In this document: in pieces, positions 1 to 64,000 of the stretch | How positions within the stretch are numbered: the first letter of the stretch is position 1 | Layout: every line of letters begins with the position of its first letter | From: Aliarcobacter sp. | GTDB taxonomy: Bacteria; Campylobacterota; Campylobacteria; Campylobacterales; Arcobacteraceae | Direction: 5' to 3' | DNA length: 64,000 nt | Assembly: GCA_028690445.1 (NCBI GenBank) | Contig: JAQVBE010000009.1 | Coordinates: 10,874 to 74,873 of the forward strand | Position numbers and translations under genes: made by a program | Notes under the pieces: generated by a model | Seen by the model: only the letters and a program-made list of their open reading frames with translations | Database searches by the model: none | Told to the model about the DNA's origin: nothing

Positions 1-602
1 TCAATAGGAATCATTAGTGTTTGGTCTAAAGATTCCTTATATTTTTTATCAATTGATATTAAAAGTTTTTGATTAGTTTTATTTTTTTGATATAGAAAGC
101 CACTCCTATCAAAGCTAGTCCTATTCAAAAGTTCTAAAATCGTTTTTAGAGGAGCAGCTATATTGGGAGATTTTCGGCCAATATGAATAATAAATTGTCG
201 TAATAGTTTTTTGTTTTCTAATACCTGAAATAGACTTTTATTTTTCTCAAAAGCATACATTGAAAGATATTTGATAGCTAGAAATTTTATAGATATTGAT
301 CTTCCTGCAGGAAGAGTTTTTAATCTTCCTTGACCAAAAGTCATATAAAGATAAGTTAATCGTTTAGCTTCTTGAATTAGTTCAGAACAAAGTATATTGT
401 TGAAATAAAGAATATTTTTTCCATTACTATATGGTGTTAAATCCCAAGCACAATCACCATAGTGTGAAAGAGCTTTACCGTCCCTTATTGAAATGATTTG
501 GTTGATAGGAGGTTCTATATGACCATTCTCATCATTATGTTTATAAACGGGAGGTGTATTATCACTATAGTTTAAAAATGGCTGTAAATATATAGAATTC
601 AT
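1..602 (-). CDS. N-terminal 200 aa of a third element gene (IntB-like putative recombinase), partial; not in the ORF track
   Basis: Hand translation is open from ATG at 602 (ATGA overlap with the stop of the 972-aa gene) to base 1: MNSIYLQPFL...SHYGDCAWDLTPY...DQTLMIPI. The YGDxxWD and QTxxIP motifs recall the third gene of integrase trios. Confidence 0.75.
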   Translation of the reverse strand, partial: MNSIYLQPFLNYSDNTPPVYKHNDENGHIEPPINQIISIRDGKALSHYGDCAWDLTPYSNGKNILYFNNILCSELIQEAKRLTYLYMTFGQGRLKTLPAGRSISIKFLAIKYLSMYAFEKNKSLFQVLENKKLLRQFIIHIGRKSPNIAAPLKTILELLNRTSFDRSGFLYQKNKTNQKLLISIDKKYKESLDQTLMIPI

Positions 603-3517
603 GCTAACCTTTCTAATTCATCTAAATCTTTTATCCAATCAAGCCAATATGGTGATAATAAGCCATCATTATAAACTTCTATTTTTGTAGTTGTAATGGT
701 TTGTTTTATTGAAGGTTCTTTTTTAATCATTTCATTAAAAATAGCTTGAATACGGTTAATCCATGGAGTCATTTTTTCTTCATAAAATGATTCATCTTCT
801 GCTTTATCATAAGCTATATTTTCAATGATGTACTGTAAACTTAGGAGTTTTCTAATTTCTTCTTGTTCAGGAAATGTTATAAAGTGCTTGCAAAAAATAC
901 AAGTTTTTGAATCATTACAATTAGCATTAATAGGACTATCTTCATGAAAATTTTTTGGAATTAAATTTTTATCATTTTCACATCCTCCCATTGAACTTTG
1001 CTGTTCTTGCAGAATAGGTTGTTGACTTATTGTATGTTCGTGAAGAGAGTTTAAGAAATTATTTATTTGTAAGCCTAATTCTTTAGAAGTGTATCCATTA
1101 TAGTTGTTGATAAAGGTTGATTTATTATTTTGTAGTACAGATAATGCTATTTTCATATTATGACTATTGAGTGCATCTTTCCCACCATCTTTCCGAATAT
1201 TTCTAGATGTGATGAAAGGTAGTTTATCATCTAAGAAATTTCGTGTGTCATTAAAAATTCTACTACTATTTCCACCTGAAAACTGGGATCTTGTTGTGCT
1301 AGCACTTTTCCCGAATCCAGCTGAAAAGAATAAATATTTGAATTTATTATCATTCAATACAAATTTTCTTAGTAGTAAGAATTTTTTGAAACTTGACATA
1401 AATGCTTTTGGAATTGTAAAGCGGACGGGTTTGTTGCCAGCACGAGGTTTAATAGTTATAAACTCTTTGCGTTCTAAATGCTCAGTTTCATACTCATCTA
1501 TATCAGACCATTCATAAGTACCAAGTATTGAGTCATTGGTACTTGTTAGATAAAGCATACAGATAAACCATGCATCTAAAGCTTTTTTGCCTAGTTGAAG
1601 TCTTTTTTCATGAAATTTATCTGAGTTTAGTTCTTCTAGTTTTTGTAGATTTTTTATTTTTTGTTTTATATATCTATTAGGATACTTGACTTTATTATTT
1701 TTAGCCAAGTTAATTAATTCAGAATCCATTAAAATGGTTCCTTCTGTAGGGTCTATACAATTAATTCCATATTTATTCATTTGGTGATATGGAATTATTA
1801 GATGTTTTGCTAATCCCATAATTATAGCGTGTCCTCTTGGAAGTTGTATTTTGTAAGGGTAGTCTTTTCCCTTTAATAGAAAATCTGCAATTTGATCAAA
1901 TAAATGAAAATAGAAACCAAATGTATAAGAAAAATCTTCTTGAGTGACTTGTTCCATATTTGAAAAAGCATTAGATGATGGAGCTTTTTGTGGAATTATA
2001 TATGAATTATAGTCTTTAGTGATTTCTGATTCATTAACAAGAAACATTCCTGCAAGTAAACTTATCATTCCTTTTTGTTCTATTGAGCAAACAGCATGTC
2101 TTTTTTCTCCTGATTTTAATAGTCTGTGTAAATGAATAGAATAATGATAAAACATATTATTTGCTTCTTTGATAGTCTTAGGAATATAGTCTCCCATCCA
2201 CAAAGCTGCTAAAATCATTCTTGGAATTAAACTCGTGAGTATTGAATGGTTAATCCCTTCACAAGCATTGAGTAAACCTTTAATATATATAGTTCTATCA
2301 TCCTTATATCCATCAGGGTTTACAAATAACCTATTTTTACTATTTGTTTTAGCATTAAGATTATAGGATGAATACATTATATGGGAAAGTGTAAAATAGT
2401 TTACTATTTTAGTTTTTGTGTTAGTAACTGAAATCCCCAACCTCTTATATATAAGTGAATGGTTTGCAGTTTGTATTTTTTGAATAAGTAAATCTTTATC
2501 GATATATAGAATATGTATTTCAGTTAAACCTTTAGAAGTATATTCTTCAATTTGATTTAGCAAATTAAGTTTCCATTCAAATAGGTTTTTTGATAAAAAT
2601 TCAGAATTAAATCCTGCTTTTTTAGAAACAATTCGGGGAGTAATATCTACTTGTTCTTTCACTAATTGTTTAAAAGCTGTTCTACACTGTATTCCATCAA
2701 TCCCTCCCTCTTTTTGCCACTTTCGATCTGCAGCTTTTATCTTAGTTTTAATATCTAATTGCCAAGGGTAATTGGGTTTTTCTATATTTGTTGCTGCGTA
2801 TCCTGCTTCTGTGCATATTGTGTTCAAGTAAGGACGTTCCTGATTTTTAATATACTTATCTAAAATCTTATTAATTACCTTTAGCTCTTTACCTCCTTTT
2901 CTTTGCCATTTTTTGTCTGCCTTATCAATTGCATTTGCAAGACGTATTTGCCATGGATAGGCTAATCGATTTGAACTTAAAAAATTTTGGTATTTGTTTA
3001 TTCCAATTGCTATGTCTTTTTTTATCGGACGTTCTCCATTTTTTATCATTTTTTTTAAAAAATCAAGACTTGTTCTAGCATCTAAACCTCCAAAATTCTC
3101 CCATCTTTTCTGTTCTTTGATTACTAGAGCATAAAGCTCTTTTTGCCAGAAGTATCTTAAATTAGCTTTTCTCAGATACCATGCCTTTACTCCTGCTTTT
3201 TCACAAATTATTTTTGGTTCAATCTTACTACCACTTTTTAGTGCGTCTTGAAGAGATTTGGAGAGCTTTTTAGCTATTTCACCTCCTCCCTCTTCCCAAT
3301 TGTATGCTTCTTTATTTATAAGGGATGACAGTTCCCTTTTCCATGGCGTGTTTAAACATAATTTATGTAAAATTCTTGATGAAACACCTTCAGTGAGTCT
3401 TCCTATCATCTGATGATTAGGCTTTTGAGTACCTTCTTTGACAATATTAAATAATGTCTCATAACATTTTCTGTGTTCTTCGCAGCTAAATATGATTTTC
3501 TCAGATGGTTTCAACAT
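599..3517 (-). CDS. 972-aa degenerate tyrosine-recombinase-like protein (SE CDS2-like) with N-terminal tandem repeats and a C-terminal Cys cluster
   Basis: ITSRNIRK in place of HxxR, NNY near the catalytic Tyr position, C-terminal C..NC..KTCIFCKH; 17-nt overlap with the integrase stop. Confidence 0.7.
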   Translation of the reverse strand: MLKPSEKIIFSCEEHRKCYETLFNIVKEGTQKPNHQMIGRLTEGVSSRILHKLCLNTPWKRELSSLINKEAYNWEEGGGEIAKKLSKSLQDALKSGSKIEPKIICEKAGVKAWYLRKANLRYFWQKELYALVIKEQKRWENFGGLDARTSLDFLKKMIKNGERPIKKDIAIGINKYQNFLSSNRLAYPWQIRLANAIDKADKKWQRKGGKELKVINKILDKYIKNQERPYLNTICTEAGYAATNIEKPNYPWQLDIKTKIKAADRKWQKEGGIDGIQCRTAFKQLVKEQVDITPRIVSKKAGFNSEFLSKNLFEWKLNLLNQIEEYTSKGLTEIHILYIDKDLLIQKIQTANHSLIYKRLGISVTNTKTKIVNYFTLSHIMYSSYNLNAKTNSKNRLFVNPDGYKDDRTIYIKGLLNACEGINHSILTSLIPRMILAALWMGDYIPKTIKEANNMFYHYSIHLHRLLKSGEKRHAVCSIEQKGMISLLAGMFLVNESEITKDYNSYIIPQKAPSSNAFSNMEQVTQEDFSYTFGFYFHLFDQIADFLLKGKDYPYKIQLPRGHAIIMGLAKHLIIPYHQMNKYGINCIDPTEGTILMDSELINLAKNNKVKYPNRYIKQKIKNLQKLEELNSDKFHEKRLQLGKKALDAWFICMLYLTSTNDSILGTYEWSDIDEYETEHLERKEFITIKPRAGNKPVRFTIPKAFMSSFKKFLLLRKFVLNDNKFKYLFFSAGFGKSASTTRSQFSGGNSSRIFNDTRNFLDDKLPFITSRNIRKDGGKDALNSHNMKIALSVLQNNKSTFINNYNGYTSKELGLQINNFLNSLHEHTISQQPILQEQQSSMGGCENDKNLIPKNFHEDSPINANCNDSKTCIFCKHFITFPEQEEIRKLLSLQYIIENIAYDKAEDESFYEEKMTPWINRIQAIFNEMIKKEPSIKQTITTTKIEVYNDGLLSPYWLDWIKDLDELERLA

Positions 3518-5066
3518 TTAAATTCTCACTATTTTGGTTAATAAAGGCTGACTGTGATAGCCATTGAAATAGTTTATCTCCTCGTGAATCATATGCAGAG
3601 TATCGGTCTGATTCATTTTGAGAATACTCAAGATATTGTTGTGTTGTTTTTTCATCAGTATGTCCGGCAAAGTCTTTTAGTATTTTCATTCTTTCATTTA
3701 ATGAGAGTTTGCTCTCCTGTTCCGTTCTTATATTTAAATTCATTAAGCAAGTAGCTCTTAGATAATGAAATTTAAATTTAAATTTAACTTTTTTTGAAAT
3801 ATTATTTGTTATGTAAACTCGTATAGAACCCCCATTTGACATATTTTTATAAAGTTCTTTATTAGGGTCACTTTTCGCTATATAGTATGGATTGAAGTTC
3901 TGCGTTATGAAGACATATTCATCAAGCTCATTCTCTTGTGGATATTTGATATTTAGTCTTCTCTGTGTAGCACGTTTAGATATAATATATGACTGTACTA
4001 TATTCATAAGCCAGCCAGGAACTTGCAAATTGTATCTTTTTTCAAGACCTTTAGCATCAATAAGACTTCCTTCTCCAATTGGAATATAATAAAGTTCATT
4101 TGATACGAATTGTTTATTATATTTATGCCAAATATTAAGGCTTTCCGTAGAGAAGTTTTTTGGGAGCTCATTGATAAAATGTTGTAAGCGTAGTGTGAAG
4201 GTAGTGTCCATTCTTGCAGCCGTAAAAATAGAGAATAGAAAAGAAATCATTATTTCAGGTTGTCCTTGGCTATTTAAAAGTTCAAAGAGTTGTATTTGAT
4301 GTTCTTGTGTCAAAGGTTTTGTGTTTCCTCCATCATTTATGTATCCAACATCTTTATTATATGTTCCACGAATTTTATTCCCTTCATTTGTTTCGACTAT
4401 TAATCCTTTATTATTATTTATTGGTATAAATGCAGCATCAACTTTTCCTGGCATCGAAATACCCTTTCCCAAGTGTAAGAAATTATTGCCAAAATAATCA
4501 TTTACAAATTTATAGAATGAGGTTATTGGATATAAAAGCTTTTTTGCGTAACGAGGTTTGATTTCCTGTTTATTAACTCTTTCTTGCAAGTAATCTCGAT
4601 ACTTGATATTAGGTCTACTAAAAGGACGTTTAGCAACTTTCCAGAAAGGCATCTCTTCTCGTATACTTGGATTACGTTCATATATTAGGTCAAGTTCATC
4701 ATCTCTTTCATCACAAAAAAGTTTATATTTTTGTAATGCTTGAGAATGTTCTTGAATCGTTTTTGAAGGAACTCTTTGATCTTCATTATAAGCAGTATCA
4801 TCTTGAATTAAATGTATAAGGTATAGATTTGCTTCTATCCAAAGAGTATGATCACGGTTCATTACAAATGTGAAATGAGAATAGTATGAAGGGTCATAAT
4901 TCACATGCTCTATCCAATATGTATCAAAAAAAGGTTTCTTATAATAAAGAGGTTTATCTTTCTGATTAAGAACAGGTAGGTAGTTTATACTATATTCAGA
5001 TGTAGGGATAAACAAACGAATATTTGATGATATTTTTTGATTTAGAAGATTATCGTTTAGTTTCAT
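3501..5066 (-). CDS. Site-specific tyrosine recombinase/integrase (IntA-like)
   Basis: Catalytic motifs TAARMDT (R), DAKG (K), FHYLRAT (HxxR), AGHTDEKTTQQYL (H...Y). Confidence 0.92.
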   Translation of the reverse strand: MKLNDNLLNQKISSNIRLFIPTSEYSINYLPVLNQKDKPLYYKKPFFDTYWIEHVNYDPSYYSHFTFVMNRDHTLWIEANLYLIHLIQDDTAYNEDQRVPSKTIQEHSQALQKYKLFCDERDDELDLIYERNPSIREEMPFWKVAKRPFSRPNIKYRDYLQERVNKQEIKPRYAKKLLYPITSFYKFVNDYFGNNFLHLGKGISMPGKVDAAFIPINNNKGLIVETNEGNKIRGTYNKDVGYINDGGNTKPLTQEHQIQLFELLNSQGQPEIMISFLFSIFTAARMDTTFTLRLQHFINELPKNFSTESLNIWHKYNKQFVSNELYYIPIGEGSLIDAKGLEKRYNLQVPGWLMNIVQSYIISKRATQRRLNIKYPQENELDEYVFITQNFNPYYIAKSDPNKELYKNMSNGGSIRVYITNNISKKVKFKFKFHYLRATCLMNLNIRTEQESKLSLNERMKILKDFAGHTDEKTTQQYLEYSQNESDRYSAYDSRGDKLFQWLSQSAFINQNSENLNVETI

Positions 5067-5107
5067 GTATTTGATCCCTTATTTATCTTATTTATTGTAT
5101 CAAATAC

Positions 5108-5144
5108 ACTATTAATTTACTAACAAGTAGTAAATATTAATAGT
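5108..5144. repeat. Imperfect inverted repeat between the element end and the integrase start
   Basis: ACTATTAATTTACTA-acaag-TAGTAAATATTAATAGT (15-bp arms, one with a 2-nt insertion). Confidence 0.6.
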
Positions 5145-5164
5145 AAGCTAACAGGTGTCATTGA

Positions 5165-5290
5165 AACTCTTAAAACTCCAAAATTTATATTATTTGGATT
5201 TCTATATTCTGCAAATGAGAAATGAAAACGGCTTTCTAACCAACCTAAATTTGATGTTCCCATATTTTCTTTTGGTAATTTTTTTAACAT
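5165..5290 (-). pseudogene. 5' fragment (42 codons) of a pirin-family gene cut by the element
   Basis: ATG at 5290 with AGGAG RBS, overlapping the dioxygenase stop. MLKKLPKENMGTSNLGWLESRFHFSFAEYRNPNNINFGVLRV matches the pirin N-terminus (GWLxSxxxFSFAxY...FGxLRVxNDD), then reads unrelated sequence to TAG at 5120. Confidence 0.88.
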
Positions 5291-6060
5291 GTTAACTCCT
5301 TGTCAAAAATAAAACTTTCCATCGAGATATTTGAATACAACATCTCACTATTAAATGATTTTCCTTTTTTATTTATAGCATTTCCAAAGGCTATAAACAT
5401 AGGTAAAAAATGCTCAATCGAAGGATGATTTTTATAAAAATTTATATTTTTTTGAATATTTTTTAACTTTTCTTCTTTTGCATTTTCAACAATATCAATC
5501 ATATCATTATTAAACTCTTTTGCGTAATTTCTTATATTTGGGTTCATACTCATATCACCTAAATTATGAGTAATTCCACCACTACAAATAATCAAAGCTT
5601 CATCTTTAAATTGTTGAAGTTTCTCTCCAAGATTAATTAATTGGTTAATATTATATGAAGTAGGAATACTCATTTGTAGTACTGGAATTTCAAGATGTTC
5701 ATACATTAATGCAAGAACATTCCAAACTCCATGATCATAACTTTTTCTATTTTCATCGATTGAGATATTAATATTCTCTTTTTTTAATTTCTCAATCAAA
5801 TCTAAAGTTAATTTCTCATCACTATTTATCTCATATTTTACTTTATATAATTCATCTTCAAAACCATAAAAATCATACATGATTTTATTTGCTTCCGGAC
5901 TGATGATTTTTAAATCTTTTGTTAAATAATGGGCAGAAAATATAATTATATATTTTGGAATTTCTAAGTTTTGTGCCAATTTAAAAATATTTTTTTTAGA
6001 TTTAATGTCACTTAAAATTATATTTGGTGCGCCGTGTGAAATAAATAGTGTTGGATTCAT
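5284..6060 (-). CDS. DODA-type extradiol ring-cleavage dioxygenase (LigB/YgiD family)
   Basis: FISHGAP, SAHY, YDFYGF, DHGVW, SGGITHNL, HPSIEHFLP motifs. Confidence 0.9.
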   Translation of the reverse strand: MNPTLFISHGAPNIILSDIKSKKNIFKLAQNLEIPKYIIIFSAHYLTKDLKIISPEANKIMYDFYGFEDELYKVKYEINSDEKLTLDLIEKLKKENINISIDENRKSYDHGVWNVLALMYEHLEIPVLQMSIPTSYNINQLINLGEKLQQFKDEALIICSGGITHNLGDMSMNPNIRNYAKEFNNDMIDIVENAKEEKLKNIQKNINFYKNHPSIEHFLPMFIAFGNAINKKGKSFNSEMLYSNISMESFIFDKELTC

Positions 6061-6062
6061 GA

Positions 6063-6629
6063 TTATTGTGCTAAAACACCCTCAACATCAATTGATAATT
6101 TAACCTCATCAGACACAGCAACTCCACCTGTTTCTAAAGCTTTGTTCCAAGTTAAATCAAAATCACTTCTTTTAATTTTTCCATTAAGTGAAAAACCTGT
6201 TCTTTGTTTTCCCCATGGATCTTTAATTACAGAACTTGTTTCTAAATCAAGTTTGATGTTTTTTGTTATACCTTTCATAGTGAAATCACCATAAACTGTA
6301 TCTTTTTCAATTTTTGTTGATTTAAAAGTGATTTTTGGGAATTTAGCCACATCAAACATTTCTTCAGCTTTTAAATGTTCATCTCTTTTTTCATTTACTG
6401 TATTAATTGAAGCAACAACAATTTCACCATTTATTGATTTTAATGTATTAGTTTTTTCATCAAATTCAAAAGTTCCAGCAACATCATTAAACTTTCCAGT
6501 AACATTTGTAATCATCATGTGTTTTACTGTAAAACCTGCATTTGTATGACTTGCATCAACATTATAATTTCCTGCAAATAATGCAGTTGAAACAGCCAGT
6601 GAAGCTAAACTTAATTTTAAAATTTTCAT
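6063..6629 (-). CDS. YceI-family lipid/polyisoprenoid-binding periplasmic protein
   Basis: Signal peptide, VDASHT, HMMIT.V.G.F, RDEHLK, DPWG..R.GF motifs. Confidence 0.92.
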   Translation of the reverse strand: MKILKLSLASLAVSTALFAGNYNVDASHTNAGFTVKHMMITNVTGKFNDVAGTFEFDEKTNTLKSINGEIVVASINTVNEKRDEHLKAEEMFDVAKFPKITFKSTKIEKDTVYGDFTMKGITKNIKLDLETSSVIKDPWGKQRTGFSLNGKIKRSDFDLTWNKALETGGVAVSDEVKLSIDVEGVLAQ

Positions 6630-6653
6630 AGTATTCCTTTTATTATTTTATTC

Positions 6654-6665
6654 TACTAATTAGTA
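6654..6665. promoter_or_regulatory. Palindrome TACTAATTAGTA upstream of yceI; candidate MarR operator
   Basis: Perfect 12-bp palindrome; identical copy upstream of marR. Confidence 0.65.
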
Positions 6666-6682
6666 ATATTAAAGCAAAAAAA

Positions 6683-7141
6683 TTAATTTGCTTTGTAAAC
6701 TTTATTCAACAAATCATATAAAGTATTTAATTCTTCATCACTTAAAACTTCCAACGCATGAGTTAGATTTTTTGCATGATTTGGGAAAACCTCTTCAATA
6801 ACATCTTTACCTTTTTGAGTAATAGACAATATTGATGCTCTACTATCATTTGGATCTTTAACTGAAGTTATCCATTCATCTCTTTTAAGATTTTTAACAA
6901 CAACAGTTATATTTCCAGGTGTACTCATAGTTAATTTTGTAATTGAACTGATATTTAAATCACCTAAATGATATAAAACTTCCAACACTTTAAATTGATT
7001 AAACGTAAGATTATGTTTAGACAAATAATTTATTGTTAAATTTGTAATTTTTAAACTAGCTTTTTCTAATCTAACAACAGTTTTCATGGCCTTATCAGTT
7101 CTAGCACCATAAGATTTTAAAGATTTTTTATTCATAAACAT
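6683..7141 (-). CDS. MarR-family transcriptional regulator
   Basis: LTFNQFKVLEVL, STPGNITVVVKNL, DSRASILSIT..G winged-helix motifs. Confidence 0.92.
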   Translation of the reverse strand: MFMNKKSLKSYGARTDKAMKTVVRLEKASLKITNLTINYLSKHNLTFNQFKVLEVLYHLGDLNISSITKLTMSTPGNITVVVKNLKRDEWITSVKDPNDSRASILSITQKGKDVIEEVFPNHAKNLTHALEVLSDEELNTLYDLLNKVYKAN

Positions 7142-7160
7142 ACTCCTTTTGAAATTATAG

Positions 7161-7172
7161 TACTAATTAGTA
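7161..7172. promoter_or_regulatory. Palindrome TACTAATTAGTA upstream of marR; candidate autoregulatory operator
   Basis: Perfect 12-bp palindrome 20 bp upstream of the marR ORF start. Confidence 0.65.
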
Positions 7173-7286
7173 ATAATGTCAAGGGTTTTTAAAAATTTAT
7201 GAAATTTTTTCTTAACCTTTTCATAATGAATCTTTGGATAAAATATTCCGTTTTGCTATAAAGAATGAAAAAATAAGGATACTAAA

Positions 7287-8393
7287 ATGCTATTGACGCC
7301 AGGTCCAACTCCAGTACCAGAATTTGTAAGAAAAGCGATGGCTGATATTACGATTCATCATAGAACTGAAGAGTTTGAAGCGATTTTTAAAAATACTAGA
7401 GAATTATTATTAGAATTATATGGTTTACCTGAAGTTGTTATGTTAGCTTCAAGTGGTACAGGTGCAATGGAAGCTTGTGTTACAAATTTAACACATAAAA
7501 AAGCACTTACAATTAATTCAGGAAAATTTGGTGAGAGATTCGGAAAAATTTGTGCTGCATTTGGTATAGATTACACTGAAATAAAAAATGAATGGAATAC
7601 TCCTGTTAGTGTTGAAGCTGTTGTTGAAGCAATAAAAGCTGATTCTTCAATAGATGCTGTGTTTATTCAAATATGTGAAAGTGCTGGTGGATTAAGACAT
7701 CCAGTTGAACTTCTTGCTGCTGAAATTAAAAAAATTAATAAAGATATTACAATAGTTGCAGATGGAATTACAGCAGTTGGTGTTGAAAAAATCGATACTA
7801 CAAATCTTGATGCAGTTGTAACAGGAAGCCAAAAAGCTCTAATGTTACCACCAGGTCTTGCAATGATTGGATTATCAAATGCAGCAGTTGCTAAAATTGA
7901 ATCAAAACCAAAAGGTTACTATTTTAATTTGGCAATTGAAATTAAGAACCAAAGAAAAAATACAACAGCATGGACGGCTACTACTACACTTATTATTGGT
8001 TTAGGTGCAATTTTAGAAAAACTAAAAGCTGATGGATTTGATAATTTATATAAACAAACAGCTTTAAGAGCAAATGCTACAAGAGAAGCTTTAAAGGCTA
8101 TAGGATTTGAGATTTATCCAAAAACTCCTGCAAATGCTATGACAACTGTTTATACTGAGCAATCAAGTGCAATTAGAAAAATATTAGAAAATAAATATAA
8201 TGTAAATATTGCTGGTGGACAAGATCACTTAGCTGGTAAAATTTTTAGAATTAATCACATGGGATTAGTTGAAGATTTTGAAGCATCTTGGGCTGTAAAT
8301 GCAGTTGAATTAGCACTTGATGATTTAGGTATTAGAACTTTTGATGGAACAGCGAACAGAGTTTTTGCATCAAATATGTTTAAAGGAAATTAA
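7287..8393 (+). CDS. Class V PLP aminotransferase (alanine-glyoxylate/phosphoserine aminotransferase family)
   Basis: LLTPGPTPVP, SSGTGAME, TGSQKALMLPPGL, FRINHMG. Confidence 0.88.
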   Translation: MLLTPGPTPVPEFVRKAMADITIHHRTEEFEAIFKNTRELLLELYGLPEVVMLASSGTGAMEACVTNLTHKKALTINSGKFGERFGKICAAFGIDYTEIKNEWNTPVSVEAVVEAIKADSSIDAVFIQICESAGGLRHPVELLAAEIKKINKDITIVADGITAVGVEKIDTTNLDAVVTGSQKALMLPPGLAMIGLSNAAVAKIESKPKGYYFNLAIEIKNQRKNTTAWTATTTLIIGLGAILEKLKADGFDNLYKQTALRANATREALKAIGFEIYPKTPANAMTTVYTEQSSAIRKILENKYNVNIAGGQDHLAGKIFRINHMGLVEDFEASWAVNAVELALDDLGIRTFDGTANRVFASNMFKGN

Positions 8394-8398
8394 GAATA

Positions 8399-10497
<2,099 letters not shown>

Positions 10498-10503
10498 AAA
10501 CGC

Positions 10504-11055
10504 ATGAGAATGAAATTACATCATACACCGTATGTCTCAAGAAGAATTACAAGAGATTTAATTAGTTGTGACTTTGTTGAGGTTAGAAAAGAAAAACACA
10601 GTATTGAAGCAGAAGTAGAAAGAATTCTAGATGAAGATTTAGAAAAAGAGTTTTCTTTAGATGAAAAAGTTCAAGAAATTCTAGAAGAGCAAGAAGAAGA
10701 AATTGAGTATTTAAATGCTGATAGAAGACAACTTTTCTGGATGACTAAAAAAAGATTAGCTAATGATTTTGGCGTTATTTTAAATAATGAAGATAGATTT
10801 TCAGATATTGCTCACAAAATTTTAGATTATTTATGGGAAGAAGATTTTATACATTATACATGTTCTGATAATCAAATCAAAAATGTAATATTTGCTTCTT
10901 TAGATGATTTTATCAAAGGTTTTGAAAAAGCTGACCATGAAGTTATGGCAAAATTAAAAAATTATAAAAGAAAATTAATACCAGGAACTGATGATTATGA
11001 TCTTGTATATCACAGATTATATGAAGAGGAATTAACAAAAAGAGGATTGATATAA
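10504..11055 (+). CDS. DUF507-family protein
   Basis: Campylobacterota-type conserved protein ending KRKLIPGTDDYDLVYHRLYEEEL. Confidence 0.75.
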   Translation: MRMKLHHTPYVSRRITRDLISCDFVEVRKEKHSIEAEVERILDEDLEKEFSLDEKVQEILEEQEEEIEYLNADRRQLFWMTKKRLANDFGVILNNEDRFSDIAHKILDYLWEEDFIHYTCSDNQIKNVIFASLDDFIKGFEKADHEVMAKLKNYKRKLIPGTDDYDLVYHRLYEEELTKRGLI

Positions 11056-12174
11056 ATGCAAAAAGTATGGATATATTTAGAAAATGGGACTTTTTTAGAA
11101 GCGAAATCTTTTGGTGCAACGGGAACATCTGTTGGAGAAATAGTTTTTAATACATCATTAACTGGATACCAAGAAATTATTTCAGATCCGTCTTATGCTG
11201 GACAATTTATTACTTTTACAATGCCTGAAATTGGGAATATTGGAGTTAATGACAATGATATGGAAAGTAGAAAGTGCCATTGTAAAGGTGTATTAGTTAG
11301 AAATTATCATGCTGAATACTCTAATTATAGAGCACAAAATGATTTAGATTCACTTTTAAAAGAGCATGGAGTTTTAGGTATTTGTGAAATTGATACTAGA
11401 TATTTGACAAAAATGATTAGAGATGAAGGTGCTATGATGATGATAGCATCAACAGAAATTTCTGATAAAGATGAATTGGCAAAACAACTAAAAGCAAGTC
11501 CTAGAATTGAAGATATAAATTATATAGAAATAGTATCAACAAAAGAATCTTATGTACATAAATCAGGAGCTTGGAATCACTCTATTAAAGCATATGATAA
11601 AGCAGTTATGAGTGATAAAAAAGTTGTTGTTATTGACTTTGGAGTTAAAAGAAATATTTTAAATGAGCTTGTAAATGTTGGTTTAGAAGTAGAAGTTGTA
11701 CCATCAACATTTAAAGGTGAAGATTTAATAGCTAGATATGAAGCTAAAGAAATCGGTGGAGTATTTTTATCAAATGGTCCAGGTGATCCATTAACTTTAG
11801 TAAATGAGAAGAAAGAAGTACAAAAACTAATCGAGGCAAATATTCCGATGTTTGCTATTTGTTTAGGTCATCAAATGCTTTCTATTGCTCATGGATACGA
11901 TACTTATAAACTAAAATTTGGTCAACATGGTGGTAACCATCCAGTTGCTAATAATGGGGTTGTAGAAATCACTGCTCAAAATCATAACTATAATGTTCCT
12001 GATAATATTATAGAAATTGCAGATGTAACGCATGTAAATTTATTTGATAATACTATTGAAGGTGTTAAATATAAAAATAAAGAGATTTTCTCAGTTCAAC
12101 ATCACCCAGAAGCAAGTCCAGGTCCACATGAATCTAAATATATCTTCAAACAATTTGCAGATATTGTAAAATAG
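11056..12174 (+). CDS. carA: Carbamoyl-phosphate synthase small subunit
   Basis: GEIVFNTSLTGYQE, SNGPGDP, ICLGHQ, QHHPEASPGPH. Confidence 0.97.
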   Translation: MQKVWIYLENGTFLEAKSFGATGTSVGEIVFNTSLTGYQEIISDPSYAGQFITFTMPEIGNIGVNDNDMESRKCHCKGVLVRNYHAEYSNYRAQNDLDSLLKEHGVLGICEIDTRYLTKMIRDEGAMMMIASTEISDKDELAKQLKASPRIEDINYIEIVSTKESYVHKSGAWNHSIKAYDKAVMSDKKVVVIDFGVKRNILNELVNVGLEVEVVPSTFKGEDLIARYEAKEIGGVFLSNGPGDPLTLVNEKKEVQKLIEANIPMFAICLGHQMLSIAHGYDTYKLKFGQHGGNHPVANNGVVEITAQNHNYNVPDNIIEIADVTHVNLFDNTIEGVKYKNKEIFSVQHHPEASPGPHESKYIFKQFADIVK

Positions 12175-12181
12175 TTAAAAT

Positions 12182-12222
12182 AAAGAAAAAGGGGAAGTTA
12201 TATAAACTTCCCCTTTTTCTTT
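12182..12222. terminator. Bidirectional intrinsic terminator between carA and pgpA
   Basis: 18-bp perfect arms AAAGAAAAAGGGGAAGTT / AACTTCCCCTTTTTCTTT with a 5-nt loop. Confidence 0.88.
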
Positions 12223-12237
12223 TAATGAATTAAATTT

Positions 12238-12714
12238 TTATAAAATAAACTTCTCAATCAATTGATAAACTCCAGTCGTTGCAATTCCAGCAGCGATTCC
12301 TGCAAGAACATCATCTCCCATTACACCTAAACCACCTTTTACATCTCTATCTATTTTCCCAATAAATGATGGTTTCCAAATATCAAATAATCTAAAGAAA
12401 ATAAATGCAATTGGAGCCATAAATAAGATATTAGAGCTATTAATTCCGCAAATTGCAAGGGTTATCCACATTCCTACTAATTCATCAATCACTATCTCTT
12501 TCCCATCGTGAATACCAACTTCTTTTTCATAAATATCTATTTGTTTTATAGCAATTACTGTAATTAATAAAGACAATAAAAATAGAGTTGAGGGATGAAG
12601 AAATTCAAGTAAAAATAATCCGATAATTAAAGATACAAAAGAACCCACAGTTCCAGGCGCTTTTGGACTTAATCCACTAAATCCTACGGTTAGGAAAAAT
12701 TTTCTAAAATTCAT
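12238..12714 (-). CDS. pgpA: Phosphatidylglycerophosphatase A
   Basis: GLSPKAPGTVGS, IVIDELVGM, FRLFDIWKP, GVMGDD. Confidence 0.93.
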   Translation of the reverse strand: MNFRKFFLTVGFSGLSPKAPGTVGSFVSLIIGLFLLEFLHPSTLFLLSLLITVIAIKQIDIYEKEVGIHDGKEIVIDELVGMWITLAICGINSSNILFMAPIAFIFFRLFDIWKPSFIGKIDRDVKGGLGVMGDDVLAGIAAGIATTGVYQLIEKFIL

Positions 12715-12723
12715 AAAATATCC

Positions 12724-13626
12724 TTATTTTTTCTTTTCAATATCTAGTTTTTTTCTTTTTTCCCAAAGAGATTTTCTTGAAATTCCTAGTTTTTTAGATA
12801 ATTCAGTATCTGGATATTTATTTTGATAAGAAACAACCATCATTTTTACATAATCATTTATTGTCATTATATTTGAATTACCAATTAGTTGGTTTTCATT
12901 ATTAAACTCGATTTTTCTATATGGGAATTCAAGTTCTGTTTCCAAAGTTGAAACTATACAATTTTTATCTTCAATAAATTTAATAACATTTTCTTTAACA
13001 TTCTTCTTCAAAGTGTGAAAATCTGTTAGATAAATAATTGATTTTCCTTGTATTGCGTTTATTTGTTTTAGCCAAGATGTTGATGTTAAAGAGATAAAAT
13101 TAATTGGTAAATCCATTTTTCTTGATAGTTCAAAAACTAATTTATCAGCACATTTTTGAGAGTTTGATTCTATTAAAGTTGGAAACGATGGAGGTAATAA
13201 CACATCTGTTGTATCAATATCAGTCATTGTAAATTCAAAATATTCTCTTAATGTTTGTAACTCTCTTTTTAGACTTCTACAATCTTTATAGTGATAAATT
13301 TTTCTAATTAGTTCATCCATAATAAATGGTTTCATAATATAATCTTTTGCACCATCTTTAATTGGATTTGTAACAGTTTCATCAGAAATATAAGAAACTA
13401 AAAGAAGAATGATAGAGTTTTCTGAGTATTTTTTTATGATATTTTTACATAATGCAGATGGTAAAGAGGTTGATAAAAGTATTGTGTCATAATCTTTTGT
13501 GAGATTGTCAATATTTGGTGATTCAATATAATCACAACTATGCCCATCATCAAGCAGTCTTGACACAACTTTTTGTGCAAGATAAATCTCATTTTCAATA
13601 ATTAATATGTTCATTTTTGTTTCCAA
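12724..13626 (-). CDS. Atypical response regulator (pseudo-receiver plus C-terminal Fis-type HTH)
   Basis: Receiver-like N-terminus with ILLST in place of ILLD; GAKDYIMKPF; LGISRKSLWEKRKK HTH; ispDF-RR-pgpA synteny as in Campylobacter. Confidence 0.75.
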   Translation of the reverse strand: METKMNILIIENEIYLAQKVVSRLLDDGHSCDYIESPNIDNLTKDYDTILLSTSLPSALCKNIIKKYSENSIILLLVSYISDETVTNPIKDGAKDYIMKPFIMDELIRKIYHYKDCRSLKRELQTLREYFEFTMTDIDTTDVLLPPSFPTLIESNSQKCADKLVFELSRKMDLPINFISLTSTSWLKQINAIQGKSIIYLTDFHTLKKNVKENVIKFIEDKNCIVSTLETELEFPYRKIEFNNENQLIGNSNIMTINDYVKMMVVSYQNKYPDTELSKKLGISRKSLWEKRKKLDIEKKK

Positions 13627-14738
13627 TTATAATATTTCAATGTAGCAATACTTTGTACAGCCACACCTTCTGCACGACCAATAAATCCCATTTTTTCAGC
13701 AGTTGTTGCTTTTACATTTATAAATTGTTTTTCGATATTCAATAACGAAGCTAAAGAATTCTTTATATCATGTTTAAATGGATTAATTTTTGGTTTTTGA
13801 GCGATTATTGTTGTATCAATATTTACAATTTCATAACCAACATTATAAATAAATCTGACAATATGTTCTAATAAAAGTTTTGAATCAATACCTTTATATT
13901 TTTCGTCGGTATCAGGGAAAAACTCCCCAATATCTCCAGCTCCACAAGCTCCTAAAAGTGCATCAATAATAGAATGAATTAAAACATCACCATCGCTGTG
14001 AGCTTTAAAACCAAACTCATAAGGAAGTTTTACTCCACCTAAAAACATCTCTTTATTATCTTCAAAGGCATGAATATCAAAACCCGTTCCTGTAAAAAAG
14101 TTTTTTGATGGCTCTTTTAAACAAGAAAGTTCGTTTAGTTCGTTTCCAAGGGTTAGTTTTTTACTTTCATTACTTCCTTGAATATATTTGATAGTCCCAT
14201 TAATTGCTTTAATAGCAGAACTTTCATCTGTAAATTCAGTTTGCGTATCTAAGGCTTTTATTAAAGTTGAAGTAAGGGAAAGTTGTGGAGTTTGAATTAG
14301 TTTTACACTATTTCTATTTATAGTATTTGTTTCATAAATTACTGTATCTGTTACATTTAAAACAGGAACTATACAATCTGCATTTTCTTTTTCATCTAAA
14401 AGGTTTTTAATTACACTTTGGGGAATACAAGCTCGTGCTACATCGCTTATCATTACAAATTTTGTTGTTACAAATTCTAAGCAGTTTAAAATAGATTTTT
14501 GTCTACTATCTCCACCTTTTACAAAAATAAAATTATCAGTGAAGTTTTTCATATAATTCAATTCATCTTCATGGGAAGCCACGATAATTTTATTAAATTG
14601 TGAAAATGAAGCTAATCTTTTTGTGACATTTAGCCATAAAGGTTCATTTTCTATTCTAATCCATTGCTTTTTTGTTTTATGCTCAAATCTTGAAGAATTT
14701 CCAGCGCATAAAACAATGAGAGTAACATCTAACAACAA
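13611..14738 (-). CDS. ispDF: Bifunctional IspD/IspF
   Basis: CAGNSSRF...KQWI (IspD) and GTGFDIHAF, HSDGDVLIH, VKATTAEKMG (IspF). Confidence 0.95.
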   Translation of the reverse strand: MLLDVTLIVLCAGNSSRFEHKTKKQWIRIENEPLWLNVTKRLASFSQFNKIIVASHEDELNYMKNFTDNFIFVKGGDSRQKSILNCLEFVTTKFVMISDVARACIPQSVIKNLLDEKENADCIVPVLNVTDTVIYETNTINRNSVKLIQTPQLSLTSTLIKALDTQTEFTDESSAIKAINGTIKYIQGSNESKKLTLGNELNELSCLKEPSKNFFTGTGFDIHAFEDNKEMFLGGVKLPYEFGFKAHSDGDVLIHSIIDALLGACGAGDIGEFFPDTDEKYKGIDSKLLLEHIVRFIYNVGYEIVNIDTTIIAQKPKINPFKHDIKNSLASLLNIEKQFINVKATTAEKMGFIGRAEGVAVQSIATLKYYNWKQK

Positions 14739-14794
14739 AAACCCCTTTGTGTAAAAAAGTTACAGATTATAGTATATACTTACTTATGCATAAG

Positions 14795-15616
14795 TTAAGA
14801 ATTTTGATTAATTACTTCTTTTATAACATCAATAGAATTTACAAAATGCTCAATATCAAAACCATATAAACTAACTTTTTCTAGTGCCTTATGAATATTG
14901 TTATCACTTAATGGATAACGAATGTCGCATAATATTTTGATAATTTCTAAAATTTGAGCTTTTGTTTTAAATTCATTAGGGCAAGATTCAATATTCTCAG
15001 TAAAGGCAATAGGAATAATTATATTTGGGCTTATATTCCATTGTTTAAAAATATTTGCAGTAATTCTTGCACAAGTGTATCCTGTAAATTTCTTTTCACA
15101 AAATGTAGTATCTTTTGTTTCTTCCAATTCAATTAAAAATTCTTCAGATTTTCTATTTTTTTGTATTACTTCTGAGATAATAAATTTACCAACTTCTTGC
15201 AAAAATGCAGGCAGAAGTAACTCATTCCTCAAATCAAGATTTATATTTGAAACCCAAGTATTTACTATATTGCTAGCTAATGCACTAGAGAAAAGAAAAT
15301 CTTCATTTTTTACAGCATAGGCTAATAAATTACTATTTATTGTATTTTGAACCGCACAGCCAATAGCAATTGAAATTGTAAAATTTATTCCAAGTAAATT
15401 TATTGCTCTACTTAATGTTTCAATTTTACTTTTAAATCCAAACATACTTGAATTGGCAATTTTTAAAATGGTTACTATCATTAAAGGGTCTTCTTCAATA
15501 ATAGAAATTAATTTCATAACATCAGTATTTCCAATGCTTTTATATTTTTCAAGTTCAATTACACTTGAGGGAAGTGGCGGTAAAGAGTTTATCTCTTCAA
15601 TTAAATTTTTTTTCAT
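14795..15616 (-). CDS. Stand-alone HDOD-domain protein
   Basis: LPPLP, IEEDPLM..ILKIANS..FG, AINLLG, LPAFLQEVGK. Confidence 0.85.
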   Translation of the reverse strand: MKKNLIEEINSLPPLPSSVIELEKYKSIGNTDVMKLISIIEEDPLMIVTILKIANSSMFGFKSKIETLSRAINLLGINFTISIAIGCAVQNTINSNLLAYAVKNEDFLFSSALASNIVNTWVSNINLDLRNELLLPAFLQEVGKFIISEVIQKNRKSEEFLIELEETKDTTFCEKKFTGYTCARITANIFKQWNISPNIIIPIAFTENIESCPNEFKTKAQILEIIKILCDIRYPLSDNNIHKALEKVSLYGFDIEHFVNSIDVIKEVINQNS

Positions 15617-15621
15617 AAATA

Positions 15622-17601
15622 TTAATACTTTATATTAATTTCGTTATCTTCATTACTCAGAAGATTATATTTTATATCTTTTTCTTTTAAATCATTTAAT
15701 ACTTTATAAATATTTTTTCTAATAAAAACTTCATTTTCATCTAGAACTAATAAAAAATTTGCTTTATAAATAGTTGTAAAAATGAATCTTATAATATATC
15801 TTGATAAAATAATCTGATGTTCTTCAAAACCTGCTTCTAAAATAGTTGATTTTTGAGTGGTTTTTAAAATAGTAGTTTCACATAAACCATGAAATATAGT
15901 ATTTGAGATAAAACTTTCTAAAGAAGATTTTATATCATTTATTAAAGTATTTTGATTAATTTTATTTTTGATTGTTAAAAATCCATTTTCTAAACTTTTG
16001 TATTTATTTTTTAAAAATTCTTCTAAAATCAAATCTGTTGATAACTGAATATTATTTAAAATCTTAGCGTTTATTTGATTGTATTCATTATGAAGAATTT
16101 CTAAACCATTAATTTGTATAAAAGTGGAATATAACTCTTTTGCTTTTTCTAAATCTATTTGATTTGTAGAATAAAAAAGAGAAAAACTTAAATATATTTT
16201 TGAATAAACAGACAATAAATGAGAAGCAATTTTATACTCATTTACATAAATATAAATTTTAGTTAAAACATCTTCTATTTCTGAATTATATTTACAGTTA
16301 ATTGATTTATTTATACATAGATCAAAAATCGCCAATTTAAAATATTCGTGATAATCATTTTTTATAGGATTATATTGTGTGAGTATTTGAGCAATATGAT
16401 AATATTTATAAATAGGAATATTATCATCAAAATATAAAAGTTGAAAAATTATTTCAATATTTATATTTGTTAAATTATCTTGTGAAAAAATTAAGTCATT
16501 AATAACTAAATGATAATCAAGTTTATTCATAAAATCTCGATTCCCTTCATAAGAAGTTAAAAGAGAATTTAAAAGATTATTTTGAAACTCCTCTTGATTT
16601 TGTGCAATTACTTCACTATGAAGATATAAACTAAATTTTTTATAATAAAATCTTAAAATTTTTTGGAAGTATTCCGACTCAAAATATAAATTTTCATCAA
16701 GGTTAGATTTTAAATCTTTTATTAAATTTAAAATCAAAATAGAAGAATTCTTCCTAAATATAAGAAATTCAAAAGAATCTATATTTTTATTCCCGAAATT
16801 ACTATCTTTTGATAAGATATAACCATCTTCATATCTTTCAAGAACTAACAAATATTTTTTAAAAGTAGTTTTTAAATCATTTATATCAATTTTAATATCG
16901 TCATAAGAAAAGTAATATAAATATCTTCCTTGAATGTTGTTTAGCTGATTTAACTTATTTTTATCAAGTAAAATAGTAAATTTTATGATACTTATAGATT
17001 CTGTTATTAAATCAATAAAAAATTGAATAGATTTTTTTGCAATAAAATCAATGGCATTAAAACTACATATTAATATAATAATTTTCAGTAAAAGAATATA
17101 AAAATCAAAAGCTAGAGAAAATGATTTTTCATCTTCTGAAAATAACTCTTGTAATTTTATTTCGTAATATCTAAATAAGTTAGAAAGAGCGTTAAAATCG
17201 TAATTGTTATAAGACTCTAAAATTTTCTCATTTGTTCCAATACTTAAAATATGTAAAATAATATTAATATCTTTAAAAAAATAAATTGAGTCTTTTTTTG
17301 TAATATTTGAAATCTTTTTTTCAATATAGAGATTTATGTTTTCTTTGAATGTAAGATTATTTAAAAATAAATTTTCTAAATCCTCTGGAATTTTTTCTTT
17401 TTTTATAAATAAAGTTTCAATGAAATTAATAGTATATAAGATGTTTTTTTCAATAGAACTTATTAGTTGGTTGTCATTTTCTAAAATATTATATTTCTCT
17501 AATATGAAATCTATTTCTTTTATACAATCTTGTTGTTCTAATTCTTTCTTTGTATAAAAAGAAAAAGAAGTGGAGTTAATAGAATTTTTATCAATAATCA
17601 C
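15622..17601 (-). CDS. Hypothetical 659-aa protein
   Basis: Long AT-rich ORF ending 5 bp before the HDOD gene; no recognised family. Confidence 0.7.
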   Translation of the reverse strand: MIIDKNSINSTSFSFYTKKELEQQDCIKEIDFILEKYNILENDNQLISSIEKNILYTINFIETLFIKKEKIPEDLENLFLNNLTFKENINLYIEKKISNITKKDSIYFFKDINIILHILSIGTNEKILESYNNYDFNALSNLFRYYEIKLQELFSEDEKSFSLAFDFYILLLKIIILICSFNAIDFIAKKSIQFFIDLITESISIIKFTILLDKNKLNQLNNIQGRYLYYFSYDDIKIDINDLKTTFKKYLLVLERYEDGYILSKDSNFGNKNIDSFEFLIFRKNSSILILNLIKDLKSNLDENLYFESEYFQKILRFYYKKFSLYLHSEVIAQNQEEFQNNLLNSLLTSYEGNRDFMNKLDYHLVINDLIFSQDNLTNINIEIIFQLLYFDDNIPIYKYYHIAQILTQYNPIKNDYHEYFKLAIFDLCINKSINCKYNSEIEDVLTKIYIYVNEYKIASHLLSVYSKIYLSFSLFYSTNQIDLEKAKELYSTFIQINGLEILHNEYNQINAKILNNIQLSTDLILEEFLKNKYKSLENGFLTIKNKINQNTLINDIKSSLESFISNTIFHGLCETTILKTTQKSTILEAGFEEHQIILSRYIIRFIFTTIYKANFLLVLDENEVFIRKNIYKVLNDLKEKDIKYNLLSNEDNEINIKY

Positions 17602-17742
17602 TACTACTCCTATCGTATATTTACTTTTATTATATAGAAAAGAAACTTATACAAATAATAATTTCAAATTAAGGGAAGAATTAAGATTCTCTAAATATTT
17701 TTAGCTATAATCGATTTACATTTCAAATATAATAAACTATAG

Positions 17743-19104
<1,362 letters not shown>

Positions 19105-19116
19105 TTTTTAAATTTT

Positions 19117-20067
19117 TTATGAAGTATATATCTCAATATTTGGATATATACTTTCTAATTTTTTTCTTTCAATTTCTGGCATAACAAAAACTGCTGTTGA
19201 TAGAGCATCTGCTAAAGTTGCATTTGGTGCTTTTACTGTTACAGAGTTTAGATAATTTGCGCTAGTTCCCGTTTTTGTATCAAATAAATGATGATGGTTT
19301 TCATCAAATTTTGTTCCGTATCCTCCTGAACTTGCAATTGCTGAATTATTTAATTTTAAATATTCGATATTATCTAAATAAGGTGTTGCAATATTCCAGT
19401 CTCTGTTTTCATCATATCCTCCAATACTATTGAATTCCCCTAAGTTTATAAGTATATTTGTAAAGCCTTTTTCTTTTAAAATATTTGTAATTTTATCTGT
19501 AAGATATCCTTGTGCAATACCATTTAAAGTAATTTTTACACCTTTTTGCTTAAAAGAAATTTCATTATTGGATATTGAAATATTTTTATATGAAACTAAT
19601 TGTTTTACTTTTTGTATCTCTTCTTTTAATTTATTAATATCTTTATTGTTTTTATTTCTAAAAAAATTTGCATGAGTTATCCATAAAGGTTGAACGCTTA
19701 TATCAAAAGCCCCATTTGTATTTTCAGAGATAGTATTTGCAAAATTTAAAATTTCTACTAGCTCTTTTGGAGGATTCTTTAAGTAAGAGGTTTTGTTTAA
19801 TTCAGATATGAAAGAGGTTTCATTAAAAAGTGAAAATATTTTCTCTAATCTTACAATTTCACTTATACAAATATTTAAAGTGTTTTTTGCAAAAGTTATA
19901 TCTTTATGAAAAAGTGTCATATTCGCTTGATTTCCTAATGCTACGCCTTCCCAAGTAATTTTATTTTGGGTATTTGCAAATAGGGAATTTGAATAAAAAG
20001 GTAGAGCTAAACTCATAGCTGTAATATTTAAAAATTTTCTTCTTGTGATTTTAGACATTTTTTTCAC
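19117..20067 (-). CDS. FAD:protein FMN transferase (ApbE/NosX family) with Tat signal
   Basis: SKITRRKFL Tat motif; LNGIAQGY, ASSGGYG, HHLFD.KTG, ADALSTA. Confidence 0.88.
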   Translation of the reverse strand: MKKMSKITRRKFLNITAMSLALPFYSNSLFANTQNKITWEGVALGNQANMTLFHKDITFAKNTLNICISEIVRLEKIFSLFNETSFISELNKTSYLKNPPKELVEILNFANTISENTNGAFDISVQPLWITHANFFRNKNNKDINKLKEEIQKVKQLVSYKNISISNNEISFKQKGVKITLNGIAQGYLTDKITNILKEKGFTNILINLGEFNSIGGYDENRDWNIATPYLDNIEYLKLNNSAIASSGGYGTKFDENHHHLFDTKTGTSANYLNSVTVKAPNATLADALSTAVFVMPEIERKKLESIYPNIEIYTS

Positions 20068-20090
20068 TCCATTTTGATATTTTTATATTT

Positions 20091-20130
20091 TTCCCTTCTT
20101 TTCCCTTCTTTTTCATTCTTTTTCATTCTT
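20091..20130. repeat. Two adjacent 10-bp tandem duplications at the nosR 3' end
   Basis: (TTCCCTTCTT)x2 followed by (TTTCATTCTT)x2. Confidence 0.9.
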
Positions 20131-22083
20131 AATCAAAATTTTACATAAATTCTTATCACTATAAATTTGAACACAATCCATACATTGAAAACAATCACTA
20201 TATTTGATATGACCATCTTTTTTATCGATCGCTTGATAATTACAGCTTTTATGGCAATTATTACAAGGATTTCCGCATTCATATCTTCGTGGTAACCAAT
20301 TTAAGATTCGCAGTTTTCCAACTATTGAGAAGAATGCTCCTAATGGGCAAAAATATCTACAAAATCCTTTAAATAAAAACATTCCTAAAAACAACCAAAA
20401 TAGGGCATAAATAATATATGGAATTTCTCTATCAAAGATTAAGGTAATAGATGTTTTAAAAGGTTCTATCTCTATTAAAAACTCAGTAATTTTTGGTGCA
20501 AATATTACTGATAAAATAAGAGTAGCTAAAATAAAATATTTTATATATACAAGTTTATTATTTAGATCTTCTGATATTCTAATTTTTGGGAAATTAAGTA
20601 TTCTTCCAAGAAAATGTGAAAATTCTTGTAAAACTCCGTAAGGACAAAGCCAACCGCAAAAAGTTCCTCTGCCCCAAATAACAAGTGAAAAAAGGTCGTA
20701 TAATAAAAAGCTCAAACTTTGAGAATTTACAATAGCTTTTATAACGCCCAAGAGCATAACCATGCTTAACTGACCTTGATTGATCCATCCTATGAAAAAT
20801 AAAGCAATAAGTAAAAGAATAGTTCTTTTATATCTTAATTTAGAAAGAATAACTTGATATTTATAAAGAATAATAAATAAAGAACTCAAAAATATTACTA
20901 AAGAAATTAGTTTTATCTTTTGTTCATATATTGATGTAAGCCAAAGAGGAGTCTCTTTTAGTTCCTCTTGCTTTTTAAAATATTTTTTTACAGGCTCAAT
21001 ATTAAAAGTTAGATATTTAGCTGTAGGAACTAAAAATATACTATCCTCTCCTCTTACTATTTTCATATTTAAAGTCCATGAAGATGAGGGATCAAAGTTA
21101 TATCTTTTGTCAATTTCTAAAATAATAGCTTGTTCAAAGTTTGGAATATCTCTTGAAAATTCTATTAGATAATCTCCATCTAAAATATTTAAGCTAAATT
21201 CATCTTGTTTTATTTCTAATTCATCAGGAGATGAGCGAGGAATGAATTTTGAAGTTAAAAATTGGAATGGTCCATTTGCAAATATTAAAATAGCCTCATT
21301 TGTCTCTCCTAGATGTCCATCAAGACTTTTTAGTGTAGATTCTTTAAGTAAATTCTTTGAAACAGTAGGAATGGTTAAATCTGTAATATATAAGTCTAGT
21401 GCTATTTCCTCTTTTTCTTCATTTGAGAGCTCAATTTTATGTGGGGTATTATCAAATAAATTTTCTATTTGAGCTTTTGTTATTTTGATATTTGTAATTA
21501 ATTTATTATTTAATAATTCATTCCACGAGAGTTTTTCAAAGAGCTCTTTGTTGGGATGATATATCTGTTTTGGGGCAACACTCATTAGTTTTTCTTTTGC
21601 AACTTGTACAGTTGAACCTAATATTATATCATTTGCAATTTTAACAGAAGCAGTCGCTTTTGAAACGCCATCAATGTGAATGGAACTTGTTTGATTTTTG
21701 GAAGTACCTATTTTAATACTATCTTTTAATGATTTTCCTTTATATTGGGTTAAAAACTTTTTGAAAGGTTCAATCCCAATTCCTGATATAAAAACAGGTT
21801 CATCTTGTTCTAAAATATGAATTTCCAAGAATTTACCTTCTAAGTCTATACTAACAAGTAGATTCATCTTCCCACCAGAGAAACCAGCTATGGGAGCATA
21901 ATCAAAAGTTTCGAAAATATAAGAGTTTAATTTATTATTTTCATCTAATATTTCCCAAACAGGAATATTTATATCTTTTTCTCCTAATTTTAAAGGAGCT
22001 TTGATAAATGTAGATATCTGTTCTTTTGTCATTGAAGCATTTGTATATATGCAAAGTAAAACTATAAAGAAAAAATGAAACAT
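20113..22083 (-). CDS. NosR/NirI-family FMN-binding, 4Fe-4S membrane protein
   Basis: FMN-site-like DGVSKATAS; WGRGTFCGWLCPYG, FCRYFCPLG, CNNCHKSC, CFQCMDC. Confidence 0.88.
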   Translation of the reverse strand: MFHFFFIVLLCIYTNASMTKEQISTFIKAPLKLGEKDINIPVWEILDENNKLNSYIFETFDYAPIAGFSGGKMNLLVSIDLEGKFLEIHILEQDEPVFISGIGIEPFKKFLTQYKGKSLKDSIKIGTSKNQTSSIHIDGVSKATASVKIANDIILGSTVQVAKEKLMSVAPKQIYHPNKELFEKLSWNELLNNKLITNIKITKAQIENLFDNTPHKIELSNEEKEEIALDLYITDLTIPTVSKNLLKESTLKSLDGHLGETNEAILIFANGPFQFLTSKFIPRSSPDELEIKQDEFSLNILDGDYLIEFSRDIPNFEQAIILEIDKRYNFDPSSSWTLNMKIVRGEDSIFLVPTAKYLTFNIEPVKKYFKKQEELKETPLWLTSIYEQKIKLISLVIFLSSLFIILYKYQVILSKLRYKRTILLLIALFFIGWINQGQLSMVMLLGVIKAIVNSQSLSFLLYDLFSLVIWGRGTFCGWLCPYGVLQEFSHFLGRILNFPKIRISEDLNNKLVYIKYFILATLILSVIFAPKITEFLIEIEPFKTSITLIFDREIPYIIYALFWLFLGMFLFKGFCRYFCPLGAFFSIVGKLRILNWLPRRYECGNPCNNCHKSCNYQAIDKKDGHIKYSDCFQCMDCVQIYSDKNLCKILIKNEKE

Positions 22084-22271
22084 AATATTTTTATTCCTTT
22101 ATTAAATAAAATAAATTCTATAGTAAATATATAGCCTGCATATAGCATAAATATTTATAAATTCTAGGGTACAATAGAATCATTAAAATTAAATAGCTAA
22201 TCAATTAAGATAAGAATTATCCTATTTAAAATATAATGCACTAAATAAAAAAATTGTAAAGGAATTTTTAT

Positions 22272-23456
22272 ATGGCAAATGTAGAAAATATTAAAAAAGA
22301 GTTAGAAACTGTTAAATATCCAGGTTTCGCAAAATCAATTGTAGAGTTTGGATTTGTAAAAGATATTCAAGTAAATGGAACAAATTGTTTAGTTTCACTT
22401 GATATTACTTCAACGGCTCCTGAAGTTGAAGCACAATTGACAAAAGAAATTAATGCATGTTTAAGTGCAATTGGAATGAATGTAACACTAAATTTTAATA
22501 AACCTCAAGAAGCAAAGCAATCAAGTAATAGTGTAAGTGGCAAAAATATTGCACCACAAATTAAAAAAATCGTAATGGTTAGTTCTGGAAAAGGTGGAGT
22601 TGGAAAATCAACTACAACAGTAAATTTAGCAGTTGCAGCTGCAATGCAAGGTAAAAGGGTTGGTATTTTAGATGCTGATATTTATGGACCAAATATTCCT
22701 CGTATGATGGGTTTACAAGGAAAAGAAGTAGAAGTTGTTGGAGATAAAGCAAAACCATTAAATGCTTTTGGTGTTGATGTTATGTCAATGGGTATGTTAA
22801 TGGAAGAAGGACAAGCTCTTATTTGGAGAGGTGCTATGATTATGAAAGCAATCCAACAACTTTTAAGAGATATTTTATGGGAAGAGCTAGATATTTTATT
22901 TATTGATATGCCTCCAGGAACTGGTGATGCTCAATTAACTTTAGCTCAAAGTGTTCCTGTAAGTGCTGGAATAAATGTTACAACTCCTCAACATGTTGCC
23001 CTTGATGATTCAAGAAGATCTTTAGATATGTTTAAAAAACTTCATATTCCAGTTGCTGGAATTGTTGAAAATATGAGTGGATTTATTTGTCCATCATGTA
23101 ATACAGAATCTGATATTTTCGGAATGGGAACTTGTGAAGCATTAGCAACTCAATATGATACACAAGTATTAGCAAATTTACCAATTGAACCAGCTATTAG
23201 AGAGGGTGGAGATTCAGGAAAACCTGTGGTTTATTTCAATCCGGAATCAGTTTCAGCAAAAAGATATATGATTGCAGCAGATAAACTTATTGCATTTTTA
23301 GATAGTGTTGATGATAATATTAATAATTCTGCAATTCAACCATCTATGCCAGCTGGTGTAAGTGCTTGTTCAACTGAAGGACAAAAAATAAAAGCTGAGC
23401 AAGAAAAAGCTAAAAAATCAGATGAGAGTTGTGGAACTGGATGTGGTTGCCACTAA
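22272..23456 (+). CDS. Mrp/ApbC/NBP35 Fe-S carrier ATPase
   Basis: SGKGGVGKST, DADIYGP, DMPPGTGD, ENMSGFICPSC; Cys-rich tail. Confidence 0.94.
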   Translation: MANVENIKKELETVKYPGFAKSIVEFGFVKDIQVNGTNCLVSLDITSTAPEVEAQLTKEINACLSAIGMNVTLNFNKPQEAKQSSNSVSGKNIAPQIKKIVMVSSGKGGVGKSTTTVNLAVAAAMQGKRVGILDADIYGPNIPRMMGLQGKEVEVVGDKAKPLNAFGVDVMSMGMLMEEGQALIWRGAMIMKAIQQLLRDILWEELDILFIDMPPGTGDAQLTLAQSVPVSAGINVTTPQHVALDDSRRSLDMFKKLHIPVAGIVENMSGFICPSCNTESDIFGMGTCEALATQYDTQVLANLPIEPAIREGGDSGKPVVYFNPESVSAKRYMIAADKLIAFLDSVDDNINNSAIQPSMPAGVSACSTEGQKIKAEQEKAKKSDESCGTGCGCH

Positions 23457-23466
23457 GTTTTATAAA

Positions 23467-23494
23467 ATAAAAAGAGTTTAAAGACTCTTTTTAT
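23467..23494. terminator. Bidirectional terminator between mrp and hisIE
   Basis: ATAAAAAGAGT / ACTCTTTTTAT arms. Confidence 0.7.
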
Positions 23495-24174
23495 TTATCA
23501 ACTCTTGAATTTTTTTCTTCAATTCCTGAAATCCCAAATCTTCTAGCAAGTTCTTGTTTTACTCTATCTGGACTTATATTTTTAGAAGCAAGTGCCACTA
23601 AAACATGATATGTAATATCAGCTGCTTCATAGATGATTTCTTGTGTATCATTGTCTTTTATGGCAAAAGTAAATTCACCTGATTCTTCAACTATTTTTTT
23701 TAACATTGAGTTTTGTTTGCCTTGAAGAAGTTTTGCTGTGTATGATTTATTTGGATCATCATTTTTCTTTTCTTGTATGGTGTGATATAAAGTATCAATT
23801 ATTCCATAAGCATTAGCTGTACTTATTTCTATATCACTGATTGTTTCATTTGTATTAAGATTTGTAAAAAAACAAGATTTCCTTCCTGTGTGACATGCAA
23901 CACCTGCTTGATTTACTTTCAAAAGTAATGTGTCGTTATCACAATCAATCAAAATTTCTACTACTTCTTGTAAGTGGTTTGAACTTTCACCTTTTTTCCA
24001 AATTCTTTGTTTACTTCTACTAAAATAGTGAGCAAATGAAGTATTTATTGTTAATTCAAGTGCTTCTTGATTCATATATGCGAGCATTAATACTTCATTT
24101 GTTGAGGCATCTTGAGTAATTACTGGAATTAGATTATCCATCTTTTCCCAATCTATTTTATTTAATTGTTTCAT
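23491..24174 (-). CDS. hisIE: Bifunctional phosphoribosyl-AMP cyclohydrolase / phosphoribosyl-ATP pyrophosphatase
   Basis: WKKGESS, DCDNDTLL, ACHTGRKSCF, KKIVEE, YEAAD; probable start MKQLNKIDW at 24174 rather than 24207. Confidence 0.94.
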   Translation of the reverse strand: MKQLNKIDWEKMDNLIPVITQDASTNEVLMLAYMNQEALELTINTSFAHYFSRSKQRIWKKGESSNHLQEVVEILIDCDNDTLLLKVNQAGVACHTGRKSCFFTNLNTNETISDIEISTANAYGIIDTLYHTIQEKKNDDPNKSYTAKLLQGKQNSMLKKIVEESGEFTFAIKDNDTQEIIYEAADITYHVLVALASKNISPDRVKQELARRFGISGIEEKNSRVDK

Positions 24175-24184
24175 AATTTTTTCC

Positions 24185-24448
24185 TTAAAAATTTGTCTGA
24201 ACATCAATTTTTAATAAATCTATTGTTCTTTCTTCTTTATTAATATCAATATCTATTCCAAAATTAAACTTTTTTTTTTCTTTTTTTTCTTCATAAGATT
24301 TATAATTTTCAATATTCTCATATTTAATATTTTCATTATATTGAATTTCAGGTTTAATTATTACGACAGATTCTATCTTTTTTGCATAAGCAGAATTTGT
24401 TAGGATTAGTAAAGAAGTGAAGATTAATAAAAAAGGGATTTTTTTCAT
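24185..24448 (-). CDS. Small exported hypothetical protein
   Basis: Signal-peptide-like N-terminus; lies between the SPFH gene and hisIE. Confidence 0.55.
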   Translation of the reverse strand: MKKIPFLLIFTSLLILTNSAYAKKIESVVIIKPEIQYNENIKYENIENYKSYEEKKEKKKFNFGIDIDINKEERTIDLLKIDVQTNF

Positions 24449-24457
24449 AGTATTAAA

Positions 24458-24478
24458 AGAAGTAGTTTTACTACTTCT
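24458..24478 (-). terminator. Possible terminator after the SPFH gene
   Basis: AGAAGTAG-TTTTA-CTACTTCT hairpin. Confidence 0.45.
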
Positions 24479-24483
24479 CTTTT

Positions 24484-25569
24484 TTATTTATTTATTACAG
24501 CATCTCTTGATTTATCTTTAGTATCAACCCAAATATTTGGAGTTGAACCACCAGGAGTTAAGAAAATTTTAGCATCTTTATTTTCTCTTAATGCATCATT
24601 AAATCTACCTTGAACCTCAATTTGTTGCATATTTAATAAACTAGGAGTTAAAGATTCTGCAATAGATTTATTTGCTACTGCTTGTGCTTTTGCTTCAATA
24701 GTTACGGCATCTGCTCTACCTTGTGCTTCAATTCTTTTTGCTTCAGCTTCACCAGTTGCTTGTGCAGCTCTTTTTTCAGCTTCTTGTTTTGCTCTTAAAA
24801 CTTCGTATCTTACTCTTTCAGATTCTTGATTTGCAATTTGAACTCTTTCAATTTGTTCTTTAATTTTAACAGGAAGACCAATTTCTCTTAATTGAACTGA
24901 TTCAATAGTAACTGAACCTTCCGCTAATTCCGTAACTTGTGTTTTTATTAACATATCAAGATTTGTAGCAATTTCATTTCTTTTCATTGGAAGTTCTTCT
25001 GCGTTAAATCCTCCAATAACATTTCTCACAACATTTCTTACAACTGGATTTACTATCTTATCTTCCCAAGATAATCCCCATGTAGCAATAGTTGCTGGTG
25101 CTCCTGAAGCTGTAAGTCTATATTGAACTGTTAGTTCAATAGAAACAGGTAAACCTCTTGAATCAAGAACGCTAATAGCTGGATTTATTTTAATTCCTGC
25201 ATCAAACCCACTCATTTCTTCAACACTTCTATAGTTTAAAAGTCTTACTTTAGTATCAACAATTATAACTTTTTGAAAAACTGGAATATATAAATGGAAA
25301 CCAGGATTTAATGGAACTTCATCATATTTACCAGTTGTTGCTTTAATACCAACTTGTCCTGATTCAATAATAACAAATGGTTTAAACATAAAAAGTGCAG
25401 CGATAACTATAATAACTACATAAAACATTCCTGCTTTTTTACCAAAGTTTTTGAAAAACTCAGGTGTTTCAAAAGGTGGTTGGAAATTTCCACCACCATT
25501 ATTATTATTTCCACCACCATTATTTTTTTGTTGTTGTCTGTTTTTAAAATAGTCGTTGTCTATTGGCAT
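24484..25569 (-). CDS. SPFH/prohibitin (band 7) family protein
   Basis: Single TM helix then PGFHLYIPVFQ, QLREIGLP, AEAKRIEAQG. Confidence 0.92.
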   Translation of the reverse strand: MPIDNDYFKNRQQQKNNGGGNNNNGGGNFQPPFETPEFFKNFGKKAGMFYVVIIVIAALFMFKPFVIIESGQVGIKATTGKYDEVPLNPGFHLYIPVFQKVIIVDTKVRLLNYRSVEEMSGFDAGIKINPAISVLDSRGLPVSIELTVQYRLTASGAPATIATWGLSWEDKIVNPVVRNVVRNVIGGFNAEELPMKRNEIATNLDMLIKTQVTELAEGSVTIESVQLREIGLPVKIKEQIERVQIANQESERVRYEVLRAKQEAEKRAAQATGEAEAKRIEAQGRADAVTIEAKAQAVANKSIAESLTPSLLNMQQIEVQGRFNDALRENKDAKIFLTPGGSTPNIWVDTKDKSRDAVINK

Positions 25570-25615
25570 ATCTTTCCTTATTTTTTATCTATTTAATAAG
25601 TAATACTAATCAACT

Positions 25616-26536
25616 TTAGTTAACATAAGTTAAATACTTAATATATTTCTCATTTTTTCCGGCTACTACATCAAAGTATGCAGATTGAATTTTTTCTGTA
25701 ATAGTTCCTCTTGAACCACAACCAATGATTCTAGCATCAACATCTCTAATTGGTGTAATTTCAGCTGCTGTTCCTGTAAAGAATGCTTCATCCGCAATAT
25801 AAACTTCTTCTCTTGAAATTCTTCTTCTAACAACTTCGATTCCCATATCAGCAGCTAATTCAATAACTGTTGCCTGTGTGATTGACTCTAAAGAGTTGTC
25901 ATTTGGAGGAGTGATTAGTTTTCCATCTCTAACGATAAAGAAACAAGCTCCAGAAGCTTCTGCGATATATCCTTGATCATCTCTTAATAATGCTTCATCA
26001 TATCCTGCTTCAACAGCTTCGAATTTTGCCATTTGAGAGTTTAAATAATTTGCAACAGCTTTAGCTTTTCCCATTCCTGAAGTATTTGGAGTTCTTGTAA
26101 ACGAAGAGATTTTAACTCTAACCCCTTTTTTAAGACCTTCTTCTCCTAAATATGCTCCCCATTCCCAAGCAGAAACTGAAACTTTAACAGGTGCTTCTTT
26201 GTGATAAAGACCCATAACACCGTAACCTAAATAAACTAACGGTCTTATATAAGCACCATCAAATAATTCATTTTTTTGTAATAATTCAATTTGAGCTTTA
26301 TTTAATTCTTCAAGTGTAAAAGGAACATTCATAAGTGTCATTTTTGAAGAGTTTAATAATCTTTGTGTATGTTCGTTTAATTTGAAAATAGCACATCTTC
26401 CATCAACAGTTTTATATGCTTTTGTTCCCTCTATAGCACCATTACCATAATGAAGAGTGTGGCTTAATACATGCACTTTTGCATCATGCCAATTTACAAA
26501 TTCCCCATCCATCCATATATATTTTGATTCAGTCAT
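25616..26536 (-). CDS. ilvE: Branched-chain amino acid aminotransferase
   Basis: LHYGNGAIEG, AYIRPL, KAVANYLNS, EAFFTGTAAEITP. Confidence 0.95.
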   Translation of the reverse strand: MTESKYIWMDGEFVNWHDAKVHVLSHTLHYGNGAIEGTKAYKTVDGRCAIFKLNEHTQRLLNSSKMTLMNVPFTLEELNKAQIELLQKNELFDGAYIRPLVYLGYGVMGLYHKEAPVKVSVSAWEWGAYLGEEGLKKGVRVKISSFTRTPNTSGMGKAKAVANYLNSQMAKFEAVEAGYDEALLRDDQGYIAEASGACFFIVRDGKLITPPNDNSLESITQATVIELAADMGIEVVRRRISREEVYIADEAFFTGTAAEITPIRDVDARIIGCGSRGTITEKIQSAYFDVVAGKNEKYIKYLTYVN

Positions 26537-26674
26537 TTTATCAATTCCTAATGATTAAATTTTAGGCATCTATTTTAGCTAAGATAATATTAAAATAAAC
26601 TCTTTAAAATTAGATTATAAATTATTTAAGATATATAAATGTAATATAAAAGAAAAAAATAGGAAAAGAAAAAA

Positions 26675-27289
26675 ATGTTTTTTAAAAGAGTCTTTAATTT
26701 TATTATTTTTATAATTTTTTCTCTTTTTTTAACAGCTTGTTCTGTTAGTAATACTCAAGTTCAAGTTAATCAAAAGAAAATTTATGAAAAAGAGCCAATA
26801 ACTCAAGATTTGAAAAATGAAGTAAATCAAATTGCACAATTAATAAAACAAAATAATTTAGCTCTGTTGAGTAGTAAATATATTCATCCAATAAATGGTT
26901 ACTATGAAGTTACAAAGTTTGAACATAAAAATATATTTGAAATGAAAAATAATATTTTAAATATAGATAATAAAATAGATTCTTTTGAAATAAAAATCGA
27001 AAAAGCAACTTTTAGTTGTAGTCCACTTGATGATAGTTTATATGGCTGGGATAAAGAAGGAGTTTTCTTAACTTCACAAATAACACCATATATTACAAAA
27101 ATTATGGAAGAAGCAAATACTTTACAAGTAAATAGATTTAAAAAAGAAGAGATTGAAAAAGCAGATTTTATAGAACAAACAAGTTATGAAGTAATCATTC
27201 CTTACGCTATAATATTTTATATTACAAAAATAGATAATAAATGGTATATAACTTTAATAGATAATATAATAACGGATTGTAACTTTTAA
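26675..27289 (+). CDS. Hypothetical lipoprotein
   Basis: Lipobox-like LTAC after a hydrophobic leader. Confidence 0.65.
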   Translation: MFFKRVFNFIIFIIFSLFLTACSVSNTQVQVNQKKIYEKEPITQDLKNEVNQIAQLIKQNNLALLSSKYIHPINGYYEVTKFEHKNIFEMKNNILNIDNKIDSFEIKIEKATFSCSPLDDSLYGWDKEGVFLTSQITPYITKIMEEANTLQVNRFKKEEIEKADFIEQTSYEVIIPYAIIFYITKIDNKWYITLIDNIITDCNF

Positions 27290-27442
27290 GTGAACTAATT
27301 GACATCAAGAGGAAGCTTGTGAGATTAAGAGTGCTTATTCAAAAAAAAATAAATTCCTATTAACAAATATTAACAAGAATTAAAGTACACTATCTAATAA
27401 TAAATATCAAAAATAATTATAATAAACAAACAGAGAAAAGAA

Positions 27443-30400
27443 ATGCTAGAAACAATAAAAGAAATAATAAGAAATAGAGTTTTAATAATAGATGGAGCTA
27501 TGGGAACACAGCTTCAAATCGCGGATATTAAAAAAGAAGAGTGGATATATGAAGATAAAGATTTAGAAGGTTGTAATGAACTTTTAAATCTTACTGCCCC
27601 TCATATTCTTGAAGATATTCACAACAGATATGCACTTGCAGGTGCTGATTTATTAAGTACAAATACTTTTGGTTCAATGCCATGGGTTTTAGAGGATTAT
27701 GATATTCCTGAAACTTCATATGAGTTATCAAAATTAGGTGCACAGCTTGTAAAAAAAACTGCTTTAAAATATAGTACGCCTGAAAAACCAGTTTATGTAT
27801 TAGGTTCAATTGGACCTGGAACGAAACTGCCTAGTTTAGGACATATCAAATATGATGACATGTATGAGGGTTATAAAATTATGGCACAAGGTTTATCTGA
27901 TGGTGGAACTGATGTGTTCTTACTTGAAACCTGTCAAGATCCACTTCAAATAAAAGCAGCACTTCATGCATTAACAGATACTGTACCACATATTCCTATT
28001 ATGGTGTCCGTTACAATTGAGTTAAGTGGTACTATGCTTATTGGAACCGATGCTATGACTATAGCTGCTATTATGGCTCCTTTTAATATTTTATCTTTAG
28101 GATTTAACTGTGGAACTGGACCAAAACAAGTTCATAAACATGTCAAGACTTTAAGTGAAGTTTGTAAATTCCCAATATCAGTTCACGCAAATGCTGGACT
28201 TCCTCAAAATAGAGGTGGAAAAACTTATTATCCAATGGGACCTGATGAGTTTGTAGAACTTCAAAAAGAGTTTTTAAGTATAAATGGAGTTTCATTTTTA
28301 GGTGGTTGTTGTGGAACAACACCTGAACACGTAGCTGCTTTAGTAAAAGCGGTTGAGGGAATTACTCCTTTAAAACCTTGCGGATTTTTAAAAGCTTCTT
28401 TGGCTTCACTTTTTGGAACAATGCCATTAAAACAAGAACCAGCACCACTTTTAATTGGTGAGCGTTCAAATGCAACAGGATCTAAAGCTTTTAGAGAGTT
28501 ATTAAAAGCAAATGATTATGAGGGAACATTAAGCGTTGGTCAACAACAAGTTCGTGCAGGGGCGCATGTAATTGATGTTTCTGTTGGGTTTGCAGGTCGA
28601 GATGAAAGATTTGATATGGATGCAGTTGCCGCGCTTTATTCTCAAAAAGTTGCACTTCCTTTGATGCCAGATTCTACTCAAATATATGCTTTGGAAGCTG
28701 CACTTAAACAAATCGGTGGAAGATGTATCATTAACTCTGTAAATTTGGAAGATGGTGAAGATAAGTTTGATGCGGTTTGTAAATTAGCTAAAAAATTTGG
28801 AGCAGCGCTTGTTTGTCTTGTTATTGATGAAGTTGGAATGGCGAAAACGAAAGAAGATAAACTAAGAATTGCTGAGAGAATTTTTGATTTATGTGTAAAT
28901 AGACATGGGTTTGATCCAGCTGATTTAGTATTTGATATGCTTACATTTACAATTGGTTCAGGAGATGATGAGTATAGAACAGCTGGTGTTGAAACTATGG
29001 AAGCGATTCGTGAGTTTCAGATTTTGCATCCAGAAGCTGGAACGACTCTTGGGCTTTCAAATATTTCATTTGGACTTGATCAAAAAGCTAGAATTTATTT
29101 AAATTCTATTTATCTTGATCATTGTGTAAGAGCTGGATTAACATCTGCTATTGTAAATGTAAAACATATAATTCCATTAAATAAAGTAAGTGCAGAAGAT
29201 AGAACTGCTTGTGATAATCTGATTTTTAACAACCATGAAAATGGTGACCCTTTGTTTGCTTTTATTGAACATTTTTCGACAGTAGAAGCACAAGAAGAAC
29301 AAACAGATGAAGAGTATCAAAATATGCCAGCACTTGAAAAAGTACAAATGCTTTTACTTGATGGGGACAAAGATAGACTTCTACCTTTAGTTGAAGAATT
29401 ACGGCATACCGTCCCACCAGAAACAATAGTAAATGAATGGCTTATTGATGGAATGAAAATCATTGGCGAGTTATTTGGAAGCGGACAAATGCAGTTACCG
29501 TTTGTACTTCAAAGTGCTGAAACTATGAAAGCAACCGTTGATGCTTTAAATCCATATTTGCCAAAACAAGAAAAATCAAGTGAAACAACTTTAATCATTG
29601 GAACGGTAAAAGGAGATGTTCACGATGTTGGTAAAAATCTTGTAGATATTATTCTTTCAAATAACGGATTTAAAGTTGTAAATGTGGGAATAAAAGCTGG
29701 TCTTGATACTTTTGTTGACAAACTACAAGAACACAATGCCCATGCCCTTGGAATGAGTGGATTACTTGTAAAATCAACAGCAGTTATGAAGGAAAATCTT
29801 GAGGAACTTCAAAAAATGGGAATAAAAATTCCTGTTCTTTTAGGTGGTGCTGCTTTGACAAAAAGTTTTGTTGATGAGTATTGTAGACCATTTTATGATG
29901 GACCAATTTTTTATTGTAGGGATGCTTTTGATGGTGTTATTTCTATGCAAAGGATTGAAAAGGGCGATACAAATAATACAGACTTACCAGCAGATTTAAT
30001 AAAAATAATAGATACAAGTGATAAAGTTGAAGAAGAAGTAGCAGAAATTCCCCCTTATGAAGAAATACCACTTCCTGAGAAGAATACATTTTTATTTCCT
30101 CCATTTTGGGGAAGAATTGGAAAAACAGCAGAAAAATTAGATAAAGAACTTATTTTTAAATGGATAAATCATAGGGTTTTATTTAGACAAAGATGGGGAT
30201 ATAAAAGAGGGAAACAAGACTCTGCTAAATTCTTAAAATATGAAGAAGAAGTTGTTGAACCTACGTATCAAACTTTAAAAGCTGAATTAGTAGATAAAAA
30301 TATTTTTGAACCAATTGCAATTTATGCTTATTATCCTTGTATTTCATGGGATAATAAAATTTATATTTTTGATAAAAAATATTTATACAATTCTTTAGAA

Positions 30401-30919
30401 GAAGCGAAAAATGTACCACCTTTAAGTGAAGCTATAAAAGTTTTAGAGTTTCCAAGACAAAAACGAAAACCATTTAGATGTATTGCTGATTTCTTTGCAA
30501 ATGATAGACTTGATGTGATTGCCTTTACCCTTGCAAGTGCTGGACTTAAAATAAGTGATTATGAAAGAAGTTTATACGATAAAGGTGAGTTCACAAAATA
30601 TTACCAAGTTCATGGTTTGGGAGTTGAACTTGCTGAAGCTTTAGCTGAGGTTTTACATAAACAAATAAGACTTGATTTAGATATTGTGCCAAAAGAGGGA
30701 CATACTTTAAATGATGTTCAAATGAAACAATATGTGGGTTGTAGATATTCTCCAGGATATGCTGCTTGTCCTGATTTAGCAATGAATAGAGATATTTTTG
30801 ATTTATTAAATCCTGAAGAGTTTGGAATAGAATTATCTGAGACTTTTCAAATGCACCCAGAACAAACTACTTGTGCTATTGTGGTTACTCACAAAGAAGC
30901 AAACTACTATAATATCTAA
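27443..30919 (+). CDS. metH: Cobalamin-dependent methionine synthase
   Basis: DGAMGTQLQ, GGCCGT, IGERSNATGS, KGDVHDVGKN, RYSPGYAACP. Confidence 0.97.
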   Translation: MLETIKEIIRNRVLIIDGAMGTQLQIADIKKEEWIYEDKDLEGCNELLNLTAPHILEDIHNRYALAGADLLSTNTFGSMPWVLEDYDIPETSYELSKLGAQLVKKTALKYSTPEKPVYVLGSIGPGTKLPSLGHIKYDDMYEGYKIMAQGLSDGGTDVFLLETCQDPLQIKAALHALTDTVPHIPIMVSVTIELSGTMLIGTDAMTIAAIMAPFNILSLGFNCGTGPKQVHKHVKTLSEVCKFPISVHANAGLPQNRGGKTYYPMGPDEFVELQKEFLSINGVSFLGGCCGTTPEHVAALVKAVEGITPLKPCGFLKASLASLFGTMPLKQEPAPLLIGERSNATGSKAFRELLKANDYEGTLSVGQQQVRAGAHVIDVSVGFAGRDERFDMDAVAALYSQKVALPLMPDSTQIYALEAALKQIGGRCIINSVNLEDGEDKFDAVCKLAKKFGAALVCLVIDEVGMAKTKEDKLRIAERIFDLCVNRHGFDPADLVFDMLTFTIGSGDDEYRTAGVETMEAIREFQILHPEAGTTLGLSNISFGLDQKARIYLNSIYLDHCVRAGLTSAIVNVKHIIPLNKVSAEDRTACDNLIFNNHENGDPLFAFIEHFSTVEAQEEQTDEEYQNMPALEKVQMLLLDGDKDRLLPLVEELRHTVPPETIVNEWLIDGMKIIGELFGSGQMQLPFVLQSAETMKATVDALNPYLPKQEKSSETTLIIGTVKGDVHDVGKNLVDIILSNNGFKVVNVGIKAGLDTFVDKLQEHNAHALGMSGLLVKSTAVMKENLEELQKMGIKIPVLLGGAALTKSFVDEYCRPFYDGPIFYCRDAFDGVISMQRIEKGDTNNTDLPADLIKIIDTSDKVEEEVAEIPPYEEIPLPEKNTFLFPPFWGRIGKTAEKLDKELIFKWINHRVLFRQRWGYKRGKQDSAKFLKYEEEVVEPTYQTLKAELVDKNIFEPIAIYAYYPCISWDNKIYIFDKKYLYNSLEEAKNVPPLSEAIKVLEFPRQKRKPFRCIADFFANDRLDVIAFTLASAGLKISDYERSLYDKGEFTKYYQVHGLGVELAEALAEVLHKQIRLDLDIVPKEGHTLNDVQMKQYVGCRYSPGYAACPDLAMNRDIFDLLNPEEFGIELSETFQMHPEQTTCAIVVTHKEANYYNI

Positions 30920-30930
30920 TACTTTTTTTA

Positions 30931-30957
30931 ATTAAAGATGCATTTTGCATCTTTAAT
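30931..30957 (+). terminator. Hairpin after metH
   Basis: ATTAAAGATGC-ATTTT-GCATCTTTAAT; no clean U-tract. Confidence 0.55.
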
Positions 30958-30979
30958 ATTTCTCCCATAGGATTTTATT

Positions 30980-31831
30980 TTGACAAATAATGCTAAAGGC
31001 TTATCCCTTACTTCTATTGGTATATTTATTATGAGTTTAGAATCTCTTTTGATTAAATATACAAATGTATCATCTTTCGTTTTTTCATTTTATTTAGGAA
31101 TATTTATATTTATTTCAATGATGGTAACCTTGCTATTTAAAGAAAAAACTTATGTTAAAAATGCATTTAAATCATCTTTTTTAATTTTAATTACTTGTGC
31201 AATTATGATGGGTGCTTCAAATATATTTTTTATAACAGCAGTGAAGACCACAACGGTTGCTAATGTAGTAATTATTTTTAGTACATCAGCACTTTTTTCA
31301 GCTTTAATTGCATATATTTTATATAGAGAAAAAATCACAAAAAATATACTTTATGCTTCATTTTTTATGTTTGTTGGGTTATATATTATTTTTAATGATA
31401 GCCTAGAATTTGGTAGTTTAATAGGAAATATGTATGCGTTATTTTGCACTATATTATTTTCAATTTCATTCGTTTTGTTATCAAAATATAAAGAAATGGA
31501 TAGAATAGTTCTTACAGCATTTTCTGGTATATGTCTTAGTGTATTAGCTTTTTTTCTAAGTGAAGATTTAAAAATTGATTTAAATAATCTTATGATTGTA
31601 ATGTTTATGGGACTTATAATTTCATCATTTTCAAGGGTTTTAATAGGAAATGGAGCTAAATATATAAGCGCAAGTGAAGTGAGTCTTTTAATGCTAATTG
31701 AAACTATCATGGCGCCTATTTGGGTTTGGATATTTTTAAATGAAATCCCAACTATTCATACTTTTATTGGAGGAAGTGTTATTATACTTACTTTGATAAT
31801 CAATTCTTTGTATTCTTTAAAAAACAACTAA
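30980..31831 (+). CDS. DMT/EamA-family transporter
   Basis: About ten TM helices in two repeats; ETIMAPIWVW. Confidence 0.88.
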   Translation: MTNNAKGLSLTSIGIFIMSLESLLIKYTNVSSFVFSFYLGIFIFISMMVTLLFKEKTYVKNAFKSSFLILITCAIMMGASNIFFITAVKTTTVANVVIIFSTSALFSALIAYILYREKITKNILYASFFMFVGLYIIFNDSLEFGSLIGNMYALFCTILFSISFVLLSKYKEMDRIVLTAFSGICLSVLAFFLSEDLKIDLNNLMIVMFMGLIISSFSRVLIGNGAKYISASEVSLLMLIETIMAPIWVWIFLNEIPTIHTFIGGSVIILTLIINSLYSLKNN

Positions 31832-32418
31832 ATATTTTTTAGTTGTTTATCGTGATATTTTCGCAAAATTATAAGTGCCAAAACAGCGCCAAATAAAGCC
31901 CAAGCCATATCACTTTGTGTATCCCAAATATATCCTTGAGTTCCTAAAAAATCTTCTGCTGAATCATTTGCAAATATTGCTACCCACCATTCTACAAGTT
32001 CATAAAAAGCAGAAAAACCTAAACAAAAACAAAGAATAAAAAAGTTTCTCCAAGCTTCAATTGAGATGATATTTTTTCTTATGATAATCTCTCTTGCTAT
32101 TATTGCTGGAATAAAACCTTGTGCAAAATGTCCTAATTTATCGTAGTTGTTTCTATCTTGATTAAAAAATTCTTTTATAAAATCAAAGGCAGGAACTTGG
32201 GCATAAGTATAGTGACCACCAACCATTAAAATAATACAATGAATTAAAATAAGCGTATAAACTAAAGATGTAAATTTGAATTTATTATAAATAAAAGCCA
32301 AAATAAATAAAGCAATAAGAGCTGGAAATACTTCTAAAAACCAAGTGAATAAATCTTTTGGATTAATAGCCGACCAAATAAAAATAGTAAAATAAATAAA
32401 CAACCAAATTTTAATCAT
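31828..32418 (-). CDS. DUF2238 (YjdF-like) membrane protein
   Basis: TWFLE, GGHYTYAQVP, RNNYDKLGHF, QGYIWDTQSDM. Confidence 0.88.
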   Translation of the reverse strand: MIKIWLFIYFTIFIWSAINPKDLFTWFLEVFPALIALFILAFIYNKFKFTSLVYTLILIHCIILMVGGHYTYAQVPAFDFIKEFFNQDRNNYDKLGHFAQGFIPAIIAREIIIRKNIISIEAWRNFFILCFCLGFSAFYELVEWWVAIFANDSAEDFLGTQGYIWDTQSDMAWALFGAVLALIILRKYHDKQLKNI

Positions 32419-32482
32419 TGTAATCCTTTAGAAATGTTAATTATCCTATAATAAAGCTTCAAAATTATTATAAAGGATTCTC

Positions 32483-33619
32483 ATGAATTATACATATTTT
32501 AATCCAACTGCAATAGAGTTTGGAAGTGGCAAAATTGGCTCGATAGTTAATTATATTGATAAAAAGTTAAAAGTATTAGTTGTTTATGGTGGTGGAAGTA
32601 TCAAAAAAAATGGTGTTTACGATCAAGTAAAAATAGCACTTGAGGGTTATACTTGGTTAGAGTTTAGTGGAGTTGAACCAAACCCATCTTATGAGACTTT
32701 AAATAAAGCAGTAAAAATTATCAAAGATGAAAAAATTGATTTTGTTTTAGCTGTTGGCGGTGGTTCTGTTATTGATGGAAGTAAATATTTAGTAGCAGCT
32801 GCACTTTATGATGGTGATGGTTGGGATTTTCTAGATGGTTCAAAACAAGTAGAAAAAGCACTTCCTTTGGGAGCTATTTTAACTCTTCCAGCAACAGGAA
32901 GTGAATCAAATACTACGGCTGTTATTTCAAAAAAATTAACAAACGAAAAAAGATATTTTGGTTCACCACTTGTATATCCAAAATTTGCAGTTTTAGACCC
33001 AAGTGTAATGAGTACTTTAGATGATAGACAACTTGCAAATGGTTTAGTAGATGCATTTGTACATACATGTGAACAATATTTAACATATCCAAATAGCTCA
33101 CTTTTACATGATGGTTATTCACAAACTATTTTAAAAGGTTTACATAACTTATCATTAAATTGGGAAAATAGAAGAACCCCTTTATGGCAAGAAAATCTTA
33201 TGCTTTTAGCAAATCAAGCTTTAAATGGTTTTATTGGTTCAGGTGTTCCTCAAGATTGGGCAACACATATGATAGGACATGAAATTACAGCATTTTATGG
33301 ACTTGACCACGCACAAAGTTTGGCGGTTGTTCAACCATATCTTTTAAGAGTGATGATAGAAGATAAAAAAGAGAAATTACTTCAAATGGGAAAAGAAGTT
33401 TTTAACATGCCTCAAAATTATGAAATAGTAATTGAAGCAATAGAATATATGTACCAAAGTATTGGAGTTCCTACGAAATTAAGTGCATATAAAACAGATG
33501 ATAAAGTAATAGAAAATATCACAAAAGCTTTAGAATCACATGGTATGACAGTACTTGGTGAAAAAGGAAATATTACTTTGGATAAAGTTTCTAAGATTTT
33601 AGAGATGTCTTTAAAATAA
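32483..33619 (+). CDS. Iron-containing alcohol dehydrogenase (YqhD-like)
   Basis: YGGGSIKKNG, GVEPNP, GGGSVID, TLPATGSE, HGLDHA-like motif. Confidence 0.92.
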   Translation: MNYTYFNPTAIEFGSGKIGSIVNYIDKKLKVLVVYGGGSIKKNGVYDQVKIALEGYTWLEFSGVEPNPSYETLNKAVKIIKDEKIDFVLAVGGGSVIDGSKYLVAAALYDGDGWDFLDGSKQVEKALPLGAILTLPATGSESNTTAVISKKLTNEKRYFGSPLVYPKFAVLDPSVMSTLDDRQLANGLVDAFVHTCEQYLTYPNSSLLHDGYSQTILKGLHNLSLNWENRRTPLWQENLMLLANQALNGFIGSGVPQDWATHMIGHEITAFYGLDHAQSLAVVQPYLLRVMIEDKKEKLLQMGKEVFNMPQNYEIVIEAIEYMYQSIGVPTKLSAYKTDDKVIENITKALESHGMTVLGEKGNITLDKVSKILEMSLK

Positions 33620-33688
33620 TTTAATCTTTGATTAACTCAATATTATAATAAACTAAGATAAAATGCGTGTTATTAATTTTAGGAATAT

Positions 33689-34186
33689 ATGATGTCTAAA
33701 GAAAAAACATTTAAAAATAAGCTTTTAGAGTATGTTTATACTATTTCTAAGCAACCAATTTTATTAAAAGATTTATTGGTTGCAAATAGACAACACAATG
33801 ATGGAATGCATGTAGACCCGGCAAAACTTGGGTTTAGAATAAGGCTAATTAGAGCATACATAGTTTATATAGGAATTGTATTAGCTATTATCGTTCCAAT
33901 TTCACTTTTAACTCATAAACCTCTTGTGAAAATTGATCCGCATATTTCTATTTTGGGAGCAATGGTTATTACTGCTGCTATATTTATAGGCTTTAACTTT
34001 TTTAGAGATAGAATGAGAGATGCTATGACTAAAGAGCTAATTATTAGGTCTTGGAAATTACATTTTCCATTTTTCTCATATGAAGAATATTCTCAAAAAA
34101 TAGATGAAATTTTTGAGAGATCTATAAAAGATGAAATCTCAAAAAGAGATTTAGAAAAATACATTTTAGAAAATCTTTCAAAATAA
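33689..34186 (+). CDS. Hypothetical membrane protein
   Basis: Two TM segments; probable start a few codons in. Confidence 0.7.
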   Translation: MMSKEKTFKNKLLEYVYTISKQPILLKDLLVANRQHNDGMHVDPAKLGFRIRLIRAYIVYIGIVLAIIVPISLLTHKPLVKIDPHISILGAMVITAAIFIGFNFFRDRMRDAMTKELIIRSWKLHFPFFSYEEYSQKIDEIFERSIKDEISKRDLEKYILENLSK

Positions 34187-34209
34187 TAAGTAGTTTTTAA
34201 AACTACTTA
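34187..34209. terminator. Hairpin between convergent genes
   Basis: TAAGTAGTTT-TTA-AAACTACTTA. Confidence 0.55.
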
Positions 34210-34952
34210 TCATGTAGGGCAACCGCTTCTTTATTTCTTTGTTTTTTTAATTCCATATCTATATATTTTTCAATCAAATCTTGTTTTTGTTTAAAAGCTA
34301 AAGTGATTTTTCGCTTGACTGGTCTATTTTCGTAGATAAAAAAACCAGCTTCATACATTGAAAGTCTAATTGATGTAGCAATTGCATAAGAACTCATTAC
34401 ACAATCATTTTTGCAAAGTTTATAAATATCATCAAAATACTCTTTTGTCCAAAGTTCAAAATTAACATCGCTTGAAAAAGCATCTTGATAAATTATGTCA
34501 AAACTATTTTGTTTTAGGCTTTTTATATAATCTCTAGCATTTCCAATAAAAACCTCTATTTTGATTTTTTCATCTTCATATTTGCAAGTTTGCGCAACTG
34601 ATTTTATGATATGTTTTATATTTTCAAACTCTTTTGGAAACTTAAAAGTTTCTAAAGATTTTACTAGATTTCCATCAAGTTCTGGCGAATAAAAATTTAG
34701 TTTAACATCAAGATTATTTAATAAACAATAATAAATTGTTGAAAATGTATTATATCCAATGCCAAAACAAATATCTAAAATGGTAAGTTCACTTTTGTTT
34801 TTATGAAATGTAAAAGCTGGAATTATATGTTTTGATAAAGCTTCATTTATAGCTCCATCATCAGGGTTGTGATAGTGTTGATTATATAGTTTTGAAAATA
34901 GGGTGTTTGAGCCATCTTTTGTGGCAACTATGCTATTTATGTTATCTTGCAA
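34203..34952 (-). CDS. MnmC/MnmD-like tRNA mnm5s2U methyltransferase domain protein
   Basis: TKDGSNTL, DICFGIGYN, GNARDY, YQDAFS, ELWT. Confidence 0.82.
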   Translation of the reverse strand: MQDNINSIVATKDGSNTLFSKLYNQHYHNPDDGAINEALSKHIIPAFTFHKNKSELTILDICFGIGYNTFSTIYYCLLNNLDVKLNFYSPELDGNLVKSLETFKFPKEFENIKHIIKSVAQTCKYEDEKIKIEVFIGNARDYIKSLKQNSFDIIYQDAFSSDVNFELWTKEYFDDIYKLCKNDCVMSSYAIATSIRLSMYEAGFFIYENRPVKRKITLAFKQKQDLIEKYIDMELKKQRNKEAVALHDK

Positions 34953-34979
34953 GAGTAGTTTTCACTTTATTTTTTGATT

Positions 34980-35423
34980 TTATAAGCCATTGTCCCAATG
35001 GTGCATTTTTTTTGCTGTAAAGATATAAATGTCATCAAAAAGTTCTATACAATTTGGTGCTTGAAAACCAACACTTTCAAGTAAATCTAAAAGTTCGTAT
35101 TTATTGTCATTTGATATTTTTTCAAGGATAATGATATTTCCTGAGTTTTCTAAAGCTTTATACATAAGTTTTAAAATCATTTCAATCTCAGAGCAATAAG
35201 ATAAAATATTTCCTAAAACAATATACTCAAATTCTCTAGCTGTTGCTTTTAGTTTGGCGCTTGATTCATCAATAAAAGGAATATATTTTATATTCCCTTC
35301 ATTTTGAATCTTGATTTGCTCAAGTGTTTGATCCACAAGCCCCAAAGAATTATCAATATGTAAAATTGCAATATTTGTATAATCTGAAAATAACTCTTTG
35401 AAAAGATTGAGTTTTTGTTGCAC
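34980..35423 (-). CDS. Methyltransferase-like hypothetical protein
   Basis: Partial Rossmann-like pattern (EYIVLGNILSY...YKALENSGNIIILE). Confidence 0.55.
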   Translation of the reverse strand: MQQKLNLFKELFSDYTNIAILHIDNSLGLVDQTLEQIKIQNEGNIKYIPFIDESSAKLKATAREFEYIVLGNILSYCSEIEMILKLMYKALENSGNIIILEKISNDNKYELLDLLESVGFQAPNCIELFDDIYIFTAKKMHHWDNGL

Positions 35424-35426
35424 TTT

Positions 35427-35942
35427 TTAGTTTCCTAAATCTTTTAATTTATCTTCACAAAGATATAAAGCTTCATTTGACATAACACCAATTTGTGTAG
35501 ATAAAATATCATTTGCTATTTCTTTTGCCTCTTCAAGTGAGTGCATTGTATAAGTTCCACATTGGTATTCGTTTAGTTCTGGAATATCATTTTGTGATTT
35601 AACTTCAAGTACATCTTTCATTGCTTTTTCCCATGCATTTGCCACAGTTTTTTCATCTGGAGTTCCAATTAAACTCATATAAAAACCAGTTCTACAACCC
35701 ATAGGAGAAACATCGATGATTTCAACTGAGTCAGAATTTAGATGATTTCTGATGAATCCTGCAAATAAATGTTCCAAAGTATGGATACCTTTTTCACTTA
35801 ATATTTTTTTATTTGGTACACAAAATCTTAAATCAAATACAGTAATATCATCACCTTTTGGTGTTTTCATTGTTTTTGCAACTCTTACTGCAGGTGCTGG
35901 CATGATTGTATGGTCAACTCTAAAACTATCTAATAATGGCAT
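35427..35942 (-). CDS. luxS: S-ribosylhomocysteine lyase
   Basis: [29 protein letters not shown]. Confidence 0.98.
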
Positions 35943-36112
35943 AATAAATTCCTTTTTTTAATAAGCTTGGATTGTATCAAAAGTTTATTGAATGAGTGGT
36001 AATTAGTAATAACTAAATTTGATATAACTCAAACACATAAGAAATACAGGGCTTTTTGTAGAAAGTTTGGATATTATATTAAATTATTTTTGCCAAAAGC
36101 AAAGAGGTTATT

Positions 36113-37231
36113 ATGGAAGATTATAGCGATTATTTCGAACTTAGAAAAATAAATGATAGTAATTATGAATTAACATTATTAAATATTTGGAATAAACAAA
36201 TCCTTACTTCAAATATCAGAAAATTAGAAAAACTAACTTTTTCTTCACATACTAAATTAACTGTGGATTTTCAAAATCTAAAAGAGTGTGATACAGCTTC
36301 AATCATCTATCTTATTTCATTTTTTAAAAAAGTTGAAGAAAAAAATTTAACACTTAAAAATTTAGATTCTTTTGAAGAATTTTATAGATTTTATGAAAAA
36401 CACTATCAAGAAAATATTCCAGAAACAAAAGATAAAAAAAATATTATAGAAAAGATTGGTAAAACCGTATATGAAGCTTACCTTTCTAGTCTTGATTTTA
36501 CAAAATTTGTTGGAAAAGCTTTTTATTATTTTGTGTATTCACTTTTTAATCCTAAAAAAATGAGATTAAAAGCGATGCTAAAATATATTGATACATCAGC
36601 TGTGAATGCACTTTTTATTGTGGGAATGACTTCTTTTTTGGTGGGAGTCGTAATTGCATATCAAGGAGCAGTTCAGCTTGAAAAGTTTGGAGCAAATATT
36701 TTTATAGTTGAGATGATTTGTATAACTATGTTTAGAGAAATTGCTCCACTTGTAACAGCAATTGTAATTGCTGGACGAAGTTCTAGTTCATACACCGCAG
36801 AAATTGGAGCTATGAAAATAACAGATGAAATAGATGCTATGAGAACTATGGATTTTGAGCCAACTTTATTTTTGGTATTACCAAGAATTTTTGCTTTGGT
36901 TATTGCTTTGCCTTTATTAGTTTTTTTTGCTGATATTGTAGGAATCTTTGGTGGAATGGTGATAGCTTTTACGGATTTAGATGTTACATTTTTTGAGTTT
37001 ATAAATAGAATGGGACAAGAAGTTCCATTAAAACATCTTTTAATTGGAGTTGGTAAATCTATATTTTTTGGAGTTGCTATTGCACTTATTGGGTGCTATA
37101 GAGGATTTCAAGTACAAAATAACACTACAAGTATAGGAAAATATACAACAATAAGTGTTGTAAATGCGATTTTTGTGGTTATTGCTTTAAATGCGATTTT
37201 TTCAGTGATTCTAACTGAGATTGGAATATAA
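36113..37231 (+). CDS. MlaE-family ABC permease with N-terminal STAS-like domain
   Basis: FREIAPLVTAIVIAGR, AEIGAMK..DEIDAM, LVLPR. Confidence 0.92.
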   Translation: MEDYSDYFELRKINDSNYELTLLNIWNKQILTSNIRKLEKLTFSSHTKLTVDFQNLKECDTASIIYLISFFKKVEEKNLTLKNLDSFEEFYRFYEKHYQENIPETKDKKNIIEKIGKTVYEAYLSSLDFTKFVGKAFYYFVYSLFNPKKMRLKAMLKYIDTSAVNALFIVGMTSFLVGVVIAYQGAVQLEKFGANIFIVEMICITMFREIAPLVTAIVIAGRSSSSYTAEIGAMKITDEIDAMRTMDFEPTLFLVLPRIFALVIALPLLVFFADIVGIFGGMVIAFTDLDVTFFEFINRMGQEVPLKHLLIGVGKSIFFGVAIALIGCYRGFQVQNNTTSIGKYTTISVVNAIFVVIALNAIFSVILTEIGI

Positions 37232-37974
37232 TGGAAGCACTTAACATTATAAAAGTAAATAATTTATCAACAATTTTTGGTGAAAATATAGTACACAAAG
37301 ATATTTCATTTAGTGTAAATCAAGGGGAAATTTTTGGGGTATTAGGTGGAAGTGGTTCAGGAAAAAGTGTATTGGTAAAACAAATAGTTATGTTGGACAA
37401 AATTCAAAAGGGAAATATTGAATTTTTAGGAAAAGATATTTCAACTTTAGATTTAAAAGATATTCAAGATTTAAAACAACAATTTTCTTATCTTTTTCAG
37501 TTTGGAGCTTTATATTCGTTTTTAAATGTGATTGAAAATATTTCTGTGATGTTAAAAGAATATACAGATTTACCAGCAGATTTAATAGAAAAAATCGCTT
37601 ATACAAATCTTGAAATTGTAGGGCTTCCAAAAAGTTGTGCACTATTATATCCATCTGAATTAAGTGGTGGAATGAAAAAAAGAGTTGCCCTTGCACGAAG
37701 TCTTGCAATGCAACCAAAAGTTTTATTTTTAGATGAACCTACAAGTGGACTTGACCCTTCTAGTACACAAAAAATAAATGAGTTGTTACTTAATCTAAAA
37801 AAAATGTTAAATATCACAATAATCATAATTACCCATGATTTAGAAACGATAAAAACAGTTTTAGATAGGTTTATAATATTAAAACAAAAGATAATCTTTG
37901 ATGGAAATATCACTCAAGCTTTAGATTCACAAGATGAATTTATAAAAGATTTTCTAACAAATAAAGGTAAATAA
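37231..37974 (+). CDS. MlaF-like ABC ATP-binding protein
   Basis: GGSGSGKS, LSGGMKKR, DEPTSGLD. Confidence 0.92.
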   Translation: MEALNIIKVNNLSTIFGENIVHKDISFSVNQGEIFGVLGGSGSGKSVLVKQIVMLDKIQKGNIEFLGKDISTLDLKDIQDLKQQFSYLFQFGALYSFLNVIENISVMLKEYTDLPADLIEKIAYTNLEIVGLPKSCALLYPSELSGGMKKRVALARSLAMQPKVLFLDEPTSGLDPSSTQKINELLLNLKKMLNITIIIITHDLETIKTVLDRFIILKQKIIFDGNITQALDSQDEFIKDFLTNKGK

Positions 37975-38876
37975 TGGATACAAAAATAAACTTTTTTAAA
38001 ATAGGCTTGTTTGTAATAGCCCTTGTAACTTCACTTTTAATTCTCGTTTTTTGGTTGGGAAAATTTGGTTTTGAAAAGAAAAAATTTGATGAGTATTCAA
38101 TTTATTTCCAAGAATCTGTTTCTGGATTAAATATTGGTTCTTCTATAAAATACAAAGGATTTGAAGTTGGAAATGTAAGTGAAATAAAACTAAATCCACA
38201 TAATTCAGAAGAGATACAAATAGATATTGTAATCAAAAAAGGAACACCTATAAAAGAAGACAATTATGCTATTTTAGGAAATCTTGGAATTACTGGACTT
38301 AAATATATCGAGTTAAAAGGTGGAAGTAATGATTCAAAACTTTTACAAGAAGATGAAAATGGTTTTAGAATAATTAGTTCAAAAACATCAGATTTGACAA
38401 CTTTAGTTGATTCTACAACTGATTTAACAAATCAATTAACTTTGGTTTTAGCTCAAATGAAAAAACTTTTAGCCGATGAAAATATAAAAACTATTTCAGA
38501 AATCTTGGGTAAAACTCAAAACAGTATGACTAATGTAGAACAATTTAGCTCATATCTTGTAAACAATGAAAAGAAAATTGATGAACTTATAAAAAATATA
38601 AATATTCTTGCAAAAAATGGAAATAAATCTTTTGAAAGTATTGATAAATCAGCAAATAGTTTCAAAGAATTATCAAATGAAATTTTACTTGAAATAAGAA
38701 AAAGAAGTTTTGATATAAATGATATGTCAAAAGAGAGTTTTGATAAATTAAATGGTGTTTTAAATAATTTAGATTCAACACTTTTACAAACACAAACTTT
38801 GATAGATAACCTAAATCAAAGTCCAAGTGATATTTTATTTAAACAAAAAAATATAAAAAATGGACCAGGAGAATAA
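37974..38876 (+). CDS. MlaD/MCE-family protein
   Basis: N-terminal TM, SVSGLNIGSSIKYKGFEVG, GITGLKYIEL. Confidence 0.9.
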   Translation: MDTKINFFKIGLFVIALVTSLLILVFWLGKFGFEKKKFDEYSIYFQESVSGLNIGSSIKYKGFEVGNVSEIKLNPHNSEEIQIDIVIKKGTPIKEDNYAILGNLGITGLKYIELKGGSNDSKLLQEDENGFRIISSKTSDLTTLVDSTTDLTNQLTLVLAQMKKLLADENIKTISEILGKTQNSMTNVEQFSSYLVNNEKKIDELIKNINILAKNGNKSFESIDKSANSFKELSNEILLEIRKRSFDINDMSKESFDKLNGVLNNLDSTLLQTQTLIDNLNQSPSDILFKQKNIKNGPGE

Positions 38877-39462
38877 TATGAAAAATCTTTTTTATCTTTT
38901 AATCGTACTTTTAATTTCTGGATGTTCTTTAAAACAAGAAATTACAGAGACAAATAGTTATTCTATTGATTTTAACTCAAAAAATAGTAGTTATAAAAAT
39001 ATAGGAAAATCAATTTTGATTGAAGAACCTCTTGTGAATAAAAGTTTTAATTCAAGGTCGATTTTTTATAGTACAAAACCATATTTGTTTGAAGAATATG
39101 CTAAAAATAGATGGATAAATTTGCCAAGTAGCATGATTCACAATTCTCTGGCAGAATCTTTTCAAAATAGTAATCTTTTCTCTTTAGTCTCTTTGGAAGA
39201 TACAAAAATAAAATATGATTATGTTATAAAAACAAGTGTAATAAAAATATATCATGAGATAGATGGTGATAAATCTTACGCTATTTTAAAAATAAAATTT
39301 GATTTATTAAAAGATAAAGAGTTAATAAAAACATTTAGTTACGATAAAAATTTTTTAGTTAAAGAAACCAAACCTTATGAGTTTGTAAATACTCTAAATA
39401 AAATCTTTGATGATGTTTTAGAAGAGTTGTTAAAAGGGATAAACAACTCTTCTCTAGTTTGA
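38860..39462 (+). CDS. ABC-type transport auxiliary lipoprotein (PqiC-like)
   Basis: Lipobox ISGC, YAKNRW; last gene of the MCE cluster. Confidence 0.8.
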   Translation: MDQENNMKNLFYLLIVLLISGCSLKQEITETNSYSIDFNSKNSSYKNIGKSILIEEPLVNKSFNSRSIFYSTKPYLFEEYAKNRWINLPSSMIHNSLAESFQNSNLFSLVSLEDTKIKYDYVIKTSVIKIYHEIDGDKSYAILKIKFDLLKDKELIKTFSYDKNFLVKETKPYEFVNTLNKIFDDVLEELLKGINNSSLV

Positions 39463-39535
39463 TTGAAGTACTAATCTATTCTTTCAGATAAAAGCCAAAG
39501 CTATTTTATAATAGCTAGATTTCTGTAATGTAACA

Positions 39536-41380
39536 TTATAATTCGACTCTTCTTGTAACCCCTATTAATCTATCATGTGGAAATTTATAAAAACTTACAA
39601 ATGATGGAGCAAGATTTTTCATACTAGCAAAAAATATCCATATTGGATTTGTTGCAATTATCTCTTCTTGTCCATAAAATATAGTTTTTGCATCAATATT
39701 TTTATTTACTAGAATTTCTTCAACATCAATCATTTCCATATATCCAACTTTTATATTTAATACTTCCATTCCTTCTTGTAGAATTTCTAATTCAGTACTA
39801 ATACCATGTGGGTCACTTGTTGGTTTTACGGTTGCTATAATATTTCGTTTATATACTATGCTATTTTCAAACATTGTTTTTGATATATAAGTTGGGATAG
39901 TATCTTGTCTTCTTGCAAAAAATATCCCAACACCAGGGATAGTATTTGTTTCTTTATAAGTTTTGCCAAATTCTTCTAAAAACTTATCTTTAGATACGAC
40001 TTTTAGTGCTTTGTAAAGTCTTTCTTGCCCTTTTGTATATATTAAAACTATTAATAATGGAATCATACTAATAATTAATGACCAATATCCACCATGTGGA
40101 ATTTTAAGAGTACAAGATATGAAAAATATTCCACTAACAATAAATGATAAAAAAGCAATAATAGCTTTAATGTAATTTTCTTGTTTGAAAAATATAATAA
40201 TCATTAAAAAGGCGGTAATTGTCATTGCTCCAGAAACAGCAAGTCCATAAGCAGAAGCTAATTTAGCTGATTCCCTAAAAATAAACAATGCACAAAGTAC
40301 ACAAAATAATAAAGCCCAATTTATAACTCCAATATATATTTGAGACCTTAGTTCATTTGAAGTATAAACTACTTTTAAATGTGGAAAAATTTTTGTAGTC
40401 ATGGCTTGATATAAAACTGAAAAAACACCACTTATCATTGCTTGTGATGCAATAATTGTTGCTAATATTGCAAGTATTACAAATCCTACATATAGGTTCG
40501 CAGAGATAGATTTTATCATTTCAAATAATGGGCTTGTTGCTGAAGCTGAATTTGCAATAACCACTGCCCCTTGTCCAAAATAACAAAAAGCTAAAGCAAT
40601 AAAAACAAATAACCAACCTTTTAATATAGGAAGTCTTCCTAAATGTCCCATATCTGCATATAGTGCCTCACCACCTGTTGCTACAAGTATAACATCTGAT
40701 AAAACTAAAAATGTAAGCATTGGATTATCAATTATAAAATTAATTGCATACATAGGAGAAAGAGCAACTATCACACTAGGATTTTGAATAGTAAAATATA
40801 ATCCAACTCCTCCTATTGTAAAAAACCAAACAATCATTACCGGACCAAAAGCACTAGCAACTTTTTCTACGCCTTTTTTTTGAACGATAAATAAACAAAT
40901 TGCTATTAATGCAGCTATAATTAAAAGAATCTCACGAGATATTCCTTCTAAACCTGGGATTAAAGCAATTCCCTCAACAGCACTTAAAATACTAATTGCA
41001 GGTGTAATTACAGCATCACCAATCATAAGAGAAAAACCAATAAAACTTAAAATAGTTATTATGGCAATTTGTTTTACATTTTTTATTTTGCTAAGTATTA
41101 TTTGTAGTAAAACAATAGTACCACCTTCTCCTCTTTTAGAAAGGCTAGTTGCTAACCATGCATATTGAATTGTTACAAGAATTGTAAGAGTCCAAATAAA
41201 GAGTGAAATTAATCCAAAAATATTTTCAACAGTTGGTATAGCAACCAAAAAAACTACTGCAAAAGTATATATAGGACTTGTTCCAATATCCCCATATACA
41301 ACCCCAAGAGCCTTTACAACCATAAACTCTTTTTTTAGAAATTCAACAAATGAATTTGTTTTATTCATAAATTTAACCAT
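39536..41380 (-). CDS. kup: KUP/HAK/KT potassium transporter
   Basis: GVVYGDIGTSP, GEGG, GDAVITPAIS, EALYADMGH. Confidence 0.95.
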   Translation of the reverse strand: MVKFMNKTNSFVEFLKKEFMVVKALGVVYGDIGTSPIYTFAVVFLVAIPTVENIFGLISLFIWTLTILVTIQYAWLATSLSKRGEGGTIVLLQIILSKIKNVKQIAIITILSFIGFSLMIGDAVITPAISILSAVEGIALIPGLEGISREILLIIAALIAICLFIVQKKGVEKVASAFGPVMIVWFFTIGGVGLYFTIQNPSVIVALSPMYAINFIIDNPMLTFLVLSDVILVATGGEALYADMGHLGRLPILKGWLFVFIALAFCYFGQGAVVIANSASATSPLFEMIKSISANLYVGFVILAILATIIASQAMISGVFSVLYQAMTTKIFPHLKVVYTSNELRSQIYIGVINWALLFCVLCALFIFRESAKLASAYGLAVSGAMTITAFLMIIIFFKQENYIKAIIAFLSFIVSGIFFISCTLKIPHGGYWSLIISMIPLLIVLIYTKGQERLYKALKVVSKDKFLEEFGKTYKETNTIPGVGIFFARRQDTIPTYISKTMFENSIVYKRNIIATVKPTSDPHGISTELEILQEGMEVLNIKVGYMEMIDVEEILVNKNIDAKTIFYGQEEIIATNPIWIFFASMKNLAPSFVSFYKFPHDRLIGVTRRVEL

Positions 41381-41603
41381 ACCTTTATACTAATCTTATG
41401 ATGACTATATAGTATAAATTATAGATAAAATATAAATAAAAAGATTAATTTATAAAAATTTTATAAAGATGCTATTTTCATAGAGATTAGCAAGGGTTTT
41501 ATCATAAATAATTAGTTAAAATCCGTTTCAAAAAATCATGCTAGTTATAAATATTAGATTAGTTTAATATTCTAAGTAATTGGCACTAGAAAAAAGGCTT
41601 AAA

Positions 41604-42371
41604 ATGACAATTTTAGATTCCATCGTACTTGGAATTGTTGAGGGAATAACGGAGTTTTTACCAATTTCTTCAACGGGACACTTAATAGTAGCAAGTGAAT
41701 TTTTAGGACTTGAACAAACAAATGTGAATAAAGCTTTTGAAGTTGTTATTCAGTTTGCAGCAATTCTAGCTGTAATATTAACTTATCCTTCAAAATTTAC
41801 ATTTAAACATATTGAATTATGGATAAAAATAGCTATTGCATTCTTACCAATAGCTGCTATTGGATTTTTATTATCTAAACAAATTAAAGCAATGTTTGAC
41901 ATTCAAATAGTTGCTATTATGTTTATTGTTGGTGGAATTGCATTTATAATAATTGAGAAATTTTATAACACAAAACCTGTACAAACTTTAGAAGTTGATG
42001 ATGTTACATATAAACAAGCTGCTTGGATTGGTTTTGCTCAATTATTCGCATTAATTCCAGGAACTAGTCGAGCGGGAGCTAGTATTATAGGTGCTATGCT
42101 AGTAGGACTTAGTAGAAAAGCAAGTACTGAATTTTCTTTTTTATTAGCTTTACCTGTTTTATCCGCAACAACAGCATATGATTTACTTAAACATCATGAT
42201 GAACTTTTTGCTGCTGGTAATATTTTAAACCTTACTGCTGGTTTTATTGTATCTTTTATAGTTGCATTTTTATCGATTAAAGTATTAATAAAATTTGTAC
42301 AAAAATTTACTTTTATTGCATTTGGAATTTATAGAATAATATTTGGAATTCTCTTACTTATTATTTTTTAA
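41604..42371 (+). CDS. uppP: Undecaprenyl-diphosphate phosphatase
   Basis: [21 protein letters not shown]; ATG at 41604 preferred over TTG at 41580. Confidence 0.96.
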
Positions 42372-42394
42372 AAAATCAAGGAAACTATAATATA

Positions 42395-43432
42395 TTATAG
42401 TTTTCTAGCAAATATTGGAGCTAAATTCATAACTATAAAAAGTCGCATAATATGATGGATTGTAATATAGGGAACATTAGCACCAACAAGTAAAGCTATT
42501 AGATTCATCTCTGTTTGTCCCCCTGGACTAAATGCTAAAAGAATAGAGACAATTGGAAAATTAAAAAAATAGTAAGCAATAAAAATAAAAAAACTTGAAA
42601 ATATAGCCACAATAATAAAATGCCCAAAAGTTCCAATAAGTGTTTTTATAATCATTTTTAATTTAATACCTTTAAATGTAAATCCAATAATTGTTCCAAA
42701 TATAACTTGAACAAATTTGATTAATTCATCTGGAATCAAAGTATGAATTAATCCACCACTATAAACAATAATACTAAAAATCATAGGACCAATTAGAAAC
42801 GCAGCGGACATTTTTATCTTTTTAGCAATAAAGGCTCCTGAAATTCCAATAACAATTAAATAAAAAAACTCTATTAAATTTGTATCTTTTATAGCTTTTG
42901 TGATTAGTTGATTTCCACTAATATCAAGATGAAAAACATATTGAATAATAAAAGGTAAAGATAAAACCACAAATAAAAGTCTTGAAGATTGAACTAATGT
43001 TATTTTTGAAGTATCAGCTTTTTGTTCTTCTCCTAAAATTACCATTTCCACAACACCACCTGGCGTTGAGCTAAAAAAGGCAGTTTTTCTATCAAACTTT
43101 AAAATCTTTACATAATAATACATTCCAGCAAAAGTAACAATAATTGAATATGGAATAATTAATAAAATACTAAATAAATAGATATGTAAAAATTCTAAAA
43201 TTTGTGGAGTAAAAGCACTTCCAATTATCAATCCAATAAGTATTCTTGCAGGTGCTGAAAATAGTTTTGGACTTTGAATGGGAAGTTTCTCAAATCGAAT
43301 AGCTAATGAAGTAGTAAAAATCGCACCCAAAAGCCAAGGTAGGGGAAGATGTAAAAGTATAAATAAAACCGAACCTAAAAAACCTATGAAAATAGCAAGT
43401 AACATTTGAGATAATTGTTGCATATTTATCAT
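42395..43432 (-). CDS. AbrB-family (putative ammonia monooxygenase-like) membrane protein
   Basis: LPLPWLLG, STPGG, SPGG..EM, HHIMRL; duplicated membrane domain. Confidence 0.85.
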   Translation of the reverse strand: MINMQQLSQMLLAIFIGFLGSVLFILLHLPLPWLLGAIFTTSLAIRFEKLPIQSPKLFSAPARILIGLIIGSAFTPQILEFLHIYLFSILLIIPYSIIVTFAGMYYYVKILKFDRKTAFFSSTPGGVVEMVILGEEQKADTSKITLVQSSRLLFVVLSLPFIIQYVFHLDISGNQLITKAIKDTNLIEFFYLIVIGISGAFIAKKIKMSAAFLIGPMIFSIIVYSGGLIHTLIPDELIKFVQVIFGTIIGFTFKGIKLKMIIKTLIGTFGHFIIVAIFSSFFIFIAYYFFNFPIVSILLAFSPGGQTEMNLIALLVGANVPYITIHHIMRLFIVMNLAPIFARKL

Positions 43433-43453
43433 AGATTTTCTAGGTCAGTCATT

Positions 43454-45088
43454 TTAAGCTATGCTTTTTAAAACTAAATCTTGGGCTTCTTTTATTAGTA
43501 ATTCTAAATGCTCTTTACTTATAAAACTCTCCGCATAAATTTTATAAATATCTTCAGTTCCAGATGGACGTGCAGCGAACCAACCGTTTGCAGTTGTAAC
43601 TTTTAAACCTCCAATACTTGCGTTATTTCCACTTGCATTTGTATAGATATTTTCTATTTCTTCATTTGCTAAAGTTTTAGATGTAACATCTTTTACACTA
43701 AGATTTTTTAGTTTAGCTTTTTGTTCATAATTTGCAACAGCATCAACTCTTTTATAATAAGCTTTACCAAACTCTTTTTCAAACTCTTGATAAATAACTC
43801 CTGGATCTTTTTTTAGTTTTGCAGTAATTTCAGCCGCTAAAAGATTTAAAATAATTCCATCTTTATCAGTAGACCAAACACTTCCATCTTTTCTTAAAAA
43901 TGAAGCTCCAGCACTCTCTTCTCCACCAAAAGCTAAACTTCCATCAAATAAACCTTCAACAAACCATTTAAATCCAACAGGTACTTCATAAAGTTTTTTA
44001 TCTAAAGATTTAACAACTTTATCAATCATTGAACTTGAAACTAAAGTTTTACCAACTCCTAAATCATTTTTCCAAGATTTTCTATTTGAAAATAGATACC
44101 AAATAGCAACCGTTAAATAATGATTAGGATTCATAAGTCCTACACTTTTTGTTACGATTCCGTGTCTGTCAAAATCTGGGTCATTTGCAAATGCAATATC
44201 ATATTTATCAGCTAATTGGATAAGTGAAGCCATGGCATATGGTGAAGAACAATCCATTCTTATTTTTCCATCATGGTCACATGACATAAAAGAAAAAGTT
44301 GGGTCAATTGAATCATTTACAATATCAAGATTTAGTCCATAAATTTCATTTATTTTTTTATAAACTTCTAACCCTGAACCTCCAAGTGGGTCTACACCAA
44401 TATTTAGATTTGCATTTTTTATAACATCCATATCAATAATAGTCTCTAAAGCTTTTACATAAGGAGTGATAAAATCAGCAATTTCTAAAAACTTAGATTC
44501 ATATATTTTATCTTTTGCTATGAACTTAACATCTTTTAGACCATCTTTTAATATTTCATTTGCTCTTTTTTCTATAACAGATGTAACATCAGTATCAGAA
44601 GGTCCTCCATTTGGAGTATTGTATTTAAATCCACCATCACAAGGAGGATTATGTGATGGAGTTATAATTACACCATCGTTTAAATCTTTTGAATTTTTAT
44701 TTGATTCGATTATTGTAAAAGACATAACAGGAGTTGGAGTATATGAGTTTTTTGCAGCTATTTTACATTTAACTTCATTTGCTAAAAAAACTTGTAATGC
44801 TGTTTCTTGAGCTGGTGTTGATAAAGCATGAGTATCAATTCCAATATGCATAACACCAGTTATTCCAGCACTTTTTCTATATTCACAAAGTGCTTGTGTG
44901 ATTGCTAGAATATGGTTTTCATTAAAACTTGATTTTTTAGAATTTCCTCTATGACCAGATGTTCCAAAACTAACTTTTTGACTTTGAATATTTATATCTG
45001 GCTTATTAACATAATAAGCTTCAATTAATTCTTCAATATTTTCTAGTATTTCTTTAGGTGCTTTTTTACCTGCTAAATTATTTATCAA
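43454..45088 (-). CDS. pgm: Alpha-D-glucose-specific phosphoglucomutase
   Basis: FGTSGHRG, TPSHNPP, DPDFDRHG, GEESAG, AARPSGTE. Confidence 0.95.
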   Translation of the reverse strand: MINNLAGKKAPKEILENIEELIEAYYVNKPDINIQSQKVSFGTSGHRGNSKKSSFNENHILAITQALCEYRKSAGITGVMHIGIDTHALSTPAQETALQVFLANEVKCKIAAKNSYTPTPVMSFTIIESNKNSKDLNDGVIITPSHNPPCDGGFKYNTPNGGPSDTDVTSVIEKRANEILKDGLKDVKFIAKDKIYESKFLEIADFITPYVKALETIIDMDVIKNANLNIGVDPLGGSGLEVYKKINEIYGLNLDIVNDSIDPTFSFMSCDHDGKIRMDCSSPYAMASLIQLADKYDIAFANDPDFDRHGIVTKSVGLMNPNHYLTVAIWYLFSNRKSWKNDLGVGKTLVSSSMIDKVVKSLDKKLYEVPVGFKWFVEGLFDGSLAFGGEESAGASFLRKDGSVWSTDKDGIILNLLAAEITAKLKKDPGVIYQEFEKEFGKAYYKRVDAVANYEQKAKLKNLSVKDVTSKTLANEEIENIYTNASGNNASIGGLKVTTANGWFAARPSGTEDIYKIYAESFISKEHLELLIKEAQDLVLKSIA

Positions 45089-45288
45089 GTTTTATCCTTT
45101 GCTATTTTAATTGCTTTTATAAAAAGAAGTGTTATTTTATCGAAAATGCCCTTTCAATAAGGAAGAGAAAATATGAAATGGGAATTGGAATAATTGTTAG
45201 TATTTATAGGAAATATTTAAAAACTGGGTAGAAAGTACAAATAATATGTTTATTAAGTATATATAATCACATAATGATTTATTTTTTT

Positions 45289-45534
45289 TTACCTAAAAAA
45301 CTCACATAAATCAACATCAAAAATTATTGATAGTTTATAAAGCTGGTTGAGATTAAATCTTTTCGGAGATTTTAAAGATTCGGCATTTGTAACAAATGAT
45401 GGATTAGATAATCCAAGAGCTAAACTAACATCTAGTTGAGTTAAATTTTTATTTAGTCTAATTTTTCTCACATTCTCAGATACTTTTTTATGAAATTTAT
45501 CAGTTTCTTCTTCTGTGATTTCAGCAATGAACAT
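45289..45534 (-). CDS. XRE-family HTH transcriptional regulator
   Basis: NVRKIRLNKNLTQLDVSLALG...LYKLSIIFDV; AAGG RBS. Confidence 0.85.
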   Translation of the reverse strand: MFIAEITEEETDKFHKKVSENVRKIRLNKNLTQLDVSLALGLSNPSFVTNAESLKSPKRFNLNQLYKLSIIFDVDLCEFFR

Positions 45535-45562
45535 TTCTTACCTTAATAAAATTTGTTCAATA

Positions 45563-45605
45563 ATATTACTTATGGGTAATATCTAATAATACCTTATGGT
45601 AATAT
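45563..45605. promoter_or_regulatory. Tandem pair of inverted-repeat operators upstream of the XRE gene
   Basis: ATATTAC-N6-GTAATAT (45563-45582) and ATAATAC-N6-GTAATAT (45586-45605), 23-bp period. Confidence 0.65.
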
Positions 45606-45701
45606 TTGGCATAATCAATTTATTTATTTTCAAGAATAAGTAAAACTAAAATGATGAATATATCAATTAAATTATAAGAATCATTATATAAAAGGAAAAA
45701 A

Positions 45702-46034
45702 ATGAAAAGAATAGTTTTGAGTATGGTATTAGGTTGTTCGTTGGTTTATGGTCAGGCAGCATTAACTTTTGAAGATTTATATGGTGAAGTACAGGTTAAT
45801 AGTATTGTTGCAGAACAATGTCTTGAAGAAATAACTTTTACAAGAAATATAACGGGTTTAAAATGTAAATTTTATACAAAAACAATACCTAGTATAGAAG
45901 TCTATAAAAAATTGATAAAAAAAGAATTTAAAGATTTTAATTCTTCAAATTCTTTATGGGATGAAAATGATTGGAATATATTAAAAAATGAAATGAAAAA
46001 ATTAATTTATATTCATAGTATCGTTACACAGTAA
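45702..46034 (+). CDS. Small exported hypothetical protein
   Basis: Signal peptide, two mature-region Cys; AAGGA RBS. Confidence 0.65.
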   Translation: MKRIVLSMVLGCSLVYGQAALTFEDLYGEVQVNSIVAEQCLEEITFTRNITGLKCKFYTKTIPSIEVYKKLIKKEFKDFNSSNSLWDENDWNILKNEMKKLIYIHSIVTQ

Positions 46035-46060
46035 TTTCAAAACAAAGGAGTTTTAAACAA

Positions 46061-48088
46061 ATGAATCATTTCATCAATGTATTAAAAAAATATGCTACTT
46101 TTAGTGGTAGAGCAACTAGGTCAGAATACTGGTATTTTGTATTGATATATTCCATTATATATACAATTCTTATGGGTATAGATTTAACTATTGGTACTTT
46201 TAGTAAACAACTTATGGAAAATGGAAGTTTTTTAGGATTTCTTAGTACTGCTTATAGTTTGATTTTATTTTTACCTTGTTTGGCTGTAACCGTTAGAAGA
46301 TTACATGATATTAATAAAAGTGCTTGGTGGATTTTACTTATATTTGTTCCTATTATTGGATGGATTATGTACCTAATTTATCTTTGTACGGATAGCAAAG
46401 AAGATAATAAATACGGGATTAATCTAAAAAATTTAGTAAATGAAAATCAAAAAGATAATTTTTCATCTGAATCTTCAAATAGTGTTATTGAACAATTAGA
46501 AAAATTATCAAAACTAAAAGAAGATGGAATTCTTACTCAAGAAGAGTTTGATACTCAAAAACAACAAATATTAAATTCTAAAGAAAAAACAACTCCTACT
46601 GAAAATAAAAGTGATAAAAAAGTATTTGTTATAAGTGTAGTTTCTGTTTTATTTTTAATAATCTTAGGTGCTTTTATTGGTTCAAAAGAGAAATTAAATG
46701 ATTTTTCTTTTGGAAAAACTGAAAATAGATTTGGCATAAAAGAGATAAATAATTTGATTAATCTAAATGATGATTTTAAAACATCATGTGAAAAATTAAA
46801 AATGTTATCTCCTTATACTTACACTATTACTCCAGGGGAAAGCTACTATTGGTGTGGTATCAACAATGGAGATATTAATCTAATTAGTTATGATAATAAT
46901 ACTGTAGATGGTTTTGTAACAAGTTTTACTTATAATGGATTTCAGAATTTATCTGTTGAAGAAGTAAAAAAACTTTTTAGAAAAAAAGGTTATGAAGAAT
47001 TTGCAAAAGAGAGTGCAGAATGGGTGTCTTTTAATAAAACTGAAAGTCTTGTATTAAAGCTTGATGATTTTAATCAAATCACATATTTATCTTTGGATAA
47101 ATATATTCAAAATAAAAATCAAGTTTCTAGAAATCTTACAAAAGTTAGAAATTATGTACATCCTATAAATAAATCTATTACAATAGGAGAAGCTTTTACT
47201 AATTTTGAAGATTGTAAAAATCATACTTGGGAAGAACTAATCACATCAAACAATAGAGAAATGGTTCAGTTTACTTGTGATATTTTAAGTGAGAAAAGAT
47301 TTCTTGATGAAAATAGCTTAAAATTTAAACAAAATAACATAAAAATATCTCCACTTTTATTGATGGGTGCAATGGCAGAAGATATTAAAGAAGTTAATTT
47401 AAATGCACCATATATGAAAATAAAAAATTTTAAAATGATTGTACAGTTTACTATTAATAGAGATAATACAGTTGATGTTTCATATTTAGGTAGAGAAATT
47501 GAATGGGAAAATGGTGAAAAATATTCGCCTAGTGTTTCAAAAGATAATATAGAAAACATTTTAGTAAATGTAATTTATCCAAATAAAAACTTTTTTGAAT
47601 TTAATTCAGAGTTAGTAATCAAAAATCAAATGGAAGAGTTAAGTTTAGCTATATATGGTATAAAAAAAGAAGATATTTATAATTTTGAAATAAATAAATA
47701 TTTTGATAATTATAGAAAGTATTATTTAACAGTTGCAAAATTAGATAACAATACAAATGAAATAAAACAAAATCCTGAAAGTGCTAAATTGGAAATTTTA
47801 AAAAGATTTACAGCTTCTAAAAACTTTGATGATGTATATACAGATGTAAAAAAGTTAAGTAATGAATATGTAAATGCAGAGTTAAAATTGAATGAAGCTT
47901 TTAAATTATCAAAAACAAAACTAGATGAAAATTCACAAAAGATATTGAAAAAAGAGCAAAAAGAGTGGTTGTTACTACGAAATAAAAATGCTTTAGATAA
48001 TGCTTCAAAAGATTGGAGTAGTTTTATTAACGGATTGATTAGTGATACAGAATCAAGAACTATTCAAGTATCAAAATTTTTAAATTAA
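46061..48088 (+). CDS. DUF805 + SHOCT + TM + extracytoplasmic region + LprI/DUF1311-like fusion protein
   Basis: FSGRATRSEYW...VRRLHDINKSAWW (DUF805); LEKLSKLKEDGILTQEEF (SHOCT); LNEAFK...LKKEQKEWLLLRN...RT (DUF1311-like). Confidence 0.78.
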   Translation: MNHFINVLKKYATFSGRATRSEYWYFVLIYSIIYTILMGIDLTIGTFSKQLMENGSFLGFLSTAYSLILFLPCLAVTVRRLHDINKSAWWILLIFVPIIGWIMYLIYLCTDSKEDNKYGINLKNLVNENQKDNFSSESSNSVIEQLEKLSKLKEDGILTQEEFDTQKQQILNSKEKTTPTENKSDKKVFVISVVSVLFLIILGAFIGSKEKLNDFSFGKTENRFGIKEINNLINLNDDFKTSCEKLKMLSPYTYTITPGESYYWCGINNGDINLISYDNNTVDGFVTSFTYNGFQNLSVEEVKKLFRKKGYEEFAKESAEWVSFNKTESLVLKLDDFNQITYLSLDKYIQNKNQVSRNLTKVRNYVHPINKSITIGEAFTNFEDCKNHTWEELITSNNREMVQFTCDILSEKRFLDENSLKFKQNNIKISPLLLMGAMAEDIKEVNLNAPYMKIKNFKMIVQFTINRDNTVDVSYLGREIEWENGEKYSPSVSKDNIENILVNVIYPNKNFFEFNSELVIKNQMEELSLAIYGIKKEDIYNFEINKYFDNYRKYYLTVAKLDNNTNEIKQNPESAKLEILKRFTASKNFDDVYTDVKKLSNEYVNAELKLNEAFKLSKTKLDENSQKILKKEQKEWLLLRNKNALDNASKDWSSFINGLISDTESRTIQVSKFLN

Positions 48089-48177
48089 AGCTTAGATTAA
48101 TATATTTATTTTGAATAGTAATAATTTAAGAGTTGATTTCCGCTACAATGATAATAATTTAAGTAAAGGATTAGTTT

Positions 48178-49839
48178 ATGCAGAAATATGAAAATACTAC
48201 AATATCAAAAATAATGGAAGAAATAAATATAAAATATTTTTTGCCAGATATTCAAAGACCTTATGTTTGGACACCTGAACAAATTTATGCTTTATATGAT
48301 TCTATAATGAGAGGCTATCCAATAAGCACATTTTTGTTTTGGGAAGCTCCTGCTAATATTATAGATACTTTAACTCCAAGATATGAATTTTTAACAGCAA
48401 ATAAAAAAGAATATATTGATAAAGTAAATACTGATATGAAAAAGGAAATATATTCCTTGGTTCTTGATGGGCAACAAAGATTAACAAGTTTATTTCTTAC
48501 TTTAAAAGGTAATTTTGTAATTAAAAATAAATTAATGGATTTATATTTGAACATATTAAGTGGACAAGATGAAGATGAAAATGGCAATTTGTTTGAATTT
48601 AAATTTTTTAATGTGGAATTGAAATTAGGTAATATTTTTAATGATGATAATAAAATATGGATAAAAGTAAAACATATTTATTCTTATACTGTTGATTTTG
48701 ATTTAGAAGATTTCATTAGTGATTATATTAAAAATAATACAAATTTTGAACTAACAAATGAACAAAAAAGAACTTCAAGAAAACTATGGTCAAATTTGAA
48801 ATATCATGAATTGATTAATTATTATCCTGAAAGAGAAGCAAGTATGGATAAGGTTTTAGATATTTTTATTAGAACTAATGCTGGTGGAACAAAACTTAGT
48901 AAATCAGATTTGTTATTTTCTACAATAAAAAGAAACTGGTCAAATGCTCGTGAAGAATTTAAAACTTTAATAAATAACATCAATAGAAATGATAAATACA
49001 ACTTTAATCACGATTTTGTTTTGAAAACTTGTTTAGTTTTATTTTCAAATTCTCAAAATGATATTAAGTATAGTGTTGGAAATATAAATTCTCAATTAAT
49101 TAAAAATATAGAAAATGAGTGGGCTAATATAGTTAAATCAATAACTATAATAGTTGATTTGATTGATAATAAATATAGGTTAAGTTCAAACAAGGTGATT
49201 TCAAGTTATAACGCATTAATTCCTTTAATTTATTTTGTATACAAAAATAAATTATTAACTATTGATAACGATAATTCAATTTTAATGAAAAAATGGTTAA
49301 TTAAAATTTTGTTAAATGGAATATTTGGAGGTCAAGCAGATACTATGCTTTATATTTCTAAAAATGGCATTGATAAATCAGAAGAAAAAGTTTTTCCTTT
49401 TTATGAAATTAATAAGAGCATAGTTAATTCTAAAAAATCATTTAATTCTATTAATGATATATTAGAGAATCCAAAATTAAAATATAATTCAAGTGATAGT
49501 TTCCTTATATTATCTTTATTATATACAGATATTAATTTTAATGCTTCATATAATGGTAATTTACCACAGCAAGACCATATATTCTCTCAATCTTGGTTAA
49601 GAAATAACGGTAAAGATGAATTATTAATTAATAGTATTTTTAATATACAATTTTTAGATGCTTATAGTAATCAAAGTAAAAATGATACTGATATAATAAA
49701 TTGGCTAAATCAAATATCACAAGAAGATAAGCAAAAACATTTTATACCTGAGGGAGAATGGAATTTAGATAATTTTGAAGAATTCTTAGCAAAAAGAAAG
49801 AAATTATTTAAAGAAAGATTAGAACCGTTATATAATTAA
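48178..49839 (+). CDS. DUF262/DUF1524 GmrSD-like type IV restriction endonuclease
   Basis: PDIQRPYVW, LDGQQRLTSL, IFIRTNAGGTKL, QQDHIFSQS, NIQFLDAYSNQSKN. Confidence 0.85.
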   Translation: MQKYENTTISKIMEEINIKYFLPDIQRPYVWTPEQIYALYDSIMRGYPISTFLFWEAPANIIDTLTPRYEFLTANKKEYIDKVNTDMKKEIYSLVLDGQQRLTSLFLTLKGNFVIKNKLMDLYLNILSGQDEDENGNLFEFKFFNVELKLGNIFNDDNKIWIKVKHIYSYTVDFDLEDFISDYIKNNTNFELTNEQKRTSRKLWSNLKYHELINYYPEREASMDKVLDIFIRTNAGGTKLSKSDLLFSTIKRNWSNAREEFKTLINNINRNDKYNFNHDFVLKTCLVLFSNSQNDIKYSVGNINSQLIKNIENEWANIVKSITIIVDLIDNKYRLSSNKVISSYNALIPLIYFVYKNKLLTIDNDNSILMKKWLIKILLNGIFGGQADTMLYISKNGIDKSEEKVFPFYEINKSIVNSKKSFNSINDILENPKLKYNSSDSFLILSLLYTDINFNASYNGNLPQQDHIFSQSWLRNNGKDELLINSIFNIQFLDAYSNQSKNDTDIINWLNQISQEDKQKHFIPEGEWNLDNFEEFLAKRKKLFKERLEPLYN

Positions 49840-49852
49840 CAAAGAAGCCTAA

Positions 49853-49880
49853 TACACTAAAATCAAAAGATTTTAGTGTA
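49853..49880. terminator. Hairpin between the GmrSD-like gene and porB
   Basis: TACACTAAAATC-AAAA-GATTTTAGTGTA, 12-bp perfect stem. Confidence 0.7.
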
Positions 49881-49885
49881 AGTTT

Positions 49886-50854
49886 TTACATTCTAATTTC
49901 TTCTCTTTTTTGTAAGAATACCCATCTCTCATTGATTCTTTTTTGCCACTCGTCAATTAAATATTCATATTCAGGTTTGAATAAGTGTTTAAATCTAGGC
50001 TGCGCACCTAAATAATCTCTAACTGGAATGATATTCTTTGGTCTATAAGTGATATTTAATTCTCTTCCTCCAATGATTTCATACAATGGAAATACAAGTG
50101 AATCAACGGCTAAATCAGAAACTTCAATAGTTTGATTTGGAGCAAATTTCCATTCAGTTGTACAAGCAGACATTGCATTTATAAATACAGGTCCATGTGT
50201 ATCAAAACCTCTTTGGATTTTTTTAACCATATCTTTCCATTTATTAGGTGCTACTTGAGCAACATAAGGTGCTCCATGTGCTGCCATAATAGAAACTATA
50301 TCTTTTTTCTGTCTTTTTTCACCATAAGAGTGACTTCCTGCTGGTGCTGTTGTTGTACTTGACCCAATAGGAGTTGAAGAAGATCTTTGACCTCCCGTAT
50401 TTGCGTAAACTTCATTGTCTAAACAAACATACATAAAGTCATGTCCTCTTTCAAAACATCCAGAAATCCATTGGAATCCAATATCATAAGTTGAACCATC
50501 TCCACCAAATGTTACAAATTTTGGTTGAGGAGTATCTTCACTAATTCTACCTTTATTTCTTAAGGCTTTATTCATTGTCTCAACTCCTGCCATTGCAGTT
50601 GATGAGTTTTCAAACCCAATATGAATCCAAGAACAATCCCAAGAAGTATGAGGATAAATAGCTGTACAAACTTCTAAACATCCAGTTGATGCAGATACTA
50701 CTAAGTTATCATTTGTTGCATTTAAAACTTCTCTAACAATAATAGAGTGAGCGCAACCTGGACATAAAAGGTGTGAACCCTCAAATCTTTCAGCTGCTGT
50801 TGAGAATGATTTTAAATTTTTAATCTCTTTTTGTGTGTTAACAAGTGTACTCAT
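49886..50854 (-). CDS. porB: Pyruvate:ferredoxin/flavodoxin oxidoreductase beta subunit
   Basis: LCPGCAH, TGCLEV, GGDG, DNEVYANTGGQRS. Confidence 0.95.
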   Translation of the reverse strand: MSTLVNTQKEIKNLKSFSTAAERFEGSHLLCPGCAHSIIVREVLNATNDNLVVSASTGCLEVCTAIYPHTSWDCSWIHIGFENSSTAMAGVETMNKALRNKGRISEDTPQPKFVTFGGDGSTYDIGFQWISGCFERGHDFMYVCLDNEVYANTGGQRSSSTPIGSSTTTAPAGSHSYGEKRQKKDIVSIMAAHGAPYVAQVAPNKWKDMVKKIQRGFDTHGPVFINAMSACTTEWKFAPNQTIEVSDLAVDSLVFPLYEIIGGRELNITYRPKNIIPVRDYLGAQPRFKHLFKPEYEYLIDEWQKRINERWVFLQKREEIRM

Positions 50855-50856
50855 TT

Positions 50857-52092
50857 TTATATTCCTTGCGTTTCATAAAAGCTAAGTTCTGGACCTCTTA
50901 CTCCAATAAATCTTTGGATTTTCCCAGATAATTTACCATCTTTTGCTTCTTTATCTAAAGTTCTAAATATATCTTTTAAACCAGCAACAGTCATATCTCT
51001 TCCACCTAAACCATAAATTAGATTAGAAACTAAAGGTCTTGCCGATGTGTTGATTAATGCCCCTGAAACTTCATTAAATAAAGTTCCAACTGTTCCACCT
51101 GGAGCAGATCTATCCATACAAGCGATTGCTTTTACATTTTGTAATGCAACTGCAACTTCTTCAAGTGGGAAAGGTCTAAATACTCTTGGTGCTACAACCG
51201 CTGCATTAATTCCTTCAGCTTTTAATTGATCAATTGCTAGCATTGCAGTTTCAAAAGTTGAACCTAAACATACAATTGCAATATCTGCGTTTTCTAAGTT
51301 GTAAGACTCAACAAGTTTATATTCTCTTCCTGTTAATTCTTTAAATTGTGCAAATATTTCTAAAATTACTTTTTTAGAACTCATTAATGCAGCATGTTGT
51401 TTTGCTTTATGTTCAAAATGCCAATCTTGCTCTGTTTGAACACCATGAGTTACAGGTTTATCAAAGTTTAATAAAGCATTTACTTGTAAGTAATCACCTA
51501 CAAATTTACAAGCAACATCATCTTTTAATGGTGTAACATTTTGAGCTGTATGTGAAGTCATAAATCCATCTTGATTAGAAATAACTGGAAGTCTAACCTC
51601 TGGATGTTCAGAAATTTTAAATGACATTAAAGTCATATCATAAGCTTCTTGAGGTGAAAATGCATCAATTGAAATCCAACCAGAATCTCTTGTAAGATAT
51701 AAATCTGAGTGGTCACCATTTACATTAAGTGGAGCAGCTAAAGCTCTATTTACTAAACATAAAACAACAGGAATTCTCATTCCAGATGCTTGGTATAAAG
51801 TTTCAATCATAAGTGCTAAACCTTGTGAAGAAGTTGCAGTTGCCACTCTTCCACCAGCTGCTCCTGCACCAATACATGCAGACATAGCTGCGTGTTCAGA
51901 TTCAGTCATCATTACTTCACCATCAATATATCCGTTTGCATGAAACATTGCATAATTTTCAACAGTAGCCGTTGATGGTGTAATAGGATAAGCAGCAACA
52001 ACATCAACATCAGCTTGTCTTAAAGCCTGAGAGTTTGCCATGTTTCCATCCCAAACTTCTACACCTTTTAATTCCATAATTCTCTTATTCAT
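50857..52092 (-). CDS. porA: Pyruvate oxidoreductase alpha subunit
   Basis: AYPITPST, ESEHAAMS, TSSQGL, GLGGRD. Confidence 0.95.
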   Translation of the reverse strand: MNKRIMELKGVEVWDGNMANSQALRQADVDVVAAYPITPSTATVENYAMFHANGYIDGEVMMTESEHAAMSACIGAGAAGGRVATATSSQGLALMIETLYQASGMRIPVVLCLVNRALAAPLNVNGDHSDLYLTRDSGWISIDAFSPQEAYDMTLMSFKISEHPEVRLPVISNQDGFMTSHTAQNVTPLKDDVACKFVGDYLQVNALLNFDKPVTHGVQTEQDWHFEHKAKQHAALMSSKKVILEIFAQFKELTGREYKLVESYNLENADIAIVCLGSTFETAMLAIDQLKAEGINAAVVAPRVFRPFPLEEVAVALQNVKAIACMDRSAPGGTVGTLFNEVSGALINTSARPLVSNLIYGLGGRDMTVAGLKDIFRTLDKEAKDGKLSGKIQRFIGVRGPELSFYETQGI

Positions 52093-52505
52093 TATTCTTC
52101 ACCTTTTTTCTTTTTCTCAGGCCATTTACCAAGTGCATCTTCAACAGTTTCATATTCATTGAACATTAGAAGTGATTTTGGATTTGTAGGACAAACGCTT
52201 ACACATAATCCACAACCTTTACAGTGTTCGTAATCAATACCTTTCATCTCTTTATTTCTAGCAATAATAGATGTATCTGGACAAAATATCCAGCAGTTTT
52301 GACAGTCAATACATGTTTCAGAATTCCAAACTGGTTTAATAACTCTCCAGTCTCCTACGCTCATGCTTTTTGAACTAGTTTCTGAATATAATCTATCTTC
52401 AGGTTGAATATCTGCTATATTATAATTTATATCTCCGTTAAATGTGAATAAAGCAGCACCAGGTACTAATTCATCCCATCCCATTTCACTTATTGGTTTA
52501 CTCAT
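52092..52505 (-). CDS. porD: Pyruvate oxidoreductase delta subunit (2x 4Fe-4S)
   Basis: CIDCQNCWIFCP, HCKGCGLCVSVCP. Confidence 0.93.
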   Translation of the reverse strand: MSKPISEMGWDELVPGAALFTFNGDINYNIADIQPEDRLYSETSSKSMSVGDWRVIKPVWNSETCIDCQNCWIFCPDTSIIARNKEMKGIDYEHCKGCGLCVSVCPTNPKSLLMFNEYETVEDALGKWPEKKKKGEE

Positions 52506-52515
52506 TTCTTATCCT

Positions 52516-53079
52516 TTAATAAACTTCATCGTAAGCTCGTTGGATTGCAATCATATTTGCGTCAATAACATTTTGAGGTAACTTTTTTAGTACACCTTTC
52601 ATTTTCTCTTTGAAGTAATCAAGTTCGAACATTCCGCTTACTTTCATAAATGCACCAAGCATTGGAGTATTTGGAATAGCTTTTCCTATTGTATCTCTTG
52701 CAATTTGAAAACAGTCAAGTACGAATACTCTATCTTCAATTCCTTGTAAAACTGGAACTAAAGAAATCAATTCTTTCTTTTGTAAGTGTGTAGTTATTAT
52801 ATATTTTGTTGTATCTTTACCATTTGCAGTGATATTATCTGTAATAGCTAGACCTGGATCTAGTATAAATACAAAATCTGGTTGCATATATTTTTCATGG
52901 TTTAAAATTGGTTCATCATCAATTCTATTATAAGCCGTCATAGACGCACCTCTTTTAGCTGAACCATAAAAAGCAAAAGCTTGAACTTGTTTACCTGTTT
53001 CAGCAACAACAGAACCAAGACCTTTTGCCCCTGTTACGGCACCTTGTCCTGCACGGCTATGCCATCTAATTTCTAACAT
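52516..53079 (-). CDS. porG: Pyruvate oxidoreductase gamma subunit
   Basis: EIRWHSRAGQGAVT, YGSAKRG, PNTPMLGA. Confidence 0.93.
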   Translation of the reverse strand: MLEIRWHSRAGQGAVTGAKGLGSVVAETGKQVQAFAFYGSAKRGASMTAYNRIDDEPILNHEKYMQPDFVFILDPGLAITDNITANGKDTTKYIITTHLQKKELISLVPVLQGIEDRVFVLDCFQIARDTIGKAIPNTPMLGAFMKVSGMFELDYFKEKMKGVLKKLPQNVIDANMIAIQRAYDEVY

Positions 53080-53387
53080 AGAGGCTCTCCTTATTATTAA
53101 TATTAAATCTAACTTAAAAAATTCAATTAGTCTTTAGTATTATAAATAATTTTAGCTTAAATGAACTTTTATTTATTGATTTCACTCTTATATTTAAGAG
53201 TAAAATTAAGATTTTTTAAAATAAAAATTAATTCTATAAATTATTGATATAAAATAAAGTACTATTTTATCGTTATATTTCGTATTATTATAGAATAATA
53301 CAAATATGAAAATATTATAGAATTAAAAACTTGTTTTTTAATGTCAAATAGTAAGTAGTTTATATTATTAAGCTATTATTAATAGTA

Positions 53388-54041
53388 TCAGAGGCTTTTT
53401 ATGTAACTTATTGCACTAAATGCATTAGATTTTATAACATTTGTGTATTTTAGTAACTCCTCTTCTTCTCCATAGCCACATAAAACACCAATTGAATTTA
53501 TATTTGCTTCATTTGCTGCAATTAAATCTAATTTTGTATCTCCAATCATCCAAACTGTATGTTTATTTTTATCATAACTCATTTGTTCAAGTGTAATTAA
53601 AATAGGTTCAGGATGTGGTTTAGGATTTTGAACATTTTCTCTCCCCGTTATTATTTCAAAAAACTGAGCAATATTAAAATATTCTAATAAAGGCATTGTA
53701 TACATTCTTGTTTTTGTAGTCACAACACTAACTCTTGCAAACAAAGAAGCTTCATAAATAGCTTCATAAGCATTTTCTAAAAGTGTAGTTTGCTCTTTTG
53801 AAATAATTTTATATCTATTTTTATAAGCATCAACAAAATCCCAAACTTTTGATTCTTCAACTCCTAATTCTTTATACATAATATCAAGAGGGTAACCAAT
53901 TAGTGACTTAATTGTTTTATCATTGCCTTTGAAATCAAAATTTAGTTCTTTAAACGAGTGATAAAATGTCGAAACGATTGCATCTGTTGAATCTATTAAA
54001 GTTCCATCTAAATCAAAAAGTATTATTTTATTTTTATCCAT
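53388..54041 (-). CDS. HAD-family hydrolase (phosphoglycolate phosphatase-like)
   Basis: FDLDGTLIDS, KPHPEP, MIGD. Confidence 0.9.
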   Translation of the reverse strand: MDKNKIILFDLDGTLIDSTDAIVSTFYHSFKELNFDFKGNDKTIKSLIGYPLDIMYKELGVEESKVWDFVDAYKNRYKIISKEQTTLLENAYEAIYEASLFARVSVVTTKTRMYTMPLLEYFNIAQFFEIITGRENVQNPKPHPEPILITLEQMSYDKNKHTVWMIGDTKLDLIAANEANINSIGVLCGYGEEEELLKYTNVIKSNAFSAISYIKSL

Positions 54042-54068
54042 ATCTTTTATTGTCCTTATATATTGTAT

Positions 54069-55571
54069 TTATTCTTGAATTTCCCAATCTTTTTGATTAT
54101 GCATTATTCCTATAAAAGAAGGTTCGATATTTTTTATATTTTTGTTTACAGCAGATATTGAATCGGGAATATATAAAAATAAATATGGTAAATCATCTGT
54201 TATGATTTTAAAAATATCTTTATAAATTTTTCCTAATTCATTTCTGTTTACTGTGTTGTTCCCTTTTTCAATTAAATTATCAACTTTGTGATTTTCATAA
54301 GAAACAAAATTAAATCCACCTAGTTTGCTACTTGTGCTATGCCAAATAGGATAAGCATCAGGCATTAATGCCATTGACCAACCCAAAAGTACTGCTTCGA
54401 AGTTTCTTGGATGAACAACTGTATTTAAAAATGCTTGCCATTCCATCACTCTAATATTCATTTTTATTCCAGCTTCTTGTAGCTGATATTGTAAAATTAA
54501 AGCTGCATTTATTCGTATATCATTTCCTGTATTTGTTACTACTTCAAAAGAGAAAGGATGATTTTCATCATATCCAGCTTCTTTTAAAAGCTCTTTTGCT
54601 TTCGTAATATCTTGAGTTATAGTTTTGATTTCTTCATTATAAGCAAAAGAATTTGGTAAAAATGGTCCATTACAAACTTTTCCATATCCAAAAAACAAAA
54701 TATCAACTAATTCTTGTCTATCAATCGCTAGAGATAAAGCTTGTCTAATCTTAATATCTTTAAATTTTTCATTTTTTAAATTAAAGCCTAAATAAGAAAA
54801 ACTAAAACTTGGTTTTTGCATTATTGTGTAGTTATTTCTGAAATTATTATCAAGTTGTCTATCAACTTGAATAGGATCTAATCCACCAATATCTAATTTT
54901 TTTTGTTTTAAATATAAAAAAGAAGTATTTGAATCGGGGAGAAATTTATATAAAATTTTATCAATTTTTGGTTTGCCTTCAAAATATTTATCATTGGCAA
55001 GTAATTCAATATCTTGACCTTGTTTAAATTCTTTTAGTTTATATGAACCTGTTCCTATTGGATTTTTATTAAATGAACTTGTCATTAAATCTTTTTCATC
55101 TTTTAAAAGATGATAAGGGAGAATTCCAACCATCCAAGTTTCTAAAGCTTTAAAGTAGGGTTGTTTATATATAACCTCAATTGTATAATCATCCAATGCT
55201 TTTACACTTTGGACTTCTTGAAAATTTGATTTAATAGAATTAAATACTTTTGGATCAATAATCTTTTTATAGGTAAAAACAATATCTTTTGATGTAAGTT
55301 TTACATTATCATGCCAAAGGACATCTTCTCTTAATTTTATTATTAATTTTGTTGGAGTTTCAAAATTATAAGATTTTGCTAATTCAACAGTTGGATTTCC
55401 ATTTTTGTCATATTTAAACAAACCATTAAAAAGCCAATCAGATATTTCGCTACTTGCAGAATCATTTGCCAATATTGGATTTAATCTACTAGGACTTGAA
55501 GACATTGATAAGTTTAAAGTACTTGCGCTTAAATATGTAAGTAGTAATAAGTAATAGGTTAAAAATTTCAT
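54069..55571 (-). CDS. Peptide/nickel ABC transporter substrate-binding protein (family 5)
   Basis: RLNPILANDSAS, PIGTGSYK, YLGFNL; real start MKFLTYY at 55571 because the longer ORF overlaps rpsI. Confidence 0.9.
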   Translation of the reverse strand: MKFLTYYLLLLTYLSASTLNLSMSSSPSRLNPILANDSASSEISDWLFNGLFKYDKNGNPTVELAKSYNFETPTKLIIKLREDVLWHDNVKLTSKDIVFTYKKIIDPKVFNSIKSNFQEVQSVKALDDYTIEVIYKQPYFKALETWMVGILPYHLLKDEKDLMTSSFNKNPIGTGSYKLKEFKQGQDIELLANDKYFEGKPKIDKILYKFLPDSNTSFLYLKQKKLDIGGLDPIQVDRQLDNNFRNNYTIMQKPSFSFSYLGFNLKNEKFKDIKIRQALSLAIDRQELVDILFFGYGKVCNGPFLPNSFAYNEEIKTITQDITKAKELLKEAGYDENHPFSFEVVTNTGNDIRINAALILQYQLQEAGIKMNIRVMEWQAFLNTVVHPRNFEAVLLGWSMALMPDAYPIWHSTSSKLGGFNFVSYENHKVDNLIEKGNNTVNRNELGKIYKDIFKIITDDLPYLFLYIPDSISAVNKNIKNIEPSFIGIMHNQKDWEIQE

Positions 55572-55607
55572 GGAGTATTGTATAGTTTTTTTATAAAAAA
55601 CTGCATA

Positions 55608-55638
55608 AAAAAAGGAGCAACATTGTCGCTCCTTTTTT
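55608..55638 (-). terminator. Intrinsic terminator after rpsI
   Basis: AAAAAAGGAGC...GCTCCTTTTTT hairpin. Confidence 0.8.
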
Positions 55639-55674
55639 GAGAATTGTAAGAAATATACTCTTTGAAAATTCCAA

Positions 55675-56064
55675 TTATCTTTTTGAGAATTGAGAAGATT
55701 TTCTTGCTTTTTTCTTTCCGAATTTTTTTCTTTCAACAGATCTTGAATCTCTTGTTAATAAACCATAAGGTTTTAAGATAGCTCTAAATTGTTCATCAAA
55801 AGCAACTAATGCTCTTGAAATACCATGTCTAGCAGCATCAGCTTGAGCTGAATAACCACCACCAAGAGTTTTTACAATAATGTTTACAGAAGTTTCTTGT
55901 TTAGCAACGTTTAATGGTTGCATAACTCTTTTTTTGATTGATTCATGTCCACCTAACCAAGCGTCAAGAGTTTGACCATTGATTGTTAATTGACCGTTAC
56001 CATTTTCTAGCCATACTTTTGCTACAGCTGTTTTTCTTCTTCCAGTTGCATATACTTTTGCCAT
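55675..56064 (-). CDS. rpsI: 30S ribosomal protein S9
   Basis: [34 protein letters not shown]. Confidence 0.99.
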
Positions 56065-56069
56065 TACTC

Positions 56070-56489
56070 TTATCCTTTAATTTGCGCAGTATGAGGATGT
56101 TCACTTCCTGCATATACTTTTAATTTTTTTAACATACCTTTTCCAAGAGTTGTTTTTGGAAGCATACCTCTAGTAGCTAGTTTGTATAATTTTTCTGGAT
56201 TTTTTTCAAACATTTCAGACATTTTATGAGTTTTTGTACTACCAAAATAACCTGAGTGTGTAAAGTAATTTTTACTTTCTAATTTTTTACCAGAAAATCT
56301 TGCTTTTGATGCATTTATAATTACAACAAAATCTCCGCAGTCTACATTTGGTGTAAAACAAGGTTTGTTTTTCCCTCTTAAGATAGTAGCAACTTCTGTA
56401 ATAATTCTTCCGAATACTTTATCAGTTGCATCAACTACTATCCAATCTCTTTCGATTTCGTTAGCATGTGCCATTTGAGTAAATTTCAT
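56070..56489 (-). CDS. rplM: 50S ribosomal protein L13
   Basis: [31 protein letters not shown]. Confidence 0.99.
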
Positions 56490-56564
56490 TTATTTTCTCC
56501 GCTTTTTTAATGAGGTGAAATAATAGTGTACTAATTATTAATTTATGCTTAAATTAAGTGTATA

Positions 56565-57950
56565 TTAATAATTTATTGAAAATTGTGAACCATTTTTAAA
56601 TTCAGAGTCTATTTTTAGGGTGAAGTTATGTAATGATAGAACAGATTGGACTATGAAAAGTCCCAATCCAAGAGAGTTATTCCACCCATTATTTGAAATT
56701 CTATAAAATTTTTGGTTAATTTTTTCTAACTCTTTTTCTTCAATTCCAATACCTTTATCTATAACACAAATAGAATTTTGTGAAATATTTACAATTATTT
56801 CATCTTCTGAGTATTTTAAAGCATTTTCAATTAAATTAGAAATTGCCATAGAAATCAATGTCTCATCAACTTTTAGTGTTATATCATCACCTTGAATTAA
56901 AATTTCTCTATTTTTATATTTATCTTTTAAATCACTAATACAAGTAATAATTAGTTTTTTCATCGAACAAGGTATTAAAATAAGTTCTTGTTTTCCTTCT
57001 TCTAATTTTAGAGTTAATCTCAATTTATCTACAATATGAGACATTTTATTGGCATTTGAATAAATCTTTTTTAGAAACCTAATTTTCATAGGTTGTGGCA
57101 TTTGTTCATCATTTAAAATTGTTTCAGTATATCCTGAAATTATTGCAATAGGATTTTTAAATTCATGGGAAATAGCAGAGATTATTTCATCTTTTTGTTT
57201 GTTTGCGATTTTTAATTTTGCGTTTTGTTTTGCTTTTTGCTTTTCTCTTTTTGAAAGTTTAATAGCAACTTTATTTAATAATTTTGAAATTTTATAAAAC
57301 TCATAAGTATAATTCGAATTTAAAATAAAAGAAGGCTTTTTATGAGCTAATAAAGTTAAAAAATGAAGAATATTATCTGTTTCTTTTTTGACTCTAATAC
57401 TAATAAAATATGTAGCTAAAAAGGCAATAATTAAAAAAAATGTTATGAATAAAAAAATTCCAAAGGTAAGAGTTATAAAATTATCGGTGATAATACTTAT
57501 ATAATCAGCCATTCTTATGTAATAAATTTTGTTTGAAATAGTTATTTTTTTTGCAATATATAATAATTCTTTATTTATAGTTTCAGATTTTCTAGTATCT
57601 TTTCCTATGATATTATTTTTTGCTTCTATTATCTCTTTTCTATGTAAATGATTTTTAATTTGCGATAATTCTTTATCGCTATCTGCAATAACAACTCCAA
57701 ATTCATCAATAATCGTGATTCTAAGTTTTAGTTTTTCATGTAATTCATGGATTATTTCAGAGGTATTTCCTAGATTATCTTCATTTTTAAAAACAATAGA
57801 TAAAGTCTCAATATTTTGAAGTAGATTTTTTTCAACTTGATTTATATAAATATTTTTTGACCAAAAATAAGTAATAATACTTAAGGTTAGAAGAATAACT
57901 AAGAATATTGCAATATATGTTCTAAGAAAAAGTTGATGAATCTTTAGCAA
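56565..57950 (-). CDS. Sensor histidine kinase (PhoR-like by context)
   Basis: ISHEFKNP, NLIENALKYS, DKGIGI, LGLGL; end of the pst/phoU cluster. Confidence 0.88.
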   Translation of the reverse strand: MLKIHQLFLRTYIAIFLVILLTLSIITYFWSKNIYINQVEKNLLQNIETLSIVFKNEDNLGNTSEIIHELHEKLKLRITIIDEFGVVIADSDKELSQIKNHLHRKEIIEAKNNIIGKDTRKSETINKELLYIAKKITISNKIYYIRMADYISIITDNFITLTFGIFLFITFFLIIAFLATYFISIRVKKETDNILHFLTLLAHKKPSFILNSNYTYEFYKISKLLNKVAIKLSKREKQKAKQNAKLKIANKQKDEIISAISHEFKNPIAIISGYTETILNDEQMPQPMKIRFLKKIYSNANKMSHIVDKLRLTLKLEEGKQELILIPCSMKKLIITCISDLKDKYKNREILIQGDDITLKVDETLISMAISNLIENALKYSEDEIIVNISQNSICVIDKGIGIEEKELEKINQKFYRISNNGWNNSLGLGLFIVQSVLSLHNFTLKIDSEFKNGSQFSINY

Positions 57951-58618
57951 AAAATATAACCTTCCCCTCTAATTGAACGAATATACTCTTTTTTTGCATT
58001 TGGGTCTATTTTTGTTTTTAATCTTTTGATGGCAACATTTACAGTTTTTTCTTTTTTTTCAAATGAGTCTTGCCAAACGCTATTTAATAAATGTTCTCTT
58101 GAAAGTAAAATATCTTTATTTTTAATAAATTCAAGTAATAAATCATGTTCCAAATGAGTTAATTCTATTTCTTTATTATCAATGTAAAACTTTTTATTTG
58201 AAGATTTATAAATAATATCTTTTACTTTTAAAACATCCACTTCTTTTGAACTTCTTTTTATAACTGCTTTTATTCTTGCACATAACTCTTTTATATTAAA
58301 AGGTTTAGTAATATAATCATCTGCATAATTATCAAATCCATCAATAATATCTTCATCTTTATCTTTAGCAGTTACATAAATAACAGGATTTGCATAACCT
58401 TGTTGTTTTATTTCACTTATAAATGAAGTTCCTTCAATCCCTGGAAGATTTCTATCCATTAAAATTAAATCAATTTGTTCTTCATTTAAAATATTTCTTA
58501 CATTTTTATCAATTTTTAAAAAACCAATTGTTTCATAACCTTCTTTTTGAAGGGTGTATTCAAGAAGCTCTAAAATATCTTCTTCATCTTCAACGATTAA
58601 AATTAATTTATTATTCAT
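57944..58618 (-). CDS. OmpR/PhoB-family response regulator
   Basis: LIVEDE, LMDRNLPG, DDYITKPF, SIRGEGY. Confidence 0.92.
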   Translation of the reverse strand: MNNKLILIVEDEEDILELLEYTLQKEGYETIGFLKIDKNVRNILNEEQIDLILMDRNLPGIEGTSFISEIKQQGYANPVIYVTAKDKDEDIIDGFDNYADDYITKPFNIKELCARIKAVIKRSSKEVDVLKVKDIIYKSSNKKFYIDNKEIELTHLEHDLLLEFIKNKDILLSREHLLNSVWQDSFEKKEKTVNVAIKRLKTKIDPNAKKEYIRSIRGEGYIFC

Positions 58619-59060
58619 CAGAATTTGACTCTTTTGTTGTTATAACTTTTTTATTTGGTCTTTCATCTTCATATTCAATCACTGTATCTTTTGATATTTT
58701 TATAATCCCAGGTGAAAATTTAATAGCCATAATTCTGAATATAAAAAATACAAAAATCACAAAAAGTAAAAATGAAATATCAAAATAATCCCTATTTTTA
58801 TTTGTTGTTAAAATAATTACATCACGAATTAAGAATATGACAAAAATATCAATTACATATCTAAGTCGTAAAGTCTCTTTTTTGATAAAATCAGAGACCA
58901 TTTTTACAACTTCCATGATAACTATAAACTCTAACATAAGAATAATTGCTTTATAAAAGTCAATACTAGAAATTAATACGATTAGTAAAATAACTGCTGC
59001 GGCAAGGACTTCAAAATTAGTACTGAAGTAGTTTTTGATTTTATTTATAGCTTTTTTCAT
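58611..59060 (-). CDS. Phosphate-starvation-inducible PsiE-family membrane protein
   Basis: LEFIVIMEV, LRYVIDIFVIFLIRDV; context. Confidence 0.75.
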   Translation of the reverse strand: MKKAINKIKNYFSTNFEVLAAAVILLIVLISSIDFYKAIILMLEFIVIMEVVKMVSDFIKKETLRLRYVIDIFVIFLIRDVIILTTNKNRDYFDISFLLFVIFVFFIFRIMAIKFSPGIIKISKDTVIEYEDERPNKKVITTKESNSDE

Positions 59061-59081
59061 GCAAAAAGTATATCATAAATA

Positions 59082-59750
59082 TTATGATTGTACTATATCT
59101 CCACCAACTTGAGCAAAGTGAAGTAGATTAGCTATTGAAACAGCTCTGTCTGCAATTTTTTCAAGTCTTCTTAATGCACTTAATATATCAAAATACTCTT
59201 TTGATAAATCAAGATTTTTAGATATTAATTTTAGAATATTTTTTTCTATCATTAAATATAAATCATCAGTTTTACTCTCTTCAACCATAACTCTATGATA
59301 TTTTTCTTCAATATGGTTTGCATTTGTCTCATTAAGTATTGAAATAGATGTTTGAAGAGATAAAAGAGCTGATCTTAATAGTGGAATAGCATACTCTAAA
59401 ATCATATTTGTATTTAAATCTTCTGAATAAGATTTTTTGAACATTTTTGCAAAATCTTTTGCATTTGAACCTGTTCTTACTAATTCATTTGTAATTTTTA
59501 AGTAAGAAACCAACTGTCTTAAGTCTTTTGCTTCAGGTGAATATAAAGCTAATGTTGTAACAATTATATTATCAATCTCATTTGATCTTAACAATAATTT
59601 TTTTTCTGTTAAATCAACATTTTTTAAATTATCAATTTTTTTATCTTCTAAAGCTCTTAAAGATAATTCTAGTGAATTAACAACATCAATACCAATTTTT
59701 GATATCTCTTCTTTTATATTTTGTAATTTTATTTCGTATGGTCTTAACAT
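59082..59750 (-). CDS. phoU: Phosphate signalling protein PhoU
   Basis: PEAKDLR, DDLY, LEKIADRAVSIA. Confidence 0.92.
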   Translation of the reverse strand: MLRPYEIKLQNIKEEISKIGIDVVNSLELSLRALEDKKIDNLKNVDLTEKKLLLRSNEIDNIIVTTLALYSPEAKDLRQLVSYLKITNELVRTGSNAKDFAKMFKKSYSEDLNTNMILEYAIPLLRSALLSLQTSISILNETNANHIEEKYHRVMVEESKTDDLYLMIEKNILKLISKNLDLSKEYFDILSALRRLEKIADRAVSIANLLHFAQVGGDIVQS

Positions 59751-60544
59751 TATCCGAACCTTCCTGTAATATAATCTTCTGTTTTTTTATTGTGTGGGTT
59801 AACAAAAATAGTTTGTGTTTCATCATATTCAATTAGTTTTCCCAAGTGAAAAAATGCTGTATAATCAGCCACTCGTGCAGCTTGTTGCATATTATGAGTT
59901 ACAGTTATGATTGTATAATCTTGTTTTAATTCAAGCATTAATGCTTCAATTTTTTCTGTTGAAATTGGATCCAATGCACTTGTTGGTTCATCCATTAAAA
60001 TAACTTCTGGTTTAATAGCAATGGTTCTTGCAATACAAAGTCTTTGTTGTTGTCCTCCTGAAAGTGAAGTCCCTGGTTGGTTTAATTTATCTTTTACCTC
60101 ATTCCAAAGTCCAGATTTAATAAGTGAAAGTTCAACTAACTCATCACAATCTCTTCCTTTTTTTACGATTCCATGTTTTAGTGGAGCATAAGCTACATTG
60201 TCATAAATTGATTTTGGAAAAGGATTTGGTTGCTGAAAAACCATTCCAATTTTTTTTCTAACACTTACTTCGTCTACATCTTTGTCATAAATATTTTTAT
60301 TATCAATTACGATTGAACCATCAATCTTTACTATTGGAATCAAATCATTCATTCTATTTATACATCTTAAAAATGTAGATTTTCCACAACCAGATGGTCC
60401 AATAAGTGCTGTGATTTTATTTTCATATAAATTTGCAGTAATATCAAAAAGTGCTTGATTTACTCCATAATATAAGTTCAGATTTTTTACGGCTATTTTT
60501 GTTTTGTTATCATTTTCTATCATTATTTTTCCCCTTATTACCAT
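59750..60544 (-). CDS. pstB: Phosphate ABC transporter ATP-binding protein
   Basis: [41 protein letters not shown]; probable start at MIEND. Confidence 0.97.
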
Positions 60545-61725
60545 TTTACTTCGAATTTTTTTCGCAAAATTATTGCAACTGTATTTAATGAAATTAGAAT
60601 TGTTAATAACACCACAATTCCTGCTGCTGTTTTTTCTATATACATTCCCTCAGGCATTCCAGCCCAAGTAAATAACTGTGCTGGCATAACAGTTGCAGCT
60701 TGAGTTACCATTGATGGTGCATCAGGAATAAAGGCAATCATTCCTATGATAATTAATGGAGCTGTTTCTCCCATTGCATGAGCCAAACCTATAATCGAAC
60801 CTGTTAATACCCCTGGAAATGCAAGTGGTAAAACATGGTCTTTTGTAACTTGAATTTTATTAAGTCCCAAACCATAACCTGCTTGTCTGATACTATCAGG
60901 TACGGCTCGAAGAGCTGCTCTTGAACTTACTATTATAATAGGTAAAGTCATAAGTGCAAGGGTTAAACCCCCAACTAAGGGAGAACTTCGTGGCATTCCA
61001 AATAGATTTATAAATATAGCAAGTCCTAAAAGACCAAATAAAATAGAAGGAATTGCTGCTAAATTATTGATATTTATTTCTATAAATCTTGTAAATTTAT
61101 TATCCTCTGCAAACTCTTCTAAATAAATTGCAGTCATTACTCCAATTGGAAAAGCCACAATCATAGTAATTATCAAAGTAAGAACCGAACCAATTATTGC
61201 CGAATAAAGACCTGCATATTCGGGGATTTTTGAATCACCTTTTGTAAAGAAAATTGCATTAAATTTATTTTTAATTAATCCTTGAGAAAGTAACTCTTCT
61301 ACAAAAGTTATTTCATTTTCTTTTAGTTTATTATGGTGACCTTTTAAATATTGATCAACTTGATCATCTGCTAAAACCCAAGTAGTTATGGTCGTATTCA
61401 TAAAATTTGGGTTGTTTTTAATCAATAATGGTATATCTCTAAGCCATGCTCTTGAAACTAAATCTCTATACTTCTTATCAACTGCAAATCTTGTATCGTT
61501 TAAAGATTTTTCATTAAACGTAACTTCTGTTTGAATGTAAGCTATTTTAAAAGCTGGAATTGCTTTTCCGACAATATCAAATAAGAAAAATGACAAAAAG
61601 GCAATAGAAAAAATCAATGAAGTTAATGTAAACTTTTTAAATCTAGCTGCACTTGCATGTCTTTTTCTTAGTGTTGAATCATAAAATGGATTATTGTTTT
61701 GTTTATCTTTTTTTCTTTTAATCAT
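60538..61725 (-). CDS. pstA: Phosphate ABC transporter permease
   Basis: [25 protein letters not shown]. Confidence 0.95.
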
Positions 61726-62651
61726 AATGTGTTCACTTTATATTTTTCTTTGAATTTTCTAATAAGAGATAATGAAATCATATTTAGAATCAAGGTCACT
61801 ATAAATAAAATTAATCCCAATGCAAAAGCAGAAAGTGTTTCTGGTGAATTAAACTCAAAATCTCCAACAAGTGAATTAACAATCGTAACAGTAACTGTTG
61901 TCATATCTTCAAGTGGATTCCAAGATAAATTTGGTCGTAAACCAGCTGCCATAACAACAATCATAGTTTCACCCAAAGCTTTTGAAAGTCCAAGTAATGA
62001 AGCTGAAATAATTCCAGGCATCGCCGAGGGTAAAACTATATTTTTGATAGTTTCCCCATGTGTCATTCCAAGTGCAAAAGCCGCTTTTCTTTGAGAATCA
62101 GGAACTGCACGAATCACATCATCAGATAGTGATGAAATAACAGGAATAATCATAATTCCCATTACAACACCAGATGCAAGGGCTGAATTAAAAGTAGCTT
62201 CAAGACCAAAAAACTCTGCAATTTGTACAACCAAAGGAGCCACTGTAATTGCTGCAAAAAAACCATAAACAACAGTTGGAATACCAGCTAATATTTCTAA
62301 TAAAGGTTTTAAATAATCTCTTACCGTTGCACTTGCATATTCACTCATATAAATCGCACTCCCTAAACCAATAGGAATAGCAACACCTAATGCAATTATT
62401 GTTATTACAAATGTTCCTGCAAATATTGGTAATGCACCAAACTGACTTCCTATCACTCCTGGTGACCATGTAGCTCCTGTTATGAAATACCAAAAACTTC
62501 TCAATTTAAAAAACTCTATTGCTTCAAAAAGAATTGAAAATAAAATTCCAAATGTAGTTAAAATTGAGATAATGGCAGCACTAATTAAAGCTAATTTAAT
62601 TAGTTTTTCATTTACTTCTCTACTTCTTTTTCTTGATTCAAAAGTACTCAA
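61722..62651 (-). CDS. pstC: Phosphate ABC transporter permease
   Basis: EILAGIPTVVYGFF, GETMIVVMAAG; TTG start. Confidence 0.95.
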   Translation of the reverse strand: MSTFESRKRSREVNEKLIKLALISAAIISILTTFGILFSILFEAIEFFKLRSFWYFITGATWSPGVIGSQFGALPIFAGTFVITIIALGVAIPIGLGSAIYMSEYASATVRDYLKPLLEILAGIPTVVYGFFAAITVAPLVVQIAEFFGLEATFNSALASGVVMGIMIIPVISSLSDDVIRAVPDSQRKAAFALGMTHGETIKNIVLPSAMPGIISASLLGLSKALGETMIVVMAAGLRPNLSWNPLEDMTTVTVTIVNSLVGDFEFNSPETLSAFALGLILFIVTLILNMISLSLIRKFKEKYKVNTL

Positions 62652-62698
62652 AACTTTTGCCTTTATAATTAATTTATATGAAATTTTAAATAAAAATA

Positions 62699-62715
62699 GT
62701 TACATGATGGTTACA
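62699..62715 (-). promoter_or_regulatory. Candidate Pho box upstream of pstC
   Basis: GTTACA-tgatg-GTTACA direct repeat with 11-bp period. Confidence 0.6.
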
Positions 62716-62731
62716 AGAAGTATAAAAAAGT

Positions 62732-64000
62732 TTATAAGATACTAGAAATAGGTTTGCTTGAGCCTTTTGAAGCTTTTTTTAATATATTTAAAGTACTATC
62801 AAAATTAGAGATATTTGATTTGGAATTTATTTCAATAATAGCAGATGCTACGGATAATAAATTAAAACTTCTTTCAATATTAAATCTATCTTTTGCAATT
62901 AAAAGACCTTTTTCTTTATCTTTTTTTGAGTATAGATTTTCAACAGAATTTTTAAATTCTATTTGAACTTTATTCGTTAAATCAAAAACCTTTCCAAATT
63001 CATGATTTCTTAGGCCAACAAAAAAATCATCTCCACCAATATGTGCTATAAATGAATCTTTTGGGTATCTTTTTTGTAAAAGTTCAGAAAAAATTAAAAT
63101 AGCTCTATCTCCCAATCTAAATCCATAAATATCATTAAATGGTTTAAAATCATTAAAATCAAAATAGATTATATGAGTAGTATTTTTTTGATTTTCTCTT
63201 AGAGTTTTTTCTATAAATTTCTCTATTTGATTATTTCCTGGAAGTTTTGTTAATGGATTTTGATTTGTTGCTATTTCTATATTCCTTTTATATGAAAGGG
63301 TTAAAAGTGAATTTAGATTTATAAAACCTCTATACTTATTTGATTGTGTAATAAATATTCCTAAAGCATCTTTTGAATTTTGGTTATACATTTCAAGTAT
63401 TTTATCAATTCCCCAAGATATTTCAACACATAAAGAAGGTTTTAGATATTTCATTAAGCTAGAAGAAAAAGTTTTATTTTGAGCAAGTGATAATCCATAT
63501 TGAGAATAAGATATTTTTTTTATATCTGCTTCATAAATAATTCCTAAGAAATTATCATATTCATCAACTATTGGAACAAAATTGTTTTTTGTTGATTCCT
63601 TAAAATGTACAAAAAGTTCATATAAAGAACTATTTATACTAAGTGCAATAATTGGCTCAATAAATTCTTCATCAATTGTTGCATTTGGATTATTTCTTTT
63701 ATCTTCATTGATTAAAGTTATAATATCGTTGTAACTACTTTTTATTTCATTTGTTTCAACTGTTGGTTTTTGCACTAAATATCCTTGAATAAAATCAGCT
63801 CCAATATCTTTACAAGTATAAAACTCTTTTACTGTTTCAATTCCCTCTGCAATTACTTGCATTCCCATAATATGCGCCATTTCTATAATTGAAGAACAAA
63901 AAAGTTTTTTCTTTGAATCTTGGTCTATATTTGATATAAAAAATCTGTCAAGTTTTATGATTTGTGCTTCACTAAAATATAATAATTTAAGACCAGAAAC
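62732..64000 (-). CDS. EAL-CBS-GGDEF c-di-GMP protein (5' end beyond the window)
   Basis: Frame is open to the window edge (IIKLDRFFI, VIAEGIET, FIQGY); CBS-like region; NPLTKLPGN, HIGGDDF. Confidence 0.88.
   Translation of the reverse strand, partial: VSGLKLLYFSEAQIIKLDRFFISNIDQDSKKKLFCSSIIEMAHIMGMQVIAEGIETVKEFYTCKDIGADFIQGYLVQKPTVETNEIKSSYNDIITLINEDKRNNPNATIDEEFIEPIIALSINSSLYELFVHFKESTKNNFVPIVDEYDNFLGIIYEADIKKISYSQYGLSLAQNKTFSSSLMKYLKPSLCVEISWGIDKILEMYNQNSKDALGIFITQSNKYRGFINLNSLLTLSYKRNIEIATNQNPLTKLPGNNQIEKFIEKTLRENQKNTTHIIYFDFNDFKPFNDIYGFRLGDRAILIFSELLQKRYPKDSFIAHIGGDDFFVGLRNHEFGKVFDLTNKVQIEFKNSVENLYSKKDKEKGLLIAKDRFNIERSFNLLSVASAIIEINSKSNISNFDSTLNILKKASKGSSKPISSIL

Follow-up and report, generated by a model that had tools for sequence, protein, structure and literature searches.

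A probable SE-family integrative element that splits pirin in a member of the Arcobacteraceae

Strand-biased circularizing integrative elements, known as SEs and typified by SE-6283 and SE-6945 of Vibrio alfacsensis, are the closest described counterparts of the locus considered here. In the only survey of their host range they were confined to Gammaproteobacteria, and this narrow range was taken as a defining oddity. SE-6283 targets bcp and carries a bcp homologue. The element used as a reference below, on plasmid p1_PM101005 of Stutzerimonas stutzeri (S. stutzeri), is catalogued as an SE, with its Tfp and Srap accessions, by Idola et al. (2023; Additional file 3). Among other recombinase-bearing elements, Tn554 is associated in the literature with a 6-bp footprint, and GMT islands, which encode GmtY (DNA_BRE_C), GmtZ (Phage_Integr_2) and GmtX (StbA-like), use inverted-repeat target sites and carry defence cargo, sometimes with a homologue of the disrupted gene. 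The window, a stretch of 64,000 nucleotides, very probably holds at positions 1–5157 the left, recombinase-bearing end of an SE-family element (intA-tfp-intB-srap) that is inserted site-specifically in pirin on the chromosome of a member of the Arcobacteraceae.

The recombinase module

The genes of the module that fall within the window are as follows.
Positions 3501–5066, minus strand: intA, encoding a tyrosine recombinase of 521 aa in which the R-H-R-H-Y set is complete
Positions 599–3517, minus strand: tfp (CDS2), encoding 972 aa, with a BLASTP match to Tfp WP_052649168.1
Positions 599–2524, minus strand: conserved core of tfp (about aa 332–972), stop codon at 599–601 included
Positions 2525–3478, minus strand: N-terminal extension of tfp (aa 14–331), five tandem repeats of ~65 aa each
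Positions 1–602, minus strand: 5' part of intB, the first 200 of 663 codons of a large tyrosine recombinase, cut at the window start

The initial annotation placed three overlapping minus-strand genes directly inside the element end, and the open reading frames agree: intA starts 91 bp inside the end, the start of tfp overlaps the end of intA by 17 nt, and the intB start at 602 forms a 4-nt ATGA overlap with the tfp stop, its frame running on through 200 codons without a stop as far as window base 1. The remainder of intB and the small srap-like fourth gene, both sought in that annotation, are present on metagenome contigs identical to the window, where the complete module encodes proteins of 521, 972, 663 and 128 aa; srap (a Srap homologue of 128 aa) lies outside the window and was read from these contigs. 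Full-length intB is identical in contigs L001–L006, L013 and L014, and at least eight further contigs carry tfp and intB with 100% identity to those of the window. All 83 related loci examined retain the order IntA-Tfp-IntB-Srap.

The intact motifs earlier ascribed to the 521-aa recombinase are borne out by conservation, with R285, H434, R437, H469 and Y478 of IntA each invariant across 74 homologues. In IntB, R302, K331, H446, R449 and Y482 are each invariant across 76 sequences, and four cysteines are conserved, three being invariant and C599 present in 73/76. The YGDxxWD and QTxxIP motifs previously noted in the third gene correspond to YGDCAWD (aa 48–54) and QTLMIPI (aa 194–200), and among the family's conserved columns in the window part of IntB, Y48 is nearly invariant and W53, Q194 and P199 are conserved, P199 being among the invariant positions. 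An AlphaFold2 model of IntB (pLDDT 84) matches Cre recombinase. Judged by their residues, IntA and IntB are catalytically complete tyrosine recombinases. Searches of Pfam and NCBIfam with the three window proteins returned recombinase matches that were all sub-threshold (for IntA, Pfam gave a Phage_integrase match and nothing else); full-length IntB and Srap had no match in Pfam, nor did IntB in a sequence search of the PDB.

The second protein was described in the initial annotation as a 972-aa protein with degenerate recombinase motifs and a Cys cluster, which its alignment to box I and box II upholds: in Tfp an N takes the place of Arg-I and an R that of His-I, and the protein keeps Arg-II (R775), the tyrosine (Y806) and four cysteines (C846, C867, C873 and C876). 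Across 74 sequences of the family, Arg-I is never R, the tyrosine and the four cysteines are present in 74/74, and Arg-II in 73/74. Tfp appears to be a recombinase-like paralogue without Arg-I, its fold being assigned from sequence motifs alone because the AlphaFold2 model of the core has a pLDDT below 50; every Foldseek match of the model had an E value above 0.7 and is meaningless. Since the invariant tyrosine and Arg-II are kept, the protein could nevertheless be catalytic. The model is confident for the N-terminal repeats only (aa 10–320, all helical, pLDDT mostly 80–90 and lower in the first repeat). In a repeat alignment each of these repeats resembles the N-terminal domain of Srap, and hhalign of the repeats against the Srap family gave a probability of 88% (E 2.8e-6). 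The extension is lineage-specific and absent from the 606–670-aa Tfp proteins of most relatives. A word-indexed protein search for Tfp relatives gave 5 clusters only, and an exhaustive profile search was used instead, returning 660 cluster representatives, mostly of 610–650 aa and covering profile positions 330–970. The fusion of Srap-like repeats to a protein with an invariant tyrosine provides natural variation in the least understood SE component.

Homology to SEs and host range

All four proteins match their counterparts in the S. stutzeri SE, in the same order, by BLASTP (IntA, E 6e-20; Tfp, against WP_052649168.1, E 6e-33; IntB, E 2e-48 over full length; Srap, E 1e-5). The proteins share about 24% identity with these counterparts, no less than the prototypes SE-6283 and SE-6945 share with each other (20–27%). 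Vibrio and Cupriavidus modules give the same match pattern, with Srap matching that of the Vibrio module at E 8e-9. Host PurA falls in one cluster, at 90% identity or above, with those of Arcobacter cloacae, Arcobacter sp. L and Aliarcobacter sp.; the host is thus an Arcobacteraceae bacterium and its earlier placement in Campylobacterota is correct. The host lies outside the reported SE range of Gammaproteobacteria, a range that describes reported distribution and sets no mechanistic criterion. Relatives of the element occur in Aliarcobacter, Sulfuricurvum, Sulfurimonas and Poseidonibacter, and the Campylobacterota IntB proteins form their own clade nested inside gammaproteobacterial SE diversity, not outside it. 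The metagenome-assembled genome labels Gracilibacteria, Elusimicrobia, Flavobacteriaceae and 'H. pylori' attached to some relatives were not accepted as host evidence; in the sole contig so labelled with testable flanks (L031), the flanking open reading frames are equally long under codes 11 and 25.

The initial annotation recognized the intA-CDS2-intB-srap order of the SE core and left two readings side by side, an SE beyond the reported host range or a new sister class. Four-protein homology in the same order, at prototype-level identities, sustains the former and not the latter. As judged from its genes and ends, the window element appears to be a genuine SE-family member beyond the reported host range, for which strand-biased circularization is proposed by analogy. 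SE machinery is thereby found in Arcobacter-group bacteria, environmental and food-borne, as well as on plasmids of betaproteobacteria; since the same four-gene machinery occurs in another phylum and on such plasmids, host dependence cannot explain the narrow range.

Element ends, target gene and cargo

The end of the element and its junction with the host gene comprise the following features.
Positions 5148–5157, minus strand: left terminal inverted repeat (motif C), CACCTGTTAG, 10 bp, with 5157 the outermost element base
Positions 5158–5163, minus strand: crossover region (spacer) of 6 bp at attL, reading CAATGA in the window but AAATGA in other copies and at the empty site
Positions 5120–5127, minus strand: subterminal second copy of the end motif, CTTGTTAG, a candidate binding site for a recombinase or accessory protein
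Positions 5164–5290, minus strand: 5' fragment of host pirin, the disrupted integration target

With the outermost repeat base at 5157 and the crossover region at 5158–5163, the element end earlier set at 5164 was right to within a few bases. The 10-mer CACCTGTTAG also ends related elements in L007, L013 and L022, and in these three contigs the CTTGTTAG copy has the same spacing as in the window, lying 20 bp inside the terminal repeat (28 bp from the start of one motif copy to that of the other). The right end in L022, L101, L104, L106 and L107 is formed by CTAACAGGTG, the exact inverse of the terminal CACCTGTTAG. Rfam gave no match in the window, and a promoter scan at the element end scored no better than shuffled sequence.

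The pirin frame that runs from 5290 on the minus strand breaks off after FGVLRV, where intact alleles go on with LNDDIVH. An intact pirin (206+ aa) occupies the same position beside an identical LigB gene in L015/L016, and the empty site there reads GAGTTTT AAATGA TGATATTG. In other copies of the element attL reads AAATGA followed directly by CACCTGTTAG, whereas attL in the window has, relative to them, lost 1 nt and undergone a substitution at the crossover region's edge, beside the element end. The attR junction, CTAACAGGTG followed by CTTCAA and then TGATATTG, was predicted first and afterwards found in metagenome contigs that cannot be tied physically to the window copy; the 3' part of pirin follows attR in L101, L104, L105 and L106. 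Two of the four metagenome matches to the predicted attR pattern (L102 and L103) had no pirin downstream and were rejected as chance matches. The 6-bp segments are accordingly AAATGA at attB, AAATGA at attL and CTTCAA at attR, the last not derived from attB, and no target base is lost. CTTCAA also stands at attR in diverged elements whose core genes are only 54–62% identical, and could therefore be element-borne rather than a donor footprint.

At its far end the element carries an intact replacement pirin, whose 233 aa show 73% identity to the host protein and whose distance from the right end is 141 bp. It is a hallmark of SEs that the 6 bp at attL come from the target while those at attR are foreign, and another that the disrupted gene has a replacement; the sequences found appear to fit both. 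By analogy with SE-6283 and SE-6945, the ends would be paired by IntA and IntB with the help of Tfp and Srap, and strand exchange across the 6-bp spacer would give a circular copy. Integration of this circle at attB would leave the target's 6 bp beside the left end and deposit the 6 bp brought from the previous site beside the right end. The junctions agree with this integration pattern, the reaction itself being drawn from the prototypes. A complete relative in comM of Sulfuricurvum (L022, 6419–20951; 14.5 kb) has perfect 10-bp inverted repeats with AGAATC on both sides; it lacks a replacement comM, and target-gene replacement is therefore not universal.

The cargo consists of a Type I restriction-modification system and a PtuA-like ATPase and is, by predicted function, anti-phage defence; no conjugation genes were seen in the contigs identical to the window element. 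The same element is present in 8 contigs (L001–L006, L013 and L014) from at least 8 sequencing runs. Empty pirin sites adjoin a LigB gene that is 100% identical. Some genomes have the site filled and others have it free, a clean pairing on which the copy-out model can be tested.

Alternative readings and comparison with known systems

It is unlikely that the element belongs to a sister class sharing SE ancestry with the mobility of an ordinary island, in which double-strand excision leaves an empty site before reintegration. Empty pirin sites do exist in the population, though they may never have been occupied. The identical 6 bp on both sides of the Sulfuricurvum relative are as expected of classical tyrosine-recombinase integration; at pirin, however, the two segments differ (AAATGA and CTTCAA) without target loss, a pattern that does not come from classical identical-overlap recombination and that SE integration gives. 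The separate Campylobacterota IntB clade and the possibly catalytic Tfp, with its invariant Tyr and Arg-II, would also suit such a class, but the clade nests within gammaproteobacterial SE diversity. Also improbable is that the window copy is an immobilised remnant, its recombinase genes intact and its ends damaged or its right end lost. The altered attL is consistent with this, as are the degenerate right repeat of a related A. butzleri element (7/10 positions matching) and the position of the window copy's own right end, beyond view. However, all three visible genes are uninterrupted, Tfp and IntB have their identical copies in the other contigs, and the 10-bp terminal repeat is intact in the window.

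Assignment to a GInt (ginABCD), RIT, GMT or Tn554-type element, or to the integration module of a prophage or integrative conjugative element, is very improbable. Several adjacent tyrosine recombinases with a small accessory protein are common to such elements, and the literature speaks of a resemblance among Srap, GinD and TnpC. By BLASTP, however, GinB, GinC and GinD of the GInt on the same plasmid, p1_PM101005 (L020), gave no significant match; comparison with the RIT trio of pHG1 yielded a 19-residue box-II match only; and IntB, compared by tblastn with 50,697 phage records, matched none of them. Tn554 has no Tfp, and the organisms that the plasmid search listed by name include neither Staphylococcus nor Enterococcus, a further 10 genera being unnamed there. 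The three genes of GMT elements bring Phage_Integr_2 and StbA-like domains, neither of which Pfam reported for the present proteins. The grouping with prophage, GMT or RIT recombinases that the initial annotation held against its own reading was thus not seen: the proteins stand apart from GInt, RIT and phage integrases by sequence comparison, and from GMT by architecture and Pfam only.

With the SE assignment preferred, a broader picture is moderately favoured, in which SEs would be one family spanning several phyla, with betaproteobacterial members and a deep clade in Campylobacterota. Tfp of the Arcobacter lineage would have fused five Srap DNA-binding modules at its N-terminus, which would imply that the DNA sites of Srap are also those of Tfp, and the elements would be exchangeable carriers of defence islands, disabling a host gene while supplying a substitute for it. 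The Campylobacterota clade would in this way add a case of SEs moving defence systems instead of resistance genes.

GInts (Bardaji et al. 2017) share with the window element three recombinase-like genes and a small fourth gene at one island end, the absence of the first arginine from one of the three recombinase-like proteins, variable cargo and site-specific insertion. The protein without Arg-I is, however, the product of the third gene in GInts (GinC) and of the second here. Tn554 (tnpA-tnpB-tnpC, of staphylococci) is likewise site-specific, but has no Tfp counterpart and showed no BLAST-level similarity in the plasmid collection. Adjacent co-oriented recombinase genes define RIT and GMT elements, as they do the window element. 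RIT recombinases, at 330–420 aa, are of ordinary size (about 300–450 aa), in contrast to the 521, 972 and 663 aa found here, and GMT, with three genes against four, is set apart by description and Pfam domains rather than by alignment with GmtY/Z/X. A prophage or conjugative module fits neither the lack of phage matches to IntB nor the neighbouring genes, which are defence systems.

The window element differs from known SEs in its host phylum (Campylobacterota rather than Gammaproteobacteria), in the size of Tfp (972 aa, its N-terminal part made up of five Srap-like repeats, against about 640 aa in known SEs), in a terminal repeat that is perfect and 10 bp long (imperfect and 13–19 bp in reported SEs) and in its cargo of defence rather than resistance genes; strand-biased circularization is known from the prototypes and predicted for the window element. 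It shares with SE-6283, SE-6945 and the p1_PM101005 SE four overlapping core genes at the left end, whose products are all homologous at about the distance that separates the prototypes, IntA and IntB that are predicted to be catalytically complete and a Tfp without Arg-I. Short terminal inverted repeats and a 6-bp crossover, with target sequence at attL and apparently foreign sequence at attR, are likewise common to both, as are the absence of visible transfer genes and insertion in a specific gene, and the pirin-inserted element with its replacement pirin parallels SE-6283, which is inserted in bcp with a bcp homologue aboard.

The recombinase module and its catalytic residues

The initial annotation described three overlapping minus-strand genes directly inside an element end. 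All three are present where the window begins, together with every sequence motif quoted for them:

3501-5066, minus strand: intA, 521 aa
599-3517, minus strand: tfp, 972 aa, overlapping the 521-aa gene by 17 nt
1-602, minus strand: 5' part of intB, starting at 602 in an ATGA overlap, with 200 codons open to base 1

The G+C content of this region (~0.28-0.31) is near that of the remaining window, and no Rfam family reached gathering score (no tRNA, rRNA or riboswitch) across the whole window (1-64000). Curated family libraries (Pfam, NCBIfam) returned nothing for the three window proteins beyond a sub-threshold Phage_integrase match at the C-terminus of the 521-aa protein. An exact-sequence look-up with the 972-aa protein led to 12 metagenome-run contigs, and the six examined (L001-L006) supplied both the remainder of intB and the small srap-like fourth gene sought upstream. 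In 6/6, identical 521-aa and 972-aa genes are followed by a 663-aa gene (intB), which begins with the 200-codon window fragment, and an overlapping 128-aa gene (srap), after which cargo lies on the opposite strand. Another contig, L013, carries the same element in the chromosomal context of the window (HisZ, aminotransferase, MarR, YceI, LigB).

The conservation of catalytic residues was assessed in 74-76 family members, which represent three proteobacterial or campylobacterial classes. The IntA family retains R-H-R-H-Y, in agreement with the intact motifs first attributed to the 521-aa tyrosine recombinase, and the IntB family retains R-K-H-R-(H/Q)-Y. As to the degenerate motifs and Cys cluster ascribed to the 972-aa protein, Arg occupies the Arg-I position in none of 74 Tfp sequences, Arg-II is present in 73 and the Tyr, at canonical spacing, in all 74, with four invariant Cys downstream of it. 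IntB has four conserved Cys after its Tyr (one of them in 73/76), and its AlphaFold2 model (pLDDT 84) resembles Cre recombinase across both domains (TM ~0.5-0.59 normalised to Cre).

Residues 14-331 of the 972-aa Tfp comprise five tandem repeats of ~65 aa each, predicted confidently as helical units; the Tfp core gave no confident structure model from an input of five sequences. In an hhalign comparison, a profile of the 25 repeat copies matched the N-terminal domain of Srap proteins (probability 88%, E 2.8e-6). Long Tfp proteins are confined to the closest relatives: two Aliarcobacter elements have versions of ~966 aa and one metagenome contig a version of 890 aa, the remaining relatives having Tfp of 606-670 aa; by these sequence comparisons, the repeat-bearing N-terminus is a lineage-specific feature.

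Relationship to SEs and other element classes

When 1.84 billion representatives were searched with a profile combining the 972-aa protein and its four close relatives, 660 proteins were recovered (one from Colwellia), most of them 610-650 aa long and matching profile positions ~330-970. On plasmids, tblastn with the 972-aa protein found matches in Vibrio, Stenotrophomonas, Pseudomonas, Stutzerimonas, Cupriavidus, Paraburkholderia, Burkholderia and Caballeronia. The match on the S. stutzeri plasmid p1_PM101005 is WP_052649168.1, two genes downstream of which lies the small protein WP_045424213.1; the SE host-range survey (Idola et al. 2023, Additional file 3) lists these as Tfp and Srap, respectively. 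All four element proteins match their counterparts in this SE, bearing out the proposed homology.

BLASTP comparison of the element proteins with the S. stutzeri SE
IntA: 24% identity, 461 aa aligned, E 6e-20
Tfp: 24% identity, 438 aa aligned, E 6e-33
IntB: 24% identity, 653 aa aligned (full length), E 2e-48
Srap: 40% identity, 53 aa aligned, E 1e-5

The prototype SEs are just 20.5-26.6% identical to each other, and in an all-against-all comparison with Stutzerimonas, Vibrio and Cupriavidus modules each protein matched its positional counterpart only. GinB, GinC and GinD of a GInt on the same Stutzerimonas plasmid had no significant match to the element proteins, the sole match to a RIT trio was a 19-residue box-II stretch, and IntB matched no phage record.

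Target site, element ends and cargo

Beyond codon 42, the window pirin frame (start 5290) no longer matches intact alleles. The empty site, read from contigs with 100%-identical LigB and an intact pirin, is GAGTTTT AAATGA TGATATTGTT; attL reads ...AAATGA followed by CACCTGTTAG in other occupied copies, and ...CAATGA followed by CACCTGTTAG in the window copy. A second element, in Aliarcobacter butzleri (IntB 54% identical), has the same pirin position and left end. A Sulfuricurvum element (IntB 47% identical), complete within contig L022, spans 14,533 bp, splits comM and is bounded by a perfect inverted repeat, CACCTGTTAG...CTAACAGGTG, with AGAATC on either side. From the left-end and Sulfuricurvum data, the pirin attR was predicted as CTAACAGGTG-N6-TGATATTGT and metagenome contigs were scanned; L101 and L104 proved true junctions (...CTAACAGGTG CTTCAA TGATATTGTTCAT) with pirin resuming in frame, and attR is identical in L106 and L107. 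At the pirin junctions, the target's AAATGA remains at attL and a different 6 bp, CTTCAA, lies at attR, with zero target bases lost, the 6-bp arrangement described in the literature for SE integration. We infer the reaction mechanism of the window element from homology and these junction sequences.

CTTCAA is found in the A. butzleri element too, alongside a degenerate right repeat, suggesting that these 6 bp may be carried with the right-end module rather than being the footprint of a previous site. In A. butzleri GCA_048983895.1 (element length 20,167 bp), the right inverted repeat ATAATAGGTA (L105 10839-10862) matches at 7/10 positions and CTTCAA followed by TGATATTG is intact; this copy may be immobile. 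In the A. butzleri relative (L007 4598-5507), ~900 bp of non-coding DNA separate the left end from intA, compared with 91 bp in the window element. Relative to L002, L013 and L015, the window attL (5158-5170) is one T shorter and its crossover 6 bp begin with C, not A; the foreign hexamer at attR, CTTCAA, begins with C as well. The window 6 bp could represent a mosaic of two spacers or simple decay.

An intact 233-aa pirin, 73% identical to the host gene, lies close inside the right end, 141 bp from the repeat. This element-borne variant forms a separate cluster of its own and is also present in A. butzleri. One right-end pirin module (93-100% identical) is joined to three different defence cargos at a single chromosomal site:

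L001 7350-14617: type I restriction-modification system and PtuA-like ATPase, plus two proteins that match no family
L106 1-9783: MmeI-like restriction-modification, Fic, SLFN/AlbA_2, DUF2971 and helicase
L007 12542-21995 and L105 1-9785: SIR2-HerA, DUF4238 and nSTAND3

The presence of three cargos between a like core and a near-identical right-end module suggests module exchange among elements. The Sulfuricurvum cargo contains a second, shorter srap-like ORF (L022 17865-18140; 91 aa, 45% identical to window-lineage Srap), which may be a leftover of another element.

Distribution and comparison with described SEs

By its PurA sequence, the host falls in one cluster (>=90% identity) with Arcobacter cloacae, Arcobacter sp. 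L and Aliarcobacter sp. An IntB-motif scan of one genome per species identified 138 loci, the closest in Aliarcobacter, Sulfuricurvum, Arcobacteraceae, Sulfurimonas, Poseidonibacter and Campylobacterales, followed by many Gammaproteobacteria and one Paucibacter. A neighbour-joining tree groups the Campylobacterota-associated IntB proteins in a single clade that lies among gammaproteobacterial lineages. Campylobacterota-clade modules also occur on contigs (L025, L026, L029, L030, L031; G+C 0.26-0.30) from MAGs assigned to Flavobacteriaceae, 'H. pylori PMSS1', Elusimicrobiaceae and Gracilibacteria. These labels were treated as unreliable evidence of the host; the contigs are probably mis-binned, because the only testable flanks, those of L031, gave ORFs of equal length with genetic codes 11 and 25, with no sign of an alternative code. 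Full-text literature searches returned no paper connecting SEs with Arcobacter or relatives, and GInts have a wider reported range, without Campylobacterota.

The proteins, ends and junctions fit an SE and support the first of the two initial readings: the window element belongs to the SE family, has an altered Tfp and extends the family to a new phylum. The target of SE-6283 is bcp, and a bcp homologue is among the genes of that element; similarly, the window-lineage element inserts into pirin and brings a pirin copy. In the SE papers, homologues of Tfp and Srap are restricted to Gammaproteobacteria, with none reported from Alpha- or Betaproteobacteria, whereas SE-type Tfp-IntB-Srap modules are present here on betaproteobacterial replicons (Cupriavidus, Paraburkholderia, Caballeronia, Burkholderia, Paucibacter), including L100, the plasmid-search matches and C. 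necator H16 plasmid pHG1 (L019 1-8697), in which intA is interrupted by a RIT trio.

Follow-up and report, generated by a model that had tools for sequence, protein, structure and literature searches.

What does a string of five small helix-turn-helix (HTH)-like units do at the N-terminus of a recombination protein? The question is raised by a 972-aa protein encoded in the 64,000-nucleotide stretch of Aliarcobacter sp. DNA analysed here (the window), in which the first-pass annotation had claimed five tandem repeats over the interval 2528-3478, corresponding to aa 14-330. Our results place five tandem units of ~64 aa at aa 14-335. The gene and its units are as follows.

599..3517, minus strand: open reading frame (ORF) of 972 aa, a tfp-like (tyrosine-recombinase-fold protein) gene, with a five-unit N-terminal array and a standard Tfp body
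3281..3478, minus strand: unit 1, aa 14-79 (i-E 1.7e-13; AlphaFold2 helices at 13-28, 35-41 and 58-77)
3086..3280, minus strand: unit 2, aa 80-144 (i-E 7.9e-19), containing IICEKAGV
2891..3085, minus strand: unit 3, aa 145-209 (i-E 5.3e-18; helices at 144-159, 166-172 and 188-207)
2702..2890, minus strand: unit 4, aa 210-272 (i-E 3.9e-19), containing TICTEAGY (helices at 210-224, 231-238, 242-246 and 251-270)
2513..2701, minus strand: unit 5, aa 273-335 (i-E 7.5e-16), containing IVSKKAGF

The residue pattern on which the claim was built is present throughout: all the Trp residues named (aa 59/74, 124/139, 189/204, 252/267 and 315) were found, with an additional one at aa 113; W-x14-W-x2-3-GG closes units 1-4, unit 5 having neither the second Trp nor the GG; and the three motifs given above for units 2, 4 and 5 had been read correctly. 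In Smith-Waterman comparisons against 300 shuffles, nine out of the 10 unit pairs scored at z 4.0-15.3, the sole failure being the pair of units 1 and 5 (z 0.9). An HMM built from the units of diverse homologues returned exactly five domains in the 972-aa ORF, with i-E values from 1e-13 to 8e-19, and no domain in the other six-frame segments of the whole 64-kb window. Residue positions, pairwise scores and the unit HMM thus agree in confirming a five-fold tandem repeat. The periodicity lies at the protein level only; Tandem Repeats Finder detected no tandem repeat in the DNA.

The same annotation had spoken of a recombinase-trio element and of a recombinase-like body behind the repeats. Both descriptions can be made more precise from the neighbouring genes and from the rest of the protein.

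3501..5066, minus strand: intA, a 521-aa tyrosine recombinase, its 3' end overlapping the tfp start by 17 nt
1..602, minus strand: 5' part of intB, which leaves the window at its left end and whose ATG overlaps the stop codon of tfp
1979..2506, minus strand: native N-terminal domain of Tfp, aa 338-513, present in all homologues (domain HMM E 1.3e-37)
602..1978, minus strand: Tfp body (aa 514-972), tyrosine-recombinase-like but apparently degenerate, with a C-terminal Cys4 motif
890-982, minus strand: Cys4 motif of Tfp, aa 846-876

IntA carries the motif H-x-L-R...H...Y and matches the integrase of locus L003 (BLASTP, E 1e-18), and the IntB fragment shares 56% identity with the 664-aa IntB of L001. 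A second contig of the same element (L010) carries a complete 663-aa intB followed by srap (128 aa), and the order intA-tfp-intB-srap recurs in L001, L004, L005, L006 and L008. All four module proteins match counterparts in L002 and L003; the Srap proteins of L001 and L003 match each other in BLASTP (2e-5), and Tfp matches WP_052649168.1 of L003 (E 8e-32). Both L003 proteins appear in Additional file 3 of the paper describing SEs (integrative elements that circularise in a strand-biased way), the latter listed as a Tfp (PMC10214605). The four genes are co-oriented, overlap at their ends and lie at one end of the element, as in the SE core module, and Tfp and Srap are homologous to described SE proteins; SEs are further defined by a catalytic RHRY set that IntA and IntB carry and Tfp lacks, by terminal inverted repeats of imperfect match (motifs C and C') with 6 bp of spacer once the ends are joined, and by strand-biased circularisation in which the donor site stays occupied. 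We conclude that the 972-aa protein is the Tfp of an SE-type intA-tfp-intB-srap module, a four-gene arrangement for which "recombinase trio" is an imprecise label.

Three other classes were considered and rejected. The Tn554 type (tnpA-tnpB-tnpC) does not fit, as a Tfp homologue sits here between two recombinase genes and Tn554 has no Tfp counterpart (PMC10214605). In GInts (ginA-ginB-ginC-ginD) the Tfp-like gene is third, behind two genes for catalytic recombinases, whereas here it is second, an order that fits SEs. The RIT (recombinase in trio), taken as defined in PMC10214605, is likewise excluded by proteins of 521, 972 and 663 aa accompanied by a fourth small gene.

The body behind the array is that of Tfp, a module member whose catalytic set appears degenerate, and is probably no working recombinase. 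Judged by inspection of motif spacing only, N661 stands at the position of the first Arg, and R772 and N797 at those of the two His; R775 and Y806 are kept, and are invariant, together with C846, C867, C873 and C876, across 21 diverse homologues. Because hhalign comparison of the Tfp core with the IntA and IntB alignments was not significant, it is published work, together with weak Pfam matches, that supports assigning a tyrosine-recombinase fold to the Tfp body.

A profile search recovered 660 homologues, most of them 610-660 aa long and aligning only to aa ~330-970, and proteobacterial Tfps match aa ~450-968 in tblastn. Ordinary Tfps thus correspond to aa ~336-972, and the array is an N-terminal addition. 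It is missing in about 130 of the best 150 homologues, and also from the Tfps of described SEs, in agreement with the earlier remark that the architecture was not familiar from such elements. The number of units, a comparison proposed in the first-pass annotation, varies among homologues (0, 2, 3, 4 or 5), patchily within one subtree. A related-locus search starting from an alignment of eight sequences led to two genomes only.

Units at matching positions are orthologous between homologues of 51-70% identity: the mean score is 180 between units at the same position and 58 between those at different positions. This indicates that the array is old and stable, and rules out a recent repeat expansion. 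It also bears on the most sceptical reading, in which a lysine-rich helical linker that has no specific function gives rise to the periodicity incidentally. The unit's lack of significant database matches would suit such a linker, but pairwise z-scores of up to 15, the conservation of unit positions over 50% sequence divergence, the recurrence of the array unit in distant Tfps of 20-25% identity and its specific profile match to Srap (see below) all speak against it, and we regard this reading, already contradicted by conservation, as barely credible.

What fold might the unit adopt? AlphaFold2 models of aa 1-345 (pLDDT 90.4, pTM 0.72) are periodic at high confidence, a check that the first-pass annotation had proposed for aa 14-330, and a model of unit 2 alone (pLDDT 92.4) has helices at 2-16, 22-29, 33-36/38-40 and 44-63. 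Each unit is predicted to consist of a long helix A, a short helix B, a turn, a short helix C (4+3 residues) and a long helix D, with a Gly-Gly linking consecutive units. Single-unit Foldseek searches returned top PDB matches that are nearly all HTH DNA-binding proteins (Rex, TetR-family/SlmA, sigma and lambda cII; TMq 0.42-0.53, best E 1.4), the superpositions on TetR/SlmA reaching TMq 0.50-0.53 at E-values that are not significant. In BFVD, terminase small subunits matched with their N-terminal HTH domains at TMq 0.60-0.63 (rmsd 3.0 A); unnamed phage proteins also matched, one of them at TMq 0.74 (best E in BFVD, 0.52). No E-value for the unit was significant in PDB or BFVD (all at least 0.5), and the whole 345-aa array was uninformative against PDB (best E 0.66). 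Neither Pfam nor NCBIfam gave a model above threshold for the whole protein, the five units or aa 330-972; sequence searches of PDB with the unit and family profiles gave nothing significant, and a word-index protein search with the unit alignment gave no match. The weak Pfam matches of single units (HTH_3, HTH_28, HTH_29, MerR_2 and HTH_AraC) all fall on the segment B-turn-C, which on the models would be a helix-turn-helix in each unit, as the first-pass annotation had inferred, and the fold matches point to HTH DNA-binding domains.

That annotation had likened the unit more specifically to the DUF6262/TnpC-like HTH, and this comparison can be followed through Srap. When the unit profile was aligned with a Srap-family profile, hhalign gave a probability of 92.1% (E 6.1e-7), with unit columns 4-55 on Srap 13-74, compared with 0.2% for the reversed profile, at most 1.0% for 20 column shuffles and at most 1.9% for decoys. 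The unit and Srap HMM searches matched reciprocally, and in the six-frame translation of the window the Srap-family HMM matched only the 972-aa ORF (E 2.6e-4), its best domain being unit 5 (aa 285-329). The aligned N-terminal segment of Srap has the form helix-(G-K-P)-helix-turn-helix around EAG-x3-G-x-L. Judged by these profiles, the unit has a relative in the HTH-like N-terminus of Srap, for which the HTH assignment in the literature is of low confidence (51%). DUF6262, the TnpC family (PMC11947258), is the sole Pfam family matched by more than one unit, always below its gathering threshold of 29 bits: the best score among 56 units was 17.9 bits (E 0.0037; unit 5 of the orthologue P0002), unit 5 of a second orthologue, P0003, followed at E 0.015, and the window's own five units gave no match at E<=10. 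Unit 5 is the one among the five that most resembles Srap and DUF6262. Srap is the counterpart of Tn554 TnpC/DUF6262; the direct match of the unit to DUF6262 stays below the cut-off.

We suggest, at a probability of roughly 60%, that the array serves as a multivalent basic DNA-binding arm on an SE-type Tfp, which is its most likely role. To a Tfp of ~640 aa has been added an N-terminal array of five four-helix units, which might hold or shape the DNA surrounding the recombination sites, supply several Srap-type DNA contacts in cis, and bring the apparently degenerate Tfp into place beside IntA and IntB in the synaptic complex. The sequence of helix C is conserved separately at each position of the array, suggesting contacts that differ from one another rather than five equivalent ones. 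What the analysis establishes is the repeat, the fold predicted for it, its kinship with Srap, its varying copy number, the identity of the module and the site of insertion; DNA binding and an architectural role are inferred. The array has a net charge of +25 (pI 9.7; unit 3 alone, +9), compared with +2 for aa 521-972, a charge to be read as a sign of DNA binding with caution, since lysine-rich proteins are commonplace at 28% G+C. As srap persists beside array-bearing tfp genes, the array is no simple substitute for Srap. The shortness of helix C, the lack of any significant fold or family match for the unit and the left-end layout described below also count against the arm.

The same modules could act as a protein-protein scaffold, making no contact with DNA and docking on either recombinase (IntA or IntB), on the Tfp body or on the coiled coil of Srap, with five copies setting stoichiometry or oligomeric state. 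With its pTM of 0.72, the array looks more like a rigid helical solenoid than a row of independent beads, and the conserved residues (Trp, Trp, GG, Pro, Ala-Gly and Leu) look structural; the left end of the element, moreover, has no matching set of DNA repeats, and the low confidence of the HTH assignment of Srap points the same way. Against this, units 2-4 are strongly basic, the closest structural neighbours of the unit are DNA-binding HTH domains, and the pattern hydrophobic-x3-AG-x5-L is typical of DNA-binding HTH motifs. We consider a scaffold doubtful, and prefer the DNA-binding arm.

If the array binds DNA, where might it do so? The host chromosome is Aliarcobacter-like (Campylobacterota), and the integrative element, whose left end holds the module, interrupts a pirin gene.

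5120..5157, minus strand: left terminus, the element starting at base ~5157 (CACCTGTTAGC...), by comparison with empty-site contigs
5148-5156 and 5120-5128: direct repeats ACYTGTTAG at the left terminus
5158..5290, minus strand: 5' fragment of the pirin-like gene, the interrupted target site

The intact pirin form (...LRVLNDDIVHAIC) was recovered from the loose ends of metagenome contigs, and the same site is used by three related elements. Empty-site contigs exist in metagenomes, and the depth of the element is below that of its flanks. The population is polymorphic for the element, as the empty sites show, but this is no proof of excision. The cargo of the element includes phage-defence genes, and it is found widely across wastewater metagenomes, with landfill and wastewater runs that contain it at high depth.

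The first-pass annotation had suggested that the units might read repeated end sites. The left-terminus repeats are conserved in L004, L008 and L005; left ends of elements with 5, 4 and 0 units each have exactly two terminal repeats, 27-28 bp apart, and equally long non-coding DNA; no set of sites matching the unit number was found there. A correspondence of one unit to one left-end site is thus unsupported. The right end, at a distance of more than 14.6 kb, is absent from L004 and L010, and a search of JGI metagenomes with an exact 22-mer of the pirin remainder gave no match. A bolder version of the DNA-binding reading treats the array as a covalent string of Srap-type readers whose five position-specific recognition helices together recognise a composite site (the attB flank, attR or the joined ends), which would set target choice or strand bias; we offer this tentatively, as less likely than not.

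The left end could instead point to control of expression, the array mainly regulating the intA-tfp-intB-srap operon by binding an operator at the element promoter, or binding host DNA without sequence preference, and taking no part in synapsis. Just inside the left end lies a conserved block, TGTATTTGATAYAAT, which is extended -10-like and is adjoined by short inverted repeats whose sequence varies between elements; in described SEs, attL holds a promoter and tfp could not be deleted (PMC10214605). However, a Sulfuricurvum element whose Tfp has no units shows the same layout of the promoter region, and five distinct, position-conserved units exceed what a simple operator needs. A mainly regulatory array is thus unlikely, and the DNA-binding arm near the recombination sites remains our preferred reading.

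Like described Tfps (PMC10214605), the present one comes from the second gene in an intA-tfp-intB-srap operon whose genes overlap and which occupies an integrative element's left end, is homologous to them over aa ~450-968 and seems, by inspection, to have an incomplete canonical active-site set. Unlike them, it bears a 335-aa N-terminal array of five units, gammaproteobacterial Tfps being merely 21-24% identical to it. Five Srap-type modules on a Tfp are a build not previously described. Srap and TnpC share with the unit their alignable N-terminal segment and their place in tyrosine-recombinase transposition modules, but they are free-standing proteins of ~125-155 aa with one module and a C-terminal coiled coil, whereas the array unit comes in five copies, is joined to Tfp and has a long helix D of its own that bears Trp. 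TetR-family and terminase small-subunit HTH domains resemble the predicted unit in their order of long helix, HTH and long helix (TM 0.50-0.74, at E-values that are not significant), but occur once per chain, as dimers or rings. The arm-binding domain of lambda-type integrases offers a functional analogy only: like the proposed arm, it is an extra N-terminal DNA-binding part on a protein of tyrosine-recombinase fold, tying core sites to accessory DNA, but it has another fold and is a single copy on the catalytic subunit, and arm-type sites, known for lambda, were not found at the left end here.

SEs, GInts and Tn554-type transposons use a tyrosine-recombinase mechanism to move genes for resistance and defence. 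A natural fusion that puts two to five Srap-type modules on Tfp argues for a partner shared by Tfp and Srap, most probably DNA close to the recombination sites, and the build gives a way to test the role of the Srap-type accessory module: a soluble, confidently modelled array and a natural series of 0-5 copies are a handle for binding, deletion and structural work. If the string of readers is true, the number and identity of units would form a modular specificity code for SE-type elements, and free Srap and TnpC would act as DNA-bound oligomers. Finally, the published survey found SEs in Gammaproteobacteria only (PMC10214605), whereas our results show that SE-type modules also occur in Campylobacterota (Aliarcobacter and Sulfuricurvum).

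The N-terminal region of the 972-aa protein consists largely of five tandem repeats of about 64 residues (units). The first-pass annotation had described such repeats from inspection, and their Trp residues (59/74, 124/139, 189/204, 252/267 and 315), the W-x14-W-x2-3-GG unit endings, the I/V-x3-AG motifs and the correspondence of 2528-3478 to residues 14-330 are all found in the ORF sequence. Nine of the 10 unit-versus-unit comparisons gave z = 4.0-15.3 (300 shuffles), and an HMM built on units of diverse homologues recovers five domains in this ORF, with zero matches in all other six-frame segments of the window. No tandem repeat was found at the DNA level. When homologues sharing 51-70% identity are compared, the best match of each unit is its counterpart at that position (mean score 180 vs 58 for different positions), and therefore the array is old and position-specific; a recent expansion of units was rejected, since units resemble their positional counterparts in homologues most.

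Features of the module and its left end in the window
599-3517, minus: 972-aa tfp-like ORF (ORF call)
Residues 14-79, 80-144, 145-209, 210-272 and 273-335 of that ORF, minus: units 1-5, as cut by us
3501-5066, minus: intA, tyrosine recombinase of 521 aa with an H-x-L-R...H...Y motif
From 602, minus: third ORF (5' part of intB, from translation), overlapping the tfp stop codon and leaving the window
5094-5108, minus: TGTATTTGATAYAAT block upstream of intA
5120-5128 and 5148-5156, left terminus: direct repeats ACYTGTTAG, spacing 27-28 bp
5158-5290, minus: 5' fragment of an interrupted pirin-like gene, junction at ~5157

The identity of the protein follows from its module. Contig L010, on which the window's element continues, encodes the identical 972-aa protein, then a 663-aa IntB-like protein and a 128-aa protein. 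In tblastn searches against plasmids, matches were confined to aa ~450-968 of the query and fell on "hypothetical" ~645-aa proteins encoded in four-gene sets of the same layout in Vibrio, Stutzerimonas, Pseudomonas, Cupriavidus and Paraburkholderia; in pairwise comparison, each of the four proteins of these plasmid loci has its match in the window or in comparison locus L001. The Stutzerimonas proteins WP_052649168.1 and WP_045424213.1 are listed together as a tfp-srap synteny block by Idola et al. 2023 (PMC10214605, Additional file 3), where SEs (strand-biased circularizing integrative elements) are defined by an intA-tfp-intB-srap operon. Module homology together with this definition therefore identifies the 972-aa protein as Tfp. 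The recombinase-like body proposed earlier is that of Tfp, described as a protein of tyrosine-recombinase fold that lacks the RHRY set (PMC10214605). The locus belongs to the SE-type module family on both gene order and homology, and the element appears to be SE-type as far as the core module alone can be judged. Tn554-type, GInt and RIT were each rejected as the class of the locus on gene number, order and size. The 17-nt overlap of intA and tfp (3501-3517) and the 4-nt overlap of tfp and intB (ATGA, 599-602) suggest that translation of these genes is coupled, which the SE paper had put forward for the operons of SEs.

The C-terminal region of Tfp holds an invariant Cys4 motif, GGC-x20-C-x5-C-x2-C (aa 846-876; window 890-982). 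Six of seven IntB proteins have a comparable GGC...C...C-x2-C with a similar helix after it (e.g. L001 4633-6627, IntB aa 577-604), which points to Tfp and IntB being paralogues with a common putative zinc-binding module. R775 (in S-R-x-x-R-K) and Y806 are also invariant (window 1100-1195) and are spaced like the second catalytic Arg and the nucleophile in tyrosine recombinases, so the active site may be only partly degenerate; other residues stand in place of the first Arg and of both His.

The demonstrable relative of the unit, judged from profile comparisons, is Srap, the small accessory protein of the same module. Described as an essential auxiliary protein, Srap has a weak TetR-like motif at the N-terminus and a coiled coil at the C-terminus, and has been likened to TnpC of Tn554 (PMC10214605). 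The family comprises 310 members, has no Pfam domain, and is found in Aliarcobacter butzleri, A. cryaerophilus, Sulfuricurvum, Vibrio and Pseudomonas. An hhalign comparison of 51 units with 120 Srap proteins gave a probability of 92.1% (E 6.1e-7) over helix A, the loop and the helix-turn-helix (HTH), as against 0.2% for the reversed control, at most 1.0% for twenty column shuffles and at most 1.9% for decoys (IntA, IntB, Tfp body and N-terminal domain alignments). The Srap HMM, run on 392 six-frame segments from the window, matched the 972-aa ORF alone (E 2.6e-4; next best 0.46), and the unit HMM picked up Srap proteins with values of 6e-5 to 1e-3, the register being identical in every case. 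Motifs of the type LTPSIVSQEAGFDSGYLKR are present in Srap proteins, and unit 5 contains ITPRIVSKKAGFNSEFLSK. The earlier comparison with a DUF6262/TnpC-like HTH was therefore right in kind, but DUF6262, the TnpC family (PMC11947258), scored at best 17.9 bits, below its 29-bit cut-off, and this link is only suggestive. Even so, it is the sole Pfam family that two or more units, and two or more full-length homologues, match below threshold, and in another element a DUF6262 protein adjoins two tyrosine recombinases.

AlphaFold2 models of aa 1-345 (nine-sequence alignment; mean pLDDT 90.4, pTM 0.72) and of a single unit (56-unit alignment; pLDDT 92.4) predict both the periodicity and an HTH-like fold that the first-pass annotation had anticipated. 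In each unit, a predicted helix A of 15-16 residues and a loop containing one conserved Pro precede helix B (8 residues, Ala-Gly at its end), a three-residue turn, a short, kinked helix C (4+3 residues) and a 20-residue helix D, which bears both Trp; Gly-Gly then connects to the next unit. Weak single-unit Pfam matches to HTH_3, HTH_28, HTH_29, MerR_2 and HTH_AraC lie without exception on the B-turn-C segment. Foldseek gave zero significant matches in PDB and BFVD, and nearly all of the non-significant neighbours of the single unit are HTH DNA-binding domains: Rex, TetR-family/SlmA, sigma and lambda cII in PDB (TMq up to 0.53), and terminase small subunits (TMq 0.60-0.63, rmsd 3.0 A) and one unnamed protein (TMq 0.74) in BFVD. 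The HTH assignment thus rests on the model and on these neighbours. The array has a net charge of +25 (pI 9.7), and aa 521-972 of +2.

An exhaustive profile search returned 660 Tfp homologues, most of them 610-660 aa long and aligned only at profile positions ~330-970. When the best 150 were scanned with the unit HMM, about 130 had zero units, and the others fell into a graded series: five units (the window's clade, P0006 and P0019), four (P0007 and P0008), three (P0079 and the fragment P0013) and two (P0026, P0055, P0069, P0073 and P0145). From these alignments, the array is an N-terminal addition of varying size on Tfp. In a rough neighbour-joining tree of the Tfp body, unit-bearing proteins form four patches inside one subtree, mixed with unit-less ones such as Sulfuricurvum P0009 (43% identity), and the tree's other half contains none. 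This patchy distribution would fit either an old gain with repeated loss or resizing, or repeated gains. Six homologues (P0011, P0051, P0063, P0089, P0102 and P0134), themselves without HTH units, carry their native ~175-aa N-terminal domain duplicated two to four times, so that the family has another way of expanding at the N-terminus.

In the window, in the Aliarcobacter MAG contig L004 and in L008, codon 44 of a pirin-like gene is directly followed by the module, and the related elements that L004 and L008 carry at this site have Tfp identities of 52-70%. The flanking genes from dioxygenase to carA are common to L004 and the window. Four metagenome contigs crossing the junction reach intact pirin sequence (...LRVLNDDIVHAIC), which places the left terminus at ~5157. 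Depth of element versus flank was 8 vs 600-4800, 183 vs 376-1386 and about 160 vs about 300 in the metagenome sets X5, X9 and X2, respectively; with element depth well below that of the flank and intact sites present, the element is polymorphic in natural populations. At least 20 runs from wastewater, landfill and groundwater contain the element. The right end lies on neither L004 nor L010, and JGI metagenomes gave no match to an exact 22-mer of the pirin remainder. At 5163-5165, the window's pirin fragment has a substitution and a one-base deletion (TTTCAATGAC vs TTTTAAATGAC at other occupied sites). Cargo beside srap (L010 7350-14617) comprises a PtuA-like ATPase of Septu type (E 2e-57) and two unassigned partner genes, then a type I restriction-modification methylase-specificity fusion; L001 has a similar three-gene set, and L006, with a four-unit Tfp, carries arsenic and RND-efflux genes instead.

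The ACYTGTTAG repeats at the left end are probably recombinase binding sites. Comparable direct repeats, likewise spaced by 27-28 bp, lie at L008 32-74, L005 8396-8435 and L006 8237-8279 (TTGTGAG in L006), with short inverted repeats between them whose sequence differs by element. The TGTATTTGATAYAAT block is conserved between the window, L004 and L008 and resembles an extended -10 promoter element, which a simple sigma-70 scan missed because it has no -35 match; no Rfam match reached the gathering threshold across the 64-kb window (1-64000). Two repeats and the conserved block accompany five units (window and L008), four (L006) and none (L005), and therefore the left end, across these four elements, holds no set of sites that scales with unit number.

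Neither a Tfp with an HTH array, nor a series of 0-5 copies, nor a Campylobacterota host was found in the searchable literature, which agrees with the earlier remark that this architecture was not known from described SEs. SEs have been reported from Gammaproteobacteria only (PMC10214605), whereas the present host belongs to Campylobacterota. It is possible that the array acts as a protein scaffold, or that it is regulatory. The best-supported reading, however, is that it would serve as a multivalent DNA-binding arm on a non-catalytic subunit of the recombination complex, because of its predicted HTH-like fold and strong positive charge, its homology to an accessory protein required by the recombination reaction, and the position-specific conservation of helix C. 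Possible targets of such an arm are the element's right end or joined ends, the flank of the target site, or DNA irrespective of sequence.
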